IMG/VR virus record: IMGVR_UViG_3300025117_000034
Origin: a virus
Taxonomy: Duplodnaviria > Heunggongvirae > Uroviricota > Caudoviricetes
Direction: 5' to 3' (one strand)
DNA length: 64,000 nucleotides
Part shown: one piece after another, positions 1-64,000 of the stretch
Layout of the letters: each line of letters opens with the position of its first letter
Position numbering within the stretch: position 1 is the first letter of the stretch
Made by a program: the position numbers and the translations under genes
The notes under the pieces: generated by a model
What the model was told of the DNA's origin: nothing
What the model saw: the letters and a program-made list of their open reading frames with translations, nothing else
Database searches by the model: none

Positions 1-650
1 TTACTCACAGCAGAGATGATAACCGAGGTATTCTCATCTGTACGTGTAAACTTTGCGATGTCACCAGTACCACCGTTAGCTCCATTGAAGAAGCATCCTG
101 TACCTACATTAAGTACTAGACCATCCTTGTTAATGTCATCAACAACGAGCTCACCATAAATGTTAACAGTACCTTTGTCGCCACTGTTAACTCCATTGCT
201 GCTGAGCTGCATAATCTGAACACCATCTGTACCATCACCAGTTGGGTCGTTGTTAAAGAAAACTATTGACCCTGTTGAACTTATACGTGACTGATTGATG
301 TTACCAATGGCCGAGTAGAAAAGAGAAGTGCTCTCTGAAGGTCTTGAGAACGTCGCTATTGGAAGACCTTCGCCTTCAACAGAGATGCCACCAACAATAG
401 GATCAGCAAATGCAACACTGCCATTAAAGCTTGCGTCACCGTTAATGGTAAAATCTGTAACAACAAATGAACCTAGTGTTCCCTGAATTCCATTTGCTGA
501 GATGTCCCCCAAAACAAACAGGTTATGGGATACCCAAATATCACCAGTGTTAGCGTTTGCTGAGATATTCGAGGTGAGATTCTTTACAAAAGGAAAGCAA
601 AAATTAATCTTGCTATCCTGTATGATGTCATAAGTTGAAAGTAATCCCAT
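1..650 (-). CDS. Partial (runs off the window start) beta-rich putative virion/fibre protein
   Basis: ATG at 650 with GGAGA RBS; frame stays open to position 1 (MGLLSTYDIIQDSKINF...TDFTINGDASFNGSV...); G/N/T/V-rich. Not in the ORF track because it has no stop. Confidence 0.5.
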   Translation of the reverse strand, partial: MGLLSTYDIIQDSKINFCFPFVKNLTSNISANANTGDIWVSHNLFVLGDISANGIQGTLGSFVVTDFTINGDASFNGSVAFADPIVGGISVEGEGLPIATFSRPSESTSLFYSAIGNINQSRISSTGSIVFFNNDPTGDGTDGVQIMQLSSNGVNSGDKGTVNIYGELVVDDINKDGLVLNVGTGCFFNGANGGTGDIAKFTRTDENTSVIISAVS

Positions 651-665
651 TAGTATCTCCTGTAG

Positions 666-1052
666 TTAAGCTGGTGCGTAAGGAATCTTGTTATAAGAAG
701 TCATTACATAAGGATATGTAGCATTCTGGTAGAAGAAAGTAGTGATGTACTCATTCACTGTTCCGGCTGGGTTAGTAACCTCAACTATATTCTTGACGTT
801 TCCCTGACTACCCTGGCAATAATTGGTGCCATCAATGTCAGCATCGGTAACTACATTAGCACTTGCACCCTCTGAAGCTGAGCCAGGACCATCAAGAAGG
901 TCAATGATAACAGCTGTCTCGTTGTTAACACTATTCAGCAAAGCGTTAGCTGTTAGTGTGTACTGATTGTTAAGTGTAGTGAGATCTTCTAGATCCTTAA
1001 CATTGATATTCACACTGTTCATCTGAATATCAACTGATGTTGTAATAGGCAT
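666..1052 (-). CDS. Hypothetical protein, possibly structural
   Basis: 128 aa, AGGAG RBS, N/T/V-rich. Confidence 0.55.
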   Translation of the reverse strand: MPITTSVDIQMNSVNINVKDLEDLTTLNNQYTLTANALLNSVNNETAVIIDLLDGPGSASEGASANVVTDADIDGTNYCQGSQGNVKNIVEVTNPAGTVNEYITTFFYQNATYPYVMTSYNKIPYAPA

Positions 1053-1066
1053 TTGCTAGTCTCCTC

Positions 1067-1375
1067 CTAGATGTACTCAATAAGAACTGTATAAGTGCTT
1101 CCAGCAGCTCCGTCTATGTAAAGAGAACAAGGGTAATCTGAGAAACCATTGTTCCTTGAGTATGTCTGACCGGCGGTGAGTGTAAGTGAGGGAAGTGCCT
1201 CACCAGTATAGGTAACACCACTGTCAGTTGAATAAACAAAGTGAACAACAACGGTGCCCGCAACACATGACACCTGATACTGTTGACACTTATTGATTAC
1301 ATGTAAGCTAGTCAGTGGGTTATCAGCAGCTAGAGTTGCTGACTGTTCTACTATAGGAGAAATTGGAGTGATCAT
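1067..1375 (-). CDS. Hypothetical protein, possibly structural
   Basis: 102 aa with RBS, beta-strand-like composition. Confidence 0.55.
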   Translation of the reverse strand: MITPISPIVEQSATLAADNPLTSLHVINKCQQYQVSCVAGTVVVHFVYSTDSGVTYTGEALPSLTLTAGQTYSRNNGFSDYPCSLYIDGAAGSTYTVLIEYI

Positions 1376-1386
1376 CTTTTACCTCA

Positions 1387-3348
1387 CTAGAAAAATAAGC
1401 TACTGGCCTTAGCCCTAGCTTTGTCCTTACTTTGAAACGGGTTAATACCAATGCTCGGAGATACCCATGCGTCACTTGTGTCCCCAAGTTTACTTATGCC
1501 CATTAGATTGTCAACAGAAGATCTTTCTAGCATCTCCCTTTGAAGTAGATTTGTTATAACACCAACTACTGCGTCACTTACGTCCTTGGTTCCGTCTGAC
1601 CCATCCCCATTTTTAATAGGGTGATCAACGTCGCCACGGGTCCTGTCGTGGATTAAGTTAAACCACTCAGTCCTGAATATACTATATAAGTAAAAGGAAA
1701 TTCTAGTGGAATACATAAGTTCGCATGCATCCATCCACACTGTGTCACTTCTATCCATACTGATCCGCTTGCTATCACCTATGGCCTTCTCAAAGAACTG
1801 CAGCATGCTTTCAGATTGGTTTTGGTCGAACGATACGCTGTTGATCTCAAAGTTAAACTTCTCCTTGAGAGCCATAATGAAGGACTTAATCTTCTCATAG
1901 TCAATTCTTGCAGGTGCTTTTGGTGGTTGAATACGTAGCATAAAGTCAATGTGTATAACAGGTAGTGAAAAGTCACCACCTCTAACTTGTTTAAAGTTTG
2001 ACACACAACCCATAGCTATACCAGTTGGATCCCCAGTAGCAGACAAGTCAACATGGATAACTCTCTTAGCACCTGGGAAATACTTCGGTGAATAGATCTT
2101 AGCCTTGGAGTTAGCTGCGTTGTCTGGGCAGTTACAGATCTTCTCTGGTATAAAGTAACCCTCTATCTCTTTGTAATCAGAGGTAGATACAACAATCTCC
2201 TGGGCTATGAAAGGGTGCTCACGGATAGGATCAATACAATTATTGAATGCCTTGATATCCGTGAACAACTTTGACACAGATGTTACAGACACACCACCAA
2301 TGTTCTGCAGTGATCTTACTGGATCATCAAGGAAGTCATTCTTGAAGTCAACTGGAATGAATAGGAACTTATGCTTAAGACTACCCTCAAGGTTATCTAC
2401 ATTATCTGCCAGTGACTTAGTATCCTCAGCCATAGTATCATAGCCGTAGGACACAAGGATATCATTAAGGTTTTTTGTATCCTCAATTACAGCTGGAACT
2501 CTGTCTTCATCACCAGCAAACACGCAGAACATTTCTTTGGAGTAATCATTAGGCTTTACATCCCAGATCTTTACGTTGACAAAGTAACATGTTCCAGGCT
2601 TAGCTTTTTCTCTGCGGTCATCTGTGAATGATGAATCATTAGTTGACGAAGATACAAGAATTGATATACCAGGATCTACACCATGCTTCATGAAACGGTT
2701 ACGTCTTCTGTCAGTGGTGTCCCTATAGATACGACGGGCCTTTTCAAGATCACCGGCTTTACCACCGCCACCTTCCTTCCAGAAGTTTACCTCATCGCAA
2801 AAGCACCCTAGAAGGTTTGTACCTAGAACTGATACAGAGTCAGAACCATGAACAAGGTTAACACCATTGGGGAACTGTGCGGCTGATGTTATGTCCATGT
2901 TTCTCTTGTAGTCATTTCTGAAGTATGGAGCATCATCAATGATTGCCATCAAGTCAGAGAACCCTGATAGCTTCGTCTGAGCAGATGTCACGGCTATGTA
3001 CCCAAAGAATAGTCGTGATGAATCTGGCACCTTAAAAAGTCTTTGGGGGTACTTGTAACAAGAGAGCTCGTATATCCTTCGTAAAAACACAATATAACCA
3101 AAAGTACTTTTTCCTGCACCCAAACTGCCGTCGATGAGCAGCTCAGAACATTTGGATTTTCTGAACTCCCTCATGTGTTCCTGCCAGAAAGGATAGAGCT
3201 TATCTGCATGGCTACCAATATAGTACGGGGATAGCCAGTCCTCAATAGGAACTACTTCTCGTATCTGCTCAGGGTCATCCTTGACCTCACGATGCTTCCT
3301 CTCTACCTTTAAAAGGCCAGAGAGGGCATCGGATAACTTGTCACTCAT
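1387..3348 (-). CDS. terL: Terminase large subunit
   Basis: Walker A GSLGAGKS, Walker B CFCDEVN, nuclease motifs IHVDLS..GDPTG, FDQNQS and KDVSDAV. Confidence 0.9.
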   Translation of the reverse strand: MSDKLSDALSGLLKVERKHREVKDDPEQIREVVPIEDWLSPYYIGSHADKLYPFWQEHMREFRKSKCSELLIDGSLGAGKSTFGYIVFLRRIYELSCYKYPQRLFKVPDSSRLFFGYIAVTSAQTKLSGFSDLMAIIDDAPYFRNDYKRNMDITSAAQFPNGVNLVHGSDSVSVLGTNLLGCFCDEVNFWKEGGGGKAGDLEKARRIYRDTTDRRRNRFMKHGVDPGISILVSSSTNDSSFTDDRREKAKPGTCYFVNVKIWDVKPNDYSKEMFCVFAGDEDRVPAVIEDTKNLNDILVSYGYDTMAEDTKSLADNVDNLEGSLKHKFLFIPVDFKNDFLDDPVRSLQNIGGVSVTSVSKLFTDIKAFNNCIDPIREHPFIAQEIVVSTSDYKEIEGYFIPEKICNCPDNAANSKAKIYSPKYFPGAKRVIHVDLSATGDPTGIAMGCVSNFKQVRGGDFSLPVIHIDFMLRIQPPKAPARIDYEKIKSFIMALKEKFNFEINSVSFDQNQSESMLQFFEKAIGDSKRISMDRSDTVWMDACELMYSTRISFYLYSIFRTEWFNLIHDRTRGDVDHPIKNGDGSDGTKDVSDAVVGVITNLLQREMLERSSVDNLMGISKLGDTSDAWVSPSIGINPFQSKDKARAKASSLFF

Positions 3349-3890
3349 TTCTTCTTTGACTGCCTTTCATAAACAATGCGGCTGATCTCAGCAAGCTCTT
3401 CATCTGATAGCTGTGACAGAACACGCATGATATCCTTCTCGCGCTCTGTAAGCTCATTACCAGACTCTAATGGAATCTTGCTGGTGTACTTACGTATGAA
3501 CTCGAGGATGTTGAGGAAGTCCTTGTTAACCTTCTCATAGAAGTCACGTAGCATCTTTAGATCATAGATTGTGTCAAGCTTGCGCCCCTCACTATTGAAC
3601 ACATCAATCTGCTCACCTTCAGCATTGAAGAACTTCATGGTACTGAGCTCAAACACCTCATCACTAAATAGACGGGTCTCTGTCCTGTTTAGGAAGTCAA
3701 TCATCTTCTGGAGGATCGGTAGTCTGCTGATGATGATGTGCGACAGTGCCAGGTTGAGTTGACCAGTGCTCTTCTCTACTTCCCTGTTTACATCTGTGCC
3801 CTGTGATGCCGCCATCTTAGTGATGGTCTCAAAGAAATCAGGACCTAGTAAATTTTTTGTAAGTTCTATAGGACTCTTGGAATCTGCCAT
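3345..3890 (-). CDS. Hypothetical helical protein; terminase small subunit candidate by position
   Basis: Overlaps the terL start by 4 nt; GGAG RBS favours ATG at 3890 over 3905; no motif evidence. Confidence 0.35.
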   Translation of the reverse strand: MADSKSPIELTKNLLGPDFFETITKMAASQGTDVNREVEKSTGQLNLALSHIIISRLPILQKMIDFLNRTETRLFSDEVFELSTMKFFNAEGEQIDVFNSEGRKLDTIYDLKMLRDFYEKVNKDFLNILEFIRKYTSKIPLESGNELTEREKDIMRVLSQLSDEELAEISRIVYERQSKKK

Positions 3891-4284
3891 CTTCGATCTC
3901 CTCATCTAGAATGTCATATGATGCTAAGTTTCTATCAATCTTTCTCTTTATGCTCAATACAGCCGCCTTGCGCAAGCCATACTTTTTTGTCATGTCCTCC
4001 AGTGTCATCTTGCCATAGTCAAAGCATACATTAAGATCACGCTGCATCTTACGAACAACGCTAAGCTTAGGGAACTTAATTGATTTACCAGCGAAGATTG
4101 ACATGAACGTAAAGAAGTCAGCTCCAAGAAGAACGTATAGCTCAAGGAATGTCTTTGTCTTTCTACGTGATGACAGGTAACGAGCAGTCATGAAGTCAAC
4201 TGTATCCCCGTAGCTCTCTATAAAGTCAACCTTATCAATCTTTTGTATAACTTCCTTCTTGGCTTTCTTTGCCATATCACCCAT
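3838..4284 (-). CDS. Mor/C-like transcription activator
   Basis: FAGKSIKFPK...RDLNVCFDY...LEDMTKKYGLRKAAVLSI resembles the Mor-family pattern GG..IYIP...RD..I..ef....eLA.kY.Ls...iy.I. Confidence 0.6.
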   Translation of the reverse strand: MGDMAKKAKKEVIQKIDKVDFIESYGDTVDFMTARYLSSRRKTKTFLELYVLLGADFFTFMSIFAGKSIKFPKLSVVRKMQRDLNVCFDYGKMTLEDMTKKYGLRKAAVLSIKRKIDRNLASYDILDEEIEDGRFQESYRTYKKFTRS

Positions 4285-4729
4285 TCCTCTGGAAGAATCT
4301 AAACAAATAGATACCTTTATAGTGATCTATGTTTTTACCAAATTTCTTGTCTATCCATGAATCGTTGTACTCATCACTTGGAAGAGCAACATCATGGAAG
4401 TCAAAAGTCTCATCTGATACATCAAGGGTTGCTTCATCCTCAACTATCAATGGAAACTTAGTATTTAGATTATATAGGAAATTTGTTAGTCTGTTACGAA
4501 TGCCTGTGAATAAATAGTTTAGGACTTTGTTACTCTCATCAAACGCTTCATCTTTTAGCAGTTTGATAACTTCCAGGTTTGCTATTGCTTCCAGCTCTTC
4601 TCTGTCTTGGTAATACCTAAAGTAGCGATTAATGACAACACTGACCAACTTGTTTAGATTTAGATAAAAATCTTTCTCATCAAATTTATCTCCCCTAGCA
4701 TAGGAGATAAATGAATCTACACTTATCAT
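4277..4729 (-). CDS. Sigma-70 region-2-like protein lacking region 4 (gp55/RsoA-type architecture)
   Basis: LNKLVSVVINRYF..DREELEAIANLEVIKLL..FDES..VLNYLFTGIRNRLTNFL follows sigma region 2.1-2.4; 150 aa with no C-terminal HTH. Confidence 0.6.
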   Translation of the reverse strand: MISVDSFISYARGDKFDEKDFYLNLNKLVSVVINRYFRYYQDREELEAIANLEVIKLLKDEAFDESNKVLNYLFTGIRNRLTNFLYNLNTKFPLIVEDEATLDVSDETFDFHDVALPSDEYNDSWIDKKFGKNIDHYKGIYLFRFFQRNG

Positions 4730-4760
4730 TAAGTATACCCCACACCTGTAGTATACCTAT

Positions 4761-4789
4761 ATTATACCACAATAAACGCTAGCTTTCTA
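4761..4789 (-). promoter_or_regulatory. SigA-type promoter TAGAAA-N17-TATAAT with TGTG extension
   Basis: Minus strand tagaaa gctagcgtttattgtgg tataat, upstream of the sigma-like gene. Confidence 0.7.
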
Positions 4790-5843
4790 TCTTTTTCTTA
4801 AACTTATCCATGCTAACTACTGAACTGCTCGTAGACTTTGATGACAGAAGTAGCTCACGCAAGGCCCACATAACACTAACAAAAGACATATGGTTAGCGA
4901 ATGAATTTACAACCCAGTCCTTGCCACTGAACTTAACTAAATCGAATATAATTTTATTGTGTGATTCCACAAATGACTTGATATAATCAGGTTGTGAACC
5001 AACCCCAACCTTGTTGTTGACCATCTTTAGTACAACGCTAAAGAAGTTATCACGCAGCATGTCAAGGGATAACGCGGTCAAGTGTGCTAGTGCATTACTA
5101 TATTCAACCTCGTCCTCATACTTGGACATCAGATCAACAATAAGGTGCTCATTATCAGTCAAGCTATTTCTCAGTTGTGCTATGTCTCCTGTAACCGTGA
5201 ACATGCATAGTGAGGTTATGGCCTTATTGTAGTCCCCATTCGATGCACAGGCAATCTTGAAGATAAGATCGTTACTAGGAGCAACCCCTGTGATGTCTGT
5301 AACATTAGCCCCCTTTAGAACTAGACACACGTCTTTCAGAGTGGGCTTGTCAAGACATATCTCAACTGACCTTGCTCTTATACGGTCATGCAAACAACTA
5401 ATATCATTGGATGTGAACACAAAGAATACCTTTGAGTAGTACTCATCCAGCATACGAACTACGTGATCCTGGTTGACAGATCTATTAAGACAGTCTATAA
5501 CTATAACCCTCTTAGATCCTTCAGGCGCACCTGACACCATGTTAGCCAAAGCATTAACGCTAAACATGGGGTTAAAGTCCTTGTAATATGGTGCACTGTC
5601 AATACTACTTGAGCAAGACTCACACACAGAACAACAGTCGTTTGATGTTCCATTTGTGCAGTTCAGTGCTCTTGCAAATATCCTAGCAATGGTGGTCTTG
5701 CCATAGCCAGGACCACCGTGAATAATGATACTCCGTGGAGCAGACGACGGATCAGACAGAATAGCTTTCAGTAATCCTATGGCATTTGACTGGCCACGAA
5801 TACTACTGAAAGCTAGAGGTTGAATCCTGTCGGCTAACTTCAC
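4779..5843 (-). CDS. DnaX (Pol III gamma/tau)-like clamp-loader AAA+ protein
   Basis: N-terminal R.QPLAFSSIRGQ, Walker A GGPGYGKTT, ARALNC...C..C.SC Zn module; Walker B degenerate (VIDCLN). Confidence 0.75.
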   Translation of the reverse strand: MKLADRIQPLAFSSIRGQSNAIGLLKAILSDPSSAPRSIIIHGGPGYGKTTIARIFARALNCTNGTSNDCCSVCESCSSSIDSAPYYKDFNPMFSVNALANMVSGAPEGSKRVIVIDCLNRSVNQDHVVRMLDEYYSKVFFVFTSNDISCLHDRIRARSVEICLDKPTLKDVCLVLKGANVTDITGVAPSNDLIFKIACASNGDYNKAITSLCMFTVTGDIAQLRNSLTDNEHLIVDLMSKYEDEVEYSNALAHLTALSLDMLRDNFFSVVLKMVNNKVGVGSQPDYIKSFVESHNKIIFDLVKFSGKDWVVNSFANHMSFVSVMWALRELLLSSKSTSSSVVSMDKFKKKIES

Positions 5844-6092
5844 CTAGATCTTTGCCTCAATAACCGGCTCAATAACTGGGTTGAGACTCTTGTAAACCTT
5901 GTACACACAACTGCACACAATTGGCTTACCCTTAGAGTAGCCATACACACCAGTTGCATTGCACTTCTTGCAGTTAATCTTACTAAGTTCCTTGCTTACC
6001 ATATGCTTACGAATATCATCAGCGTTATCCTTGATGAATTTCACAAGCTCCTCTGTCTCTACCTCAATAGGTGCACTCTCTGCATTGCTCAT
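5844..6092 (-). CDS. Small Zn-binding protein (CxxC...CxC)
   Basis: CKKCNATG...VCSC; AESAP near the N-terminus. Confidence 0.55.
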   Translation of the reverse strand: MSNAESAPIEVETEELVKFIKDNADDIRKHMVSKELSKINCKKCNATGVYGYSKGKPIVCSCVYKVYKSLNPVIEPVIEAKI

Positions 6093-6772
6093 ATCAATAC
6101 CTCCAGTTTAGTTTGAAGACTGTCTAGTAGCTCTCTTCGTATTCCAATATACTTTCTACGTGCCAAGTCACCAAAGTCCTTAACTCTTTTATCAGGGTAG
6201 ATAACCCCAACCCTACTGTATTCTACCACCTTACTAACATACTTTTCAAATCTTTCCCCCTGCTCTCTACCAGTTTCATCATTATCAGGGATAAAAATAA
6301 TCTTACTTGTGAACACTGAAAGTGCCTTCAGAAGATTCCTGGATGGCAGTGAACCACAACAAGCCATAGAGTACGTAACCTGCTCCTCTATAACCTCAGA
6401 ATCCATAGGACCTTCTGACAGAACCATGTAAGGAATTCTTGCTACATTTCCTTTCATGAGTGTAGCTCTCAACCTGTCAGGTGTGTAACAGATGAAGCCA
6501 CAGCTCTTTACTATCATTCTCCTGTCCGTCTTTATTGAACGCAGCTGAAAACCAATATGCTCATTCATAAAGAACATGGGTATAATGAACAATGGGTAGT
6601 CTCTTGAGTCTGTTGAGAACCCATCAAGCTTATCCACACCAACCCTGATGCACCTGTTCTTCCTAGCTTTCAGGTACTCCACCCAGTAGTGTGCCTCATT
6701 AAAGTTACTATTGAAATCCTGTACTGGACGAGATTTCCCCCAGTACTTCTTGGCTTCTTCATCTGAAACCAT
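6089..6772 (-). CDS. DnaG-like primase catalytic (TOPRIM) domain without Zn-binding domain
   Basis: LSEGPMD, IPDNDETG and KDFGD TOPRIM motifs; no CHC2 finger. Confidence 0.75.
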   Translation of the reverse strand: MVSDEEAKKYWGKSRPVQDFNSNFNEAHYWVEYLKARKNRCIRVGVDKLDGFSTDSRDYPLFIIPMFFMNEHIGFQLRSIKTDRRMIVKSCGFICYTPDRLRATLMKGNVARIPYMVLSEGPMDSEVIEEQVTYSMACCGSLPSRNLLKALSVFTSKIIFIPDNDETGREQGERFEKYVSKVVEYSRVGVIYPDKRVKDFGDLARRKYIGIRRELLDSLQTKLEVLI

Positions 6773-6783
6773 GTCCTCTCCTG

Positions 6784-7701
6784 TTATATGATACTGTATG
6801 TTCTCAGATACTCAGAACAGGTATCATATAGAACCTTGTTTCCTTTGCACAGATCCTTCAGTATCTTAACGGAGTCACCCCTCTTGCTGGGTGCCTTCTT
6901 CATATCCTCAATGAACGAGATAAGACCCTTCTTGTACTCCTTGCTTGCCAACTTCTGCTCTGAGTATATGTTCTCGCAAGGCTCAATATCTAATCTAACC
7001 CTGTCTATATATGATACTACTCTGGATCCCTTATTTTCAACCCCAATAATATCAACTACTATCTCCCTCTGCTGGTCCTCAATACTGCTGGTGCACCTCA
7101 TGAGAGACCCAGGACGAACAAGTATCTTACCTTTATGACTTACTGGTTCATAGCTATTGTGATCATGACCACACGCTATAACACCACAACCCTCTATGGC
7201 TTTGTAATCAACGTAATCTTCATCACTCTTGTAGTCACTATGCATGTACTTGTGCATAGCTGTAATGTCTGATTCAAGAGTAATCTTGTCTTGTGGTGCT
7301 CTGTCATAGTCAATACAGGATATCGTACTACCATAAGTTGTGGTGATGACACCGTGTTTAATGGCACCTGAGGAGAACAGAACACCTAGTGGTGTCTTAA
7401 ATAGGGAGTCTGCTCTCCCATAGTATAGGTCGTGATTACCAGCCACAGAATAGAATAGTAGATCTTTATCCTCGTCTGCATGTTTCTTGAAGAAATCAAT
7501 AACCTCAACAAGGAATGGGATGGATATGGTCTTCCTGTTGAATACGTCACCAGTGCACACAATGGCACTGCAGTTGTTCGTATGAGCTATGGAGTATACT
7601 TGGTCCAGCTTTGAGAACAACGTTCGTGTATAGTCATCCTTGCGCGATGCAGGGGCTTTCTGATCTATATGAAGGTCACCAATAATGGCTATTTTATCCA
7701 T
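6784..7701 (-). CDS. sbcD: SbcD/Mre11-like metallophosphoesterase nuclease
   Basis: GDLH, GDVFN, GNHD and GHDH motifs; adjacent to SbcC halves. Confidence 0.85.
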   Translation of the reverse strand: MDKIAIIGDLHIDQKAPASRKDDYTRTLFSKLDQVYSIAHTNNCSAIVCTGDVFNRKTISIPFLVEVIDFFKKHADEDKDLLFYSVAGNHDLYYGRADSLFKTPLGVLFSSGAIKHGVITTTYGSTISCIDYDRAPQDKITLESDITAMHKYMHSDYKSDEDYVDYKAIEGCGVIACGHDHNSYEPVSHKGKILVRPGSLMRCTSSIEDQQREIVVDIIGVENKGSRVVSYIDRVRLDIEPCENIYSEQKLASKEYKKGLISFIEDMKKAPSKRGDSVKILKDLCKGNKVLYDTCSEYLRTYSII

Positions 7702-8353
7702 TGCTAGCCTCTGTCTCTAGTAGAACTGCGTTACCCCAGGACATCTTGTACGCTCTGTTAGCATGCCCTATGTATCTTGGATCCTGGCTAAGGAACAGTA
7801 TGTCGAAACCCATCTCCTTTGAGAGAACCTCAAGGAAGCTAATTACATTGGGAACGTACTCCTCAGACATCTGAGACAGTGACTCATCAAACACTATGAA
7901 CCGCCTACGGCCCATTGAGCTAATTAGATAAACCCTTGTTATTAGGTCAATTATAGCACGTAGTGTTCCACCGTTCGCGTGGTCAATGTTTCTCCAGTCA
8001 CACCACTCCCCATCAATTTCCCTTCGTGAAAGCATGGTTGCTTTCTTTGTTCTACCCCTGTTGTCAATCTCGATCTTGAACTCGTAGTTTCTGTCTACAA
8101 AGATAGTCTTTAGACCACGGTTAATCAACTCAGTGTACTGGCTTAAACCATATGTTGATAGGATACTGATGAACTCTTTTAGTATCTCCATGCTTGTGCC
8201 AAGTACTTTAAGGTCTGTCTCAAGTGTGCTTATGTTGCTGTCACATTCAGCAATGGACTCAACGAATGATTCAATCGACTTAACTAAGGAATCTCTCTCC
8301 CCATCCAATCTGTTCACTGAATCAGATATAGCCTGGAGACGCTTACTCAACAT
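7694..8353 (-). CDS. SbcC/Rad50-like ATPase, C-terminal half
   Basis: Coiled coil, then signature-like ANGG, Walker B IVFDES and H-loop region LSQD; ATG 8353 with GAGG RBS preferred over GTG 8401. Confidence 0.75.
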   Translation of the reverse strand: MLSKRLQAISDSVNRLDGERDSLVKSIESFVESIAECDSNISTLETDLKVLGTSMEILKEFISILSTYGLSQYTELINRGLKTIFVDRNYEFKIEIDNRGRTKKATMLSRREIDGEWCDWRNIDHANGGTLRAIIDLITRVYLISSMGRRRFIVFDESLSQMSEEYVPNVISFLEVLSKEMGFDILFLSQDPRYIGHANRAYKMSWGNAVLLETEASNG

Positions 8354-8735
8354 AGATTGAGCCCTCACTGTACTTCGCAACATTTCCACTGAAGAACACA
8401 ACCACAGGGAAAGCAGTTGAGGCTATAAAGTCAGCCTTGGCCCTGCTAACAACCCTAATGTAATAGCTGTAGTTCATCTCTATGTTGTCAGCAATACTTG
8501 TTATAGTAGTGTTTAAATCATAGTCAAGCATGTTTATCTTCTTCATGAAGATGATCCGCTTGAACTCCTCACGAGTTAACACCTGCACAACACACATCCC
8601 ATCGTCAGTCTTGGTAAGAAATAGATCAAGGCCCTTGTTACTGCACCAGATGTTTAGCTTAACAAACTTCTGGGAAGGACACTTTACACTTGCTATTGCG
8701 TCCTTAAGTGACTCGAACTTTCTTCTGACAACCAT
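8343..8735 (-). CDS. Hypothetical protein between the SbcC halves
   Basis: 130 aa, coupled to neighbours; no motif recognised. Confidence 0.5.
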   Translation of the reverse strand: MVVRRKFESLKDAIASVKCPSQKFVKLNIWCSNKGLDLFLTKTDDGMCVVQVLTREEFKRIIFMKKINMLDYDLNTTITSIADNIEMNYSYYIRVVSRAKADFIASTAFPVVVFFSGNVAKYSEGSIYVE

Positions 8736-8998
8736 TAGTCTTCCTCTTCACCGGCTATCTTGGCAGCAGCCTGTTTGAGGTTCTCCTCAAGAACTGCCAT
8801 CCTAGCCTCAATCTTTTTCTTAAGATCCTCGTACTGCTTCTGGAGTGTCTCTGGGGATAAGCCAATACTGTTAATCTCAGCATCAATGTCTTTCAGCTCT
8901 GCCTCAAGAGACTTCTTGCGTGTCTCGTACTCAACAGACTTACGCTTTAGCTCCTCGATGTTCTCACTGCACCTTAGGTAGCGTTCCTGTAAATTCAT
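8735..8998 (-). CDS. Coiled-coil protein
   Basis: 87 aa heptad-rich E/K/L sequence. Confidence 0.6.
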   Translation of the reverse strand: MNLQERYLRCSENIEELKRKSVEYETRKKSLEAELKDIDAEINSIGLSPETLQKQYEDLKKKIEARMAVLEENLKQAAAKIAGEEED

Positions 8999-9013
8999 TT
9001 TATAGCTCCTAAT

Positions 9014-10078
9014 CTATTTTCCGCAGAATGGACATGTGTCAAATTCGCTCTTAACAGCTTCTTCCTCTTTGAGTTTAAACAAAGTATCCTCTAACTTGGA
9101 AGACATCGCTGATATAGTGACTAGCTTTACTTTTCTTAGTTGTAGTAATGATTCCATCTGTGCACATTTATCCACATCTGACTTGCTCACAACCAGCTTC
9201 ACACTCGCAGCACTACAGTATTCCTCCAGCCTTTTAATGGAGTTTCTAAGATCCCTGGCTTTAAGTACCAATCTATACTTTGAATCAATATTCTTTAACT
9301 CGTCAATATCCTCAACTACAACACCCTGCTTCTTAACAAAGAAACTAACTATCTTTGTACATGTTGCAGCCGTGTCAGTCATTGAGGAAAGCTTACCCTC
9401 AGTAGTAGTGTGTCTTTCCAATAAGCTACTCATTGTGTCAAGTCTGTCTACAGACATAGAGAGCTTGCTTACCTCATTTTTTATGCTATCAATATCAGAG
9501 AACAACTGCAGCTTATCAGTGCTTGAAGCTACATACCCTGATAGCATCTCCTTCTTCATATACTCATTAGAGCATGCTTTCTGAACTGCCTTTAGATCAT
9601 CCCCAACCTTTTTGAGCATCTCCTGGTATTTCTCTCCAGAGAATATACTGGAGAGTATCTCGAACTTATGCGTGTCTGGGCGATTTACAACAAGGAACTG
9701 CTCCATCTGGTTCCAGAAGTTAAGGTAGAAATCACCCACACTTGTGGTTAGAGGGAGCAGTCCTTCCTCAACAACACCCTCAAAATCAGACTTCCCAAGC
9801 TTTCCGTATTCACCGCTTGGAAGAAGGTACTCTCCACCCTTACCCCTAGACTTCTTCCAAGCGAACTTAAAGTCATCATTAAACTTTAGTGCTACGCTGC
9901 AACCGTTAACACCCTGCCTAATGAAGTCATCACCGAGCTTGTTGTATATCCCATACTGCATAGCTCTTACAACTGAGGACTTACCGTTATCGCCAGAACC
10001 AACCAGAAAGGTCAGACCATCTATATCAAGCCTGGTCTGACCGATGATTTGAAAGTCCTTGATGAATACTTTAAGCAC
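9014..10078 (-). CDS. SbcC/Rad50-like ATPase, N-terminal half ending in a Zn hook
   Basis: Walker A GSGDNGKSS, Q-loop region NFWNQ, coiled coil, terminal CPFCGK. Confidence 0.8.
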   Translation of the reverse strand: MLKVFIKDFQIIGQTRLDIDGLTFLVGSGDNGKSSVVRAMQYGIYNKLGDDFIRQGVNGCSVALKFNDDFKFAWKKSRGKGGEYLLPSGEYGKLGKSDFEGVVEEGLLPLTTSVGDFYLNFWNQMEQFLVVNRPDTHKFEILSSIFSGEKYQEMLKKVGDDLKAVQKACSNEYMKKEMLSGYVASSTDKLQLFSDIDSIKNEVSKLSMSVDRLDTMSSLLERHTTTEGKLSSMTDTAATCTKIVSFFVKKQGVVVEDIDELKNIDSKYRLVLKARDLRNSIKRLEEYCSAASVKLVVSKSDVDKCAQMESLLQLRKVKLVTISAMSSKLEDTLFKLKEEEAVKSEFDTCPFCGK

Positions 10079-11076
10079 TACTCTACTCCGTGCTTCTCTT
10101 TCAGCAGATCTAGAATCTTGTTCATGTTGTCATTAAAGTACTTGTACAAAGCAGTCCTACTCTTAAACTTAATGATCTTGTCTTCAAGCAAGCAGTGCAG
10201 CTCGTAAAGCTTTTCGTCCTGCTTCAAGTACCCGAACTCAGTCAGTGCAGCTGTCAGTGACGCAAGTGGATCAAAGCCATGACCATAGATAATAGTTGAC
10301 TCAACCTTCTTACGTGGTGCCGTCTTGTTCTTGTCAAAGATGAATGAAATGTCTGCACCATACACAGTTGTATCTGCGTGTGATAGCTGCTTCTTAACAC
10401 GTAGTTCTACCTGAACATCAAGAGCGAACTTCAGTGACTTTGCCCCAGCTGCTTCCTCTGTACGAGCCCCAGGAGGAGCGAAGCCAAAGTTAAACTTGGC
10501 CCGCATCTGCTGGATCCACAGGATACCAATGTCACGACTACGCCACTGACTGTTGTACTTCATCTGAATATTTGATGTCAGCCGTGACTTCAAACCTGGC
10601 TGGATATCCTGGATGTCACCGTCGCAAACCTGATCCGGTACAATGTCAGATTCGCTATCAATAACAATGAGTCCAAGATTCTCCATGTCCAGATATGCAT
10701 CTGCCATGTTCTGGAAGTCCGTGTAAGTATGGACATCCTGGTGAAGAAAGAACAGGGTACCCTCATACTGAGTAAGACCGAAATTCTCAATCAATGACTC
10801 AACTAGAGAGTTCTCGAAGTCCATGTAGACCACAGCATAACCAGCGTCACAATATGCCTTACAGATGGCAAGGGCTACGTTTGTTTTACCAACACCCTCA
10901 CGGCTGTATAACATAACCTGCTTGGCCATTGGGTAACCACCACCGAAGCCATCATTCAGTGCCTTGTCCGTCAAAGGAATACGTCTGCACTGTAGACGGG
11001 ATGGGTACTTAGCAGCCATCTTCTTGTAGATATCAGCCCCACTCTTACTAATAGTGTCAGCACTCTTCTTTGCCAT
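10078..11076 (-). CDS. recA: RecA/UvsX-like recombinase
   Basis: Walker A YSREGVGKT, YMDFENSL, Walker B IVIDS, IQQMR, GAKSLKF. Confidence 0.88.
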   Translation of the reverse strand: MAKKSADTISKSGADIYKKMAAKYPSRLQCRRIPLTDKALNDGFGGGYPMAKQVMLYSREGVGKTNVALAICKAYCDAGYAVVYMDFENSLVESLIENFGLTQYEGTLFFLHQDVHTYTDFQNMADAYLDMENLGLIVIDSESDIVPDQVCDGDIQDIQPGLKSRLTSNIQMKYNSQWRSRDIGILWIQQMRAKFNFGFAPPGARTEEAAGAKSLKFALDVQVELRVKKQLSHADTTVYGADISFIFDKNKTAPRKKVESTIIYGHGFDPLASLTAALTEFGYLKQDEKLYELHCLLEDKIIKFKSRTALYKYFNDNMNKILDLLKEKHGVE

Positions 11077-11085
11077 AGTATCTCC

Positions 11086-11373
11086 TTACTTGGTGAACAT
11101 CTCTTTCATGACTTTACCTGGACGGAATGAAACCTTTGAACGTGCTGGGATCTCAACTGATTCACCAGTCTTGGGGTTACGACCCTTACGAGCCTCATAC
11201 TTCTTTACTTTGAATACACCAAAGTTACGGAACTCCAGGGTGTTGCCTTCTTTTAGATGCTCCATCATAAGTTCCATGAAGCAATCAATAACCGCCAGAG
11301 TCTGAGACTTGTCTGCACTTAGCTTCTCTGCAACTGCGTCTGCTAATGTACGCTTCTGAACATTTTCTGCCAT
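11086..11373 (-). CDS. hup: HU/IHF-family DNA-binding protein
   Basis: LEFRNFGVFKVKKYEARKGRNPKTGESVEIPARSKVSFRPGK is the canonical HU arm. Confidence 0.93.
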   Translation of the reverse strand: MAENVQKRTLADAVAEKLSADKSQTLAVIDCFMELMMEHLKEGNTLEFRNFGVFKVKKYEARKGRNPKTGESVEIPARSKVSFRPGKVMKEMFTK

Positions 11374-11403
11374 TGTATTCTCCTTTGGTACAGTAGTACC
11401 GTT

Positions 11404-12453
11404 TTATTCCTCAAAGAACTCTTCAAGCTTCTTGGGTGCTTCTTCCTTTACAACCTCTTCAGCAAGGGCCATCTGTGGCTCGCCATGGTCACCGCTTGTA
11501 CTAGCCTTGGACCACTCCTGAACCTCATCCCAATAACCCTCACAAGCCTCAATTACTTCCTTGCCAACAAATGCTTTCTTACCAATCTCCACAGCGTCAA
11601 ACTTCTCAGGCAATGCCAATGCCGGTGAGGTTGCATACTTGTTGTACTCCTCAGAGATCTTGACACGCTCACCTGGCTTCAGTGGGCACCAGAAACAGTA
11701 TGGTGCAAACTTGCGGCTAAACTTGCGCTCAAGTGTACGACGAAGATTTGTGTCATAGCTACTCACAGCCGACTGCAGTGTACGACCCTTAATGCCTGAT
11801 ACAGTGATCATCAAAGGACCATACTTCCACAGATCCTCGTTCTTAACAAGAACGACATAGCGGGTACGACCACGGAGATTCTTCTTACCAGCATCCTTGA
11901 TACCCTCGTCGTAGCTCTTGTAGAAGGTGCGCTTGTCCCCACCCTTTGAGAACCAGTCAAGACGGTAGCCAATGATTGACACCATAATCTTCGGGAAGCC
12001 TAGACCAACCTGACTGCTACCATTGTCGAACGTGATCTTATTGAGCTTACGTGATGGAGTAAAGCCGAAGGGGAACTGTTCCTCAGGCAGAAAGAAACCT
12101 CCTAGATTCTGAAACGAACCCATAGCAGCCTTAGGATCTGGCTCAACCCACTGCATGAACTTGTACAAAGGACCCTGGCCAGCGGACAGATCATGTGCCT
12201 CGTTAGTCTGTGCGCCAAGGAAGTTCAGATCCTCTACATCATCAGACACCACAGGCTTAGCCTTAGGTGCAGGAGCAGCTGGCTTCTTTGTAGCTGCAGC
12301 GACAAAAGCATCCTGCTCTTCCTCCTCTTCTTCAACAACTTCTTCCTTAGGAGCAGCCTTTACCGGAGCAGCTTTCTTAACTGCCTTAGGAGCTGGCTTC
12401 TCCTCCACCTCATCACTTGAACCAAAAATGTCCTCATAACTTTCTTCTGCCAT
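11404..12453 (-). CDS. Putative ssDNA-binding/annealing protein
   Basis: Aromatic-rich core, acidic C-terminus (LEEFFEE), A/K/P/E low-complexity N-terminus; sits with recA and HU. Confidence 0.35.
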   Translation of the reverse strand: MAEESYEDIFGSSDEVEEKPAPKAVKKAAPVKAAPKEEVVEEEEEEQDAFVAAATKKPAAPAPKAKPVVSDDVEDLNFLGAQTNEAHDLSAGQGPLYKFMQWVEPDPKAAMGSFQNLGGFFLPEEQFPFGFTPSRKLNKITFDNGSSQVGLGFPKIMVSIIGYRLDWFSKGGDKRTFYKSYDEGIKDAGKKNLRGRTRYVVLVKNEDLWKYGPLMITVSGIKGRTLQSAVSSYDTNLRRTLERKFSRKFAPYCFWCPLKPGERVKISEEYNKYATSPALALPEKFDAVEIGKKAFVGKEVIEACEGYWDEVQEWSKASTSGDHGEPQMALAEEVVKEEAPKKLEEFFEE

Positions 12454-12456
12454 ACT

Positions 12457-12807
12457 CTATTCTCCTTTCAAGGTAAACATCTTTTTGACCATAGCTTCTT
12501 TGACCACATCGTTTAACAACAATGAGAACTTAGGCATAAATGGAATACCCATATCACGCCACCTGTTGTTTCCATGTGGCACATATTTATGCTTAGCAGC
12601 ACGTATGATACATTCACCAATACCATTTAAAGGCAACTTGTGATTTGGGCTATTAATGGTTGCGTCAATGAGGCAAGCAACAACAAGTCCTATAATGGCG
12701 TATGCTGTGTCACCAGTAATGTTCAGACCTGTAAGGTGACGCACACCCTCTACTATCTGTGTACGAAGCAGAGACTGCTTCTCACCAACACGACCAACCC
12801 TGCCCAT
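12457..12807 (-). CDS. Divergent HU/IHF-fold protein
   Basis: Two helices, then LPLNGIGECII...IPFMPKFSLLLNDVVK, paralleling HU l.gfG.F.v...ip....v.F.p...lk. Confidence 0.45.
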   Translation of the reverse strand: MGRVGRVGEKQSLLRTQIVEGVRHLTGLNITGDTAYAIIGLVVACLIDATINSPNHKLPLNGIGECIIRAAKHKYVPHGNNRWRDMGIPFMPKFSLLLNDVVKEAMVKKMFTLKGE

Positions 12808-13199
12808 TAGCCTAACCTTGTGCTTGAGTTTATACTACGTAGAACTTCCACAACCTCATTGGCTGTCTTCATCTTCATACGAATAGTATCCTCCAGCATC
12901 TGAAACAAGCTGAGGTACTGATCCATTCTATGTCTAAACGTAGAGGTAACTACCTTAGGGAGATCAGGGGGAGTAACCATCATCTCCCTGCACCCATAGG
13001 AATTGTAGCGAAGCTCAGCAAACTTGTTCTGTAGCTTGATAAGTATGTCTCCATACTTGTGCAACTCTTCCCGCAAGGATGCAGGCGAGTTCATCAAGGT
13101 GTTGAAGGCAGTCAACTCTGGAATCGGATCAGTCTCGTGAACCGATTCCAGGTATTCTTCAACCCTAGCGTAAATCTCTAATAGATCGTTCTCTTCCAT
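12807..13199 (-). CDS. Helical hypothetical protein
   Basis: 130 aa, coupled to upstream gene. Confidence 0.5.
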   Translation of the reverse strand: MEENDLLEIYARVEEYLESVHETDPIPELTAFNTLMNSPASLREELHKYGDILIKLQNKFAELRYNSYGCREMMVTPPDLPKVVTSTFRHRMDQYLSLFQMLEDTIRMKMKTANEVVEVLRSINSSTRLG

Positions 13200-13206
13200 A
13201 CATACA

Positions 13207-13893
13207 TTATACCACTAACTCCTTCAGCTTTAAAGCCCTTGACACTGGATTCTTATGCTTACCACTGAAGATGAGACAACCATTGTAATAGCTAAGACTT
13301 GTACAAAGCTCGTGGAGGTCCTCTTTAGCTAGCTTACTGGGGTTAAACGAGTAAGGTATACACACTGCCGAGCAGCTTCCAATAATAGGTACATTAGACT
13401 TAACAGCAGCATCTACCATAATACCAGCTGACTTGAATTCAATGATAGGCTGCATGTGCCGGAACAGCAAGCTTGGGTCTGTGCTACCGGATGCCTTGAT
13501 ATGAAGAAACAATGGTACGTCACGCATCACCCTGGAGATATTAGCATATAGTGACTTGTACCCAATATCATCAGTAATGTTATTGTCTGCAGCAAGGATG
13601 AACGTTCGGATCCCACAGTACTTAGCTGCACACAGTGCTGAGCGCACATTGGCTAGGTGATGTGGTTCCTTACGTGAGTCGCAAACAAGGTCATAGTCTG
13701 AGGCACTAAATACAACCTCGATACCATTCTGCCCCAAACTGAGTATTTTCTTTTTTAGTTCATTCAGTACTGAAGGGTTCTTCAGGCTATGATCACATGC
13801 TTTGATTTCATGGACACATACAGTTGCGCCAACTTCCTTACAAGCGGACACACAATCTCCGCTGGCAATATCCAACTCTACCGCTAGTTTCAT
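13207..13893 (-). CDS. Degenerate xylose-isomerase/AP-endonuclease-2-like TIM-barrel protein
   Basis: Alternating beta/alpha pattern; ALCAAKYCGIRTFIL resembles the family A..lGa..vv segment; metal ligands not evident. Confidence 0.35.
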   Translation of the reverse strand: MKLAVELDIASGDCVSACKEVGATVCVHEIKACDHSLKNPSVLNELKKKILSLGQNGIEVVFSASDYDLVCDSRKEPHHLANVRSALCAAKYCGIRTFILAADNNITDDIGYKSLYANISRVMRDVPLFLHIKASGSTDPSLLFRHMQPIIEFKSAGIMVDAAVKSNVPIIGSCSAVCIPYSFNPSKLAKEDLHELCTSLSYYNGCLIFSGKHKNPVSRALKLKELVV

Positions 13894-14000
13894 ATTCCCA
13901 CCCCTGTTTTTTAGTTCGCATCAAAGGGTTATCTACTGTAACACTTTGAAGGAGAGCAACTTAGTCTTAGATAACAACAAAGTAGAGTTAAAAAACTGCG

Positions 14001-14262
14001 CTTGTTATTATCTTTAGCTTTATTTTTTATTATTACTATTATAGTTTAGTAAGTAGAAAGAATAATATATATAGTAACTAGTATTCTGATCTACTTCAAC
14101 TAACCTTTGATGCCCTCCTTAACTTTCTCTTGGTGAGATTACCCCACCGGCTCGTTTGTGGACCACTGCGGATCCATACGCGGTACAGTCCATATTGTAC
14201 CTAATCATTCATTCTATCTTGTTATTATCTATAGCTATAATTATTATTATTACTATTATAGT
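14001..14262. repeat. Two 45-bp AT-rich direct repeats (14001-14045, 14218-14262)
   Basis: cttgttattatctttagctttattttttattattactattatagt vs cttgttattatctatagctataattattattattactattatagt; 41/45 identical by manual alignment. Confidence 0.9.
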
Positions 14263-14586
14263 CGTCGTCTGCCTACCCAATAAGAAGTGACTAATGCCTT
14301 AGCCAACCTTTATTGTAAATGTTAACTAGTAGTATGGTCGCGTGAGGTAAATACATAGTTACAGGTAGCTCGAGATTATCGTGTCCTTTGGGATCATTGA
14401 TAACCTCATGTGGTTTGAAGTACTCTCAGGTGTTGATCGGTTACTTCGCCCCAGTCAGGATAAGCCACTCCATTAGAACATGTACACAGCCCCACATCTG
14501 ACCCCTTCTGGTTTTAGTTGTTTGCTGCTCCCTTGTTAACCACCCTCTTTCTTAACCCTGGCCGCACGGCATGCGCACCAGGTAGT

Positions 14587-15279
14587 CTATTGCAGATATG
14601 CGAGTATCACCTTTAGTTCAAGCGGTATCTCGCTATTTAAGTGTATAAGGTTGTTTGCAAAGTCCTTCGGTTTCTTCATACGTCCTGAGGCTTTGCGCAC
14701 AGATTTTCTATATCTTCCACGCATGTCTTGCTTTATGTCTTTGTACTTTGCTGCCTTCTCTAGAAACGTTAATAGTGATGCTAGAGAGTACGCTGCACCA
14801 AACTTATAACTACATGATAGATAGCTAGATATGAACTCCTCTTTGGACTTGGTGTACGTGTCAAACAAAGAGAAGATCTCATCCTTTGTTTCAAGTAGTT
14901 CTATTTTCCATTTCTTAAGTACTAATGATTCCTTGATGAACCTCTCGTAGGTCTTATTATCTAAATTTTTGATCAGCTCAAACTTCTTTGTGTACTTCTT
15001 ATGTATGGCCATACCCAGCTTTGTCTTGATATAGTTGATCATGATGTCTCTTGAGTCTAGATCTACATACCCAGAAGACACACCATCATTACATATTATG
15101 ATAAGATTGCTTTCTCTGTCCCTGTTGTCCTTGATAATTGACATTATGTAACCCATGTTAGGAGTGTAGTTTAGTACAGTATCATGACACGAAATGTCTG
15201 CTAATGTGTACGCTAGTAGACACTTTGGGTACAGGTAGGGTATGAAAGACTTATTGGATACCTTTATAAGCTCAATCAT
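14587..15279 (-). CDS. Hypothetical protein (clamp-loader accessory subunit candidate)
   Basis: 230 aa helical; function inferred from context only. Confidence 0.3.
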   Translation of the reverse strand: MIELIKVSNKSFIPYLYPKCLLAYTLADISCHDTVLNYTPNMGYIMSIIKDNRDRESNLIIICNDGVSSGYVDLDSRDIMINYIKTKLGMAIHKKYTKKFELIKNLDNKTYERFIKESLVLKKWKIELLETKDEIFSLFDTYTKSKEEFISSYLSCSYKFGAAYSLASLLTFLEKAAKYKDIKQDMRGRYRKSVRKASGRMKKPKDFANNLIHLNSEIPLELKVILAYLQ

Positions 15280-15424
15280 TGCCTACAACTAGCTCCAGCA
15301 GTCTCTTCTGAAAGGGTGCTCTGTTCGCACTCATGATGAGCTTAGTAGTAGCATACTCAACCTTTGAGCAGGACACTGGTGGAGCAGACTCAGCTTTGTA
15401 GTCTATAGTTTTTTCGTCGCTCAT
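15272..15424 (-). CDS. Unannotated 50-aa protein with ESAPP motif
   Basis: MSDEKTIDYKAESAPPVSCSKVEYATTKLIMSANRAPFQKRLLELVVGND; fills the gap and overlaps both neighbours. Confidence 0.6.
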   Translation of the reverse strand: MSDEKTIDYKAESAPPVSCSKVEYATTKLIMSANRAPFQKRLLELVVGND

Positions 15425-16589
15425 CTCTGTACCTATCCATGAAGTTTTGATTTATGATGCAGTCAGACTTTACCTTGTCTTCATCAATGCGGATAAATAC
15501 TGGATCCGCTAGTTCACCGTTGGTCTTGAACTTGGTGCCATCAAGCTCTATCACTGATCCCTTTAAGTCACAGTTGAAATCATACCATTTGTGACTTGTC
15601 TCAACCTGGAACAGATGTCTTAGCTCTCTGCCAACTTTTAGGGTGCATAGAAACTGATCTTTTTTCAGTACACCATTTGATACATTCGTATAGATTCTTA
15701 GGCCGTTAACGTGATGATGTTTATTATATAGAGGGGAATCAATGTAACCAAGTACACCACTTCCAGTTATGTCTGAGAAGCTGAGCTTTCTTTTAACACA
15801 GACACCCTTGTTACGAGTGTTGTCGCTCAGGTACGATTTGTATAACTGCTTTGCTATGATACCATTATAACCTAAACTGTGCGCCTTTGATACAAAGGAT
15901 AACTTTTCTTCTTTTTTGGTGCAACGCTTACTAACCATACACGGTATAAGTGAGTGACACATATCCTTGTACACAGCATCAGTATAGCGGGTTCTCTCTA
16001 TGTAGGGCTTGTTAGCTATCAAGGATCTATTAACTACGAGTGTGTCAAGTATATTTACCTTGGACCGTACTTTACGTGGAGCACATGTAAGCATAAACTT
16101 GGTGTACTCAGACATGTCAGAGAACGTACCTTTAACCCTGTTGTCCATCTCTGATGGGTCAATAAGCTCAACCTCAACTCTGACATCAAGCACTAGACCT
16201 TTGATGCGTTGGTTATGCAACAAAGGTAGCCTGGGATTTACCGTCTCACGTAGGAGAGATACGTTACCTATTCTATCTCTGAGTAATAAACTAAATCCTT
16301 CTCTGTCATACACTAAAAAGCCACGTAGTCCATCCATGTTGTACTCAAATGCCCAAGTATCCTCATAGACACCATCTTGGCATTTCTTGTTCATCTCATA
16401 ATAGGAGTAGCACAGCATTGGGCTAGTCAGATGGGCGTACTTCTTGTAGGAGCTTAGCTCTGGATGGCTGTTCAGCTCATCTGTAACAACGCAGGACAGC
16501 TTATCATGCATTGACTGGCACTGGCTTAGGTCAACATTATTGAGCCTCGCAATTGTCTCAATTTCAGTTGTGCTAAGCGTCTTGATCAT
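15390..16589 (-). CDS. ATP-dependent DNA ligase-fold protein, catalytic Lys absent
   Basis: Motif I EYNMDGLR (KxDG Lys = AAC Asn), III VLDVR, IIIa ILDTL, IV YNGIIAK, V KRK, OB-like C-terminus. Confidence 0.7.
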   Translation of the reverse strand: MIKTLSTTEIETIARLNNVDLSQCQSMHDKLSCVVTDELNSHPELSSYKKYAHLTSPMLCYSYYEMNKKCQDGVYEDTWAFEYNMDGLRGFLVYDREGFSLLLRDRIGNVSLLRETVNPRLPLLHNQRIKGLVLDVRVEVELIDPSEMDNRVKGTFSDMSEYTKFMLTCAPRKVRSKVNILDTLVVNRSLIANKPYIERTRYTDAVYKDMCHSLIPCMVSKRCTKKEEKLSFVSKAHSLGYNGIIAKQLYKSYLSDNTRNKGVCVKRKLSFSDITGSGVLGYIDSPLYNKHHHVNGLRIYTNVSNGVLKKDQFLCTLKVGRELRHLFQVETSHKWYDFNCDLKGSVIELDGTKFKTNGELADPVFIRIDEDKVKSDCIINQNFMDRYRDERRKNYRLQS

Positions 16590-16608
16590 AGTCCTATCCT
16601 CTATACAT

Positions 16609-16637
16609 ATTATACCACAACCACACTTTGTTTTCTA
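16609..16637 (-). promoter_or_regulatory. SigA-type promoter TAGAAA-N17-TATAAT with TGTG extension
   Basis: Minus strand tagaaa acaaagtgtggttgtgg tataat in the divergent gap. Confidence 0.7.
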
Positions 16638-16692
16638 TTCTGCTTTATTTCTGATATACTCTGGAGTACAATGTTAATAACAGGAGAGTCAA

Positions 16693-17199
16693 ATGAAATT
16701 TCACTATGAGTTCAAGATGGACATTGAGAAGCTGGTTGGTCTTAATGTAGCAGAAATGCTTATGTACCTAGGGCTTCTGAGTCAGCGAAACTCTGGGTAC
16801 TTCAAGGAACATCAGATGAAGCTTGGTAGCAGTGTCATGCTTAGCGAGCGTAGTGGCGAGCGCATGAACAGTGTTGAGACGCGTATTAAGGAACGCCTAG
16901 CAGTTCTGGAGAACTACGAGAAGCTCCAGGAAGAGGTTAGTTCATTGCGGCAGAAGATTGCCATTATGGAGAGCGTTCCTAATGAGCAGGGTGAGATTGA
17001 TGTTATGGTTACACCCATTACAGCTGTTGATATTAATGCTCAGAACAAGTCACGTTTGATGAAGTCAGGGATTGCCACAATTGGTGATGCAGTTAAACTG
17101 GGGAGAGCAGAGCTGGCTAAGATCCCCTACTTCGGTAACAAAGGGATGATTGCTCTTGAAGCGGCGTTGGTTAGATTTAAAGTCGTACTTGAACCTTAG
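16693..17199 (+). CDS. Protein with C-terminal RNA polymerase alphaCTD-like domain
   Basis: TPITAVDINAQNKSRLMKSGIATIGDAVKLGRAELAKIPYFGNKGMIALEAAL aligns by eye to the alphaCTD pattern; coiled-coil linker. Confidence 0.7.
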   Translation: MKFHYEFKMDIEKLVGLNVAEMLMYLGLLSQRNSGYFKEHQMKLGSSVMLSERSGERMNSVETRIKERLAVLENYEKLQEEVSSLRQKIAIMESVPNEQGEIDVMVTPITAVDINAQNKSRLMKSGIATIGDAVKLGRAELAKIPYFGNKGMIALEAALVRFKVVLEP

Positions 17200-17209
17200 G
17201 AGACAGAGT

Positions 17210-17383
17210 ATGCCAAAGAAGATTAAGGCTGATGTGTGCCCTGTGTGCTTCCAGCCTAAAGGACGTTTGCGTAAGAAAAATGCTCAGGGACATGTTGTGG
17301 CATTTCACACCAAGTGCTGGGACGAGTATGTTGAAATGAGTCCTGTCAGGGGTTTTAAAGTAGCTTACACTGATGCAGATTAA
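17210..17383 (+). CDS. Small Zn-finger-like protein
   Basis: MPKKIKADVCPVC...FHTKCW; AGGAG RBS before ATG 17210. Confidence 0.55.
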   Translation: MPKKIKADVCPVCFQPKGRLRKKNAQGHVVAFHTKCWDEYVEMSPVRGFKVAYTDAD

Positions 17384-17471
17384 GGACGATTCGGCTAGTG
17401 GTGATGCCGCCTGACTGTAAATCAGGTGCCTTGCGCTAAACTCGGTGGTTCAAATCCATCATCGTCCACCA
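17384..17471 (+). tRNA. tRNA-Tyr (GTA)
   Basis: Acceptor GGACGAT/ATCGTCC, anticodon arm CCTGA-CTGTAAA-TCAGG, long variable arm, T-loop TTCAAAT, encoded CCA. Confidence 0.92.
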
Positions 17472-17491
17472 TAATTTACTAGGAGATTCTT

Positions 17492-17713
17492 ATGGACTAC
17501 ACTGAATACAATGTTGAAATGATGGATGATTGTATTTCAATGGTAGAGCTTAGAGACAACTGTGTGCTAACAAACAAGAAAGCATTATACGGTTGGATTA
17601 GACAATTTAAGGACACTAAGGTTAATGAAATTTATTGGGTTAAAAAGCTAAGAAACAATACTACAGGAGAGACTACTTTTGCTAGGGTTAACTATGAAAG
17701 TATTGCTCAATGA
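17492..17713 (+). CDS. Hypothetical protein
   Basis: 73 aa, AGGAG RBS, AT-rich. Confidence 0.55.
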   Translation: MDYTEYNVEMMDDCISMVELRDNCVLTNKKALYGWIRQFKDTKVNEIYWVKKLRNNTTGETTFARVNYESIAQ

Positions 17714-17961
17714 GTAAGAAATGTCCTCAGTGCGGAAGTAGTCATTACATTACTACATTGATGGGTTTTATTAACTGTAGAAACGAGAACGATGTTAACT
17801 GTTGTGACTGTGGGTGGTCTGGTAAAGCGTATGAGCTAAAGCTAGACGATGACTTACTATGCACATGCTCAACTGGTTCTTGCAACAAGCATGGCAGATC
17901 TATTAGATCAGAGGTAAGACGAGAGCTGGATGAGTCATGGCAGAGAATGATAGGTGGTTAA
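17710..17961 (+). CDS. Small Cys-rich Zn-ribbon protein
   Basis: CPQCGS...CCDCGW...CTC. Confidence 0.55.
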   Translation: MSKKCPQCGSSHYITTLMGFINCRNENDVNCCDCGWSGKAYELKLDDDLLCTCSTGSCNKHGRSIRSEVRRELDESWQRMIGG

Positions 17962-17966
17962 ATAAT

Positions 17967-18039
17967 GACTTGGTAGTGTAACCTGGTAACACACCAGTCT
18001 CCAACACTGGTAATCTGAGTCCAAATCTCAGCCGAGTCG
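17967..18039 (+). tRNA. tRNA-Trp (CCA), no encoded 3' CCA
   Basis: Acceptor GACTTGG/CCGAGTC, D-stem GTGT/ACAC, anticodon arm CCAGT-CTCCAAC-ACTGG, T-arm CTGAG-TCCAAAT-CTCAG. Confidence 0.85.
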
Positions 18040-18058
18040 CATTTAAAAGGAACTGTTT

Positions 18059-18232
18059 ATGTCAAGACAGCAGAAGAGTAAGAGAGCACGTAGCGAGGAG
18101 AGAGCACTAAGATTTATCGAGATGGAGACAGGAGAGTTGTTTGGTACATGGCATAACACTTCTCATATATCTGGATGGAAAAGACAGAGGGGACGTAGAA
18201 CAACCAAGGGTATGCGTGGTATAATTAAGTAG
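18059..18232 (+). CDS. Unannotated 57-aa basic protein
   Basis: MSRQQKSKRARSEERALRFIEMETGELFGTW...; AAGG RBS. Confidence 0.4.
   Translation: MSRQQKSKRARSEERALRFIEMETGELFGTWHNTSHISGWKRQRGRRTTKGMRGIIK
18196..18225 (+). promoter_or_regulatory. SigA-type promoter TAGAAC-N18-TATAAT (GTGG before -10)
   Basis: Same family as 4761, 16609 and 23491; upstream of the primase Zn-finger/polA genes. Confidence 0.55.
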
Positions 18233-18242
18233 AGGACAGGAC

Positions 18243-18683
18243 ATGGAGCTTAGGCTCATAAAGATAGTAGACAAGGTATTCTCTGCCAGGAAGCTACTTG
18301 AATCCTTGGGTGTCAGGATTTATGGTAACAATGTATTCCTGTGCCCTTTCCATGATGACAACCACAACTCAGCGAAGTTCTACGAGGATGCTAACAACAT
18401 GTATTGCTTTGCTGAGCGCAGGGTCTACGGATCTTATGATATGCTTAGACATATGGAGTTCTCTGATAAAGATATATTCCTCCAGTTGAAGAAGTCAGGT
18501 AAACTTGGTACAATAATAGAAGAGAAGAAGCTGGACAAAGTTGATCTGGATATGGATTTCATAAAGGACTTACAGAAGAAAGTATTGCTGAAGAAGCTTA
18601 CAATGAATCAAGCTTGTAAGCTTATAAAGGAGAAGAGCATCCATGTTTGCGAAGTACACCCCGATGTACCTGAAGAATCTTAA
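18243..18683 (+). CDS. Stand-alone primase CHC2-type Zn-binding domain protein
   Basis: FLCPFHDD.HNS.KFY...MYCFAE...GSYDML; fourth Cys replaced by Glu. Confidence 0.75.
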   Translation: MELRLIKIVDKVFSARKLLESLGVRIYGNNVFLCPFHDDNHNSAKFYEDANNMYCFAERRVYGSYDMLRHMEFSDKDIFLQLKKSGKLGTIIEEKKLDKVDLDMDFIKDLQKKVLLKKLTMNQACKLIKEKSIHVCEVHPDVPEES

Positions 18684-20679
18684 GCCACTCATTGCTCAAG
18701 ATAAAACCCAGTATATTATGCTCAAGGATGAGGATTCCATTAAGGCTGTGTGTAAGCAATACATGTCATTGCCTGAGGCTCAGCGTATCATTGCCATTGA
18801 TACAGAGACCACTGATCTTAATCATAAGCTTGCTGGCCTTGTAGGCATCTCACTATGCTTTACTCTTGACAAAGCATATTACATCCCGATCTCCCATAAG
18901 GTCGGTGAGAACTTCACTGACTTCAATAAGTTCAGCAAGTTCTTTAACAAGATGCTATATGCAAGTTCAAAGGTTCTGTTCTTCAATGCAAGGTTTGACA
19001 TGCGTATACTGAGGGAGTCCAGCGGACTTGATCCATTTAAGGTTAAGTACTTCGACACACAACTCCTGGTGTGGAACGCTGATACAAACGTTAAACGTCT
19101 TGGTCTCAAGTGGTGTATGGAGAATATTCTCAAGTGGAAGTTTCAGAACTTTGAGGACGTTGTTGGTGATTCACATGATATCTCCTACATTGACTCAAAG
19201 GATGTGGTGTCCTACGCTAGCATGGATGCTGCTGCCACGTTCCAGATCTGGGAGATGTTCAAGGGTCTATACGAGAAGCAGCTCAAGACCGTGGTTGACC
19301 TTGACAATGCCTGTCTGCTTCCTTTGATGGTTGAGGAGGAGGGGCTCATCCCAGTTGACGTTGAGCTGCTCAAGAGCTACAAGCCTGAGCTTGAGAGCCG
19401 CATGGCACGTCTGGAAGAATCAATCTATGAGTCAGCTGGCTCCAAGTTTAATATTGGGTCAACCAAGCAGCTCATTGAGGTATTCAAGAAGCTTGGGATC
19501 AACACTGGGCAGGTTACAGACAAGGGTTCAATGTCAACAGGTGAGGCAGCACTTGTCCCGCTGCAGAAGGACTACCCGTTCGTTGCCAGTATCCTTGAGG
19601 TACGTGGTCTCAAGAAGCTTATGGGAACCTACGTTGACACGTTCATTGAGGAAGCAGAGAAGCACAATGGCGGGGTGTATTTTAACTACAAGGTAACTGA
19701 AGCTGCCACTGGTCGCCTTGCAGGTGGTGGTGACAAGCTCAATAGCTTCTTTGCCAGCATCAATTGCCAGAACATGCCTAAGACACCTCCTACACGGTAC
19801 AAGCTGATCAAGGGTGGTCCCATCTTCGGGTATGGCTATAAGGATGTAGGTCACGATGATGACTACGACTTTGAGGCACTGAGTCTTAAGAACTCCATTC
19901 GCCATGCCATCAAAGCTAAACCTGGAGAACTGTTCTTCCATGGTGACTTCGCTGCCCAAGAAATTCGCCTCATAGCAAACCTAACTGGTTGCAAGATGGT
20001 TGACTTCATCCAGAATGGTTTAGACATCCATGAAGAGACAGCAAAGATGCTCTTTGGTGCGGAGTACGAAACAGATAAGAAGAAGTATCGTACCATTGCT
20101 AAGACCATTAACTTTGCGGTTGCTTATGGTGGCGGGGCTGGCACTGTAGGGTCTAACCTTGGAATCTCACGTGAAGAGGCCCAGGTTATCGTTGACAAGT
20201 GGTGGAGTGTGTACCCTGAGATCAAGAAGTGGAACGCAGGAGAAGTTGTGAAGGCAAAGAAGTGCGGGTACGTCAAGACATACTTTGGACGGCAGCGTTG
20301 GGTTCATGAGGACTTGGCTAGTGAGGACAGGCGTGGTTATGCAATGCGTACCATTATTAACTCGCCTATCCAGGGTACAGCAGCTGACATCTCCAAGCTG
20401 GCCTTGCATCGTATCCACAACAATGTCCTCATGACCAATGAAGACATCAAGCTTCTTCTGTGTGTGCACGACGAGTTTAACTTCTCCGTGCCAGCTGATC
20501 CTAACCGCTTCCTTGAGCTGGCAAAGATGGTCAAGAAGAACATGGAGATCAGTGTCAAGGGCTGGAAGCTGCCAATGACTGCCGACTTCACGGTTGGCAC
20601 AAGCTATGCCGATGGAGTTCCAGTTGAGTTCGATGGCGACAAGATTATCCTTTGTGGCAAATACGAGGTGGAGATCTAG
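18643..20679 (+). CDS. polA: Family A DNA polymerase with 3'-5' exonuclease, no 5' nuclease domain
   Basis: Exo I IDTET, Exo II FNARFD, Exo III YASMD; motif A GDFAAQEIR, motif B RTIAKTINFAVAYG, motif C VHDE. Confidence 0.95.
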   Translation: MFAKYTPMYLKNLKPLIAQDKTQYIMLKDEDSIKAVCKQYMSLPEAQRIIAIDTETTDLNHKLAGLVGISLCFTLDKAYYIPISHKVGENFTDFNKFSKFFNKMLYASSKVLFFNARFDMRILRESSGLDPFKVKYFDTQLLVWNADTNVKRLGLKWCMENILKWKFQNFEDVVGDSHDISYIDSKDVVSYASMDAAATFQIWEMFKGLYEKQLKTVVDLDNACLLPLMVEEEGLIPVDVELLKSYKPELESRMARLEESIYESAGSKFNIGSTKQLIEVFKKLGINTGQVTDKGSMSTGEAALVPLQKDYPFVASILEVRGLKKLMGTYVDTFIEEAEKHNGGVYFNYKVTEAATGRLAGGGDKLNSFFASINCQNMPKTPPTRYKLIKGGPIFGYGYKDVGHDDDYDFEALSLKNSIRHAIKAKPGELFFHGDFAAQEIRLIANLTGCKMVDFIQNGLDIHEETAKMLFGAEYETDKKKYRTIAKTINFAVAYGGGAGTVGSNLGISREEAQVIVDKWWSVYPEIKKWNAGEVVKAKKCGYVKTYFGRQRWVHEDLASEDRRGYAMRTIINSPIQGTAADISKLALHRIHNNVLMTNEDIKLLLCVHDEFNFSVPADPNRFLELAKMVKKNMEISVKGWKLPMTADFTVGTSYADGVPVEFDGDKIILCGKYEVEI

Positions 20680-20682
20680 ACC

Positions 20683-21021
20683 ATGGGAATGTTTGATTAT
20701 GTAAAGGTTAATATTAATGCTGTCCCAGGATCACTTCGCCCACAGTTTTCAAGGGTAGTAAAAGATCCTAGGTGTAAAGGTGAGTTTCAAACAAAGTGCA
20801 CAGAGTGTCATATGAATACGTACAGAATAAGTGCAGATAGGACTCTTTTTATATCTAAGTGGAATCACGATCTTGAGGTTTACGTAGAGAGTGCATGCGA
20901 TTACACTGGAGACATTGACTTCTACACTGGTACAGATAGATATGGGTGGGTGGAATATAGAGCATCTTTTGATAATGGTAATCTAGTTAAGTTTGTCAAT
21001 ACTCATATTGGGAGCGAATAG
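20683..21021 (+). CDS. Hypothetical phage protein
   Basis: 112 aa; MGMFD..QTK..C...Y.I pattern. Confidence 0.55.
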   Translation: MGMFDYVKVNINAVPGSLRPQFSRVVKDPRCKGEFQTKCTECHMNTYRISADRTLFISKWNHDLEVYVESACDYTGDIDFYTGTDRYGWVEYRASFDNGNLVKFVNTHIGSE

Positions 21022-21023
21022 AT

Positions 21024-21764
21024 ATGATTACAATACTTGAGACAGTAGTTGGCTCAACACTTCATGGCATAGCTGTCAATGATGGTCTTGAGGACACTGA
21101 CTACATGGGTGTCTGCATTGAGGATAAGAAGAAGCTCATTGGCCTTGCTGAGTGGAAGGGTACAATTGTAGAGCGTACTAAGCCGGAGGGTGTTCGCAGT
21201 GAGGCTGGTGATGTTGACCGTGTAACCTATGGGCTTCGTAAGTACCTTCGCCTAGCTCTAGGCGGTAACCCGTCAGTACTGCTTCCATTGTTTGCCCCAA
21301 CACAGTTCATTACCCAGTGCACAACAGAGGGTGACGAGCTCCGTGGCCTAGCCAGTAAGATAGTGTCAGCAAAGATCAGGACTCCGTTTATGGGCTATGC
21401 ACGGCAGCAGCACGAGCGTATGCTGGGACTAAGAGGCCAGCGCAATGTAACAAGACCAGAGCTTGTTGATAAGTATGGTTATGACACAAAATATGCATCC
21501 CATATCATTCGTCTATGTATACAGGGGATGGAGCTGTTATCTTGCGGTAAGCTGTCACTGCCAATGGCTGAGCCTGATGCTAAGTTCCTACGCGGTATTA
21601 GAAAGGGAGCACTTAAGCTCGGTGAGGTGTCAGAGGTTATCCTGGACTATGAGAACAAACTTGCTACATGCCCAACAATGCTGCCAGCAGAGCCAGACTA
21701 TGAATTCGTTGAGAACTGGATGACGGACAAGTATATGCACTATTGGATGAACGACGGAGAGTAA
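21024..21764 (+). CDS. Pol-beta-superfamily nucleotidyltransferase (RlaP/PF10127-like)
   Basis: VVGSTLHG...EDTDYMGV, YGLRKYLRL...GNPS, YDTKYASHIIRL. Confidence 0.8.
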   Translation: MITILETVVGSTLHGIAVNDGLEDTDYMGVCIEDKKKLIGLAEWKGTIVERTKPEGVRSEAGDVDRVTYGLRKYLRLALGGNPSVLLPLFAPTQFITQCTTEGDELRGLASKIVSAKIRTPFMGYARQQHERMLGLRGQRNVTRPELVDKYGYDTKYASHIIRLCIQGMELLSCGKLSLPMAEPDAKFLRGIRKGALKLGEVSEVILDYENKLATCPTMLPAEPDYEFVENWMTDKYMHYWMNDGE

Positions 21765-21766
21765 TC

Positions 21767-22183
21767 ATGACTTATTGCCCTCACTGTAAACAGGAGAAGG
21801 AAGACACAGAGTTCCCTAAACGTAGAAGTAACTATAAGGCTAGGAATAAAACAAGGGGTAGGATGTGTAGGAGATGTCTTAATAGGAAAAGCAGGGAGCG
21901 TGTACAGAAAAATCCGGAGCGCATCAAAGAGTACCTAAAAAAGTATCGAGCTGCTAATCTAAAAAAGATGAAAGAAGCTGCTCGTAAGTATTACGAGGAA
22001 GGAACAACGGACGCAGAAGGAAACAAAGTTAAGTTCAAGCATAACTATACCAAGAGGCACAGTGTATCAATGATTAAGTACTGCGCCAAGAGAATTGGTG
22101 TGGAGTTATGCAACCTCGACTTAGACAAGCTAGCACGTATAGCTAAGAGGGAAAAGACGGAGGCTATGGGTGGAACTATTTAA
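21767..22183 (+). CDS. Basic CxxC...CxxC DNA-binding-like protein (paralog A)
   Basis: CPHCKQEK..EF...CRRC, basic helix, KYCAKRIGVELC. Confidence 0.6.
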   Translation: MTYCPHCKQEKEDTEFPKRRSNYKARNKTRGRMCRRCLNRKSRERVQKNPERIKEYLKKYRAANLKKMKEAARKYYEEGTTDAEGNKVKFKHNYTKRHSVSMIKYCAKRIGVELCNLDLDKLARIAKREKTEAMGGTI

Positions 22184-22574
22184 GTGTGGGGCTTGTGATA
22201 ACATGCTGTCTAGTGAGTTATTTAGGTTTAAAAAAAGTGGTAACAAAGTTTACAAGGAGACTATTTGCAGGAAGTGCAGAAATCATAGGGAAAAGCTGCG
22301 GAGGATAGCTAACAAGGACGAGGTAAATGAAGCGCAAAGGAAGTACATGGCTGAGTACAGAAAAACTGAAGCCTTTATAAAGTCACAGGAGAAACTTAAA
22401 AACAGTCCAAAGTACAAAAACTATATTAAGGACTACCAAAAGAAGTACTCCAAGAAAAAGGCTTACTCCTTCAACATACTAAAGTGGAGCGCAAGGAAGC
22501 TTGGCATAACACTTTGTGGATGTTGCATTAGGAAGATGGAGGAACAGGTTGCCAAGGAGAAAGCTAATGGGTAA
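22170..22574 (+). CDS. Basic CxxC...CxxC DNA-binding-like protein (paralog B)
   Basis: CGACD..LF...CRKC, basic helix, KWSARKLGITLC. Confidence 0.6.
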   Translation: MELFKCGACDNMLSSELFRFKKSGNKVYKETICRKCRNHREKLRRIANKDEVNEAQRKYMAEYRKTEAFIKSQEKLKNSPKYKNYIKDYQKKYSKKKAYSFNILKWSARKLGITLCGCCIRKMEEQVAKEKANG

Positions 22575-22869
22575 GAAACTACCAACGACACCACGTTCAC
22601 GTGTCCGCGCCGCGCTCCGTCAGCTGTGGCTCCGCAGCAGGGAAAGAGCAAGTGCAGTTAAGCGTGAGCACAACACATGTCAGCGTTCTTCAAAGAAGGG
22701 GTCAGTTGCCAAAGGCAAAGAAGTTAAGATAAACGTGCACCATACCAAAGGGATATGCAACTGGGATGCTGTTATTGATCATATATTCAAGGAGATATTG
22801 TGCAATCCTGCTGCGCTCGAGGTACTCTGCGTTGAGTGCCACGACAAAGAGCATCATAAGACACCTTAG
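22567..22869 (+). CDS. Small HNH-like endonuclease
   Basis: VHHTKG...LEVLCVECHDKEH; ATG 22567 overlaps the upstream stop. Confidence 0.65.
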   Translation: MGKKLPTTPRSRVRAALRQLWLRSRERASAVKREHNTCQRSSKKGSVAKGKEVKINVHHTKGICNWDAVIDHIFKEILCNPAALEVLCVECHDKEHHKTP

Positions 22870-22876
22870 TTATACA
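22870..22876 (+). promoter_or_regulatory. Candidate late promoter TTATACA (endolysin)
   Basis: In the intergenic gap; motif recurs before several structural genes. Confidence 0.45.
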
Positions 22877-22908
22877 CTTGGTTATCTAGACTTCAAGGAG
22901 ATAACCAC

Positions 22909-23508
22909 ATGGCACGTATATGGTTAGACGCAGGGCATAGCGGAGTACAGGCTGGCAGTGATCCAGGTGCAGTCAAGTTTATCAAGGAAGCTGCAGCTAA
23001 TCTAACTGTATCCCTTGAAGCTGAGCGTCTACTAACTGAAGCAGGGCACACAGTTGGCATGACACGTAGAAGCGATGCATCAATTATCTCCTTGAATGAC
23101 CGCTGCAAGCTAGCCAATGCTTTCAAGGCTGACTACTTCATCTCGATCCATCATAATGCTGGCGGTGGTGACGGCTATGAGATCATTCACTCGATCTATC
23201 ACGGCAAAGGTCTTGACCTAGCCAAGTCAATAAGCACTGAGTTCAACAAGCTTCAGAACCCACATGGCACACATGGCATCTATGACAAAGAAGGCCGCAA
23301 CGGAGATTACTTTGCTGTCATCCGTGACACACACATGCCAGCCATTATCACTGAGTTCGCCTACGTTGACAACGCAAAAGATGTTCAGGCTATTGACTCC
23401 AAGGAAGATCTACTGCTAGAAGCTAAAGCCATTGTTACTGGCACCCTTAATTATCTAAAGAAACTAAATGAGGGTTCAGCAAAGGATTCCTTGAAACAAG
23501 CCAAATAG
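22909..23508 (+). CDS. N-acetylmuramoyl-L-alanine amidase (Amidase_3) endolysin, no cell-wall-binding domain
   Basis: LDAGH, E..AN, ISIHHNA, AVIR...PAIITEFAYVDN. Confidence 0.9.
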   Translation: MARIWLDAGHSGVQAGSDPGAVKFIKEAAANLTVSLEAERLLTEAGHTVGMTRRSDASIISLNDRCKLANAFKADYFISIHHNAGGGDGYEIIHSIYHGKGLDLAKSISTEFNKLQNPHGTHGIYDKEGRNGDYFAVIRDTHMPAIITEFAYVDNAKDVQAIDSKEDLLLEAKAIVTGTLNYLKKLNEGSAKDSLKQAK

Positions 23509-23519
23509 TGTGGTATAAT
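23491..23519 (+). promoter_or_regulatory. SigA-type promoter TTGAAA-N17-TATAAT with TGTG extension
   Basis: ttgaaa caagccaaatagtgtgg tataat. Confidence 0.8.
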
Positions 23520-23550
23520 AGTAGTAGACAGCACATAGAGGAGATGGATA

Positions 23551-23925
23551 ATGTTACTCAAACTGGCCTATTGGTTAGTTTATAAGTCACTTGTTATACT
23601 CGGTTTAGACAACTGGTATAACAACAGTGTTCATGTTACTCTGCGTATGTCCATCCGTGATCTGTGTTATCACTTTGAGAAGAGGATGCTTATATTCTCT
23701 TACATGATAATAGGTTATGCTATCATGGCTTTTGTCTGTGTGTTCAATATAATTATAGTGTCTATCTTTAGAGTATCATTCCTGGGGTTCTACTATGCAG
23801 CATGCTTCCTTATGTCTTTCATTGAGAGCATAGTGAAGATCAGATATGGAATTCAGATGATGGGGATAAAGGAGATGTCCACGTGGTATACAAGACAGGT
23901 GACTTGTCAGAAGCCAGCTATCTAA
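23551..23925 (+). CDS. Membrane protein (2-3 hydrophobic segments)
   Basis: LIFSYMIIGYAIMAFVCVFNIIIVSIF and SFLGFYYAACFLMSFI. Confidence 0.55.
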   Translation: MLLKLAYWLVYKSLVILGLDNWYNNSVHVTLRMSIRDLCYHFEKRMLIFSYMIIGYAIMAFVCVFNIIIVSIFRVSFLGFYYAACFLMSFIESIVKIRYGIQMMGIKEMSTWYTRQVTCQKPAI

Positions 23926-24119
23926 AAGCAAAGGGTCGCAAGATTGTTGATGTAATCTTCAAAGGTAAGAAAGCTACATTTCTATTTGAGGATGTTGATG
24001 AGATGTGTCGCAGCTTGATTATGGAGTACATCAATGGTGATGCAATGGTTAACGCCAAGTGCATGATGGATGCACAGAGGGGACTTAAGGATCTTATCTT
24101 TACACACAGCCGAAGCTAA
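23883..24119 (+). CDS. DUF5659-like small protein
   Basis: TGDLSEASYLKAKG...FLFED...EYING.A.VN..........LKDLI recalled as this family's pattern. Confidence 0.45.
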   Translation: MVYKTGDLSEASYLKAKGRKIVDVIFKGKKATFLFEDVDEMCRSLIMEYINGDAMVNAKCMMDAQRGLKDLIFTHSRS

Positions 24120-24307
24120 TGTTAAAAGAGCAGGAGGATGGGATAGTCCTGAGGTTTCAGTACCAGGATCAGCTGGAGAGGTTTCTTGAGGAACTCCAGT
24201 TAATACCTGGTAGTAGGTTGGACAGTCTAGGAGAGCACATTGAGGAAGTCATGGAGATTTGTGCGAGACTGAAGATAGATTATATCTACAAGGAGAGGAT
24301 AGGATGA
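24119..24307 (+). CDS. Hypothetical protein
   Basis: 62 aa, coupled to neighbours. Confidence 0.5.
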   Translation: MLKEQEDGIVLRFQYQDQLERFLEELQLIPGSRLDSLGEHIEEVMEICARLKIDYIYKERIG

Positions 24308-24615
24308 AGGTTGATGACATTGTTACAAGGCTCAAAAAGAAAGCACTAAAAAGTTCATGTCATTACTCTATAGCGGCCATCGGTTTAGATTATAGGAACA
24401 AGCCTATATGTATTAAGTTTAACCATCCTAGGTTCTCCCGCAAGGGTGGTGGTATGCATGCAGAGCTTAACGTTATGCGTAACTCACCCAAGTCTTTGCG
24501 GAGAATTATTATATGTCGTATGAATCTCAATGGGGAGACTCTCCCTATTGATCCTTGCTCTGTGTGTCTTGCTAAAGCCAGAGAGTTGGGGGTTACCATT
24601 GAAACACTCAGATAA
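24304..24615 (+). CDS. Cytidine/dCMP-deaminase-fold Zn protein
   Basis: HAE and PCSVC motifs; ATG 24304 with AGGAG RBS. Confidence 0.75.
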   Translation: MKVDDIVTRLKKKALKSSCHYSIAAIGLDYRNKPICIKFNHPRFSRKGGGMHAELNVMRNSPKSLRRIIICRMNLNGETLPIDPCSVCLAKARELGVTIETLR

Positions 24616-24751
24616 GTTTGACCTAAAGGAATTCTTAGATTACATGGCATTGGTGGGTATGTCGTTGGTTCTCACAGCTATCACAATGGCTTGTATTCTT
24701 TCAGTTATATCAGTAGGTTATGTCGTACTCACAGGAGACTACGGTGGCTAA
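24599..24751 (+). CDS. Small membrane protein
   Basis: In-frame TTG at 24599; one long hydrophobic segment. Confidence 0.4.
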   Translation: MKHSDKFDLKEFLDYMALVGMSLVLTAITMACILSVISVGYVVLTGDYGG

Positions 24752-24959
24752 CTTTATCCTAAAAGTTATCTTCTTTGTTCCTATAGCTGTCAATGATTGG
24801 ATGCATAGAGTGCTCTGTAGGTTCACAGTCAATCAGTATGGTCGTGCATACTTTGCTCTATATTATGATATCCTTGATGCAATAAGTGGTTGCAAATTGA
24901 AGGAAGAACGGTTAAAGCAACTGTTTTCTTATACACGTAAAGGTAGTAATACTTATTAA
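24720..24959 (+). CDS. Hypothetical protein
   Basis: 79 aa. Confidence 0.4.
   Translation: MSYSQETTVANFILKVIFFVPIAVNDWMHRVLCRFTVNQYGRAYFALYYDILDAISGCKLKEERLKQLFSYTRKGSNTY
24929..24935 (+). promoter_or_regulatory. Candidate late promoter (C)TTATACA
   Basis: ttttcttatacac, about 35 nt before ATG 24972. Confidence 0.45.
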
Positions 24960-24971
24960 AGGAGACTGCCA

Positions 24972-25412
24972 ATGCGTCTAGATGAAGCTGTTGCCTATGT
25001 GAGAAGTGAACTAGCTCTTTTGAATTACTTCCCTGCTGCCTCAGTTGCTTTGATTGAGAGTGGCTTGGAAATCCTAGAAGATCTTATGGGAGCTCCTCAG
25101 CTATATATCAACACCTATAACTCAGACACACTTACTTGTAATGTGTCACAGCCCCTCTATACTCTTTCAGGCCAGACATATGTATCGGTTAATGATGCCA
25201 CTGATATGACCAGTGACTTCTCAGCTAATGCAACTCTTTCAGCTGTGACATACTCACTAGGCACTGCAGTAAAGATTGTTGCCCAGTTCTCTGCACCTGT
25301 TGCAGATGCTACAGCAATGATCTATTCCTCAAATGCACTGTACAGTCGTTCAGGTGATTCATATGTTCCAGTAGCAGCTACATTTACAAACAACGCATGG
25401 ATCATAGGTTAA
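24972..25412 (+). CDS. Putative virion protein
   Basis: 146 aa, AAGGAG RBS, beta-rich C-terminus. Confidence 0.5.
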   Translation: MRLDEAVAYVRSELALLNYFPAASVALIESGLEILEDLMGAPQLYINTYNSDTLTCNVSQPLYTLSGQTYVSVNDATDMTSDFSANATLSAVTYSLGTAVKIVAQFSAPVADATAMIYSSNALYSRSGDSYVPVAATFTNNAWIIG

Positions 25413-25435
25413 CTAAGCAGTAAGGTGGTACAAGC

Positions 25436-27853
25436 ATGAGAAGTCATGAACGTGCCCTCCTCCGCTTTATTCGTGAAGCGGAGGAGGCCGATTTTAATCA
25501 AGGTACTCCAGAATCAGCTCCCCCACTTCCGTATGATAGGGAGCCTGTGTTCATTGTAAACATCAAGGAGTACGATGAAGTAGAAGCAAACGATGAGAAA
25601 CACAACGGCATCTATGTTGGTGCAACTCCTGAAGATAATGCAAAACTAAAACAGATCCTCAAAGGCAAGCATGTACTGCAGGGTGACTTTGATACATCTA
25701 CCAGTAAGATTGTCTCCTTTGAGTTTAATAAACTTGCTAACCTAAAAATATATGCAGCACGTAAAAACTTTGAAGTTATAAAGGTAGACAAGGATAACTA
25801 CAATCCAGCTACAGCCAGGATTGCTATTGATCCTAAGTACTTGCGTGGCATGGCATCAGAGCTACGCAAGGATATCATTCAGACAGATAAAGAGGCTGGC
25901 ATTGTCACACCTGAGTCAGCAGTTGCTGCAGTACCAGCACAGGCCCCAGCTGAGAGTGCACCTTCACTGGTAACTGGTGATGCTAACACAGAGCCAGCTA
26001 GTGAAGAAGCAAAGATATTCCTTCAGGCTCTAAAGCTATTCCTTGGTAATGTTAAGTACGTTCCAGAGTCACGCTTTGTTGGCAGGAAGTTCACAAGCTA
26101 TATGTGTGAATGGTACAATGCACAGGCTGACAAGTGCTACTGTGACTTCCCTGACCCAACAAAGGCATCACATCGTTGTGGACTACCGGCTACCAAGTTG
26201 GCTATCTTTAAGTACTTGACACCTGCTAAGAAGTTCCACAGAGTTCCAAGTACTTTCTGTGACAAACACAATCAGGAGTTCATGGGTGAGGACTTTGTTA
26301 GCAGGTTTGAAGATCCAACCAAGATGTCTGCTCTTATCTTTGGTGAGCTTCAAGACAACAAGATCACCCCAACCTCTGCCCGTGGAATGACACCTGAGAT
26401 AGCTGCTAATATTAAGGCAGGTATTACTGAGACCACGCAAGGTGAGTCAGCACCTCCAGAGAGTGCCCTGCTTCAGCTTGCAGCGGCTGCTGAAGAGATG
26501 TGGACACCAGAACCAGTAGAGTACACAGGTGTTCGTCCAAGTGGCTCATTTGAGTCCCAGGCCCACCCAGCGATGATTGATGGTATCACATGGGATGCAT
26601 GGGTCAAGTTCCTCAATGGTAACCCAGACAAGATCAAGGTTGACATTCACTTGGAGGAAGCTATCACAGCTACCCCAGAGAACAAGAAACTCATTGCTGA
26701 CTACGTTAATGAGATCAGGGCTGCACGTGACAAAGCACCCCAGGACTTTGATCTGTCAACACTAAATGGTAAGACACCTGAAGAGCGTGTACAGATTGTG
26801 TACCAGCTGTACAACAGAGCTCGTAAGGTTAACACTAACATGTCACGCAATGTTGTCAACGCAATCAACAGTATGCTGCCAACTCTAAGTGAGGATAAGC
26901 AGACATACATTAAGAGCATGCTGAAACAGGTTAAGGCAGACTTCCTACGCCGTCATCCTGATTGGCTAGCCTATGTTCTTATGCTACTTGATCCAACTCT
27001 TGGTATGATGTACTTTGCTTATCATCATATCACCAAAGGTGAGAACGTTCAGGAGATTTGGTTTGCAACTCCTGAAGCCAGAGACCAGGCTTCTCCAGTA
27101 CTTGGTGGAGTTAAGGGATCACAGGCAAGCAATTATGCTTCTGACAAGTACCTTGTAACCCACGAGACTCGCAGTGAGTCCTCAAACACCAACAGTGGTT
27201 ACGGGTATCTTCTCCGGCTTCACTTCAAAGAGAGCAAGCAGCAGGAGCGTGGTAGCACTCTTGAGTTCAAGAAAGAGATTCGTGACCGCTTGAACAAGGT
27301 TAACCTACGCTATGGCGTTAACTACATTATGCCTGATAACAGGTCAATCAACAAGATGTACGGTGTGTGGCGTGATTCAATTACCGAGAACTGGCAGTTT
27401 GTTATCCGCTTTGGTACACAGGGTGAAACTGCTACCTCAGGAGCAAACAGGTTCTTCACAGACAATCCTGTTGGATCAACAAGATTTGGCTACCCAGTCG
27501 TAGCTATCTATCCAAATGATGGTCCAGGTGTTCTCCCGTCAGATCCTAAGTTTGTAATGATTTATGAGTATGGTAAAGATCTTGGTACTGAAGATATACA
27601 GAACGTAATCAAGAACATCATTACTCATATCAGCACTGAGTATAGACGTACTCCACAGCATAGCAAGGACAAGCTTAATGGAGATCCATACAAGCTGAAC
27701 TTGGATTTCTATGTTGACTCAACCACTTTGTCATTCAACCCACACAGCTTAAATGATCCAGTGTTCTTCAGACAGGATGCTCCTGCTGTGTCTTCAACTG
27801 CAGGTACCAACACACCACCTGCTCCAGAGTCTGCACCAGCTGGTACTCAGTAG
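25436..27853 (+). CDS. Large putative internal head protein with repeated ESAP motifs
   Basis: 805 aa; ESAP x4 plus ESAV and ESAL in P/A-rich linkers; Cys/His cluster near aa 235-280. Confidence 0.5.
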   Translation: MRSHERALLRFIREAEEADFNQGTPESAPPLPYDREPVFIVNIKEYDEVEANDEKHNGIYVGATPEDNAKLKQILKGKHVLQGDFDTSTSKIVSFEFNKLANLKIYAARKNFEVIKVDKDNYNPATARIAIDPKYLRGMASELRKDIIQTDKEAGIVTPESAVAAVPAQAPAESAPSLVTGDANTEPASEEAKIFLQALKLFLGNVKYVPESRFVGRKFTSYMCEWYNAQADKCYCDFPDPTKASHRCGLPATKLAIFKYLTPAKKFHRVPSTFCDKHNQEFMGEDFVSRFEDPTKMSALIFGELQDNKITPTSARGMTPEIAANIKAGITETTQGESAPPESALLQLAAAAEEMWTPEPVEYTGVRPSGSFESQAHPAMIDGITWDAWVKFLNGNPDKIKVDIHLEEAITATPENKKLIADYVNEIRAARDKAPQDFDLSTLNGKTPEERVQIVYQLYNRARKVNTNMSRNVVNAINSMLPTLSEDKQTYIKSMLKQVKADFLRRHPDWLAYVLMLLDPTLGMMYFAYHHITKGENVQEIWFATPEARDQASPVLGGVKGSQASNYASDKYLVTHETRSESSNTNSGYGYLLRLHFKESKQQERGSTLEFKKEIRDRLNKVNLRYGVNYIMPDNRSINKMYGVWRDSITENWQFVIRFGTQGETATSGANRFFTDNPVGSTRFGYPVVAIYPNDGPGVLPSDPKFVMIYEYGKDLGTEDIQNVIKNIITHISTEYRRTPQHSKDKLNGDPYKLNLDFYVDSTTLSFNPHSLNDPVFFRQDAPAVSSTAGTNTPPAPESAPAGTQ

Positions 27854-27854
27854 T

Positions 27855-28070
27855 ATGATGACACAGCGTGAAGTAAACGCTATTGCTGTCACAGTTCTCA
27901 ACTTACTAAAAGGTAGCTTGAGTGACTTTGAGATCGACGTAGATCCTGGTGTGTTCAGCAGTGATAACTCTGAGTATCCATCCACAATCAAGCTGAAGAA
28001 GATTGGCGGTAATAGATTTAGAGTATCACGGTCAATAAGAAAACCTACCAAACCCCAACCTCCTGTTTAA
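27855..28070 (+). CDS. Hypothetical protein
   Basis: ATG right after the upstream TAG; 71 aa. Confidence 0.45.
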   Translation: MMTQREVNAIAVTVLNLLKGSLSDFEIDVDPGVFSSDNSEYPSTIKLKKIGGNRFRVSRSIRKPTKPQPPV

Positions 28071-28077
28071 TTATACA
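28071..28077 (+). promoter_or_regulatory. Candidate late promoter TTATACA
   Basis: In the 22-nt gap before 28093. Confidence 0.4.
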
Positions 28078-28092
28078 ACTGTAAGTAGTATA

Positions 28093-29799
28093 ATGTTAAA
28101 TAGGATGACAATGAACGAAGAACCTTGGTACTCTAAACTCAAACAAGCAAGTGCTTCTGATATGGAATCAATACTATCAGACAAGCACTCCTGTAAGTTT
28201 ATCTCTGAGAACATTGATCAGGTACCAAGTGAACTTCTTGAGGAAGCAACACTGCGTGACCTTCTAGCAAAGTCAAACTCTGATATATCATTTCAACACA
28301 GAGCACTAACAGTAAAACAACTCAATGATCTATTTGTGCAGGATAATAACTCACTGTCATTCATGGGACTTGGTAATGATAATTCACTAACGTTCTCCAT
28401 CACATCCAAGTCAACACCAGAAAATTCGTATACACAAAAACTAAGGTTGGCAAGTCTTGATGATATAGTTGATGACTACTTAACCAAGAACATTGATGTG
28501 CTTAAGCAGATAGTGTACGACGAGGAAGAGGAAGTAGATCCAGACAAACTGGTTGACGACCTGATTGAGCATGTCCTTGATGAAGCATCCAATGGTAACA
28601 TTGAGGTTGATTGTTCCTGTCCCTCACAACGTTTCCTGGGGTTCAGGCATTTTCTAAACCAGGACGGTGCACTGTACACATCTCCTGGTGGTTCAAGGTT
28701 GAGCACTGACTACTTTGACCCATCTAAAGTTACAGGCCCACGCAGCAAACCAATTGAGATACTCAGAGCTCCTCGTGACCGTAACCAGAACTATGTGAGC
28801 ACAGAGCCAGGACAGGCTCCAGTAAATATTGGATCAAAGGGTATTGTCTGTAAGCACCTGCACTTCCTGTTCACTAACTTTGCTGACAATCAGCCATACC
28901 GAGAATTCCTACTACGTGAGATAACAAAGCAAGCACACACCATATGGGTTATTATGGTGAAGAAGATTCGTGACCATATCAACGCTGCCCTTAAGCGTCC
29001 ACTGTCTGCCAAGGAGAAGCTGGAGCTCAGCGTCAGCCTCTCGTTCTTGTCAGACGATGAAGCACAGCAGAGGCTAGCTGAGCTTCAGGGTAAGATCCCG
29101 CAAGAGGACTATCAGGAGCTACTGAATAATCTAAATAGGTTTAGAGAGTTTCAAGCTCAGCAGCAGGAGAAACCCTTTGACCAGTCCCTGTTTTTTGTGC
29201 CAACAGATCTAATCCCTGTTGACACAAGCATTGATTTTCTTCAGACAGAAGTTCCACCTGTTGATACTTCAATTGACTTTCTACAGCCAGAAGTTCCACC
29301 AGTTGATACAAGCATTGACTTCTTTGATCAGGGTGTTGCCCCAGTTGATTCTAGCGAATTGTTACAACCATATGAACAGCAACCACCTATGCCTGGGGAG
29401 TCCGTTCCTCCAGCACCAGTGGAGACACAAGTACCTGAGCCAGCTGAAGTTGTGCAGCCAGAGAAGCCTGCTAAGGTAGCTAAGAAACAGAAGCATAAAG
29501 TTGTAACTCCAAAGGAATATGTAGATATGGTGAAGGGTATTGCTAATCTTCCACGTAACCAGCAAGGCAACAAACTGCAGGATCTAAGCAGGTATATTTC
29601 CCAGGATGCAATTGCAGAGATAGCTAGCCGTGTTAAGGACGTGAATAGGGAACGTGACTTTGATGCATTAGCAGACAGACTGGTTGGGATGAAAGATGAT
29701 GACAAGATAGCAGTGCTTAAGAATCTACAAGGTTTTGTTTCTCCTGAAGGTATTTCTAGTATACTAAGAAAGGTTGATGCACTAAAGGAGCGTGTATGA
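28093..29799 (+). CDS. SWIM-type Zn-finger protein with repeated linker
   Basis: VDCSCP...GIVCKHL; PVDTSIDF repeats; helical C-terminus. Confidence 0.6.
   Translation: MLNRMTMNEEPWYSKLKQASASDMESILSDKHSCKFISENIDQVPSELLEEATLRDLLAKSNSDISFQHRALTVKQLNDLFVQDNNSLSFMGLGNDNSLTFSITSKSTPENSYTQKLRLASLDDIVDDYLTKNIDVLKQIVYDEEEEVDPDKLVDDLIEHVLDEASNGNIEVDCSCPSQRFLGFRHFLNQDGALYTSPGGSRLSTDYFDPSKVTGPRSKPIEILRAPRDRNQNYVSTEPGQAPVNIGSKGIVCKHLHFLFTNFADNQPYREFLLREITKQAHTIWVIMVKKIRDHINAALKRPLSAKEKLELSVSLSFLSDDEAQQRLAELQGKIPQEDYQELLNNLNRFREFQAQQQEKPFDQSLFFVPTDLIPVDTSIDFLQTEVPPVDTSIDFLQPEVPPVDTSIDFFDQGVAPVDSSELLQPYEQQPPMPGESVPPAPVETQVPEPAEVVQPEKPAKVAKKQKHKVVTPKEYVDMVKGIANLPRNQQGNKLQDLSRYISQDAIAEIASRVKDVNRERDFDALADRLVGMKDDDKIAVLKNLQGFVSPEGISSILRKVDALKERV
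29215..29355 (+). repeat. 42-bp (14-aa) tandem repeat, about 3.4 units
   Basis: PVDTSIDFLQTEVP / PVDTSIDFLQPEVP / PVDTSIDFFDQGVA / PVDSS. Confidence 0.85.
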
Positions 29800-30143
29800 A
29801 GAAACCAGAAAGTGTAAACATCCTAAGCAGGGAGTACAAAGTTACATATCTGGATAGCATTGAGAAAGTAAACACCGAGGGAAGAGATCAGGCATTTGGT
29901 ATGGCTAACTTCCACGAGCACACCATTAGGTTGTTTGAGGGTAAGATGGTTAAGCAGGAAGTGATGTCCACATTGATGCACGAGATCATTGAGATTATCT
30001 CAAAAGACCTGGAGCTTTGTCTGTGTGCACCTGAGAACCACAAAGACCTAAATACACTAGCCACTGTGTTAGTGGATACATTTATCCGTAATGGATGGAT
30101 AAATATGACAGAGTGGAAAAGCAATCGAAAGGATAAGAAATGA
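29796..30143 (+). CDS. Zn-metallopeptidase-like small protein
   Basis: STLMHEIIE (HExxE variant of HExxH). Confidence 0.5.
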   Translation: MKKPESVNILSREYKVTYLDSIEKVNTEGRDQAFGMANFHEHTIRLFEGKMVKQEVMSTLMHEIIEIISKDLELCLCAPENHKDLNTLATVLVDTFIRNGWINMTEWKSNRKDKK

Positions 30144-30922
30144 AAGATCAGAATATTATTGTAATTGCAGATCTGCATTGTGGTAGCCGTAATGGTTTGA
30201 CTCCACCTATGTGGCAGGACAACAGGGATCCTCTGTATCCTCTGCAGCAGGAAGGGTGGAAGTGGTATAAGAATGAAATTAAGACTCTTGGCAATATTGA
30301 TATTTGTATTGCCAATGGTGACCTCATTGATGGTCGTCAGGAAAAAGATGGGAGCACTGGACTACTTGCTGTTGATCGTCTTGAACAGGCTAACATGGCA
30401 ACCTATTGTCTGCGTGAGACAAAGGCAAAGCAGTTCTTCATTTCATACGGAACCCCTTATCACACAGGTAGTTATGAAGACTTTGAGAATGTTGTAGCAC
30501 GTAACTTGGCTGGTAGTGGACTTAAGGTTGAGATTGGTGGCCACCTGTTCATTGACATCAATGGAGTGGTTCTCGATGTCAAGCACAAGACCGGAAGCTC
30601 CTCAGTCCCACATGGTCGTCACACCCCAGTTGCACGTGAAAAGCTATGGAATAAACTGTGGGCCTTGAAAAATGAGCAGCCAGATAGTAACATAGTAATT
30701 AGAAGCCACACACATTTCTTCGGGTACTGTGGCGACGATACATACCTGGCTTTCACTACGCCAGCACTGGAAGGTCTGGGTTCACGTTACGGAAGCAGGG
30801 CATGCACAGGACTAGTGGACTTTGGTTTCGTCCATATTAATATTGACAGGAAAGGACAGTACACATGGCAGGTTCACAAAGCAAAGTTAAAGGCTCAAAA
30901 AGCGCAAGTGTTAAAAGTTTGA
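30140..30922 (+). CDS. Calcineurin-like metallophosphoesterase
   Basis: ADLHCG, GDLIDG, GTPYH, KH and RSHTH motifs. Confidence 0.8.
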   Translation: MKDQNIIVIADLHCGSRNGLTPPMWQDNRDPLYPLQQEGWKWYKNEIKTLGNIDICIANGDLIDGRQEKDGSTGLLAVDRLEQANMATYCLRETKAKQFFISYGTPYHTGSYEDFENVVARNLAGSGLKVEIGGHLFIDINGVVLDVKHKTGSSSVPHGRHTPVAREKLWNKLWALKNEQPDSNIVIRSHTHFFGYCGDDTYLAFTTPALEGLGSRYGSRACTGLVDFGFVHINIDRKGQYTWQVHKAKLKAQKAQVLKV

Positions 30923-31176
30923 GTTTACCCGTAGAAGCAATGCGGGCGTTGGAGGCATTGGAGGGAAAGCCCAATGCTAGGTCAACGTGCTATCCTGATT
31001 GGCACGATGATGTTATCATTAAGTTTTATGGTGTCAAAGATATTCAGGATATCTCTGAAGCTCTAGGTGGTCGTAGCAGGACGAGTATTAAGTCACGAGC
31101 TAATTCTTTGCGGAGTAACGGCTACAAGATTGCAATGTACGCTAACTCCGGTAAGGTTAATGTACCTGGCAAGTGA
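30865..31176 (+). CDS. Small HTH/Myb-like protein
   Basis: W.DDVIIKFY..KDIQDISEALGGRSRTSIKSRANSL. Confidence 0.5.
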   Translation: MAGSQSKVKGSKSASVKSLSLPVEAMRALEALEGKPNARSTCYPDWHDDVIIKFYGVKDIQDISEALGGRSRTSIKSRANSLRSNGYKIAMYANSGKVNVPGK

Positions 31177-31192
31177 TATTTAGTTGGTTTAC

Positions 31193-31199
31193 TTATACA
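31193..31199 (+). promoter_or_regulatory. Candidate late promoter TTTACTTATACA
   Basis: The 12-mer is identical to the one at 34871-34882. Confidence 0.55.
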
Positions 31200-31234
31200 T
31201 GTATTTAGCTTAACTAAATATACTGGAGGACGCT

Positions 31235-31978
31235 ATGGAAACAAACAGTCTGCTGGATGAAGCAGAAGCATTGGTAGGCAAGCAGGAAGTCGTAACTGAA
31301 GAGCAGCCAGTGACTTCTGAAGATATCCAAGAGGTGTCATTTGAGGGCTATAAGTTCACTGACAATCCTTTTGAGATTGACTCTCTGTTTGAGCAGTGCT
31401 ATGGTGTCAGCAATGCATCAGAGACTTTCCGTAATCTGTACATCAAGGAAGGCGACGAAACAGTTGATATTCGTGCAAGCCTTCATCGGTTCAGCCCTGC
31501 CGTGTTTGTTCAGGTTGCAAGCGAGAGCCTAGAGGAAACCAAGCAGTTCCTCTCTGACATGTTCGGCATGGGTGCAGTCAAGGAAAACATTGAGGTAGCA
31601 GAGCCAGAGGTAGCAGTGTTCGAATCAGAAGTAACTTCACTAGGCACAGCCACTTGGAGTGACACAGCAGAAGAGCCAGTCATTGCTCGTATCTTCTTTG
31701 ACAATGCAGACATTGACATGGTTCAGACTCCTAATGGTATGATCACACGGGAAGATTATGATAGCTTTGAGATCAAGGAAGAGCTTGAACGTGAGCTAAG
31801 CTTTGATCGCCTCAGTGCACAGCTCCAGGATTGGCGTGACAAATACGGCTTGAAGGTTGCCAAGGAACACCGCATTGCAGTTCAGAAAGCAGAGCAGAGG
31901 CTCAAGGAGAAGAAAGAAAGTGTCCAAGAATCCATTAAGCGTCTACGCGCAAAGGTTTCGGCAGACACTGAACAGTAA
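31235..31978 (+). CDS. Acidic protein with C-terminal coiled coil (scaffold/core candidate)
   Basis: 247 aa, very E-rich; GGAGG RBS; own promoter and terminator. Confidence 0.45.
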   Translation: METNSLLDEAEALVGKQEVVTEEQPVTSEDIQEVSFEGYKFTDNPFEIDSLFEQCYGVSNASETFRNLYIKEGDETVDIRASLHRFSPAVFVQVASESLEETKQFLSDMFGMGAVKENIEVAEPEVAVFESEVTSLGTATWSDTAEEPVIARIFFDNADIDMVQTPNGMITREDYDSFEIKEELERELSFDRLSAQLQDWRDKYGLKVAKEHRIAVQKAEQRLKEKKESVQESIKRLRAKVSADTEQ

Positions 31979-32597
31979 GCTAAACAACGTCCCCAGCAGA
32001 GTTTATATAACTTTGCTGGGGCTTTTTGTTGCCTGTTCAGTGACTTTTCTAGGTGTAAATACCAACAAAGTAATCCCATCTGTAAAGATCTGTAAAAAAG
32101 CAACAGCAAATGAGCAGTTCACAAACTCAGTGCTAAGTCTACAACCATATGTTACTGACACTGAGGCTATACGCTCAATGGTTGCACACGCACTCACCTA
32201 TCAGGATAGCCTTGGCAAGCTGCGTAACGCTGACTATAAGAGACAGCGATTTGCTGAAGTCCATGGTATCAAGGCTGAGGTAACACTGGCTGTAATACTA
32301 CGTGAGTCACGTTTTAATCCAGGGTGTATTGGTGGGAGTGGTGAGGTTGGGTTGATGCAGATACTACCGTCAACCGCACGGAGTATCTGTCGTATGTTTG
32401 ATATTGAGTACTCCTATGAACGTCTGAAGGATCCTGGCTATAACATAATGTTGGGGACTCTTTACCTGGAGTATAACATGGACAGGTACAATGATCTGTC
32501 TAGAGCTCTGGTTGCTTACAATGCAGGTAGGGCATATTGTAGATCCAATGCGTACAGCCGTGGTGTACTCAAGAACATGTCCTTGATATGCAACTAA
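31920..32597 (+). CDS. Lytic transglycosylase (SLT) with N-terminal hydrophobic anchor/signal
   Basis: ILRESRFN, GLMQILP, NIMLGTLYL, AYNAG; GTG 31920 has an AAGGAG RBS (exact start uncertain). Confidence 0.85.
   Translation: MSKNPLSVYAQRFRQTLNSKLNNVPSRVYITLLGLFVACSVTFLGVNTNKVIPSVKICKKATANEQFTNSVLSLQPYVTDTEAIRSMVAHALTYQDSLGKLRNADYKRQRFAEVHGIKAEVTLAVILRESRFNPGCIGGSGEVGLMQILPSTARSICRMFDIEYSYERLKDPGYNIMLGTLYLEYNMDRYNDLSRALVAYNAGRAYCRSNAYSRGVLKNMSLICN
31991..32027 (+). terminator. Intrinsic terminator
   Basis: CCCCAGCAGAG-loop-CTTTGCTGGGG followed by CTTTTT. Confidence 0.8.
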
Positions 32598-32605
32598 CAG
32601 ATTCC

Positions 32606-32612
32606 TTATACA
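32606..32612 (+). promoter_or_regulatory. Candidate late promoter (C)TTATACA
   Basis: attccttatacac, just after the SLT stop. Confidence 0.45.
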
Positions 32613-32741
32613 CGTCTAGTGTAACTACTAATGGGGAAAGGCTTATGTGATACCTTACTTGCTGTTTTGATTTTGTCGCTTAGGCGGCTGGTAGCGGGGT
32701 TTGCTGATTTTCTAAAGTTGTAGTGGCAAAGGAGATATGAC

Positions 32742-33662
32742 ATGAGCAAAGTAGTTGATGCGCACATTGAACCACTTGGTAAGCAGAATCTAGCTGTCTT
32801 CAATGTACAGGACGCTGCTAGCAGGTTTGCTAGTGAGTACCCTAGTCCTGAGTGGTCTGCTTTCTATGGAGCTGGTCACAACTTTGATGCAGCTTTAGAG
32901 AATGCACTTGATGGTATTAACAGTAATGAGTACCAGAAAATCCAATTGACCAGACCAGACATCTACGATGATCTGGCCAAGCTTATTCCAAATGAAGGCA
33001 TCAAGCAGAAGTTTGAAGTTCCTGTTGAGGTAATTAACTCAATTGATCAACAGGCTGATGCAATTAAAGCTTCAAATAATCAGGAAGCATTGTCTGATGT
33101 TCGCCATGCAGAGAGTCACCCAGAAGCAAAAGGCATGAGCATTGTAAACTACATCACAAATCTTGGTATCATCCCCAAGGAACAAGGTAACCTTGAAGAT
33201 CCAGAAGTAGAGAGATCCATGAGAGTTACCCTGCGCAACTGGTTTAGAAACCCACGTAACAGTGCAGAAACATCAAAGGTTAGAGCCGGTCTTGTTGACA
33301 TTGATGTTGTTCCAGAAACAGAGTCAAGCGTTGAAGCATTGGCTGATGGAGTAGTTAAGCTTATCTATAAGTACAAGGATTCATTGGTAGCTGGGAAGCA
33401 AGCTATTGAGCCATCACTGAAAGATGTTGGTAGCAAGCATACTCCTAATGTAGCGAAGATCCAGGGTAGATATGCTAAGAGTCTTGACACTAAGCCACTG
33501 TCCCACCAACCATTAGATGTTCAGAATGTAGTTCTCATCTTTGTTAAACTTCAGAACATCTCTGCAGGTGATACACCAGAGACAAGTAGGTTTGGAACTG
33601 GTGCACGTATGGATAGTGTGTACAGGATGGTTCGTAGTCTTGAAAGGCAGATGCTTAGCTAA
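32742..33662 (+). CDS. Hypothetical, probable virion protein
   Basis: 306 aa, AAGGAG RBS, structural context. Confidence 0.5.
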   Translation: MSKVVDAHIEPLGKQNLAVFNVQDAASRFASEYPSPEWSAFYGAGHNFDAALENALDGINSNEYQKIQLTRPDIYDDLAKLIPNEGIKQKFEVPVEVINSIDQQADAIKASNNQEALSDVRHAESHPEAKGMSIVNYITNLGIIPKEQGNLEDPEVERSMRVTLRNWFRNPRNSAETSKVRAGLVDIDVVPETESSVEALADGVVKLIYKYKDSLVAGKQAIEPSLKDVGSKHTPNVAKIQGRYAKSLDTKPLSHQPLDVQNVVLIFVKLQNISAGDTPETSRFGTGARMDSVYRMVRSLERQMLS

Positions 33663-34153
33663 TGGCTCATCCAGGTACAATCCCTCTACCTAAAAGACTC
33701 ATAGAAGCCATCCATTTGGTGACCGATATAGTGGTCGATGTTGTGGGTCAGGATTGTAAGCTATATCAGTACGTAAGTGAAGCTACAGATGACACTTACA
33801 ACGAGGGAACTAAGCTGTTTGCTGATCCTGTCTCAACCAAGATGGTTACTATATGGAGCAAAGAACATCACAAGACAAAGAACCTTGGTGCAATGGTTGA
33901 AGATGGATTACCTATTCAGTGCAGGCTAAAGTTCGAAGACAGAGTTGATATAGGTAGCATCATAACTGTACCATACTTATTTTATCAAGGAGCACACCCA
34001 ACATCTCAGGAGTATGGGTATGCTTTTGAAATAATTGATCGCAAGTTTTTTGGTCAGGACATGGAAGCCAGTGTTATCTATATCCTCAGTCCTGTCAGGG
34101 ACTTCCAGAATATGCCAGCTGAAATGATAGCCGATATTTACGGGAGAGTGTAA
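33662..34153 (+). CDS. Putative neck/head-closure protein (gp14-like)
   Basis: GQDCKLYQY...YNE...F pattern and position before the tail genes. Confidence 0.45.
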   Translation: MAHPGTIPLPKRLIEAIHLVTDIVVDVVGQDCKLYQYVSEATDDTYNEGTKLFADPVSTKMVTIWSKEHHKTKNLGAMVEDGLPIQCRLKFEDRVDIGSIITVPYLFYQGAHPTSQEYGYAFEIIDRKFFGQDMEASVIYILSPVRDFQNMPAEMIADIYGRV

Positions 34154-34155
34154 CC

Positions 34156-34479
34156 ATGAATAATAAACAGATGATTGGTATGTTTAAATGTATTAGAGAA
34201 GATTCTATAACAGATGGTAGAAATTATACCTGGAACGAAGAATTAAATAATGGAGTAGCAAGAAAACAGGTTTTGTATTCGGATGACTCTGATATTATAA
34301 CAGATGCAGAGTTTGATATGATAGGAGACGGGTATAGTGATGAAGTTTTTACGTACAACTTTGACACCAATCTAAGAACCATAAGCGTAGTAACATATGG
34401 GTATACAATGGATTATGAAAGCTTTAAGGGAAAGAGTGTTAAAGAACTTCATGATTTTGTGAAAAAAAACATTGGTTAG
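34156..34479 (+). CDS. Hypothetical protein (AT-rich)
   Basis: 107 aa, GGAG RBS. Confidence 0.5.
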   Translation: MNNKQMIGMFKCIREDSITDGRNYTWNEELNNGVARKQVLYSDDSDIITDAEFDMIGDGYSDEVFTYNFDTNLRTISVVTYGYTMDYESFKGKSVKELHDFVKKNIG

Positions 34480-34491
34480 GAGAGTGTAACC

Positions 34492-34869
34492 ATGTGGGAA
34501 CGTGACGTAATTAAGAATCTAAGATTGTTCCAGGAAGAGGATGTGCTGTCCTATTCTCCCTCTAAAGTAACCCCACCTGAGCAGCAGATCACAGACACTG
34601 CCCCAGAGTCAGCCCCACCTATTGACTTTGTTCCCGAGTTCCTTGATGCAGGCAAAGCAAAGGAGCTTGGTTTCACTGAAGCAGATGCAGACCCAGAGCA
34701 GCTGCGTATGGGCATTGAAGTCGAAACTGAGCACACGTCTAATCCCTTGCTGGCTAAGAAGATAGCTTTGGATCACCTCGCTGAGATCAAAGATTATTAT
34801 TCGCTTTTAAAGAATATGGAAGATGAAGCAAAGTCAAGGATGGCTCAACCGGAAACACCAAAACAATAG
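34492..34869 (+). CDS. DUF5661-like protein with ESAPP motif
   Basis: QLRMGIEVETEHT....AKKIALDHLAEIKDYYSLLKNME. Confidence 0.65.
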   Translation: MWERDVIKNLRLFQEEDVLSYSPSKVTPPEQQITDTAPESAPPIDFVPEFLDAGKAKELGFTEADADPEQLRMGIEVETEHTSNPLLAKKIALDHLAEIKDYYSLLKNMEDEAKSRMAQPETPKQ

Positions 34870-34870
34870 C

Positions 34871-34882
34871 TTTACTTATACA
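34871..34882 (+). promoter_or_regulatory. Candidate late promoter TTTACTTATACA
   Basis: Intergenic, 32 nt before ATG 34915. Confidence 0.55.
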
Positions 34883-34914
34883 GTTAGTTAGCTAATTACT
34901 TTGGAGGACTACAT

Positions 34915-35766
34915 ATGAAAGATCAGAAGAAGGAATCAATGGACAGCATGCTTGATGGTATTCTAGCTGGTAAGAGTGTCCGTGAGGTCATCTCAACTCA
35001 TTCAGCAGCCAGTGAGTCATTTACTAGCTCTGATGCAGTTCCAGCTGACACAGGCGAAGGCGTACAGAAGGGCTCACCAAGCCAGGGTGTCTCCAAGGTA
35101 ACTGGTCATAAGATTGCTGCAAAGGGTAAGAAGAAAGACAAGAAGGGCACTGGCCTCAAGGCTACAAGCAAGTATGCCAAGACACGCTCAGAGAGTATGG
35201 CTGCAGTGCATCAGCGCGCCATTGAACTCTATGACGAAATTGACTCACTTGTTACCAAGGCACAGGGCAAGGCAAAAGAGATCCCTGGCTACAAGTATGA
35301 CAAGCTACGCAAGCAGGTTCAGACTGGTGATGACAATATCAACAAGACTGAATCAACCAATCCTGATGGCGTTGGTGATGGTAAGCCAAAGATTGATCAG
35401 CCAGCTAAGGACTTCACTGGTGGGTCAGTTAAGAACGCTGACTCAGTTGCTGGTGCAAAGATCACAATGCATGGTGACACCAAGGTAACTGAGCCTTTCA
35501 AGGGTAACGTTAGTGGCGGTGGCAAAGAAGTGAAGCCACAGCTAGCAAGCTTCATCGGTGCAATCGTTAAGGTTCCTACAATTATGCAGGGTCTGGCTCA
35601 TGTTGCTAAGGAAGACACTGACATGCAGGTTGCAGTTCGTAAGTGTCCTAAGTGCATGCGTCATATGAAGCAAGACAAGGTAACCGGCAATTTTTGGTGT
35701 GAGTGCGGCGAGAATCTAGAGATTGGCGCATCCTACGGTCCGGACTCAGCTATCGGCAAGAGCTAA
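34915..35766 (+). CDS. Lys/Gly-rich putative internal head protein with C-terminal Zn ribbon
   Basis: CPKC...WCECG; own promoter and terminator. Confidence 0.5.
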   Translation: MKDQKKESMDSMLDGILAGKSVREVISTHSAASESFTSSDAVPADTGEGVQKGSPSQGVSKVTGHKIAAKGKKKDKKGTGLKATSKYAKTRSESMAAVHQRAIELYDEIDSLVTKAQGKAKEIPGYKYDKLRKQVQTGDDNINKTESTNPDGVGDGKPKIDQPAKDFTGGSVKNADSVAGAKITMHGDTKVTEPFKGNVSGGGKEVKPQLASFIGAIVKVPTIMQGLAHVAKEDTDMQVAVRKCPKCMRHMKQDKVTGNFWCECGENLEIGASYGPDSAIGKS

Positions 35767-35780
35767 TTAGTGCAACTTAT

Positions 35781-35817
35781 CCCTGCTGTCTTATATACTA
35801 GGACAGCAGGGTTTTTT
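35781..35817 (+). terminator. Intrinsic terminator
   Basis: CCCTGCTGTC-loop-GACAGCAGGG followed by TTTTTT. Confidence 0.85.
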
Positions 35818-35847
35818 ATTGGTAGATAAAAAGATATAAGTCATTGA

Positions 35848-35924
35848 TACGGGATAGTTTAATTTGGTAAAACGTCGGTCTCATACGCCGAAGACTCTGG
35901 ATTCGATTTCCAGTCCCGTTACCA
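35848..35924 (+). tRNA. tRNA-Met (CAT), initiator-like
   Basis: Acceptor TACGGGA/TCCCGTT (1:72 U.U), D-stem GTTT/AAAC, anticodon arm TCGGT-CTCATAC-GCCGA, T-arm CTGGA-TTCGATT-TCCAG, ACCA end. Confidence 0.88.
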
Positions 35925-35952
35925 TACACAACAACGAGTTAAGATAAAGAGC

Positions 35953-36783
35953 GTGAACAAAATGTATAACACGAATTGGAAAGATCCGTACAGAGCTAGC
36001 GACTATACACTACAAGAGTACAACAAGAATCCAAAGTTATGTGAGTTCTGCGGTAGGGCTATACCTATGAAACCTACTGACAAAATATCGCATATAAGAG
36101 CAAGAAAGTTCTGCTCTATAGGATGTTCTAAGGCTAAAGAAAAAAAACTTCTAGTTGATGAGTACCTAAAGAATCCTAAACACTGTATGTACTGTTCTAA
36201 ACCAATAGATATAATTGGTGATAGTGTAAGTGCTACAAAGATTAAGAAATTTTGTAACAGCACATGTTTTGGTCTATATAATGCCAATAACATTAAGATG
36301 AAGTTCAAGGAGATTAAAAGAAAAAAGTGTTGTAGATGTGAAGCTGACATAACATACATGTATTCTGGTAAAAAAGAAAAGTACTGCAAAGAGTGTAGTG
36401 AAGAGGTAAAAAAAGAGAGGTACAAGATTAGGGTAGAAAAGAGAACATCTTTTGTTGACTTAACTATTCATGATGTTTTTTTACTATACTCAACTAGAGG
36501 AAGTGCGAGAGCTATGATTGATAACTATGCTAGGAAAGAGATAGTTAAGACGTACAAAGAGAAGAGGTGCTTGTTGTGTGGGTACACAAAATCAGTTGAT
36601 GTATGTCATATAAAAGCAGTTGAGTCCTTTTCTGATAACTCTTTTATAAGTGAGGTTAACTCCTCCAGTAATTTAATATATCTTTGTCCTAATCATCATA
36701 GAGAACTAGATCGTGGTTTTATAGAGGCAGACTATGTAAGATGGGTTCAATCAGAAAATATCAGCACTAGTGGAGATAAATAA
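35953..36783 (+). CDS. HNH endonuclease with repeated Cys Zn-finger modules (homing-type)
   Basis: CxxC..FCSxxC repeats; C-terminal CLLCG...VCHIK...NLIYLCPNHH; AT-rich. Confidence 0.8.
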   Translation: MNKMYNTNWKDPYRASDYTLQEYNKNPKLCEFCGRAIPMKPTDKISHIRARKFCSIGCSKAKEKKLLVDEYLKNPKHCMYCSKPIDIIGDSVSATKIKKFCNSTCFGLYNANNIKMKFKEIKRKKCCRCEADITYMYSGKKEKYCKECSEEVKKERYKIRVEKRTSFVDLTIHDVFLLYSTRGSARAMIDNYARKEIVKTYKEKRCLLCGYTKSVDVCHIKAVESFSDNSFISEVNSSSNLIYLCPNHHRELDRGFIEADYVRWVQSENISTSGDK

Positions 36784-37406
36784 TGGCCGAGGTCGAGCTT
36801 ATAGAGAAGACGGATAGGGAGGTATATCTCCGTGTCTGTGATAGACTTGGGATAAACCAGAGCGATGCTTTTTTTCAACCAAAGGGCGTGGCGTACTTCA
36901 CACGAACAGAAGATAAGTCAAGGGTATCAATGCCCTTTGCTAATCTCTGGCGTGAAGCTCCTCAGCTGCAAAATGAAATGAGGTACTCGCACTTCACAGC
37001 AATCGAAGGTTTCCCCTATGGAGAATTTGATGAGGCCACTGGAGCTGTCAAAGAAAGAATAGCCAAGCTTAAGTTGATCCCAGTAATGATTCCTTACACA
37101 CTGGATTTCTGGTCAACTGATCGTCGTACCCAGAATACAGTGATCTCAAACTATATGTGGTGGTGGAAGTACGAACCCATTGTTGAGTTCACTGAGCATA
37201 ATGTAATTGAGCAGAACTTTGGATTCAACATTACCTTCAGTGATCCCCAGGATGCCAGTGACATTGAGAGCAAGTACACCAAGGGTAAGGTTTACAGGAC
37301 TACATTTAAGTTCATTGTAAATGGTGCACTTGCACGTGTAACTGATCCTGACTATGCAACCATCTTCTATGTCAAGGCACGTATCTATAATGAGGGTCTA
37401 GCATAA
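36783..37406 (+). CDS. Tail terminator / sheath stabiliser (gp15-like)
   Basis: IPVMIPYTLDFW motif; position upstream of the sheath gene. Confidence 0.6.
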   Translation: MAEVELIEKTDREVYLRVCDRLGINQSDAFFQPKGVAYFTRTEDKSRVSMPFANLWREAPQLQNEMRYSHFTAIEGFPYGEFDEATGAVKERIAKLKLIPVMIPYTLDFWSTDRRTQNTVISNYMWWWKYEPIVEFTEHNVIEQNFGFNITFSDPQDASDIESKYTKGKVYRTTFKFIVNGALARVTDPDYATIFYVKARIYNEGLA

Positions 37407-37579
37407 TGGCTGACGATGTTTGGAGTGTAAACCAATCATATAACTGGGACATCATTATTGAGACCACTGATGGCGAGTTTCCCACCTACCCACCCGACGT
37501 TTACATATTAAGCGGGAATTCTTATAAATATGAAAGTACCATTTATGCAGTTGGTACTAACGTTTCTGTTAACACTTAG
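37406..37579 (+). CDS. Unannotated 57-aa protein
   Basis: MADDVWSVNQSYNWDIIIETTDGEF...; ATG overlaps the upstream TAA. Confidence 0.45.
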   Translation: MADDVWSVNQSYNWDIIIETTDGEFPTYPPDVYILSGNSYKYESTIYAVGTNVSVNT

Positions 37580-37593
37580 CTTAGGAGGATTAT

Positions 37594-37848
37594 ATGTACC
37601 TATTGATCAATAAGCACCGCACTTTGCCAGTGAGACTCAAGTTTGAAAATGGTGAAAACATTATTCTAAATTGTGGTAAACGTATGCAGTTAGAGGATAT
37701 TACCAAGATTGTCAACCTTGACTCCATCCGTACCATGCTGCAGTACGTTTTCGTTGACACTCCAAAGGAAGAGAAAACTACGAATTCTCAATACACTCCA
37801 GGTGAAGATGAGAAGGTATCTCGTAAGAAGCGTGGAGGTAAGGAATAA
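37594..37848 (+). CDS. Hypothetical protein
   Basis: 84 aa, AGGAGG RBS. Confidence 0.55.
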   Translation: MYLLINKHRTLPVRLKFENGENIILNCGKRMQLEDITKIVNLDSIRTMLQYVFVDTPKEEKTTNSQYTPGEDEKVSRKKRGGKE

Positions 37849-39605
37849 TGAGCTTTGGACATAGCGCATCAGTAACAATCACTGAAACTGATCTATCTGC
37901 TTCAATTCCTGCAGAGGGTGGTATTACTGCAGGCATCGTGTTCGATGCACCAAAGGGTTCACTTGACATCCAGGTTATTAAGAACAACCGGCAGTTCGAG
38001 GATGTCTATGGCACCCCAACAAGCATTGCACATTTCTCAGCACTTGCATATCTCCGTGGTGGCTCAGCACTTCTGTGCAAGCGTGTAGTTAACGGTGCGC
38101 TATATGGTGGTGTTGCAGTTAAGACAGAGACAAGTGGCTCTGCCAACACTGGCATTGTAGGTGTTGCTGATCCTGCCTCGTACAACTACAGCTCAAACGA
38201 CTGTATGCTTGTAACCACACAGAATCCAAATGCCGAAGCTTATGCAGTTACCATCTCCTACAACCGTACTCTGTTTGGTCGTGGTAATGACACAGTTAAC
38301 TCATTCACTCTACCACGCATGGCTGGCGACTATACCAACATCATCATTGAAGACTCAGGCAACACTGTTGACAGCCTAAGCTACAACATCAGTGGCAACA
38401 TCATCACCTTCAATTACTCAGTGAATGATGGCCACGCATTGAATTGCATCTTTGATGAGTTCTACTTCACAGCATGGAAGAAGCTCGGCACCAACAACTA
38501 TGCAATGGTTGATTCACCCTACTTCGTTTCACGCATCACCAACAAGAAGAGCGAAGCTGGCCGTAACATGTACATTGAGGAAGTAATTAACAACCAGAGT
38601 ATTTATGTTCGCGTCTATGACAATCAGTTAATTGACGAGAACGTACTGCCAGCTGAGCAGCTAACTCCAGTTGACTTTACTGGTGGCACAAGCGGTAACA
38701 GTGTTACTTTCGGTGACGTGATTGACGGTTGGGATGCATTTGCAAACAAGAAGGCAGTCCCAGTTCGGTTGCTAATCAACGCAGGGTATGCAGCATTTGA
38801 TGACACTTCAGTTCAGGTTAAGATGATTGAGATCGCAGAGCTCCGCAAGGATTGCGTTGCGGTTCTCGATATGCCACTGAAGGACAATGGTGATAGTATG
38901 TCAGTGCAGCAGATGACTGACTACTCACAGCTCACCCTTGCTTCAAGTTCAAGCTATGCATGTATTTACACAGACTATTGCAAAGTGTACGATTCATATG
39001 CAGACCGTGAACTCTGGGTTCCTCCATCAGGCTTTGCTGCAGACGTGATCAGCCGTACAATCACCCAGTCATTCCCATGGGAAGCACCTGCTGGGTTGCT
39101 CCGTGGCGGGATCAACTGCATTGAGCTGAAGACTGTATTCAGTGAGACCGACCCTGACACAGAGAATCAGTTGGATGATCTACAGGATGCACGTATCAAT
39201 CCAATCGTACTGTTCCCTGGCTCAGGTAAGTTCATCTGGGGTCAGCGTACACTTCTAGGCGGCAGCAAAGCTACATCACGCTTGAATGTTAGAATGCTCA
39301 TGCTAGGTATTGAGAGCTGGGTTGGTGCATATCTAGAAGGCGTTACCTTTGAGACCCACACTGCCAAGCTACGTGCAAGTGTCAAGAGTGGCATTGACAA
39401 GTACCTAGGCGGGATCAAGAACAAGGGTGGGCTATACGACTATCAGGTTAACTGTGATGCAACTAACAACACACCTGAGAGCATTGATCGTAATGAGCTC
39501 TATGTTGACATTCTAGTTAAGCCTGCACGTACTGTTGAATACATTAAGGCTAACTTCATCATTGGTTCGACTGGCGTAAGCTTCAGCGAACTACTGAGCC
39601 GGTAG
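37848..39605 (+). CDS. Tail sheath protein
   Basis: N-terminal ITETDLS...GIV...KG; C-terminal PPSG, APAG..RG, INPI, WGQRTL, RLNVR, CDATNNT....RNEL. Confidence 0.95.
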   Translation: MSFGHSASVTITETDLSASIPAEGGITAGIVFDAPKGSLDIQVIKNNRQFEDVYGTPTSIAHFSALAYLRGGSALLCKRVVNGALYGGVAVKTETSGSANTGIVGVADPASYNYSSNDCMLVTTQNPNAEAYAVTISYNRTLFGRGNDTVNSFTLPRMAGDYTNIIIEDSGNTVDSLSYNISGNIITFNYSVNDGHALNCIFDEFYFTAWKKLGTNNYAMVDSPYFVSRITNKKSEAGRNMYIEEVINNQSIYVRVYDNQLIDENVLPAEQLTPVDFTGGTSGNSVTFGDVIDGWDAFANKKAVPVRLLINAGYAAFDDTSVQVKMIEIAELRKDCVAVLDMPLKDNGDSMSVQQMTDYSQLTLASSSSYACIYTDYCKVYDSYADRELWVPPSGFAADVISRTITQSFPWEAPAGLLRGGINCIELKTVFSETDPDTENQLDDLQDARINPIVLFPGSGKFIWGQRTLLGGSKATSRLNVRMLMLGIESWVGAYLEGVTFETHTAKLRASVKSGIDKYLGGIKNKGGLYDYQVNCDATNNTPESIDRNELYVDILVKPARTVEYIKANFIIGSTGVSFSELLSR

Positions 39606-39615
39606 GAGAGTTTAA

Positions 39616-40431
39616 ATGGCAAAGAATAACAAAGGTCTAAACTTTATTCGTGGTCTTGCGAATCCAGCTAAGACCTTCCTGTGGTACCTGTACTTTCCAC
39701 CCGCACAGACTGGTGCATTGAAGGGCCTATTCACTGATGCATTCACCTTTGTGGTTCATAACACTTCTATCCCAGGGGCAAGCGTTGACTTCATTGACGT
39801 TCCTTGGCAGGGTCAGATTGCACGTTATGCAGGCCGTCGTAACTACACCCACTCACTAGGCTTCCAGTGCATGGAAGTTGAGGAAGGCACAGTTGGTCGT
39901 ACCCTCTATAGTTGGGCGCAGCTTTGCTCCTCACACTATGATGGTATGTGTCAGAACAGAAACAACGAGTACGCAATGGACATTCAGCTGATCTGTCTCA
40001 ATGAGAATCGTGAGGCAGTGAACGTGTACAACCTGTATAATGCATGGCTACAGAACGTTGCTGATGTAGGTATGAACCAGAACCAGAATGGCCTAGTTAT
40101 GTACAACTGCACCCTAGCCTATGACTACTGGGAAATGGGCACTGGCGATACCAACACTGGTCTTGTTCTCTTTGAAGCAACTGGTAAGGGCACACAGGCT
40201 TCACCAGTAGGCACCAAGGGTACAGATCGTGGCGATGGCCAGTCAACAGGCACTGAAGTAGGTAAGTACCTAACTGGTTACAACATCATCAATGGTAGCA
40301 ATGCCAATGGTGGGACAGCAAGTAGCACAACTGGTAGTGCATTGTCCAATCTCCAGGAAGAGCTTAACAATGTAAATAACGTGGTGGATGCATTTAAGGA
40401 CATTTGGAAAGATGTAACTACCGGCTGGTAA
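39616..40431 (+). CDS. Tail tube protein (gp19-like)
   Basis: Follows the sheath; TSIPG, W.Q, YNLYNAW...V..V....N..G...YNCTLAYDYW. Confidence 0.8.
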   Translation: MAKNNKGLNFIRGLANPAKTFLWYLYFPPAQTGALKGLFTDAFTFVVHNTSIPGASVDFIDVPWQGQIARYAGRRNYTHSLGFQCMEVEEGTVGRTLYSWAQLCSSHYDGMCQNRNNEYAMDIQLICLNENREAVNVYNLYNAWLQNVADVGMNQNQNGLVMYNCTLAYDYWEMGTGDTNTGLVLFEATGKGTQASPVGTKGTDRGDGQSTGTEVGKYLTGYNIINGSNANGGTASSTTGSALSNLQEELNNVNNVVDAFKDIWKDVTTGW

Positions 40432-40437
40432 CACACT

Positions 40438-40998
40438 ATGCCAAAGCAAGCTAAATGGGAACAACCTATTACCGGCTCGTCCGGTAATAGGGCACCCTTT
40501 CGAAGTATCCTAAAAAACCTAGAACCTATCAATGCAGTACGTTGGAAGATGATCATTGATGATGTTGAAGAGGATAATGGTGTAAACATTGCTGTACAGA
40601 ATGTTTCCTTTGCTCCGTTAGGTTTATCAAGCAAACCATTCTATATTGGTAACGGGTACTCCATCAAACTCCCTGATCAGCAGACTGTTCAAGATGTTGA
40701 CATTACATTCCTTGAGACAAATGACAGATCTTTTTCAGCCCTTGCTTATATAAATGAATGGCTGAAGAAAGTTGTTGACCCTGTTACTGGTGTCTACAAC
40801 CCTCCATCAGAGTACAAGAAGGAGAGCAAGCTTAAGTTCGTTGGTAACATTGAAGGTGTTGAGAAGGGTATTGTAGCTGAGATGGGCGGGATGTTCCCGC
40901 TATCAATAGGAACTATAAGGACAGATTATACACAGTCGAGACCAGTATCTTTCTCGGTACGGTTCTCATGTGATAACGTTAATTTCAATAGACCTTAA
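40438..40998 (+). CDS. Tube-like baseplate protein (gp54-like)
   Basis: Tube fold pattern: DITFLET...YINEW..KV.DP, GMFP..I...DY....FSVRFS.D. Confidence 0.65.
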   Translation: MPKQAKWEQPITGSSGNRAPFRSILKNLEPINAVRWKMIIDDVEEDNGVNIAVQNVSFAPLGLSSKPFYIGNGYSIKLPDQQTVQDVDITFLETNDRSFSALAYINEWLKKVVDPVTGVYNPPSEYKKESKLKFVGNIEGVEKGIVAEMGGMFPLSIGTIRTDYTQSRPVSFSVRFSCDNVNFNRP

Positions 40999-41008
40999 AG
41001 GAGAGTAT

Positions 41009-41812
41009 ATGGATTTCCCGTACACGATTGAACTGTCAGAGCTTCCATCTAAGGGCCTTGCTTATTCAGGTATTACCAAGATTCAAGGACGCTCTATTAC
41101 TGTGCGGGAGGCTAAGATTCTCCGTACTATTCTCGACACCAAAGACTACTACCAGATAGCACTGACCTCCAACAGCATCCTCAATAACTGCTTCGACTTT
41201 GACTATAAGAAGCTGACATATGGGGACAAGTTCTTCCTGTTGATCTGGCTCCGTATGAATTCACTAGGTAAGAACTTCCTTGTGGATTACACCTGCAAGC
41301 ACTGCAAGGAAAAGACCCAGGGGCTCAACGTTGATCTGTCACAGCTGACTGTCAAGCATATCAAGGAAGACTACACACATCCTATGGAGTTCCAGTTTGT
41401 AGAGAGCAATGGAGTGAAGCACTCCTTAATCCTTTCACTACACAACATTGAGGACGAGGAGAAGGTTATTAACTTCACTCGTGAAGCAGGTGTTGACCTG
41501 GAGATGGATGAGGATATTGTTGCTAGGTACGCCAGCACTGTTCGCGTTGTTGACGGCAGAGAAGTATCATTTGAAGAAGCTATTAAGCTGATGTCTGTTC
41601 TACCTGAGGGAAGTAAGGCTATCTCAATTATCCGTAGGTTCTTTGAGATCTATGACCACGGCATTGACTTCAACTATGAAATGGAATGCCCAAAGTGTAA
41701 GGAGTCGAGTTCCGTACTGGTCCCCTTTTGTACAAGCCTATTTATCGCACCTACCATCAGTGACTACGACTTTAGAGAATCAATTGTGGTTAAGTCAGAA
41801 AACAAACAATAG
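41009..41812 (+). CDS. Baseplate hub assembly / tail chaperone (gp26-like)
   Basis: ELPSKG..Y...R.ITVRE.KIL...GDKFFLLIWLR...CKHC...CPKC; ATG 41009 with AAGGAG RBS. Confidence 0.8.
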   Translation: MDFPYTIELSELPSKGLAYSGITKIQGRSITVREAKILRTILDTKDYYQIALTSNSILNNCFDFDYKKLTYGDKFFLLIWLRMNSLGKNFLVDYTCKHCKEKTQGLNVDLSQLTVKHIKEDYTHPMEFQFVESNGVKHSLILSLHNIEDEEKVINFTREAGVDLEMDEDIVARYASTVRVVDGREVSFEEAIKLMSVLPEGSKAISIIRRFFEIYDHGIDFNYEMECPKCKESSSVLVPFCTSLFIAPTISDYDFRESIVVKSENKQ

Positions 41813-41903
41813 TATTATACACTCAGATATGATGGATATGTTTGAGTTTCTTAGGGTTATCGACATGATTGCGGAGAAGCAAGAAGATGGTGGACTCCAG
41901 TGA
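41770..41903 (+). CDS. gp51-like C-terminal chaperone segment in the +1 frame (start unresolved)
   Basis: LENQLWLSQKTNNSIIHSDMMDMFEFLRVIDMI; no good RBS/start. Confidence 0.45.
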
Positions 41904-43863
41904 TAAGAGGTCAGCTTCAGTATTAGATGAGGAAACCAGACGCAACATTGTCGAGCTTGGTGTACAGTACTCAGAGCTTGTAAAGAAGTTTGATGATATA
42001 CTTGGTGTTCAGAAGAAGATCAAAGAGGAAGAAGAGAAAACCAAAGCAGAAGCAGAACGCAAGTCAAACCTAGCTACAATGGGAGTTGCAGCTGGTCTAT
42101 CTCTGGCTGACCCATTGTTTGGCACAGCATACTTAGCTGGCAAGTTGATCAAGAAGGCCTTCTCAAAAGATGACCAGCTAGCACCAGCAGCACAGAATCC
42201 TCAGTCAAGCGCACGAGTAACAACTGACTATGGTCTAGCCAAGGAAGATGTCACACGGCTAGAGACAGCTCTTAACTATGCAAGGATGGACAATCCAACC
42301 TTTGTATCAGCTAAGACTCGCACTGCTTTGTCTATTGCTGGAACTCAAGAGCACTCACTACAACTCATATACACGGAGGTAGTTAAGCTTAAGGATGGAA
42401 TGACCCAGGTTGATCCATCGAACACAGATACCTCATCTGTTGAGAGCAACAGCTTTCTTAGTGATGTAACTCCACAAAGTGAGCGTCATGATGCTGAGGA
42501 TGAGAAACAGAAGAGTTCAGTAACTCGCTCTGTTGTTGTAACCATCCCTGAGAAACTACAAGCACTTATTGATTGCCACAAAGGTAAGAAAGAAAAGGAC
42601 GAAGCTGCGTCAAAGGCTAGCCTTAGCACACTTGCACTAGGATTGATTGCAGGTGCTGGCATTGCTGCCGTTGGAGCAGGAGCTGCCATTGCTTCATCAG
42701 CTTATGACTTTTTTACTGAGGGCATACCAGCTGGCACAGTGACTGGTGGTACACAGGGAGCAGGAGAGTTTGACGCAGGTGATAGGCAGGCCCCTGTACC
42801 CCCACCATCTGGTTCAAGTGATCCATTAGAACCAATCCCAATGGTACCCACCTTCCACCCTGTAATGGCTGGAAGTAGCACAGCTTCAGATGCTATGCCT
42901 GTAAGAGGTAGCTCAACAGTACCTATTGCTGAAGAGGTGCCCGCGTCTTCAACATCCTCAGAGGGTAGGGTAACACCTACTCCAAGTGTGTACCCTGGGC
43001 AGTGGTATGTAACTGGTTTCAATGTAAACCTAAGAGCTATGCCAAACACCAGTGCTGCTATCTTGGATACCCTTAACAATGGGGATAAGATCAACCTTGT
43101 TAAGATGGTTAATGGTTGGGCGCATGTAATAGCTGAGTCAGGTCAAAGAGGATATATCTATGGTGACTTTGTAACCAATGACTGGAGCAAGGTTGAGTCC
43201 CGCATAACCCCGTCATCAAATGCTACTTCAAATGCACCAACACAGCCAGATGCTTCTGAGTCACGTGTTGTTACCTCAGGTGGTGGGGGTGAGCCAAACA
43301 CAGAGATGAGCACTTGGCAGGATGTTAAGAGCTTCCTGAACTCCAGAGGATTTAACCCCAATATTACATCAACCACTGGTGGAGAGCACACAGCTGGGTC
43401 ATACCACTATAGCGGCCATGGTCTTGACATTGGTAGTGGTAGCTATGGAGACAAGTACAGCCCAATACTGGGGAGAATCTTCCGTGAGCTTGAGCCTTTT
43501 GCAATAGGTCCTAACAGACAAATAGATGAGCTCATGTATAATCATATGCCTACCAACTGGGATAACGGTGCTCGTATTGGTCATATCTCAGGGCACTGGA
43601 ATCACATTCACATTGGTGTTCGAAGAGGCGCAAGACCTTCAAGTATGCAGGCTGGCTCTGTAACCCACACTCAGATCCGTGGGGGTGGTGGTTCAGGACT
43701 AGCTGGTGGTGGCAGCATTGGGGCACTAGCTGGTGGAGGTTCATCACAATCCATTGAGACAAATACTGCGTCTGAGTCAAACTCCAGTCGTAGAATAGAG
43801 AAGAACTTGTTTCCAGAGGACATAAATAACCCAAGCATAATAATGCTCAATAGAGTACGATAA
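41887..43863 (+). CDS. Tail-associated protein (tape-measure-like N-terminus) with SH3b and M15-like peptidase domains
   Basis: Coiled coil/hydrophobic N-terminus; VNLRAMP...L..L.NG..I......W...GQRGYI (SH3b); H..GSYHYSGHGLD...HWNHIH (M15-like). Confidence 0.7.
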   Translation: MVDSSDKRSASVLDEETRRNIVELGVQYSELVKKFDDILGVQKKIKEEEEKTKAEAERKSNLATMGVAAGLSLADPLFGTAYLAGKLIKKAFSKDDQLAPAAQNPQSSARVTTDYGLAKEDVTRLETALNYARMDNPTFVSAKTRTALSIAGTQEHSLQLIYTEVVKLKDGMTQVDPSNTDTSSVESNSFLSDVTPQSERHDAEDEKQKSSVTRSVVVTIPEKLQALIDCHKGKKEKDEAASKASLSTLALGLIAGAGIAAVGAGAAIASSAYDFFTEGIPAGTVTGGTQGAGEFDAGDRQAPVPPPSGSSDPLEPIPMVPTFHPVMAGSSTASDAMPVRGSSTVPIAEEVPASSTSSEGRVTPTPSVYPGQWYVTGFNVNLRAMPNTSAAILDTLNNGDKINLVKMVNGWAHVIAESGQRGYIYGDFVTNDWSKVESRITPSSNATSNAPTQPDASESRVVTSGGGGEPNTEMSTWQDVKSFLNSRGFNPNITSTTGGEHTAGSYHYSGHGLDIGSGSYGDKYSPILGRIFRELEPFAIGPNRQIDELMYNHMPTNWDNGARIGHISGHWNHIHIGVRRGARPSSMQAGSVTHTQIRGGGGSGLAGGGSIGALAGGGSSQSIETNTASESNSSRRIEKNLFPEDINNPSIIMLNRVR

Positions 43864-45441
43864 ATGGCTAACACCGATGTTGTCAAGGCATTTAAAGACC
43901 TTGTAGCAGGGAACATGGAGTTTTCCTACCGTGTTGATATACTATATACCAATCTCAGGAAGCAACTAGAGAACAGGGTAGAACTAAATAATAGCGTAGC
44001 AAACTCACCTCAACAAGAGGACTCCTCTGTTGATCCAGTGTACATCCCTGAGAAATCCAAGGATCTATTCAATATCCTTGATAAGAGCTTCTCCCTGCTC
44101 AGTAGCCCATTCTACATGGCTAGGAGCTCGTATACAGGGGCTCTTATTGAGGGTACTCCAGAGAGATCACTCCTTAAGATACACTCCGTTTTAAGCTCAA
44201 TAAACTCAGGCAGACGTGGTTCCAGGGGTATGCTAAGTGACACCACTCCGTATAGTGAGAAGCTCATGCTTGATGAAGAGCTGCGCGAGGACTCAATTGA
44301 GGAAGCAACTGTTGATACTATCCCAGGTTTACTTGACCAGCTACTTGAGGTGTGTAGCACTGATGATGTAAAATCAAGTAAAAGAGACAGAGAAGAGCAG
44401 GAAGAAATAGACACACAAGATTCTAATGACACCAATAGTTCTATGTGGGACTATATTAAAGAGATATTTGAGTGGGAAATAATCAGGAGAATCTTTAAGG
44501 TAGTTCAGGCTTTTGGGTATAGAGCACTTAGAGTTGTGTATGTTTTGACAAGAAACTTTGGGAGAAATGCCGGGCTTAAACTTATTGAATTCCTTGAGAA
44601 AGTTCTTGTGAACTCAAGAGCCATTAACTTTAGTGCTATAGCAAGATATGCAACTAAGAAGTTTAATATAGTTATACCTGGTATTGGGTCAGCTATTGCA
44701 GGTTCATCTGGAGCAGCACTAAAGGTTGCAAGATTTATACTGTCTTGGCCAGTTGCTGTAATTGTGGATGTATTACTCAATGCTGAATCATTGGCCACCA
44801 CAAGTAATGAGGAGGATGTCACAAGGGATATTCTACAGAATAATCCTTATCTTAGATCTAGAAATGTTACACTGCAACAGTATATGTCGTCTATATCTGG
44901 GCAGGAGAGTGGTGGTAACTCCTCTGCAATAAACACAAGAACTGGGGCGCATGGTTTATTTCAAATAATGCCTGCTAATTGGCCTGAGTGGTCGAGGGAA
45001 GCTGGTTTACCAGCGAACTCCCCTAGAACTCCAGCTAATCAAAATAGGGTTGCTAGATTTAAAATGGGTCAGTACTTTAATAGATACCATGATTGGGATA
45101 TGGTGTCTATAGCTTGGTATGCTGGCAGTGCAGCAGCTGACTACGCAGCAGTACATACTGGATGGAGGTCAGAGAGAAGATTTACCAGGAACCAGGGAAA
45201 TGGCAATGAACCCTCTATAGTTCAGTATGTTGATCAAGTTAGATCCAGGTACTCTAGCCAGTCTGGGGATTCAATGTCATCTCTAAGTCCAACATTCTCA
45301 GAGTACCCCGGTATGCCATTGCTGCAGCCAGATATGCCGCAGAGCTCAAGTTCTTTAACCATAAAGAATAACACAGAAGTAGTTAATAATTCTGATATTT
45401 TTATAGACTATGATGATAGCACAATAGTCTTTGTTAACTGA
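43864..45441 (+). CDS. Tail-associated protein with lysozyme/SLT-like domain
   Basis: SISGQESGG...GAHGLFQIMP..W...NQ.RVA......WY.G. Confidence 0.75.
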   Translation: MANTDVVKAFKDLVAGNMEFSYRVDILYTNLRKQLENRVELNNSVANSPQQEDSSVDPVYIPEKSKDLFNILDKSFSLLSSPFYMARSSYTGALIEGTPERSLLKIHSVLSSINSGRRGSRGMLSDTTPYSEKLMLDEELREDSIEEATVDTIPGLLDQLLEVCSTDDVKSSKRDREEQEEIDTQDSNDTNSSMWDYIKEIFEWEIIRRIFKVVQAFGYRALRVVYVLTRNFGRNAGLKLIEFLEKVLVNSRAINFSAIARYATKKFNIVIPGIGSAIAGSSGAALKVARFILSWPVAVIVDVLLNAESLATTSNEEDVTRDILQNNPYLRSRNVTLQQYMSSISGQESGGNSSAINTRTGAHGLFQIMPANWPEWSREAGLPANSPRTPANQNRVARFKMGQYFNRYHDWDMVSIAWYAGSAAADYAAVHTGWRSERRFTRNQGNGNEPSIVQYVDQVRSRYSSQSGDSMSSLSPTFSEYPGMPLLQPDMPQSSSSLTIKNNTEVVNNSDIFIDYDDSTIVFVN

Positions 45442-45449
45442 GGCGACTA

Positions 45450-46406
45450 ATGGGACTACAGACAGCAAATAAAAGTTCAGTTTTTGGTGCAGACAATTCA
45501 GAGACAAGAAATGCTGGAAAAGGTGTAACCTTATTTTTCAGGAACATAGATGGTTTTGAAGATGTTGATCAATGGGGTAAGCGTATATCAAATAGCACAA
45601 TGGAATCTACAGAGTACGTTAAGCTCCAAGCCTACCTCCCACAAGAGTTTTCATTTGGAACGTCCTCAAGTTATACTCAGTCAGCTCTAAACCTAGCTAG
45701 CACAGTGCTTAGTGCACTTACTGGTAAAGAGGTTAATACTGGAGTTGGCAATGCTTTATTTGGTTGGACAACTCCTTACTTTGGAAGAGGGATTTACACA
45801 AAAACAGGGCCGAGTTATTATCTTACACGCAGAGTTTTTACTGGATCTGCTCCTATGGATATAACTTTACCTCTTCAGTTTTTCACAAAGACTGATCCTT
45901 ACTGGGATGTTTATAGACCAATACAGCTTTTAAATATGATAACATCCCCTCCTATAAGTGCTTCAAGAATACTGCAGGATCCGCTTACGTCAACTGCACT
46001 TGGCGGTGAGGCCATAACAATAAGTCCTATTGATTTTTATGTTCAGATAGCAGACTACTTTACATTTGCTGACATTGTTCCTATATCTGTGCGAAGCACT
46101 TTCTCGACCACACTTTGCAAGTCTGCATTCCTTGAGAGTGCTGGAGAGTCCAGTAGTAGTGCTGCTCTACCACAAAGTGCAACTTGCTCGTTTACATTTG
46201 GTACTAGAAATGCAGTTATCCGTGAGTACGCACGAGATATATTTGGTAAAAAACAAAAGAGCCCATTTCCAGGTGAGCGTATTCTACCTACAGTTGCACA
46301 GGCTAAGGAGCAGGCGACAAATATAAGTAACAGCGTAGAAGATATGAAGAAGGACTATACGAGTGCAATAGAAGTTGCTACTCGTATTTTTAAAGGAGTT
46401 CTTTAG
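45450..46406 (+). CDS. Baseplate tube-cap (gp48-like) protein
   Basis: YLPQEFSF.....Y...F.G..P..I.L.L.F; position. Confidence 0.55.
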   Translation: MGLQTANKSSVFGADNSETRNAGKGVTLFFRNIDGFEDVDQWGKRISNSTMESTEYVKLQAYLPQEFSFGTSSSYTQSALNLASTVLSALTGKEVNTGVGNALFGWTTPYFGRGIYTKTGPSYYLTRRVFTGSAPMDITLPLQFFTKTDPYWDVYRPIQLLNMITSPPISASRILQDPLTSTALGGEAITISPIDFYVQIADYFTFADIVPISVRSTFSTTLCKSAFLESAGESSSSAALPQSATCSFTFGTRNAVIREYARDIFGKKQKSPFPGERILPTVAQAKEQATNISNSVEDMKKDYTSAIEVATRIFKGVL

Positions 46407-46408
46407 AA

Positions 46409-46729
46409 ATGAATGAATATGGGAGAGACCGATTTTACTCTAGGGTGAAGGTTGACGAATTCTGGGAGAGGGATTACCTATACAACCCAATTAATAACTT
46501 GTCCTATGATTTTCTAAACATACAGATCTATAAGGTTAAGCAAGAAGATCTGTCTGCTCCTGATAGAATAGCTAGAGAGGTTTACGGAACTGAATATTTA
46601 TGGTGGTACCTTTGTTTAGTGAATGGTATTGTAGACCCATTTGAGAATCTGTACTCAGGGCTTGAGCTGATAGTTCCTGATATTGATAATGTATATAAGT
46701 TCTTTAATCTATACAGGGTAAGCACATAA
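46409..46729 (+). CDS. Baseplate wedge gp53-like (LysM-fold) protein
   Basis: PDRIAREVYG...LWWYLCLVNGIVDPF..L..G..L.VP. Confidence 0.85.
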   Translation: MNEYGRDRFYSRVKVDEFWERDYLYNPINNLSYDFLNIQIYKVKQEDLSAPDRIAREVYGTEYLWWYLCLVNGIVDPFENLYSGLELIVPDIDNVYKFFNLYRVST

Positions 46730-47919
46730 TGCAAGGTATCTTTGGGCAGTACGCAATATCAATATATGTTGAGGGAAATCCATTACCACTCAATACGCAC
46801 AACCTTGAGAAAATGTATCTTGTTGAGTCAATAAATAATTTCCTTCCAACACTTCATCTAGAGTACCTTGATAACAATAATATTTTTGATCAACAGTACC
46901 CTCTTCTTGGAGATGACAATGTTGAGTTATACATTGGTCAGAATACTCCTGACATAGCTACTGAGGGTCAGTTTATAAATGGTGTTAGATTCTTAGTTTA
47001 CAACTTTAAGGTTACTCCGTCCCATATTAAAGATGCATACCTATATCATATTGACTGTGTTCATATTGCACAGGATGGAATGTTCCAGCCAGCTATAACA
47101 AGGGCATTCAGAAGCAAGACCAGCTCCGAAGTGTTTCAGAATATCATTGCTGACATGGGCTTTGAGACCGGCGATGTAGAGTCAACTGATGACCGGCAGA
47201 CCTGGATCCAAGCTAGCTGGGACAATGCTACAATGATTCGCCATCTCATCTCTAACGCCAGAGCCATCCAGGATCGCACTGGGCTGCTCTGTTATGGCAA
47301 TAGAGACAGCAAGTTCTCGTACTGCACCTATGAGCACCTTATCAAGAAGCAGCCCACAGCGAGGCTCTCATACGCCATAGACGTGCGTTCTGTGCAGGTG
47401 GCAGGCATTGACTCAGAGAATGACACCATGAGCTCCTACCTGTCTGGGGCTAGTGGTGCAACAGCTCAGTACTTTGATTACTCAAAGAAGCAGTTCAAGA
47501 CTGAGCCATTCGACATAACAGATTGTTCACGAAGAGATACTTTGCCCGACTCAATCATCCGCAGAGAGCGTCTCAAGGGTGATAATATCTCCGTATACTT
47601 TGGTACCAATACAGATAACAGTTACAAGGGTAGACATGAAGCATACGTTAAGAATATTATTTCTGGAAGTTTCACTGGAATGCAGAAGATTTCGTGCTTG
47701 TCAGAGACCCTTTCCAATATACATATAGGAGACGTGGTTGACTTCAGTATTCCATTTGATAGCTCATCTGCAATTAACAAAGGTAGCGCAGGACTCTGGG
47801 TTGTATACGCAATCAACACAGCTATCAAGGATCGTGTCTATCGTCGCTACACACTCACTAGGTCATGCATAAACCCAAGTGAGGAAAAGGTTAAGAGAAA
47901 TAACTTGGTGACTCTATGA
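46729..47919 (+). CDS. Baseplate hub (gp27-like)
   Basis: 396 aa, ESINN.LP...L.Y.D; position between gp53-like and spike genes. Confidence 0.7.
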   Translation: MQGIFGQYAISIYVEGNPLPLNTHNLEKMYLVESINNFLPTLHLEYLDNNNIFDQQYPLLGDDNVELYIGQNTPDIATEGQFINGVRFLVYNFKVTPSHIKDAYLYHIDCVHIAQDGMFQPAITRAFRSKTSSEVFQNIIADMGFETGDVESTDDRQTWIQASWDNATMIRHLISNARAIQDRTGLLCYGNRDSKFSYCTYEHLIKKQPTARLSYAIDVRSVQVAGIDSENDTMSSYLSGASGATAQYFDYSKKQFKTEPFDITDCSRRDTLPDSIIRRERLKGDNISVYFGTNTDNSYKGRHEAYVKNIISGSFTGMQKISCLSETLSNIHIGDVVDFSIPFDSSSAINKGSAGLWVVYAINTAIKDRVYRRYTLTRSCINPSEEKVKRNNLVTL

Positions 47920-48890
47920 GCAAAGTATATACAGTTAAGCGTAAAGAAGATCGTTACTGGGGGAACTACAGGGGAGAAGTGGTAGCTGTTGATGATCCAC
48001 TTAAAGCCTGTAGAGCCCGTGTTCGTATTCACCCTGCCTTCACTGAAGTCCCTAAGGATGATATTCCATGGGCTGTCACAGCTGCACCACTCTTCTTTGG
48101 TGTAGGACAGGATCAGGGAGTAATAGCTGTTCCACCAGTTGGCTCATGGGTATGGTGCTTCTTTGAGAACGGTGACATCTATCAGCCAGTGTACTTTGCA
48201 TCTGCTCCAGCCATGGAGAACAATGTGCCTGATGGTCCACTGCGTGGTCGTGGCGAGACAGATGACATTGCTGACGATATGGAAGCAACAAAGATTGATG
48301 CTGGAGATTGGTCGGAACCCTCAGTCCCAGTGGGTACAGTTTATCCAAAGTCAACAGTAGCAAAGAATAGCGGCGGGTTCCTATTTGAGATGGATGAAAC
48401 CCCTGGGGACAGGAAGCTAGTGATTCGTCATCCATCCGGTAGCCGCATTGTAATGAACGAGGATGGTGACATTATCCTCCATGCAGCTGGTGATCTATAC
48501 TCACTAGCTGAAGCTGATTCCTACGAGTACGCAGGTGCAAGCAGGCAGACAAAGATAGAAGCGTCTGATACCACCAAGGCTGTTGATATTACCTCTGAAG
48601 CATCAGCAACTAATAACGTTACTGGAGTAGCTGGAATCAATGTTACCAGCTCAGGGGTACTTGCTCTGCAGGTTGCCAGCATTTCATTCTTTGGTGGATC
48701 TGCTACCATTGCAGGACCTATCACACTTAATATTACAGATGCTCTGAATATCACAGCTACAGCAATGAACTTCAATAGTGGTACCAAGGGAGTGGCAAGA
48801 ATTGACGACGCTACTGGTCCGCAAATAGGTGGGGCACCTGCGCACTACCATCTTATACAGGGTGGAAGTTCCACTATTTTAATGGGGTAA
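47916..48890 (+). CDS. Central spike (gp5/VgrG OB-fold), no lysozyme domain
   Basis: YRG.VV.VDDP....R.RVRI, VPPVGSWV..F..GD...P.Y, HPSGS; C-terminal HYH apex. Confidence 0.88.
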   Translation: MSKVYTVKRKEDRYWGNYRGEVVAVDDPLKACRARVRIHPAFTEVPKDDIPWAVTAAPLFFGVGQDQGVIAVPPVGSWVWCFFENGDIYQPVYFASAPAMENNVPDGPLRGRGETDDIADDMEATKIDAGDWSEPSVPVGTVYPKSTVAKNSGGFLFEMDETPGDRKLVIRHPSGSRIVMNEDGDIILHAAGDLYSLAEADSYEYAGASRQTKIEASDTTKAVDITSEASATNNVTGVAGINVTSSGVLALQVASISFFGGSATIAGPITLNITDALNITATAMNFNSGTKGVARIDDATGPQIGGAPAHYHLIQGGSSTILMG

Positions 48891-48891
48891 G

Positions 48892-49323
48892 GTGATGGAA
48901 GATAACTATTTAGAAGATTGTGAGCTCGGGGTTGACAACACTCCACGCAGAGAATCAGCTTGGTATGCACATCTGGAAGGTATGCCAACCATAAAGGAGC
49001 ATGTATCAGAAGCTGCCCGTGATCTTGTAGATACCTATTTTGGTGATTGGGATAACAAGATAGAGGACATTACCATCTCTGATAATTATCTAAATGGCTC
49101 TAATACAATAACCTTAACTGTGTACTTTAATCTTGGTGAGGAAGGGTTGGAACTCATTTCAGACGTTGCAGCAAAGATTGATCTTGTTCCATACTTTGAT
49201 GGTGCTAATGCAGAGCTATATATAAAGAGTTCCTTATACACTGAATATGACACAGAGAAGTCAATTACTACATATTCAGTACTCAGTGACTCCTGGCTTA
49301 AAACACCAGACGAGATGATTTAG
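48892..49323 (+). CDS. Acidic hypothetical protein in the baseplate cluster
   Basis: 143 aa. Confidence 0.5.
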   Translation: MMEDNYLEDCELGVDNTPRRESAWYAHLEGMPTIKEHVSEAARDLVDTYFGDWDNKIEDITISDNYLNGSNTITLTVYFNLGEEGLELISDVAAKIDLVPYFDGANAELYIKSSLYTEYDTEKSITTYSVLSDSWLKTPDEMI

Positions 49324-49331
49324 AGGTACTA

Positions 49332-49724
49332 ATGGCAACAGTAGATGAAGTAAAAGGATTAATGCAGTACTCCGATGTCAACAACACTCTCTCCACGGGT
49401 ATTGATGGTAATATTACTATCGCCTATGGAGTTGATGCTGTCAAGGGTAGCGTTGTAAATATTCTGTCCACTATGCGTGGTGAACGCCCTATGCTCCGTG
49501 ACTTTGGTGCGTCACTTCGCTCACTTCTATTTGAAGCAGCTGATGAAAAACTGAAGACTGTTGTTATCTCTATGATTCAGAAAGAGATAGCTAAGTGGGA
49601 TCCTCGCCCACGCATTGATGACATTGTAGTTGACATTGATCCAGATGGACACTCAATGAACATGAAGATTGCCTGCACTGTTATTATGACCGGCGCACAA
49701 TTTGTAGCAGAAGTTTCTCTCTAG
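49332..49724 (+). CDS. Baseplate wedge gp25-like protein
   Basis: DAVKGSVVNILST.RGERP...FG..L..LLFE...I..WDPR. Confidence 0.9.
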   Translation: MATVDEVKGLMQYSDVNNTLSTGIDGNITIAYGVDAVKGSVVNILSTMRGERPMLRDFGASLRSLLFEAADEKLKTVVISMIQKEIAKWDPRPRIDDIVVDIDPDGHSMNMKIACTVIMTGAQFVAEVSL

Positions 49725-49734
49725 GAGATAGATA

Positions 49735-51846
49735 ATGCCTAACATCCCATATAGTGAATTCAGCTTTGATAATCTAGTAAAGAACCTATCTAACCAGTTG
49801 GCTAAAGAGCCCACATGGACTGATGCTTATCGCAGTAGCACTGGTCAGACACTCATTGAACTGTTTGCCTATGTTGGCGATGTCATGCATTACTCTCTTG
49901 AACGTGCAATTGAGGAGAGCTACTTAGACACAGCTCGCCTTGAGTCATCCATTGTTCGTGCAGCAAAGCTTCTGAACTACCAGCCACAGCGGCGTGTATC
50001 AGCAAGCTGCACAGTTCGTTTTACTCTGCCAGCTGCACATGGGTATAACATTATTATCCCACGTGGAACAGTTGTAACTGATGACGAGAATAGCCTAAAG
50101 TTTATTGTCAATGAAGACACCTCAATCAATGCAGGTGAGACATTTAAAGACATCAATTGCGTTGAGGGTAGCCTGTATGAAGTTCAGATCACAAGTTCAG
50201 GTCAGGCTAGTCAGTCCTATGTTCTTGAGAGCACAGTAATTGAGAACACTGGTGTTCGCCTGTACGTAACACATGGCAGTGCAGACACAGCATGGGAACT
50301 GGTTGATGCTCTACTACCCACTGCAACAAAGGAAGGGATTCAGTTCCAGGCGTTTGAGGTAAATGAGCTCCCCAATAAGTATCTCCTAGTCAAGCTTGGT
50401 GACGGAGACTTCGGCCAGATTCCAGAGCAGGGTGATACCATCACTATTGAGTACCTAGTGTCCAAGGGTCTTGAGGGCAACATTGCATCAACTGGTGTCC
50501 TGACACGTATTGTCAATGCCATCTATGACAGCACTGGAGCAATCTATGCACAGCTAACCTGCTCCAATGTTACTCCTGCAACAGGTGGTATTGAGCGTGA
50601 AACAGCAGCTGATATTAAGTCACTGGCTCCACTTGTGTTCCAGACTGGTGACCGTGCAGTTACCAAGCTTGACCATGAGGCACTGTTGAAGCTTGATACC
50701 AGTGTGGACAAGGTTTATATTGAGGCAGAGCGTGACCTGTTCCCACCTAACTATGACATGTTCAATCGTGTAAATATCTATCTGCTCCGCAAGCTTGACA
50801 ACACGGGAGTTCCACAGGCTGTTACAGATGAGTGGTTGTTTGGTTCGTCAACTGATGCCAGTATGACTAAGCCAGACAAGGGAACTCTTCTGGGTAACCT
50901 TTATGACAAGGGTATGATCTCAATCCGCTATGAAGCATATGAGGGAACGATTATTAAGTTTGACGTTGACATGAATGCATATGTGCGCTATGGTCAGGAT
51001 CTAACCATTGCACGTACTAATGTTGAGACTGCCTTGCGTGATGCATTGTCATACGATGCAGCTGAACTTAACCAGGATATCATTCGCTCAGTTGTTACCA
51101 GCCAGGCTAATCTAGCTTCTGGCATTACCTACACTGAAGTTGACATGAAGGTGTACTCGCCTGTAACTGTAACTTCAGGCAATGTATCTTCGTTCACCCT
51201 GCCACTACTCCCAGTAGCAAAGAGCAATTTCTACCTGTACGTAAATGGGGTTATGGTTGGTAAGGATGATGGGGCTGGTAGCATTGTTACAGCTGGTGAG
51301 TACCTGTCAGTTACTCCTCATCCTTACACAGTTAATTCTGGCAACATTGATTATGTCACAGGTGTTATCAATGCAATGTTTGCAACACCAATCCCAAGTG
51401 GTAACACTGTCTCAGCAAAGTACAAGCAGAGTCGTGAGCAAGTAAAGACCATTAAGAACTCACTGTTGAGTGTTCCATACACCCACCAGATCGTTGACTA
51501 CAACACCTATGTCCCCATTGTCCCAGGGTCATTGGTGATTAGCGCAGATGGTACTCCTATTGCACAGGATGACTACTCAGGTAATGTTATCACCTATAAT
51601 GGTTCACTTTCATCCCGCTATTCAGTTGACACAGGCACTGGCGATAATGATATCAACTACACCACAGGCACTATTCAGGCTTATGTTAACTACAATGGTA
51701 GCACCCCAACTGATGATATCCCAACCCGTGCAGTGTTCACTATTGAGTACGCTCAGAGTATTCCAAGTGATGACATTACGGTTGGTCCTACTCAGTGTGC
51801 TGTTCTCAATAATATTTATACCACTATGAAGTACATTGGGGAGTAG
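49735..51846 (+). CDS. Baseplate wedge gp6/J-like protein
   Basis: FD.L...L...L...WTD..SSTG..LIELFAY...ESYLDTARL.SS....L.Y.P; GG...E....IK..AP..F....RAVT..D. Confidence 0.9.
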   Translation: MPNIPYSEFSFDNLVKNLSNQLAKEPTWTDAYRSSTGQTLIELFAYVGDVMHYSLERAIEESYLDTARLESSIVRAAKLLNYQPQRRVSASCTVRFTLPAAHGYNIIIPRGTVVTDDENSLKFIVNEDTSINAGETFKDINCVEGSLYEVQITSSGQASQSYVLESTVIENTGVRLYVTHGSADTAWELVDALLPTATKEGIQFQAFEVNELPNKYLLVKLGDGDFGQIPEQGDTITIEYLVSKGLEGNIASTGVLTRIVNAIYDSTGAIYAQLTCSNVTPATGGIERETAADIKSLAPLVFQTGDRAVTKLDHEALLKLDTSVDKVYIEAERDLFPPNYDMFNRVNIYLLRKLDNTGVPQAVTDEWLFGSSTDASMTKPDKGTLLGNLYDKGMISIRYEAYEGTIIKFDVDMNAYVRYGQDLTIARTNVETALRDALSYDAAELNQDIIRSVVTSQANLASGITYTEVDMKVYSPVTVTSGNVSSFTLPLLPVAKSNFYLYVNGVMVGKDDGAGSIVTAGEYLSVTPHPYTVNSGNIDYVTGVINAMFATPIPSGNTVSAKYKQSREQVKTIKNSLLSVPYTHQIVDYNTYVPIVPGSLVISADGTPIAQDDYSGNVITYNGSLSSRYSVDTGTGDNDINYTTGTIQAYVNYNGSTPTDDIPTRAVFTIEYAQSIPSDDITVGPTQCAVLNNIYTTMKYIGE

Positions 51847-51851
51847 GGGAA

Positions 51852-54800
51852 ATGTCAGAACAGGATCTTACCTTTAACCACATAACCACACCTATTACAT
51901 ACAACACTTATTCAATTGATGACCTTGCTTCCACAAGTAGTAAGTCTATTGTGTGGATTACTGACAAGGTCGAGAACTTCCTCCGTGAGTACGAGGAGAA
52001 GCGCACCAACACTTCCTATGAGACTGTTAACTACACTGTAACTACTTCAAACACAGCAGTGATGTTCCTCAAGGATCCAGCGGTTACAGAGCAGAACTTC
52101 ACAGAAGAGTACATCACATTCTCTGCAAATACCTCAACAAATGTTCTCAGTGTCAATCTGGTAACCAGCGCAGGAGATATTGTCACAACTCTCCTTGACG
52201 TTGATGACTACCTACGTGACGAGGATAGCCGCTATGAGATCACCTTCGCTGACAGAACTGCTGAGAATGTGTACACCCTTAAGGTTCGTTCATTTGAGCC
52301 AACAGGAACTATCCAGTCACTAACTGTTAACCTTGATGAGACAGCGGAGATTTACACCACCCCAACCGTTAATACTATTGACAGAACAGTTAACACGTAC
52401 ACCATGAATTCACTGGGTGTACAGCGCATCTCCTCATTGTCAGCTGTCAACCTGAGTCTCTTGTTCCCAGAGAAGTTCCGCATCCTTCCTGAGGTTCAGG
52501 ATTTCATTAGGATCATGGAGCGTATCTACTTTGAGATCAAACAGAAATCTGAGGGAGTTATCCTGGCTAAAGACCCAGATAATTTTCCTATCCAGTACGC
52601 TTCTGACTTTGCTAATTATATTGGGCTTAACATTAATGACCTAGCACAGATGACACAGGGCTCAGTTCGGCAGCAGATTGCGTATGCTACTGAGTGGTAC
52701 AAGATTAAGGGCACAGAGCTATCACTAGACACATACATGGCTACCGTTGGCTTGCTTAAGGAAATCATTCCCCTTTGGACAAGCACTTATACTGTTGATG
52801 ACCTTGTTCCATATGAGGATCTCGACAAGACACACATTAACCATCCTTCATATAACACCCCACATGTCATCCTTGAGTTTGCTCATAAGGGTGGAGTGAC
52901 AACTGAGCAGCTATTGCAGAATGCAGCAAAGTCAGTTGACAGTATCATCCCTGTTAACATTGTTGCTGATCGTGAGTTCGGTATCTATCCTGATTCAATT
53001 GATCCAGATGATAGCATTGATCCATTCTCTCGTGTATCAGATCATGTTGATTTCTACAGGGCAGACAGAACTCTTGTTGCTGGTAACTATGGTGTGTTTC
53101 AGACAGCCAATACTATTATCACAGGTAATGGAGAAGCGTCATCTGAAGTTGCTGATCACCCAGTGTCAGCCGCATTTGATGGAGACCAGCTAACCTACTG
53201 GCAAGCATCTCTTACGTACACTACCAATGCAACCATTGGTATATCCAATAACACAGCACAACCACCACTTAAGAGTTTTGTGTACACTGCAAAGCACCCA
53301 TGGACAAGCTTTAACATGTATGGGGAAGCAACCGGATCAAGCCCAGTTGTTTTGTACTCAGGTGTTAACTCTGTAATTAACACTCCAGTGACAGTCATAG
53401 TAAATGATACTAACTGGTATAACAAGTACTACATGGAAATTAGTGGCAATGTAGCTCTTCAGTCTTTGTCTGAACTTAAATTTAATGGTGGAGCTTTCTC
53501 CAAGTTATCTGTTAGTACATCAACAATAACTGAAGCATTATATGTAGTTTCTAACAGTACTGCAGCAGGACCAGACTTTGTAGCACATGATGAAACAATG
53601 GTGTCCACTATTGTAACCCCAACTGGATTTAAGAATGTTCGTTGCGTGGAGTATGGAAACGGTATGTGGGTAGCTGGTATGGAGAGTCCATCTAACACAC
53701 TAGCGTACTCCTATGATGGTATTAACTGGACTGGTCTTGGAAGCACTATATTCACTGCACACTGTAATTTTGTTAAGTACGGCGGTGGTATGTGGGTAGC
53801 AGCTGGTACTGGAACAAATAATGTTGCATACTCTAATGATGGTATTAACTGGACTGGTATAAATACAGCAACACTCTATTTGGAGGCTACTCAAGTAGCT
53901 TACGGTGGAACAAGTGGGTGGATGATTGCAAGCCCAGGAAAAATATCATGGTCTCCTGATGGTATAAACTGGACAAATGTTAAGACAACTGCATATGCAC
54001 AGAATGAATCAATTGGTTTCAGTCCTACATCAGGAGTTGGGTTAGGTCGTTGGTTGCACGGTAACAGAGAAGGTTTTGCAATGGGTTACTCTGATGACAA
54101 TGGAGCTTCATGGAGCTCAGTTGTAGGTGTACCACTGAATTACACACATGTGCGAGGGTACCTAAATGGTAGGTGGGTTGTTGCTGTAGGAAGTTCCGGT
54201 GGTGCATTCATTAACCCAACCAGGTGTATTCTGTGGTCAGATGATGAATGGGCTACGTACCACTCCATCCCGAATGATCCAGGTGGTGGCCTATGGTTAT
54301 TACTTAGTGACATTAAGTATATAACTACAGGAACTATGGCATCCAAGTATCTTCTTGTTGGGTATATCTGTGTAAGCCCAGCTACTGGAAGAATAGCTGG
54401 TACTGAATGTATGTGGTACGCGGATACGTTAACAGACAGTCTATCTTGTTTGGTTGGTATGGGCAAGCAGTCAACTCCAGGAACACTAACACAGATAGCT
54501 GAGAATACAGACTTTGTTACCCCAACACCATCCGCTAATCCAGTTAAGTCCTATGTCAGCACACAGGTTTATCCATCAGTTAATAGCCTAGCGTATGATG
54601 GGAACACTAGCACATCCTGGGTTGGTGCTAACTATTACAGAGATTTCCTTGGTATCTCTAGTAACTCAGTACTACCTAAGGTTTCAAGAATACGCCTCTA
54701 CCCAACAACAGCATTTGGTGGGTACGAAGTAGTGGACAATACTGGCTTAACCACAAACGTTGTTGCTTCTGGAACTGTTAATTCAGCTGGGGTATGGTAT

Positions 54801-56141
54801 GACATAGATATCCCTTCGTACACATATAACATTAACTCAATAGCTCTGTCTCCTATCATGAGTGCTAACATAGCTGAGATAGAATTTTATCAGTACAATG
54901 ATCTACTGATTTCTGGAACACCTAAAGCATCAAGTGCAGTTATTGGTCACCCAGCATCATATGCATTTGATAACAATGATAGCACTTGGTGGGAAGGTAC
55001 AAACTCAATCAACTCAACTATTGGTATCTCAGCTAATGATGTTCAGTACGTCAATGCAGTTGAGTTTAAGGCTCATGAAGCATTTGGCCCTTACACAATC
55101 ATTGGTAGCTCAAACTCAGCCATGGAAACTCTCTATGCTGGTACGTGCAATACCACATCATGGCAGACAATTACTTTCAATGCACTTGGCAGCTACAATG
55201 AGTTCTATCTAGACATCCCACAGAATGCCATTGGTCAGGGCATTGATGAGCTCCGCTTTATCAACCAACAGGTCATTGATGACTCAGCCTACACCTGCCC
55301 ACCATGTGCATACTCAGTTAATGACATGAACCAGCCAGTGTATATGAAGGCTGCAATGCTTGACCTAACTGTTCCATCCAATATCCGCAGAGCATCATGG
55401 ACAGATATTCCTGGGACAATAGTGTACACCAAGGGTAATCTTGATAAGCCACTGTACAACCGCAATGCACTAAACTATGGTAGGTATCATCAGGCCCAGT
55501 CAATCATCGACAACAAGATTGATTTCACTCCAACCACCAATGATCATAATGGTGAGTACTTCAATACCATCGGGTACTTCACTGAAGATGATGACCTGTT
55601 CTACACCTCACAGTTTGAGGGTAAGGTTCAGGTTAGTGGTGACGTTAACATGATGGCAATGTCAGATCATATGGCAATGTTCGCCAGCGCACTTAAGGAT
55701 GAGATCGGATCTTGCAATAATGCTGGTGATGTTAAGTACATTAATGCCAAGACTGTGGCTAAGATCAGAACTCTTGGAACAGCAGCTTGTGTGTGCAATG
55801 GTGGTATTGTTGATCCAAATACCCATGGTATCACATACTACAAACTTGGCTACGAAACTGATGGTGTTGCAATTAATACCAATATGACTGATGTTAACAA
55901 CCCATTCTTTGATAGCAGGTACAGCTCTGACCCAGTTAATCTGTCAGTTGTTTACAATCCAACTGCCAATACACTGGCTATACAGTCAGACTTATTTATA
56001 CCATCTATTAGTGGTAACTTGGTTAACGAGGTGGGTTACTTCTCAGCAAATACATTGCTCTGTATCACTCGTTTTAGCATGACAGACAAATGTCGTAAGT
56101 CAAATTACGGTAAATATTTAGGCTGCACAATCAGCCTTTAG
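51852..56141 (+). CDS. gp7-like baseplate wedge protein carrying three F5/8-C-like domains and an Asp-box beta-propeller
   Basis: DPDNFP...DFANYIG...YKIKGT wedge core; AFDG/AYDG/AFDN..T.W discoidin motifs; (Y/W)S.DG.NW repeats. Confidence 0.75.
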   Translation: MSEQDLTFNHITTPITYNTYSIDDLASTSSKSIVWITDKVENFLREYEEKRTNTSYETVNYTVTTSNTAVMFLKDPAVTEQNFTEEYITFSANTSTNVLSVNLVTSAGDIVTTLLDVDDYLRDEDSRYEITFADRTAENVYTLKVRSFEPTGTIQSLTVNLDETAEIYTTPTVNTIDRTVNTYTMNSLGVQRISSLSAVNLSLLFPEKFRILPEVQDFIRIMERIYFEIKQKSEGVILAKDPDNFPIQYASDFANYIGLNINDLAQMTQGSVRQQIAYATEWYKIKGTELSLDTYMATVGLLKEIIPLWTSTYTVDDLVPYEDLDKTHINHPSYNTPHVILEFAHKGGVTTEQLLQNAAKSVDSIIPVNIVADREFGIYPDSIDPDDSIDPFSRVSDHVDFYRADRTLVAGNYGVFQTANTIITGNGEASSEVADHPVSAAFDGDQLTYWQASLTYTTNATIGISNNTAQPPLKSFVYTAKHPWTSFNMYGEATGSSPVVLYSGVNSVINTPVTVIVNDTNWYNKYYMEISGNVALQSLSELKFNGGAFSKLSVSTSTITEALYVVSNSTAAGPDFVAHDETMVSTIVTPTGFKNVRCVEYGNGMWVAGMESPSNTLAYSYDGINWTGLGSTIFTAHCNFVKYGGGMWVAAGTGTNNVAYSNDGINWTGINTATLYLEATQVAYGGTSGWMIASPGKISWSPDGINWTNVKTTAYAQNESIGFSPTSGVGLGRWLHGNREGFAMGYSDDNGASWSSVVGVPLNYTHVRGYLNGRWVVAVGSSGGAFINPTRCILWSDDEWATYHSIPNDPGGGLWLLLSDIKYITTGTMASKYLLVGYICVSPATGRIAGTECMWYADTLTDSLSCLVGMGKQSTPGTLTQIAENTDFVTPTPSANPVKSYVSTQVYPSVNSLAYDGNTSTSWVGANYYRDFLGISSNSVLPKVSRIRLYPTTAFGGYEVVDNTGLTTNVVASGTVNSAGVWYDIDIPSYTYNINSIALSPIMSANIAEIEFYQYNDLLISGTPKASSAVIGHPASYAFDNNDSTWWEGTNSINSTIGISANDVQYVNAVEFKAHEAFGPYTIIGSSNSAMETLYAGTCNTTSWQTITFNALGSYNEFYLDIPQNAIGQGIDELRFINQQVIDDSAYTCPPCAYSVNDMNQPVYMKAAMLDLTVPSNIRRASWTDIPGTIVYTKGNLDKPLYNRNALNYGRYHQAQSIIDNKIDFTPTTNDHNGEYFNTIGYFTEDDDLFYTSQFEGKVQVSGDVNMMAMSDHMAMFASALKDEIGSCNNAGDVKYINAKTVAKIRTLGTAACVCNGGIVDPNTHGITYYKLGYETDGVAINTNMTDVNNPFFDSRYSSDPVNLSVVYNPTANTLAIQSDLFIPSISGNLVNEVGYFSANTLLCITRFSMTDKCRKSNYGKYLGCTISL
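53713..53858 (+). repeat. Exact 23-bp direct repeat within propeller blades
   Basis: atgatggtattaactggactggt at 53713-53735 and 53836-53858. Confidence 0.85.
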
Positions 56142-56152
56142 GAGAATGATAA

Positions 56153-57706
56153 ATGACAGTAAGCTATGGGACAAGCGTAAATCAAGGTAACCAGAATGTT
56201 GGGGTTCACTTCAGGGCAGCTGTAGCTCCTGAGACTTGGAACGTTCCTCATTCTGGCACTACTCCTATGGGTATCTATGGTGGTTGTACTCTGTCAGCCA
56301 ACGGAACCAACGCAGTTGTTCAGCCTGGTATGTTTGTGTTCTGGGCTGACGATGTAGCTCACCCTGGAACCACACAGTACATACGCTGCAGTGCAAACTC
56401 AAGCACCACTGTAGCAGTGGTCGATGGTGACTACGTTATAGCTCGTTATAAGTATCAGGACATTGAGGGTTGGTACGCAGCCATTGGTGTTGAGACATCA
56501 TATAACAGTGCGGATACCAGTGAGATCTGCTTTGGTCGTGTGAGCTATAATGGCCCAACAATGGAGTTTGATTACTCAGAGCGCACCGGCACTGGTAAGC
56601 ATATCCGTGTAAACAATCAGGATCTAACTTCAGGATACCTCGAAGACAAGCTACGCACCATTATGCCAGCTGGTAGAATTGAGCCATACGGAGGCGTTAC
56701 CTGCCCCACTTATTACCTAGTGTGCGACGGTGATCTCTACAGTATCAATGACTACCCAGAGCTGTACGCTTCAATTGGCAACACATGGGGATCAACCAAT
56801 GCAACCAACTTTGCTGTTCCAGATCTACGTGGTCGTGTTATTGTAGGCTCAGGAACTCATATGGATAGCCGGTTCATCTCAAGGACATTCACACTTGGTG
56901 AGACTGACACTCCTGGCATCTCTTCACGTGAGTCATATAACGGTGAGTACATGCACCAGATTACACAGGATGAGATGGCTAATCACACCCATGTAGGAGC
57001 TTTTATTACCGGCTCACTATACAGGGAAACACAGACAGCCAACCCATTCAGCTATGCACCAGAGAACATCAGTCTAAATGGTGTTGGTAATGATATGCCA
57101 CACAATAACATGCAGCCATATGCAGCAATGAATTACATCATCTTTGCTGGTATTTCTGCAGCTGGTGGCGGCGGCACACCTGCTCCAGTAACTCAGGTTC
57201 TTACCTCAATCACAATCTCCCCATCCACATACTCAGCAAACGTAGCTGAGAGCAAGGTCTACGAGGTTGTTGCATATGACCAGTTCAGTAACGTTATGTC
57301 TGGAGTTTCAGTGTACTTCAGCTCAAATGATTACGCTGTTGCATCGGTTAATCTGACTCCAGTGGTAACAGCTGCAAATGGTAAGTCACAGGCAACAGTG
57401 GTTGCAGTTGAGACTGGTAACACAATGATCAACATCAGCACCAATGTGCTATCAACAAACTCAGCACTCACAGTTAATAAGTACCTTATCTCAACCAGCT
57501 TTGATGGTAATGGTTCAATCGTACCAGAGTATGCTAAGCTGAGCCCAGGTGCAGGATACACATTTAACTTCTTCCCCAATGATTCGGATACACTTCTGAA
57601 CGTTTCAGTTAATGGGGTATCAGTTAATATGCAGACTTCGTACAACTACACCTTCAACAATGTCACAGCCAACCAGTCCCTGCATGCAGTGTTCAGCGCA
57701 ATCTAG
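56153..57706 (+). CDS. Tail fibre with tail-collar and Ig-like domains
   Basis: MPAG.I.PY.G...P..YL.CDG...Y.EL...IG.T.G.....FAVPDLRGR...HNNMQPY..MNYII; LTSITISP Ig-like domain. Confidence 0.85.
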   Translation: MTVSYGTSVNQGNQNVGVHFRAAVAPETWNVPHSGTTPMGIYGGCTLSANGTNAVVQPGMFVFWADDVAHPGTTQYIRCSANSSTTVAVVDGDYVIARYKYQDIEGWYAAIGVETSYNSADTSEICFGRVSYNGPTMEFDYSERTGTGKHIRVNNQDLTSGYLEDKLRTIMPAGRIEPYGGVTCPTYYLVCDGDLYSINDYPELYASIGNTWGSTNATNFAVPDLRGRVIVGSGTHMDSRFISRTFTLGETDTPGISSRESYNGEYMHQITQDEMANHTHVGAFITGSLYRETQTANPFSYAPENISLNGVGNDMPHNNMQPYAAMNYIIFAGISAAGGGGTPAPVTQVLTSITISPSTYSANVAESKVYEVVAYDQFSNVMSGVSVYFSSNDYAVASVNLTPVVTAANGKSQATVVAVETGNTMINISTNVLSTNSALTVNKYLISTSFDGNGSIVPEYAKLSPGAGYTFNFFPNDSDTLLNVSVNGVSVNMQTSYNYTFNNVTANQSLHAVFSAI

Positions 57707-57720
57707 TACTAGATAGACTA

Positions 57721-57753
57721 AGGGCAGCTGAGTTAATTCTCAGCTGCCCTTTT
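57721..57753 (+). terminator. Intrinsic terminator at the convergence point
   Basis: AGGGCAGCTGAG-ttaatt-CTCAGCTGCCCT-TTT; perfect 12-bp stem. Confidence 0.8.
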
Positions 57754-57812
57754 ATATTTCCTATTCTTGCCACCTATTGAGATAATTCTGAGCACTTCAG
57801 TGCTGGGTTCGT

Positions 57813-59174
57813 CTAGTTGAGTAGGTCACCGAAGTCAACGCTTGTAGGGTTAACTGAGATCTCTGAACCAACACGGCTGTACCTAGGATCAAAATTAATT
57901 ATGCATGGGTCCGTCATGGTCTCCCCAAAGCGGTTCTTAGCCAGGAATACAAGGCACTCATTGTTCTCCTTGAGTACATTGTTCTTCCACAGGAAGAATA
58001 CATAGGATGGGGTACGGGCTAGCTCATTGAACTGTGCTAGTGCAGTGAGCTGAGCCCTGCCCTCGTTAGCATCCATGTACTTCTGGCCTTCTTTGTTAAG
58101 CTGTGACAGAAGCATGCAGTGACATTGACGACCCTGGCCATCCATATTTTCAGCTAAGTTCTTTATCTGCTGGATATAGTAGTTAGCTGGGTCAATGTTC
58201 TTCATCTTGTAGATTTCAGCAGGGTGACCAATATAGTTTAGCATCTGAATATAGTCAACAATAATCAGGTCAGGTTTAAATGGAAGCTTAGAGATAGCAG
58301 CTCGCATACCGTAGTCAGTGAATGACCTGAAGAATTGACTGCCAACTATCTCAATCTTACCATAGTCAGAGCACTCACGCAAGTCCTCGTCTACCACATC
58401 AAATAGGAATTCTTCTTCCTCGGGTGACAACTCTGAGTGTTGAATCCTGCTGAACTCAATTGGATCCCCTGCGTTCTTAAACTTCTCATGCTGGGAATGA
58501 CGTGATAGAATACTGAATAAGATCTGCTCACGTGGCATTTCAAGAGATACAAATAGAACGTTATATCCCAGCTGCACAGCATTAGTATATAGGACTGACT
58601 TGGCTACGGTTGTTTTACCGAAACCGGAGGGAGCAGCTATTACTGAAATTGTACCCATCTCAAAGGAGTAAACAAGATTATCAATGGGTTCCAGGCCAGT
58701 TAGAATACCACGTGACCTGTTCTTCCTCTCCTCGTATAACTGCTTTGCTGGAGTTAGTTCCTGATCCGCATCTGTTGAAGCATTGTACTTGGTCATTACC
58801 AGAGACAGCTTATCCATCAAGTCAGCTGTCTCTTCTGTATCCTTGGTCTTTGCCAGTGCATCCTGGATCTCTGCTGCTACCTCTTTGGTGAGAGCGTTGG
58901 TATGCTCTTTCTCAATTAGGTTAATGATCTCAGGTGCGGAGGGAATAATGTCTGGCTTATCATACTCCTGAAGAAACGAGTAGTATTCTACGTAATGCTC
59001 ATAAGATGGTACTTCACCTGTCTCTGTTAGTGCCTTGAGAATGTTCGGAATAATCTGGAATGGTTCATTACCACGCCAGATAGAGCACAAGCGATTACAG
59101 ACATTGATCTTGTTCTCCAGAGAATCTTCACGATCAAACAAGTAAGCATATATTAGGTTAACATTCTGATTCAT
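57813..59174 (-). CDS. dnaB: DnaB-like replicative helicase
   Basis: AAPSGFGKTT, SLEM, IVDYIQ, LSQLN, KNRFG. Confidence 0.9.
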   Translation of the reverse strand: MNQNVNLIYAYLFDREDSLENKINVCNRLCSIWRGNEPFQIIPNILKALTETGEVPSYEHYVEYYSFLQEYDKPDIIPSAPEIINLIEKEHTNALTKEVAAEIQDALAKTKDTEETADLMDKLSLVMTKYNASTDADQELTPAKQLYEERKNRSRGILTGLEPIDNLVYSFEMGTISVIAAPSGFGKTTVAKSVLYTNAVQLGYNVLFVSLEMPREQILFSILSRHSQHEKFKNAGDPIEFSRIQHSELSPEEEEFLFDVVDEDLRECSDYGKIEIVGSQFFRSFTDYGMRAAISKLPFKPDLIIVDYIQMLNYIGHPAEIYKMKNIDPANYYIQQIKNLAENMDGQGRQCHCMLLSQLNKEGQKYMDANEGRAQLTALAQFNELARTPSYVFFLWKNNVLKENNECLVFLAKNRFGETMTDPCIINFDPRYSRVGSEISVNPTSVDFGDLLN

Positions 59175-59829
59175 CAGTAGAGTCTTTCCTTAAACCGAAT
59201 AGTCCATGTCTAAGTATACTAATAGCCTTGTCAAATTTGATCTCGTGGAACTCGCACTTACTTAGATACTTCTTAACTTCAGGTAGGTCAATATTTAATG
59301 AGCTCGAATGAAACCACGTTGTAGTGCCATCTGAGAGACGCTTCATCAAGAGCTGGTTGATCAGTTCTTCCTGACGCTTGTTCTTAAACTCTCCCTGCCC
59401 ATAGGTTAACGCAAGGTGAGGCACATTAATCTGGTGTAGATTACTGAATCCCTGGTGAGCTTCATCCTCAAAGGCAACGTACACCAGCTCAAACACATTC
59501 ATCTTTACATATGGCTTTGGATATATTAGGGATAGAGCGTAGCCCATTGCTCCATTCTGTTCCCTAAGTGTAACAGTTGAGTCGAACATAAAAACAATGT
59601 TATTAACTAAACCGAACTCTGCATGGGCTTTATCTATTTTTTCTCGTATCCAATCTGCTGGCATGGACATTGATCCATACCGTGTGACGTACTCCTTGAT
59701 CTTTGCTTTCTTCACACAGAAGCATTCAACGTTGATTCCATTGAGAACTGTTACCTTGGAATCATTACATAGTTTACATTTAGGTTCCTTCTTGGCAACC
59801 TTAGGGATCTTTACTTTCTTGACCGCCAC
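59158..59829 (-). CDS. DnaC/DnaI-like helicase-loader homolog without a P-loop
   Basis: N-terminal CKLC...CFC; LALTYG.GEF.....ELINQL...R......TWFHSS parallels the DnaC C-terminal half; adjacent to dnaB. Confidence 0.5.
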   Translation of the reverse strand: MAVKKVKIPKVAKKEPKCKLCNDSKVTVLNGINVECFCVKKAKIKEYVTRYGSMSMPADWIREKIDKAHAEFGLVNNIVFMFDSTVTLREQNGAMGYALSLIYPKPYVKMNVFELVYVAFEDEAHQGFSNLHQINVPHLALTYGQGEFKNKRQEELINQLLMKRLSDGTTTWFHSSSLNIDLPEVKKYLSKCEFHEIKFDKAISILRHGLFGLRKDSTDESEC

Positions 59830-61391
59830 AGTAGATCCTTTCTCATTTTTATAATTGCATCTCGTGTAATCTCGCCCTCATCGGGCAACGGTTCAGCCTT
59901 GCCACTAAGTACCTTAAGAACAACACTCGAGAACAGTTTGATTAAGTTAAGTTTATACTCATCAATGGTGTTAGTCACTGAGAATATAGTAACCTTAAAC
60001 TTATCAAATGCACTGCTCTCTCTTGTTATTCTACCCACAGTCTGTATAAAACTTCCAATGCTAAATGGCAATCCATAGAAAATAATTTCATCTGTCTTGT
60101 CAAAGTTGAGACTCATACCACCGGCATCAGTGATGATAACCACATCCCCAACCTTATGCTCATCCGCTATGTATCCCCTGTCCTCACCCTTGCTACTGCC
60201 ATTGATGTACAATACATTCTTGTACTTACCCCTCAGGTAATGCTCAACAACAAGGCCGAGGCGGGTCTGTGTATGACGGAACGGAGTGAATATGAGAATA
60301 GGTTTCTTGTCAATGATAGTGGTAAGGTAGTCAATGAAGGACTTTTCCTTGGACGAGAGCAGCAAGTCCTTGTTCTCCACCCTGTCCTCAAGGGTGTTAC
60401 TGGTGGTCTCAATAGCGTTGTCTACGTACAGCTGTAGGTCAGGGAGCCTCTGACTGAATATGCGCTCCTCATCATACTTGGAAATGATGCCTTGAGCCAG
60501 TTTACAGTACTGCTTTTCCTCATCCTCTGACAGAGGGATATCAATGATGTTGTAGACCAGATCAAGCTCACGCACAGTCCTTGTGTAATAAGGAGCAATG
60601 CGACGGGCAAGATCATCAAGGTTCTGATAACCAACCACTTCCTGCAGGACTCTGAAGTAGCTGACTCCTTTGGTGGTTTCATCCCACTCGAACAAACCCT
60701 TGCCCAGGCCACGGAATGTCTTTCTCCCAGGAAGATCCTTATGCAGCCATGTCTTGTACATATTAGGCTTTGTTCTACCATTCAAGTAGCGGATACGTTT
60801 CTCACTGCGAACAGTGTACTTCTCAAGGCACTGCTGCAGCGTTCCGAGTACCCCTGGATAGATGATGTTAATGATGTTGTAGATATCCTCAATATGATTA
60901 AGGATGGGTGTGGCAGTAATTAGCCATGCATACTGGGCATACTTGACAGCAGAGCGCACAGCAGCCCCTATTTGTGACTTAGGGTTCTTTGCTGTGTGCG
61001 CTTCCTCAACTACAAGGACGATCTGCTTCTTCCATATCTTGTAGATTATCTTAGAGAACAACTTGATTGAGCTATTGCGTAGAATGGTTACATCCCAGTC
61101 AACATCAATCTTATCCTGTGCCTCCATGTTACCTGCTAGATCCTTGTCATCTGCAGAGAAGCATCTGTGCTTGAGGCCAGGAAAGTACTTGATATCCCTA
61201 ACCCAGGATGGAGCTGAGCTCTTAGTGGCTATGACAAAGAGATGCTTGTTAGGCATAGGGCATTCCTCGTATGAAGCAAGGCATGCAATGGTCTTACCTG
61301 ACCCTGTTGGATCGGCAATGATCATCTTCTTCTGCTTAAGAAGCCTCTCCTTTGAGCTTACCTGGATTGGAGTTAGGGTTATTCCTTTCAT
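59811..61391 (-). CDS. SNF2-family helicase/ATPase
   Basis: ADPTGSGKT, VVEEAH, TATPILN, QTVGRITR. Confidence 0.85.
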   Translation of the reverse strand: MKGITLTPIQVSSKERLLKQKKMIIADPTGSGKTIACLASYEECPMPNKHLFVIATKSSAPSWVRDIKYFPGLKHRCFSADDKDLAGNMEAQDKIDVDWDVTILRNSSIKLFSKIIYKIWKKQIVLVVEEAHTAKNPKSQIGAAVRSAVKYAQYAWLITATPILNHIEDIYNIINIIYPGVLGTLQQCLEKYTVRSEKRIRYLNGRTKPNMYKTWLHKDLPGRKTFRGLGKGLFEWDETTKGVSYFRVLQEVVGYQNLDDLARRIAPYYTRTVRELDLVYNIIDIPLSEDEEKQYCKLAQGIISKYDEERIFSQRLPDLQLYVDNAIETTSNTLEDRVENKDLLLSSKEKSFIDYLTTIIDKKPILIFTPFRHTQTRLGLVVEHYLRGKYKNVLYINGSSKGEDRGYIADEHKVGDVVIITDAGGMSLNFDKTDEIIFYGLPFSIGSFIQTVGRITRESSAFDKFKVTIFSVTNTIDEYKLNLIKLFSSVVLKVLSGKAEPLPDEGEITRDAIIKMRKDLLWRSRK

Positions 61392-61885
61392 AACTTGATG
61401 GTGTACTCTTTGACAGGCAACTCACAGTACACAGATAGTTCACAAGCTACCTCTACCGCCTTGCTTACACTGCTGCCCATATGTAGGGCTGCTAGAGCAA
61501 AGTCACGACCAGCTCCAATAGCTGAGTGTCCTGCAATTTCGTACACAAAAAACCCCTGAATATGAAACAGTTTTTTCTGGTATACAATAAGGTAGTCATT
61601 TACTATCTTTGGATCACCAATCTTATCATTCTTCCACTCAGCAAACTCAGCTAGAAAATTAATGTAGGAGCTTTCATCTGCGCGTTCAGGAGTGTGAGTT
61701 TTACAGAATACCTGCAGCAAAGCTGACTCTTCACAGATGCCTACGCTCCCAACGAACATATCATCAACCTGGAATAGCTTTGCAAATTTATCTGCTGACT
61801 TGCTTTGTGTTGATCCGTATACAATGATTGAGTCTGACGCAATTGATATCTTATCATCATAAATCTTGGCGGCTACAATGCTCAT
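61388..61885 (-). CDS. Ntn-hydrolase / HslV-proteasome-beta-like peptidase
   Basis: (M)SIVAA.....IASDS N-terminus and AIGAGRDFALAAL motif. Confidence 0.75.
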   Translation of the reverse strand: MSIVAAKIYDDKISIASDSIIVYGSTQSKSADKFAKLFQVDDMFVGSVGICEESALLQVFCKTHTPERADESSYINFLAEFAEWKNDKIGDPKIVNDYLIVYQKKLFHIQGFFVYEIAGHSAIGAGRDFALAALHMGSSVSKAVEVACELSVYCELPVKEYTIKL

Positions 61886-61899
61886 TGTTATCTCCTGTC

Positions 61900-62082
61900 T
61901 TAGTGCGCTACCCGTTTATAGTTCTCAACGATCTTGACGAACTTGTACTCTGCAATGCGTGTCTCACCCATGATATCAGATTTGCTAAATGCCAGAGCTT
62001 CCTTGTACGTTGGGCGAGCATCATAGAAATACCACGTGTCATCCTTACGACTTTTGATCTCAATAATAAACACGTTCTCCAT
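61900..62082 (-). CDS. Hypothetical protein
   Basis: 60 aa, coupled to neighbours. Confidence 0.5.
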   Translation of the reverse strand: MENVFIIEIKSRKDDTWYFYDARPTYKEALAFSKSDIMGETRIAEYKFVKIVENYKRVAH

Positions 62083-62264
62083 TATTTACTCTCCTTATAG
62101 TCTAGTGCTTTCTGCACCACGTCTTTCAGTGATCCAACTGTGACCTTCTGAGTACCAGTAAGTGCTTCCCAATGGGCGAACTGTGCTTTGCTCCACGAGG
62201 ATGGGTTACTAAAGTACTGTTTGGTAAGCATCAATGCTTCCTCCAGCACACGTTCCCTGCTCAT
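62082..62264 (-). CDS. Hypothetical protein
   Basis: 60 aa. Confidence 0.5.
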   Translation of the reverse strand: MSRERVLEEALMLTKQYFSNPSSWSKAQFAHWEALTGTQKVTVGSLKDVVQKALDYKESK

Positions 62265-62864
62265 CTAGCTCTCCTTATGTGTGATGATAACGATCTTCTC
62301 TGAGCCACCACAACCACAAAGGCATGTACGCTTGGATGGGCATTCAACTACCTTGAAGTCATAGCCCTCCGGAACCTGATCAGTAATCACCTTGGTGTCC
62401 ACAATGATATCTTCAATGGCATAGATACCATTTTTAGCGAGATAGGGAAGCAGGGTCTTCATTGTAAGGATCTGATGCGGAGGGTGGTGTGACCCGTCAT
62501 CAACAATGAAATCAACGTCCTTGCCAACGTTCTGCATTGCAGCCTCAAGTGAGGGAACGCTACCCTGATTGGCAATGAATGTCTTGATACGTCCCGCACT
62601 GAACATTGCCTGTGGGTTCATATCGAAGGCAAAGATGTCCGCATTGGGGAAGAACTCCTCCCACATGTACATGCTGGCACCAGTCTTGTACGTTGCATAC
62701 ATACAGGATGCAAGACCAACTCCGATCTCTAGTACCTTACGTGTGCTCTCACGACGATCCTTGAGCAACTCATAGTAGGCAACTGTGTATGAGTGAGGCT
62801 TGTCGATACAGTCACCACCTTTGTCAGTTCCATATTTTGAAGCAAGTTCGCACAGCGGTGTCAT
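62265..62864 (-). CDS. SAM-dependent O-methyltransferase (MycE/TylE-like class I)
   Basis: YGTDK...HSY, VLEIGV, GAS..MW..FFP.A.I..FD, IVDDGSH. Confidence 0.8.
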   Translation of the reverse strand: MTPLCELASKYGTDKGGDCIDKPHSYTVAYYELLKDRRESTRKVLEIGVGLASCMYATYKTGASMYMWEEFFPNADIFAFDMNPQAMFSAGRIKTFIANQGSVPSLEAAMQNVGKDVDFIVDDGSHHPPHQILTMKTLLPYLAKNGIYAIEDIIVDTKVITDQVPEGYDFKVVECPSKRTCLCGCGGSEKIVIITHKES

Positions 62865-63202
62865 AGATTTCTCCTTAGATAGTCATCCATATAGATCATC
62901 ATTTCTTTGTCTGATCTGAACTTCCTTTTTATCCCAAGGTTCTTTACTTCGCGCCAATACAGATTAATCTCTGCCTGTGATACAAATTCCCAGCAGAGTT
63001 TGTTTCTCCTGTCACATATATGGAGAGGCTGAACATTGTTTTCCCGCAAGCACTTGGGGCACATGACATACTCAGCCTCTCCCCTGGTCCTGTCAACCTT
63101 TGCCTTTGTCCTCTCCAGCTTGAGAAAGTACATGATGCAGCACTCAGGAATATTAGAGTGTAGCCCGAAAGCAATGTGGTAAAACTTGCCTACTTTTTCC
63201 AC
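62861..63202 (-). CDS. Cys-containing hypothetical protein
   Basis: G...NIPECCI.YF...YVMCPKC. Confidence 0.55.
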   Translation of the reverse strand: MEKVGKFYHIAFGLHSNIPECCIMYFLKLERTKAKVDRTRGEAEYVMCPKCLRENNVQPLHICDRRNKLCWEFVSQAEINLYWREVKNLGIKRKFRSDKEMMIYMDDYLRRNL

Positions 63203-63441
63203 AGGCTAAGACCAGTGCTACCAACTACTTTCAGAATGAAGTCCTGAACCTTCCCCTCTGCAAGGAGATCTGAGAACTGATCAACAGGGATGTAAAGCCT
63301 CCCAACATCAGACCTAAGCTTCTTTGAGAGCTCCTTGCATTCCTTGAGTGTATAGAACTCCTGCTCAACACCAATAGATCCATCAGTTTTCTTCCACAGT
63401 ATGAACCACACTAGGTTGTTAGAGCTAACACCTGTTGGCAT
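63190..63441 (-). CDS. Hypothetical protein
   Basis: 83 aa, AGGAAAGGAG RBS. Confidence 0.5.
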   Translation of the reverse strand: MPTGVSSNNLVWFILWKKTDGSIGVEQEFYTLKECKELSKKLRSDVGRLYIPVDQFSDLLAEGKVQDFILKVVGSTGLSLWKK

Positions 63442-63468
63442 GTGTGATCTCCTTTCCTGTACTTACTA

Positions 63469-63822
63469 CTAAGAATCCAGCCAGTTACAGAACTTGTCAA
63501 AGAGGCTGAGCTTAACCTCAGGAACATACTTAGTAGGCTTCACAGGCTCGGGCTTTACGTACTCTTTGTACTGCTTGCAGTCATTGTTCTTATTGATATC
63601 AAAGCAGTTACCTGGTTTGCCACTTGCATCGAAGGGATTATGCGTAACTTTTCTGTAATTCAAATGTGTGCAGATAGCCTTGTAGTACTCTGAATTACTC
63701 TCGAGTCCATTATAATAAGAGTATCGGTGCTCATTATTACTTTCCTGTACCCACTTATTGTGTTTACAGTATTTACAGTACACACGCATAGTCTCATTAC
63801 CGCCAAGGTCAACCAGTTTCAT
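63469..63822 (-). CDS. Cys-containing hypothetical protein
   Basis: CKYCKH...C...C......N.NNDC; AAGGAG RBS. Confidence 0.55.
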   Translation of the reverse strand: MKLVDLGGNETMRVYCKYCKHNKWVQESNNEHRYSYYNGLESNSEYYKAICTHLNYRKVTHNPFDASGKPGNCFDINKNNDCKQYKEYVKPEPVKPTKYVPEVKLSLFDKFCNWLDS

Positions 63823-63859
63823 CCTGTACTCTCCTTTAGAGAAGTTTTCCCTATCCTAT

Positions 63860-63888
63860 ATTGTACCCCTACTCCAACCAGCTTTAAA
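63860..63888 (-). promoter_or_regulatory. Possible SigA-type promoter TTTAAA-N17-TACAAT
   Basis: Minus strand tttaaa gctggttggagtagggg tacaat, upstream of 63822. Confidence 0.4.
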
Positions 63889-63893
63889 GGTGT

Positions 63894-63998
63894 CTAGTCA
63901 AGATTGTTTATCAAGAGTAAAAGAAAAGCCAGCAAGAACCCATCTGCTCTTCCGCAGCATATACTTACAATACACAGAGCTAAGCACATCAAGTATAC
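63894..63998 (-). CDS. Partial hydrophobic protein entering from the window end
   Basis: ...VYLMCLALCIVSICCGRADGFLLAFLLLLINNLD*. Confidence 0.3.
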   Translation of the reverse strand, partial: VYLMCLALCIVSICCGRADGFLLAFLLLLINNLD

Positions 63999-64000
63999 TA

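Follow-up and report, generated by a model that had tools for sequence, protein, structure and literature searches.

The C-terminal domain of the alpha subunit (alphaCTD) is a hub of bacterial transcription, through which activators and UP elements recruit the RNA polymerase. The gene considered here raises the question of why a phage should encode a domain of this type on its own, and in what process such a domain might be employed. The window, which is the whole stretch of 64,000 nucleotides that was analysed, corresponds to bases 926-64925 of a complete virus record of 139,571 bp with direct terminal repeats. The phage, which is uncultured, is a myovirus of novel type, and few of its proteins match a family. 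The initial annotation had described the gene product as a free alphaCTD-like domain, joined by a coiled coil to an N-terminal part of no recognised kind, and had proposed that it acts as a decoy or as a partner of other phage-encoded regulators. The current analysis retains the description of the domain, departs from the decoy and tentatively favours an accessory role in transcription.

Modules of the alphaCTD-like protein

The protein is composed of three modules, namely a family-specific N-terminal core of 33 residues, a leucine-zipper helix and, after a flexible acidic linker, a domain of alphaCTD fold. They are encoded as follows.

16693..17199, plus strand: alphaCTD-like gene of 168 amino acids and stop, with ATG start, read from the sequence
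16732..16830, plus strand: conserved core of the N-terminal part (residues 14-46), helical and of no known family, a candidate element for docking
16831..16971, plus strand: one long helix, residues 47-93, that carries the heptads of a leucine zipper at 61-92, a probable dimerisation element
16972..16995, plus strand: acidic linker (residues 94-101), of low confidence in the model
16996..17193, plus strand: alphaCTD-type domain (residues 102-167), assigned by sequence homology and predicted structure

The best match of the protein in Pfam is RNA_pol_A_CTD (PF03118), covering residues 108-151 with an E-value of 0.0046 and a score of 17.1 bits, which falls short of the gathering threshold of the family (23.8 bits). 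The same family scores 18.2 bits in a six-frame search of the genome, and HHH_5 matches the protein with an E-value of 0.077. RNA polymerase alpha subunits account for 28 of the 33 weak sequence matches in PDB, the best being 8dkc_A (E 0.0016). An exhaustive phmmer/HMMER search of 1.84 billion protein representatives has identified 31 proteins, 30 of them non-self, with E-values down to 5e-12, and PF03118 is present, often in tandem, in 29 of the 30. A profile of 87 domains from these relatives, from which the query and the proteins P0001, P0009 and P0019 had been excluded, scores the query at 46.7 bits and is aligned with it end to end over all 54 positions.

The predicted structure is in agreement with these matches. 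The AlphaFold model has a pLDDT of 76-88 at residues 101-168, with an input alignment that contained alphaCTD relatives and so favoured that fold. Among the PDB matches listed by Foldseek for the domain model there are RNA polymerase alpha subunits only, with TM scores of 0.73-0.93 (normalised to isolated alphaCTD chains) and rmsd of 0.8-2.3 A over 56-73 alignment columns. A VIA-align search of 48,161 PDB representatives, which is independent of Foldseek, has alphaCTDs in all the top five places (1z3e_B, Z 12.8; 4mex_A, Z 11.9; 2max, Z 10.5; 8w9z_A, Z 10.1; 1doq_A, Z 9.5), and the best of these superposes with an rmsd of 1.2 A over 66 residues. Helix-hairpin-helix (HhH) domains other than alphaCTDs follow at lower scores, with RAD51-type N-terminal domains at Z 8.3 and 8.2, Rev1 at 6.4 and UvrC at 5.8. 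A generic (HhH)2 domain of the DNA-repair type, such as RAD51-N, Rev1, UvrC or RuvA, has been considered and set aside since it is outranked by alphaCTDs in structure (Z 12.8-9.5 as against 8.3 or less) and in Pfam.

The pattern SGIATIGDAVKLGRAELAKIPYFGNKGMIALEAAL, by which the C-terminal region had been likened to alphaCTD, is present in the sequence, and the likeness, taken over the Pfam, PDB, phmmer and structure searches together, goes far beyond chance. By homology and model, residues 102-167 have the alphaCTD fold specifically. The N-terminal assembly domain of the alpha subunit (RNA_pol_L or RNA_pol_A_bac) has no Pfam match in the 168-residue protein at E-values up to 1. The description of a free-standing, phage-encoded alphaCTD-type domain, devoid of alphaNTD and linked by a coiled coil with an orphan region N-terminal to it, is upheld.

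The coiled coil is borne out by a single long helix at about residues 47-92 in the AlphaFold model, by clean heptads over residues 61-92 with V61, R64, R68, V71, Y75, L78, V82, L85, I89 and M92 at the a/d positions, and by profile matches that are confined to the coiled coils of bZIP, GCN4 and ROCK. As judged from the model, this zipper probably makes the protein a dimer. The linker that follows has a pLDDT below 50 at residues 94-100, and residues 94-106 carry a net charge of -3.

The N-terminal core has been delineated with the help of the sole distant relative, P0009, which is encoded on a metagenome contig of 640 nt (L005) and shares 25-26% identity (pairwise BLASTP E 3e-14). The homology on this contig runs 5' of the annotated ATG (VVGIDVAEL aligned with LVGLNVAEM) as far as a stop codon in frame; the interval between that stop and the annotated ATG contains no canonical start, and it is because of this upstream extension that the core is assigned to residues 14-46. 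The contig begins with the same AACAGGA at the site equivalent to the ribosome-binding site. Fifteen positions of the core are invariant across both family members (V15, G16, V19, A20, E21, Y25, L26, L29, S30, N33, F37, E39, K43, L44 and G45); arguments from conservation are thin, since the family has two distinct members only.

The core is modelled by AlphaFold with low confidence. It has no match in Pfam, PDB or the Atlas, Pfam and PDB having been searched to an E-value of 10, and a search of the ESM Atlas with residues 1-100 gave long helices as the only structural matches, with no usable feature match. Two assignments of this region have been rejected. A winged-helix pattern resembling replication initiators, recognised by eye at residues 17-60, has no Pfam or PDB match even at an E-value of 10. 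A helix-turn-helix (HTH) like that of sigma region 4 was suggested by MAFFT, which set ERMNSVETRIKERL under ERIRQIEAKALRKL; the placement has no further support from Pfam, from PDB profile searches or from hhalign, in which the N-terminal alignment matched the region-4 parts of P0016 and P0027 with a probability of 0.3% and through the zipper alone. The HTH family of sigma-70 region 4 (PF04545) has no Pfam match in the protein.

Contact residues and relatives of the domain

The numbering of the E. coli alphaCTD has been transferred to the phage protein by HMMER alignment to 1coo and 2jzb. The established determinant of DNA (UP-element) recognition in E. coli, R265, N268, C269, G296, K298 and S299, is represented by Q117, S120, R121, G148, K150 and G151 respectively, so that two of the six residues are kept. 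In the patch that contacts sigma region 4 (261 patch), D259 and E261 are replaced by A111 and D113, and in the activator patch (287 patch) T285, E286, V287 and E288 correspond to G137, R138, A139 and E140; both patches are largely unkept, a result that applies to the E. coli patches only, since such patches vary among bacteria. Among 91 alphaCTD-like domains of the relatives, R is found at position 265 in 56 and N at position 268 in 53, and the joint loss of R265 and N268 is a minority state. The domain is basic, with a net charge of +4 and a pI of 9.9 over residues 107-168, and that of P0009 is likewise basic (net +4, pI 9.3). Identity to RpoA alphaCTDs is about 17-27%, which argues against a recent copy of a host gene.

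These residues bear directly on the decoy that had been proposed. A faithful decoy would take UP elements or class I activators away from the host alphaCTD and would thereby shut host promoters. The fold is that of a genuine alphaCTD, a zipper dimer would mimic the paired C-terminal domains of the alpha dimer, and phages are known to target the alphaCTD (PMC2988020; PMC7552054). The residues that read UP elements are, however, replaced (Q for R265 and S for N268, at positions where most of the relatives' domains retain R and N), the residues of the 287 patch are G, R, A, E and those of the 261 patch A, D, and the distance from RpoA is not that of a recently captured gene. With its contact residues replaced, a faithful decoy of UP elements or activators is improbable, and the sequence makes an adaptor of transcription the more likely of the two.

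A domain that has lost R265 and N268, has kept the equivalents of G296 and K298 and is net basic would be better suited to tethering DNA or a partner protein without sequence specificity than to reading UP elements.

Relatives of the domain are instructive in terms of the company it keeps. Sigma-70 region 4 is fused to an alphaCTD-type domain in 9 of the 30 relatives, and replication enzyme domains are absent among the 25 families, of 73, that were displayed for them. The single-domain relatives that were checked are phage-borne, P0032 being encoded among RusA and DUF551 genes and P0022 just upstream of the terminase. These are positions where late-gene regulators usually sit. The domain most similar to that of the query (40% identity) belongs to P0019 and also lacks R265 and N268, having T and E there; its gene lies on a chromosome in the vicinity of uvrA, uvrC and ddl, a setting that is uninformative. 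In P0009 the R265 equivalent is S and the G296 equivalent is N, and the profile of 87 domains gives this protein only 20 bits.

Control region, neighbouring genes and possible roles

The features which surround the gene and bear on its expression and partners are given below.

16643..16672, plus strand: putative sigma70-like promoter of the alphaCTD-like gene, CTTTATT-N17-TACAAT, its function judged from motifs
16644-16649, plus strand: -35-like TTTATT of this putative promoter
16657-16668, in the promoter spacer of the alphaCTD-like gene: palindrome TACTC-TG-GAGTA, unique in the genome
16667-16672, plus strand: -10 element TACAAT, 17 nt from the -35-like element
16682..16688, plus strand: ribosome-binding site AGGAGAG, 4 nt 5' of the ATG, read from the sequence
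17210..17383, plus strand: Zn-finger gene of 57 amino acids, directly downstream of the alphaCTD-like gene
4277..4729, minus strand: sigma2-like gene (Sigma70_r2, 18.0 bits, below the cut-off)
3838..4284, minus strand: Mor-like gene (Mor, 19.7-20.1 bits, below the cut-off)

The open reading frame is real and, as the initial annotation had it, opens a long rightward block, transcribed from a divergent intergenic region of 103 nt. On the other side of this region lies a leftward gene (15390..16589) similar to ATP-dependent ligases (PF01068, E 7e-8). The -10-type motif GTA[CT]AAT[AG]T occurs in 18 copies in the genome, 13 of which are located within 70 nt upstream of a gene start on the same strand, where chance would place 6% (binomial P 8e-13). 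C/GTTTA begins exactly 24 nt before the -10 in 7 of these 13 copies, and likewise in the promoter of the alphaCTD-like gene; in most copies CTTTA(AA), TAGAA or CTTGA starts at this same distance of 24 nt from the hexamer, so that the spacer measures 17 nt. The promoter type is common to 12 other gene starts, that of the sigma2-like gene included. Since the promoter is of the common sigma70-like type of this phage, as judged from motifs, the alphaCTD-like gene is probably transcribed early by the host polymerase of the sigma70 type.

A second motif, TTACTTATACA, is found upstream of five genes, two of which, at 31235 and 34915, belong to the rightward block and precede the tail-sheath gene, and is a candidate for a phage-specific promoter that is possibly late. 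The late-promoter motif of T4 (TATAAATA) has 5 copies in the genome with no obvious tie to gene starts.

The location beside the divergent control region, a predicted dimerising zipper and the genome-unique palindrome in its own promoter spacer could together be taken to point to a Cro-like autoregulator, which would bind DNA and regulate the divergent promoters. The palindrome is present in one copy per genome where 0.2 are expected by chance, which is too weak, and it has been dropped as an operator. A helix-turn-helix was not detected by Pfam or PDB searches or by hhalign against sigma region 4 (0.3%), and autoregulation of this kind seems a slender prospect.

The product of the Zn-finger gene has its presumed metal ligands in the arrangement CPVC-x19-H-x2-C. 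Its Pfam matches are restricted to zf-RING_2 (E 0.06) and a stretch of 10 residues of DUF7419, and the Ogr/Delta family gives no Pfam match at E-values up to 1. The model (pLDDT 77) consists of a beta-hairpin and a helix, with weak matches to RING, U-box and B-box-like structures (Z 3.6 or less). On the contig L005 a gene that begins 2 nt after the stop of P0009 shares 54% identity with the 57-residue protein, and by sequence the pair of alphaCTD-like and Zn-finger genes is conserved between the window and this contig. Co-transcribed with the alphaCTD-like gene, the Zn-finger gene encodes a candidate partner for it.

Near-identical copies have been found as well. P0001 differs from the query by one change, Y25N, and the copies in other samples are otherwise identical. 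The identical Zn-finger protein has been read from 23 contigs and occurs in 37 blocks of the collection, its longest contig being of 139,741 bp, which indicates that the phage recurs in other samples. Viral contigs have been scanned with the protein and with PolA, and those of viruses and metagenomes with the alignment of the Zn-finger protein; the protein, P0009 and the same alignment served as queries of word-index searches, and tblastn covered 50,697 phage records. These searches have yielded the near-identical copies and L005 only.

Downstream of the Zn-finger gene are a tRNA-Tyr, two small open reading frames and a tRNA-Trp, followed further on by a primase-type Zn-finger gene and PolA, a nucleotidyltransferase of the RlaP family and an amidase, before the rightward block reaches the structural genes, the tail sheath among them. 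The leftward side encodes RecA-like, Mre11-like phosphoesterase and clamp-loader proteins, as well as the sigma2-like and Mor-like proteins. The block that the alphaCTD-like gene heads is one of replication genes (primase-type Zn finger, PolA) and not a regulatory cluster, an observation which counts against a transcription adaptor.

An accessory of replication or recombination has to be weighed in view of this setting, with the HhH-type domain tethering the ligase, the primase Zn finger or PolA to DNA in an unspecific manner. Besides opening the block with the primase-type Zn finger and PolA, the gene faces the ligase-like gene and has the RecA-like, Mre11-like and clamp-loader genes nearby; its domain is basic with G296 and K298 equivalents kept, and bears the weaker structural likeness (Z 5.8-8.3) to the HhH domains of RAD51 (N-terminal), Rev1 and UvrC. 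We prefer transcription to replication because the domain is of alphaCTD type both in sequence and in structure, where alphaCTDs outrank the repair-type HhH domains, because the fusions among the relatives, 29 of 30 with PF03118, are to sigma region 4 and TPR, with no replication enzyme domain among the families displayed, and because the phage-borne relatives checked sit where late-gene regulators are usual. Replication is thus considered unlikely, though it carries more weight than either the decoy or the autoregulator.

The initial annotation had also envisaged a modular takeover kit of sigma2, Mor and alphaCTD. In a kit of this kind, serving promoter recognition, the protein would be a surrogate alphaCTD for a phage-specific holoenzyme, together with the sigma2-like and Mor-like proteins and perhaps a sigma factor of ECF type. 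The phage does encode all three, the last being an ECF-like sigma of 186 amino acids just outside the window (at about 66 kb in window coordinates) whose region 4 scores 24.6-26.9 bits, above the cut-off. Other phages fuse sigma region 4 to an alphaCTD-type domain, and the second promoter motif precedes five genes. In window coordinates, however, the genes lie far apart, at about 4 kb, 16.7 kb and 66 kb. Those of the sigma2-like and Mor-like proteins, with matches below their family cut-offs, are 12 kb from the alphaCTD-like gene on the opposite strand and form a separate transcription unit; the analysis has brought up no link between them and the alphaCTD-like gene, and the scans of viral and metagenome contigs provided no related genome in which co-occurrence could be followed. 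Such a kit is accorded little probability.

The explanation that we favour, with a confidence that stays clearly below even, is that of an accessory transcription adaptor, made early and acting on the host RNA polymerase or its factors as a zipper dimer that docks through the N-terminal core. In this dimer a pair of alphaCTD-type domains would be displayed on tethers, in the manner of the RNA polymerase alpha dimer but in the absence of alphaNTD. The core may make its contact with RNA polymerase or else with the Zn-finger neighbour, and this small protein, translated just after the alphaCTD-like protein, possibly works with it. We infer dimerisation, early timing, binding of nucleic acid or a partner and the role in transcription from the features described above.

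Comparison with known systems

The alphaCTD of RpoA (PF03118; 1z3e_B, 4mex_A, 3k4g, 1lb2) has the same fold, and the IGD motif and the P.FG.K hairpin motif are common to both. In both proteins the domain is C-terminal and follows a flexible linker, and the module that carries it is probably dimeric in the phage protein. Unlike RpoA, the phage protein is devoid of alphaNTD and hence cannot join the enzyme in the normal way. When compared with the alphaCTD of E. coli, it has other residues in place of R265, N268, C269 and S299 and at most positions of the 261 and 287 patches, and the phage domain is basic where the E. coli segment in the alignment is, by hand count, slightly acidic.

Fusions of sigma region 4 to alphaCTD in phages (P0016/P0032, P0027) are among the best full-protein relatives. 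In these phage-borne proteins, as in the query, a single alphaCTD-type domain stands at the C-terminus behind a helical linker, but they carry a clear region-4 HTH (60.6 and 34.6 bits) and keep R265 and N268, neither of which is true of the query. Our search has found no characterisation of these fusion proteins. The closest domains by sequence (E 5e-12 to 1e-6) belong to bacterial alphaCTD-like proteins of the multi-repeat type (P0002, P0003, P0007), which comprise 2-7 tandem PF03118 domains, some with TPR, and have no zipper or N-terminal core. The domain itself is a known one that recurs in phages. What is new lies in the orphan core at the N-terminus, in the zipper, in the replacement of R265 and N268 and in the Zn-finger gene conserved next to it.

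Several phages act upon the host alphaCTD. In P2 the alphaCTD used by Ogr is the host's own, and Alt and ModA of T4 modify the alphaCTD. The small Zn-binding activator Ogr of P2 depends on a contact site at the C-terminus of alpha, and p4 of phi29 likewise acts through alpha (PMC3152322). T4 ADP-ribosylates Arg265 of both alphaCTDs (PMC2988020), and a phage protein, Rac, is reported to bring about the cleavage of alpha (PMC7552054). A phage-encoded paralogue of alphaCTD was not found described in the open literature, the search having covered journals outside subscription.

The combination of a small Zn-binding phage protein with an alphaCTD, as in Ogr of P2 and Delta of P4, resembles the gene pair by analogy only; the spacing CPVC-x19-H-x2-C differs from the four-Cys pattern of Ogr/Delta. 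It is conceivable, at long odds, that the alphaCTD-like and Zn-finger proteins amount to an Ogr-like activator that brings its own dimeric alphaCTD surrogate to the host core RNA polymerase, beside the sigma2-like, Mor-like and ECF-like sigma proteins of the phage; the half of the enzyme that reads upstream promoter sequence would then be rebuilt and the host alphaCTD bypassed. The locus is a single divergent example. Its product, a small and probably dimeric protein without the DNA-reading residues, has a Zn-finger gene conserved beside it, which permits a clear and testable contrast of decoy, adaptor and DNA-tether models. A free alphaCTD-type domain of the phage's own would represent a strategy distinct from modifying the host alphaCTD, from cleaving it as with Rac, and from exploiting it as Ogr and phi29 p4 do.

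A probable sigma factor of the ECF type and a recurrent upstream motif

Just beyond the edge of the window lies a gene whose 186-aa product was found by the Pfam search to carry a sigma-70 region 4.

66908-67468 of the whole record (G000:C1), equivalent to 65983-66543 in window coordinates, minus strand; also 1465-2022 of L009: ECF-like sigma factor

The region 4 match scores 24.6-26.9 bits, over the Pfam cut-off, and a stretch resembling region 2 (DTYV...WGTYIYQCVHN) has been recognised by eye. The protein is probably a complete, phage-encoded small sigma factor of the ECF type.

The 11-mer TTACTTATACA occurs in 5 copies in the genome, all of them correctly oriented and situated about 35-45 nt 5' of a gene start.

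31189 and 34872: copies inside the window
109158, 110153 and 130087 (window-equivalent coordinates): copies elsewhere in the genome

This motif is a candidate phage-specific, perhaps late, promoter, and is possibly the target of the sigma2-like and Mor-like pair encoded in the window or of the ECF-like sigma factor.

The AT-rich region and the replication block

Also identified were one stretch of non-coding DNA and, separately, two genes situated centrally within the replication block.

13894-14586: AT-rich non-coding DNA, about 700 bp
21024-21764: nucleotidyltransferase of the RlaP family (Pol-beta type, RNA repair pathway), E-value 1e-24
22909-23508: endolysin-type gene of the Amidase_3 family, E-value 2e-33

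The AT-rich region, a candidate for an origin or for a locus of non-coding RNA, contains a 45-nt direct repeat (copies at 14001 and 14218, 91% identical) and a second repeat of 29 nt (72% identity). Position 14200 on the minus strand also bears a -10-type motif with no gene within 300 nt.

The alphaCTD-like gene and its neighbours

16657-16668: inverted repeat TACTC-TG-GAGTA (5+5), inside the spacer of the promoter for the alphaCTD-like gene
17210-17383: 57-aa Zn-finger protein (CPVC...H..C)
17384-17471: tRNA-Tyr(GTA)
17967-18040: tRNA-Trp(CCA)
35848-35924: tRNA-Met(CAT)

The inverted repeat occurs once genome-wide, against a chance expectation of 0.2. Copies of the alphaCTD-like gene across other samples differ solely by Y25N (codon 25, 16765-16767), a residue that is invariant across both members of the family. 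In the metagenome contig L005, which encodes the distant homologue, the homology extends 5' of the annotated ATG as far as an in-frame stop (L005:18-60). No ATG, GTG or TTG is present in this interval, where the only possible starts would be ATC at 21 or ATT at 42; the start codon is non-canonical or the contig contains an assembly error.

The tyrosine and tryptophan tRNA genes are placed among small ORFs within the operon headed by the alphaCTD-like gene, with tRNA-Met(CAT) farther downstream. The Zn-finger gene adjoins the alphaCTD-like gene, an arrangement that is kept in the only distant relative. Weak matches of its product to zf-RING_2 in Pfam (E-value 0.06) and to known structures (Z-scores of at most 3.6) lean towards the treble clefs of RING, U-box and B-box proteins, and an E3-like role is conceivable.

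What the first reader, a model, noticed from the sequence alone, without database searches (positions are those of the whole stretch)
25436..27853. ESAP(P) peptide motif shared by unrelated proteins across the genome
Seen: exact ESAP at 25511, 25952, 26444 and 27827 (805-aa protein), 34606 (DUF5661-like), 6069-6080 (82-aa Zn protein, minus strand) and 15380-15391 (hidden 50-aa ORF, minus strand). Near-matches are ESAV 25913, ESAL 26459 and ESVPP 29398. Codons differ (GAA/GAG, TCA/TCT/AGT, GCT/GCA/GCC), so conservation is at the protein level. A rough composition estimate gives well under one chance hit in ~20,000 codons. Motifs sit in P/A-rich linkers or near termini. Known: T4-type prohead proteases cut after Glu. 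Inference: a cleavage, packaging or modification tag. Its presence in two genes of the replication block suggests use beyond head maturation.
Basis: partly seen in the sequence, partly recalled or inferred. Interest (0 to 1): 0.75.

Follow-up and report, generated by a model that had tools for sequence, protein, structure and literature searches.

The report
Private ESAP peptide tag in phage
The four-residue peptide Glu-Ser-Ala-Pro recurs far more often than chance in the flexible segments of seven unrelated proteins of an uncultured T4-type phage, so it is very probably a recognition tag, but whether a sugar-adding enzyme, a binding partner or a protease reads it is not settled.

Summary
The window is part of a complete 139.6-kb T4-type phage genome. 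That genome has 11 in-frame ESAP in 7 unrelated proteins, against 0.54 expected. The other 23 orderings of E, S, A and P occur 0-2 times, apart from PESA, which overlaps the motif. One-residue variants are at background, and off-frame copies are absent. Serine uses both codon families, so the constraint is on the protein. The real motif is [A/P]-E-S-A-P-[P/S/A]. Genes outside the window act as an independent test: 3 more hits, all with the same flanks. All sites lie in Pro/Ala-rich linkers or within 26 residues of an N-terminus.

The reader of the motif is unresolved. The T4-type (S77) prohead protease is a poor fit. The capsid protein, portal and protease lack ESAP, and the capsid's probable cut site (LKTE|GLT) differs. 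The genome carries a glycosyltransferase/methyltransferase cluster, and ESAP resembles bacterial O-glycosylation sequons. I rank a serine-modification sequon first (about 0.3), then a docking motif, possibly for the phage's ubiquitin-like system (0.25), then cleavage (0.2).

No usable relatives exist, and DUF5661 homologues lack the motif. This scan has noted private linker motifs on other DNA (Omnitrophota giant proteins), but not ESAP.

The parts
25436..27853 (+). 805-aa orphan protein, the main carrier. ESAP at residues 26, 173, 337 and 798 in the window, plus residue 342 in the common haplotype.
   Evidence: No homologue in GenBank phages, IMG/VR, 5.8 billion proteins or 1.84 billion representatives. 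No Pfam or PHROG hit. It follows a 146-aa gene that has a late-type TTATACA element 37 nt before its start.
25511..25522 (+). ESAP site 1 (TPESAPP), residue 26 of the 805-aa protein
   Evidence: GAATCAGCTCCC
25952..25963 (+). ESAP site 2 (PAESAPS), residue 173. The variant ESAV lies 13 residues upstream at 25913.
   Evidence: It lies in a P/A-rich segment, residues 157-181.
26444..26470 (+). Tandem pair GESAPPESAP (residues 337 and 342). In the window the second copy reads ESAL because of a -1/+1 indel pair at 26469-26478.
   Evidence: The five-site form is the one seen in 19 contigs.
27827..27838 (+). ESAP site at residue 798, 4 residues before the C-terminus (APESAPAGTQ-stop)
34492..34869 (+). 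125-aa DUF5661 protein, with ESAP at residue 39 (window 34606-34617)
   Evidence: Pfam DUF5661 at residues 57-112. The AlphaFold model built on alignment A2 has residues 1-45 below pLDDT 50 and the domain at pLDDT 87-97, so the motif ends the disordered N-terminal arm. The homologues have no ESAP.
5844..6092 (-). 82-aa Cys-rich protein between the TOPRIM gene and the clamp-loader-like gene, with ESAP at residues 5-8 (window 6069-6080)
   Evidence: A strong GGAGG ribosome-binding site lies 7 nt before its ATG. Neighbours were identified.
15272..15424 (-). 50-aa ORF after the ligase-like gene, with ESAP at residues 12-15 (window 15380-15391). The motif's codons overlap the TGA of the upstream gene.
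   Evidence: Whether this is a separate gene or a frameshift extension is undecided.
28093..29799 (+). 568-aa protein with the near-match ESVPP (window 29398) in a P-rich linker. It is not counted as a site.

Best explanation
ESAP, more exactly [A/P]-E-S-A-P-[P/S/A], is a short linear recognition motif kept by selection and private to this phage lineage. It is displayed in disordered Pro/Ala-rich linkers and terminal tails of seven otherwise unrelated proteins, and it is read by one dedicated factor. I hold that general statement at about 0.8.

The most likely specific mechanism is that the invariant Ser is an acceptor for O-linked modification, with ESAP as the sequon of a phage-encoded cytoplasmic glycosyltransferase. 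The acidic residue before Ser and the Ala-Pro after it would position the serine. Multiple and tandem sites in the 805-aa protein would give a mucin-like decorated linker and C-terminal tail.

Shown here: the enrichment, its order-specificity, the protein-level constraint, the disordered context, and the presence of glycosyltransferase and methyltransferase genes. Inferred: that any of these enzymes acts on protein, and that Ser is the modified atom.
For: Ser is invariant and Thr is never used (ETAP count 0).

All 11 sites are in P/A/S/E/T-rich segments or within 26 residues of an N-terminus. For the DUF5661 protein, the motif sits in the low-confidence arm just before a confidently folded domain.

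The genome encodes a 770-aa double GT4 protein (Glycos_transf_1 E 1.7e-38; GT4-conflict). It also has a cluster with Glyco_transf_34/Nucleotid_trans (37 bits, above the cut-off), a weak GNT-I-like protein and two or three methyltransferases. That cluster lies directly downstream of the 1338-aa ESAP carrier, on the same strand.

No thymidylate-synthase-family hydroxymethylase is present, so the classical substrate for DNA glycosylation is not evident.

Known sequons look alike. The Bacteroidota motif is (D)(S/T)(A/I/L/V/M/T) (PMC8550257). The glycosylated C-terminal region of Neisseria AniA carries AASAP repeats (PMC5542605).

There is a phage precedent for unrelated proteins being glycosylated by phage enzymes. 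Mycobacteriophage capsid and tail-tube C-termini are glycosylated (cited in PMC12619734). In Che8 both proteins end in GS.
Against: No glycan can be seen in sequence data. The glycosyltransferases could act on DNA, lipid or polysaccharide, and the GT4-conflict family is not known as a protein transferase.

The known bacterial sequons are read in the periplasm by oligosaccharyltransferases, not by cytoplasmic enzymes. They use Asp where this motif has Glu.

The main virion proteins (capsid, sheath, tube) lack ESAP. Four carriers (the 82-aa, 50-aa and 77-aa proteins and the JAB protease) sit in replication or ubiquitin-like blocks where virion shielding makes no sense.

The GNT-I and methyltransferase hits are below Pfam cut-offs. 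No co-occurrence of motif and enzymes in other genomes could be tested, because no usable relatives exist.
Confidence: 0.3

Rival explanations
1. ESAP is a docking motif, a short linear peptide bound non-covalently by one hub domain. The most interesting candidate hub is the phage's own ubiquitin-like conjugation cassette: its double MIB/HERC2 protein (described from memory as an SH3-like fold) or its E2-like protein. ESAP proteins would then be clients, substrates or regulators of that system.
For: The motif has the anatomy of a classical short linear motif. It has four fixed residues and lies in disordered regions. It occurs at extreme termini (residue 5 of the 82-aa protein, 4 residues from the end of the 805-aa protein). 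It occurs in tandem copies, and one tandem copy is dispensable in a natural variant.

Two of the seven carriers flank the cassette. The order is 77-aa (AESAPPDDDE), MIB_HERC2 x2 (which has PVADSAPAQ 19 residues before its first domain), a 258-aa E2-like protein, ThiF E1, JAB (AESAPPETD between the JAB domain and a Zn ribbon), and an Apyc1-like MBL. About 0.2 carriers would be expected in a seven-gene block.

Acidic residues follow the motif in most carriers.

An analogy exists. P(S/T)AP late domains bind the E2-variant domain of TSG101 (PMC2172688). From memory, HIV p6 reads PEPTAPPEE.
Against: No binding was tested. Single-chain folding tools could not model complexes. The MIB/HERC2 link rests on two genes. 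The E2-like protein keeps candidate cysteines, so it is not obviously a UEV-type variant. The other five carriers have no visible tie to the cassette.
Confidence: 0.25
2. ESAP is a cleavage site, cut after Glu (E|SAP). The enzyme would be the T4-type S77 prohead protease, with the carriers as packaged internal or ejected proteins carrying N-terminal propeptides. Alternatively it would be another, unidentified site-specific protease that processes the 805-aa protein like a polyprotein.
For: An S77 protease, a T4-type portal and a Gp23-type capsid protein are present. T4, phiKZ, 201phi2-1 and SPN3US proteases all cut after Glu. SPN3US prefers Ser at P1' (PMC5694885, PMC10052503).

The first ESAP lies within residues 5-39 in five of the seven carriers, like T4 propeptides. 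Four carriers are as small as T4 internal proteins (50-125 aa). In the 805-aa protein the sites delimit pieces of about 147, 164 and 456 residues. The 1338-aa carrier sits in the head-gene block.
Against: The capsid protein, portal, protease and scaffold-like proteins have no ESAP. The capsid's invariant Glu70 site reads LKTE|GLT in this phage and KEE|S, DEE|T, TE|A in relatives, so it shares only Glu and a small P1' residue.

The conserved part of ESAP is on the primed side, and P3/P4 are variable, unlike the L/I-x-E or A-x-E motifs. Clipping 5 residues from an N-terminus, 7 from a C-terminus, or cutting twice 5 residues apart has no obvious purpose.

Several carriers lie in early or replication blocks with no late-type promoter element nearby. 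The HslV-like protein has no HslU partner among its scanned neighbours.
Confidence: 0.2
3. There is no dedicated reader. ESAP is a linker idiom of this genome: old copies of one linker module or a favoured flexible sequence, plus some luck.
For: Spread over 7 proteins is by itself no more than the best 4-mer of a real proteome shows (T4: PNVK, 7 in 7 proteins, P 1.8e-6). Five of the 11 copies are in one protein. The motif is absent from DUF5661 homologues and from distant relatives' head regions. One copy was lost in a natural variant.
Against: Order-specificity argues against it: none of the 19 permutations that cannot overlap the motif occurs more than twice. Local-composition expectation is 0.6. 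ESAP occurs 8 times in 597 linker residues, where the next unrelated 4-mer occurs 3 times.

The flanks are conserved, and the motif was replicated in the half of the genome not used to find it. Synonymous codons are scrambled, including TCN against AGY serine, so the copies are old or independent yet still exact. Twenty-six other P/A-rich linker segments, including those of the portal and the protease, do not use it.
Confidence: 0.15
4. The constraint is on the nucleic acid (a DNA or RNA site such as GANTC, GTGCAC or a pause signal), and the peptide is a by-product.
For: Six copies contain GANTC (five GAGTC, one GAATC). Two copies are identical 12-mers, GAGAGTGCACCT.
Against: All 11 copies are in the coding frame and none is truly off-frame. 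Ser is encoded by two unrelated codon families. Every third position varies in line with genome codon usage.
Confidence: 0.02

Closest known systems
Cleavage motifs and capsid-targeting propeptides of T4-type prohead proteases (T4 gp21 L/I-x-E; phiKZ gp175 S/A/G-x-E; SPN3US gp245 A-x-E with Ser at P1')
   Same: Both are short motifs containing Glu, shared by unrelated phage proteins, often near N-termini and sometimes in several copies per protein. This phage has an S77 protease of that family.
   Different: Those motifs are defined on the unprimed side (P3-P1) and are too degenerate to be enriched. ESAP is defined on the primed side and is sharply enriched. The core head proteins here lack it, and the capsid's probable cut site differs.
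Bacterial general O-glycosylation sequons: Bacteroidota (D)(S/T)(A/I/L/V/M/T) and the Ser/Ala/Pro-rich acceptor regions of Neisseria (AASAP repeats of AniA)
   Same: The pattern is acidic residue, Ser, Ala, with Pro nearby. Sites lie in low-complexity linkers and C-terminal tails, with several per protein and across many unrelated proteins.
   Different: Those systems act in the periplasm through lipid-linked glycans and an oligosaccharyltransferase. Here the proteins are cytoplasmic phage proteins, Glu replaces Asp, Thr is never used, and no oligosaccharyltransferase was seen.
Mycobacteriophage virion glycosylation (Che8, Corndog, Myrna; Freeman et al. 2023, cited in PMC12619734)
   Same: Phage-encoded glycosyltransferases sit next to structural genes. 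Unrelated phage proteins share a short Ser-containing acceptor: Che8 capsid and tail tube both end in GS.
   Different: That acceptor is at the extreme C-terminus of the two major virion proteins. Here the motif is internal or N-terminal, is absent from the capsid, sheath and tube, and is present in non-structural proteins.
P(T/S)AP late-domain motif bound by the UEV (E2-variant) domain of TSG101
   Same: Both are viral four-residue S/T-A-P motifs in disordered, Pro-rich, acidic contexts, read by a domain of the ubiquitin machinery. This phage encodes E1, E2-like, JAB and MIB/HERC2 proteins, and two carriers flank them.
   Different: The first Pro is replaced by Glu. The host is a prokaryote without ESCRT-I. 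This is an analogy only.

Membership tests
Substrate set of a T4-type (S77) prohead protease | A gp21-family protease is encoded with a T4-type head module | tested here: met
   Peptidase_S77 E 9e-15, Portal_T4 E 3e-23. Gp23-family capsid protein.
Substrate set of a T4-type (S77) prohead protease | The same motif marks the maturation sites of the core head proteins (capsid protein, scaffold, the protease itself) | tested here: not met
   No ESAP in the capsid protein, protease, portal, adaptor or acidic scaffold-like proteins. The invariant Glu70 site of the capsid reads LKTE|GLT. The cut itself is inferred, not shown.
Substrate set of a T4-type (S77) prohead protease | Carriers are prohead or virion proteins and are cut after Glu | not testable with these tools
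   This needs virion proteomics. Gene positions are mixed: late block, head block, replication block and ubiquitin-like cassette.
O-glycosylation sequon | An invariant hydroxyl residue in an exposed, low-complexity context | tested here: met
   Ser is invariant in 11 of 11 sites. Eight sites lie in P/A/S/E/T-rich segments and three within 26 residues of an N-terminus. The N-terminal arm of the DUF5661 protein is disordered.
O-glycosylation sequon | A matching glycosyltransferase is encoded or available | tested here: inconclusive
   A double GT4 protein and a GT34-like protein score above cut-off, and there is a weak GNT-I-like protein. Their acceptor (protein, DNA or glycan) is unknown. No hydroxymethylase gene is present.
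O-glycosylation sequon | The motif fits a described sequon | tested here: not met
   The Bacteroidota motif needs Asp before S/T (PMC8550257), and here it is Glu. Only 2 DSAP exist, which is background. The resemblance is not identity.
O-glycosylation sequon | A glycan is attached to the Ser | not testable with these tools
   This needs mass spectrometry.
Short linear motif (docking type) | Three to ten residues with few fixed positions, in disordered regions, arising independently in unrelated proteins | tested here: met
   Carriers share no domain. Codons differ.
Short linear motif (docking type) | Conservation in orthologues, or co-variation with a reader domain | tested here: inconclusive
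   DUF5661 homologues lack it, but the two neighbourhoods examined share no other gene with this phage. The 805-aa, JAB and 1338-aa proteins have no phage homologues. The population is nearly clonal.
Short linear motif (docking type) | A defined binding domain | not tested
   The candidates (MIB_HERC2 x2, the E2-like protein) are named only by gene neighbourhood.
P(T/S)AP late domain | Pro at the first position and a TSG101-type UEV reader | tested here: not met
   The first position is Glu in all 11 sites. PSAP occurs twice, which is background. The E2-like protein keeps cysteines.

The most novel reading that the evidence does not exclude
ESAP(P) is the substrate or partner code of a phage-encoded ubiquitin-like conjugation system. 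On this reading the double MIB/HERC2 protein, or the E2-like enzyme, docks on ESAP peptides. It thereby selects which phage proteins are tagged, or are protected by the JAB protease, which itself carries the motif. This would be a linear-motif-based targeting rule for a ubiquitin-like system outside eukaryotes, comparable to degrons or to P(T/S)AP-UEV recognition.
Probability: 0.12. Interest if true: 0.85.

Novelty: new variant of a known kind. Interest (0 to 1): 0.5.

Why it matters
Proteome-wide peptide tags in phages are known almost only as loose prohead-protease motifs and T4 capsid-targeting sequences. Here a sharp motif that is easy to mutate marks a defined set of seven proteins in a phage that also carries two unusual toolkits: a ubiquitin-like conjugation cassette and a multi-enzyme glycosylation cluster.

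Whichever enzyme reads ESAP, the motif gives a direct handle. It names the candidate substrates, it predicts the exact residue to look at, and a 10-residue reporter peptide would be enough to assay candidate readers in E. coli without culturing the phage. If it is the ubiquitin-like system, it would reveal how that system chooses targets.

Tried and rejected
**Homologue searches for the 805-aa protein.** All came back empty: tblastn against GenBank phages, IMG/VR peptide scan, 5.8-billion-protein word search, exhaustive HMMER over 1.84 billion representatives, PDB sequences, ESM Atlas, Pfam and PHROGs. Conservation could therefore not be tested for the main carrier.

**AlphaFold of the 805-aa protein.** Run without an alignment it was useless (pLDDT 34), and I draw nothing from it.

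**Relatives of the phage.** I searched with the tail sheath and the capsid protein. The nearest long contigs share only the capsid protein (24-33% identity) and the protease. They show no ESAP enrichment in about 7,000 residues each, which is too distant to be informative.

**JAB and 1338-aa proteins.** Neither has a match in GenBank phages.

**DUF5661 neighbours.** There is no synteny with this phage, so absence of the motif there says little.

**Explanations tested and rejected.**
- Compositional bias.
- A DNA-level site.
- Recent duplication, because codons are scrambled.
- HslVU-type proteolysis, because no HslU was seen.
- Late-promoter association of the early-block carriers, which was not found.
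- Polyproline stalling, because only 6 of 11 sites have PP and E-S would be unexplained.

**Literature.** No paper contains 'ESAP motif'. The Freeman et al. 2023 paper could not be read.
Full report
**What the window is.** The window is bases 926-64925 of a complete 139,571-bp virus record with direct terminal repeats. It is a T4-type myovirus. It has a Gp23-family capsid protein, a T4-type portal, a Peptidase_S77 prohead protease, a tail sheath, a gp19-like tube and a baseplate hub. It is very isolated: the nearest capsid proteins on long contigs are 24-33% identical, and GenBank phages reach about 27%.

**The observation.** The window has 7 ESAP against 0.26 expected.

I laid the whole genome in the script box and called genes crudely, taking the longest non-overlapping ORFs: 250 ORFs, 44,627 residues. 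The genome holds 11 ESAP in 7 proteins against 0.54 expected (Poisson 1.8e-11). The additional carriers are:
- a 399-aa JAB-domain protein (genome 76830-78029, residue 300);
- a 77-aa protein (80966-81199, residue 17);
- a 1338-aa protein in the head-gene block (118471-122487, residue 1209).

The eleventh site is inside the window. The record reads GESAPPESAPASAAAAA where the window reads GESAPPESALLQLAAAA. The difference is a one-base deletion and a one-base insertion ten bases apart. The five-site form is the one found in 19 contigs from three sources, and the window's form is found in one.

**Is it more than chance?** Several independent controls say yes.
- The other 23 orderings of E, S, A and P occur 0-2 times. 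PESA occurs 6 times only because it overlaps the motif.
- Every single-substitution neighbour (xSAP, ExAP, ESxP, ESAx) occurs 1-2 times.
- An expectation built from local composition, with the motif's own residues left in, is still about 0.6.
- Among the 34 P/A/S/E/T-rich segments of the proteome (597 residues), ESAP occurs 8 times against 0.34 expected. The next unrelated 4-mers occur 3 times.
- All copies are in the coding frame.
- Serine is encoded by TCN six times and AGY five times, and all third positions vary as in the genome at large. The constraint is therefore on the peptide, and the copies are not recent duplicates.
- The flanks are also constrained. Ala or Pro precedes the motif in 10 of 11 sites, and Pro, Ser or Ala follows it in 10 of 11.
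- The genes outside the window were not used to form the hypothesis. They contain three hits against 0.29 expected, and all three have those flanks (P 3e-8 for the hexamer).

One control cuts the other way. In phage T4 the best 4-mer also reaches seven proteins (PNVK, P 1.8e-6). The protein spread alone is therefore not decisive. The case rests on the combination of controls above.

**Anatomy.** Eight sites lie in Pro/Ala-rich segments. The other three lie at residues 5, 12 and 26 of their proteins. For the DUF5661 protein an alignment-based AlphaFold model puts residues 1-45 below pLDDT 50 and the domain at 87-97. The motif (residues 39-42) therefore closes a disordered arm just before the fold. 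In the 805-aa protein the sites lie at residues 26, 173, 337/342 and 798 of 805. The first site lies within 39 residues of the N-terminus in five carriers. Acidic residues often follow the motif. The carriers share no domain and are scattered:
- two in the replication block: after the TOPRIM gene and after a ligase-like gene;
- two in the late block: the 805-aa orphan and the DUF5661 protein;
- two at a ubiquitin-like cassette;
- one in the head block.

**Conservation.** This could be tested only for DUF5661. Nine homologues that are 63-72% identical in the domain have a conserved helical N-domain and no ESAP. This phage's protein has a shorter Pro-rich arm there instead. The two homologue neighbourhoods I examined share no other gene with this phage. 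The 805-aa, JAB and 1338-aa proteins have no detectable phage homologues. The motif is therefore private to this lineage as far as can be seen.

**Which reader? The prohead protease.** The family is present, and its known members cut after Glu. SPN3US even prefers Ser at P1' (PMC5694885, PMC10052503). The N-terminal bias and the small size of four carriers recall T4 internal proteins. But the capsid protein, portal, protease and acidic scaffold-like proteins have no ESAP. An alignment of the capsid protein with five relatives shows one invariant Glu, 33 residues before the conserved VSVQPM block. That is where a T4-type maturation cut is expected, and it reads LKTE|GLT here. A protease that needed S-A-P on the primed side would not cut there. 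I therefore give cleavage about 0.2. The HslV-like gene has a DnaB-like helicase and an SNF2 helicase among its neighbours and no HslU among those scanned.

**Which reader? Glycosyltransferases.** Two features of the rest of the genome offer other readers. The first is sugar transfer. A 770-aa protein with two GT4 domains lies near the head genes. A cluster lies directly downstream of the 1338-aa carrier on the same strand. It holds a GT34/nucleotide-sugar transferase, a weak GNT-I-like protein and two or three methyltransferases. The genome has no thymidylate-synthase-family hydroxymethylase, so the usual substrate for DNA glycosylation is not apparent. ESAP resembles the Bacteroidota sequon (D)(S/T)(A/I/L/V/M/T) (PMC8550257). 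It also resembles the AASAP repeats of the glycosylated tail of Neisseria AniA (PMC5542605). Mycobacteriophages show that phage transferases can decorate unrelated virion proteins through a shared short acceptor: Che8 capsid and tube both end in GS (literature cited).

**Which reader? The ubiquitin-like cassette.** Earlier notes of this scan described the cassette (e1-1678561, e1-1678562, e1-1678566). I confirmed ThiF, MIB_HERC2 x2, a weak JAB hit and an Apyc1-like MBL. Two carriers flank it, and the MIB/HERC2 protein has a DSAP just before its first domain. From memory, MIB/HERC2 domains have an SH3-like fold, and P(S/T)AP motifs are read by an E2-variant domain (PMC2172688). A docking role is therefore plausible, but it is untested.

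**Verdict.** The motif is real and selected (about 0.8). The mechanism is open. My ranking is:
- Ser-modification sequon, 0.30;
- docking motif, 0.25 (of which about 0.12 is for the ubiquitin-like system);
- cleavage, 0.20;
- no dedicated reader, 0.15;
- nucleic-acid constraint, 0.02.

It is a new variant of a known kind of thing, a proteome-wide peptide tag. The tetrapeptide has no literature record in the library searched. The motif makes the question directly testable with short reporter peptides.

Noticed in passing
window 26469-26478 and 22688: The window differs from the IMG/VR record by one SNP and by a -1/+1 indel pair ten bases apart. The pair shifts four codons of the 805-aa gene and then restores the frame. 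The unshifted form is the common one (19 contigs against 1). This is either a compensated frameshift in a rare strain or an assembly error in a C-run.
   Followed up: yes
genome 112521-115832 (L004:7596-10907, minus strand) and 132838-135150 (L007:12838-15150): There is a cluster of a GT34/nucleotide-sugar transferase, a weak GNT-I-like protein and two to three methyltransferases, next to structural genes. There is also a 770-aa protein with two GT4 domains (GT4-conflict family). The genome has no thymidylate-synthase-family hydroxymethylase. None of the five genes of the 112521-115832 cluster matches a PHROG family; the double GT4 protein does (phrog_2170, glycosyltransferase).
   Followed up: partly
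L007:4820-6301 (capsid protein), residue 70: Across six Gp23-family capsid proteins of this deep lineage the only invariant residue in the N-terminal 90 is a Glu, 33 residues before VSVQPM (LKTE|GLT here). It is the probable maturation cut of the S77 protease.
   Followed up: partly
window 15272-15424 (-): The 50-aa ORF starts 35 nt inside the ligase-like gene, and its ESAP codons overlap that gene's TGA. It could be a separate coupled gene or a frameshift extension that would put ESAP in a C-terminal linker of the ligase-like protein.
   Followed up: no
genome 79897-81497 (L002:14972-16572, minus strand): The MRLSDL leader noted earlier in this scan starts both the 93-aa acidic protein and the MIB/HERC2 protein (at an internal Met of my ORF call). 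The 77-aa ESAP gene sits between them.
   Followed up: partly
H18, Vibrio phage vB_VpaM_VPs20 28291-28446: The DUF5661 domain occurs inside a protein annotated as DUF2213-containing in a Vibrio phage (from memory, DUF2213 is a head-scaffold/protease-type family). This hints that DUF5661 is a head-associated module.
   Followed up: no
L009 2108-7315 (also L010, L011): Distant relatives carry a 1,689-1,735-aa protein with PolyA_pol domains beside the head genes. That region shows strongly recurrent Cys motifs (SCGC 11 times, FGRL 8 times).
   Followed up: no
genome 93501-94526 (L003:8576-9601, minus strand): A 341-aa YdcK beta-solenoid/bactofilin-like repeat protein accounts for the other top-ranked 4-mers of the proteome (AWVY, QVSG, SGNA).
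   Followed up: yes
window 28093-29799, 1387-3348; genome 135788-139389: No large terminase subunit was recognised by Pfam or PHROGs among the large proteins scanned (568, 653, 538 and 614 aa). The terminase of this phage may be very divergent.
   Followed up: no
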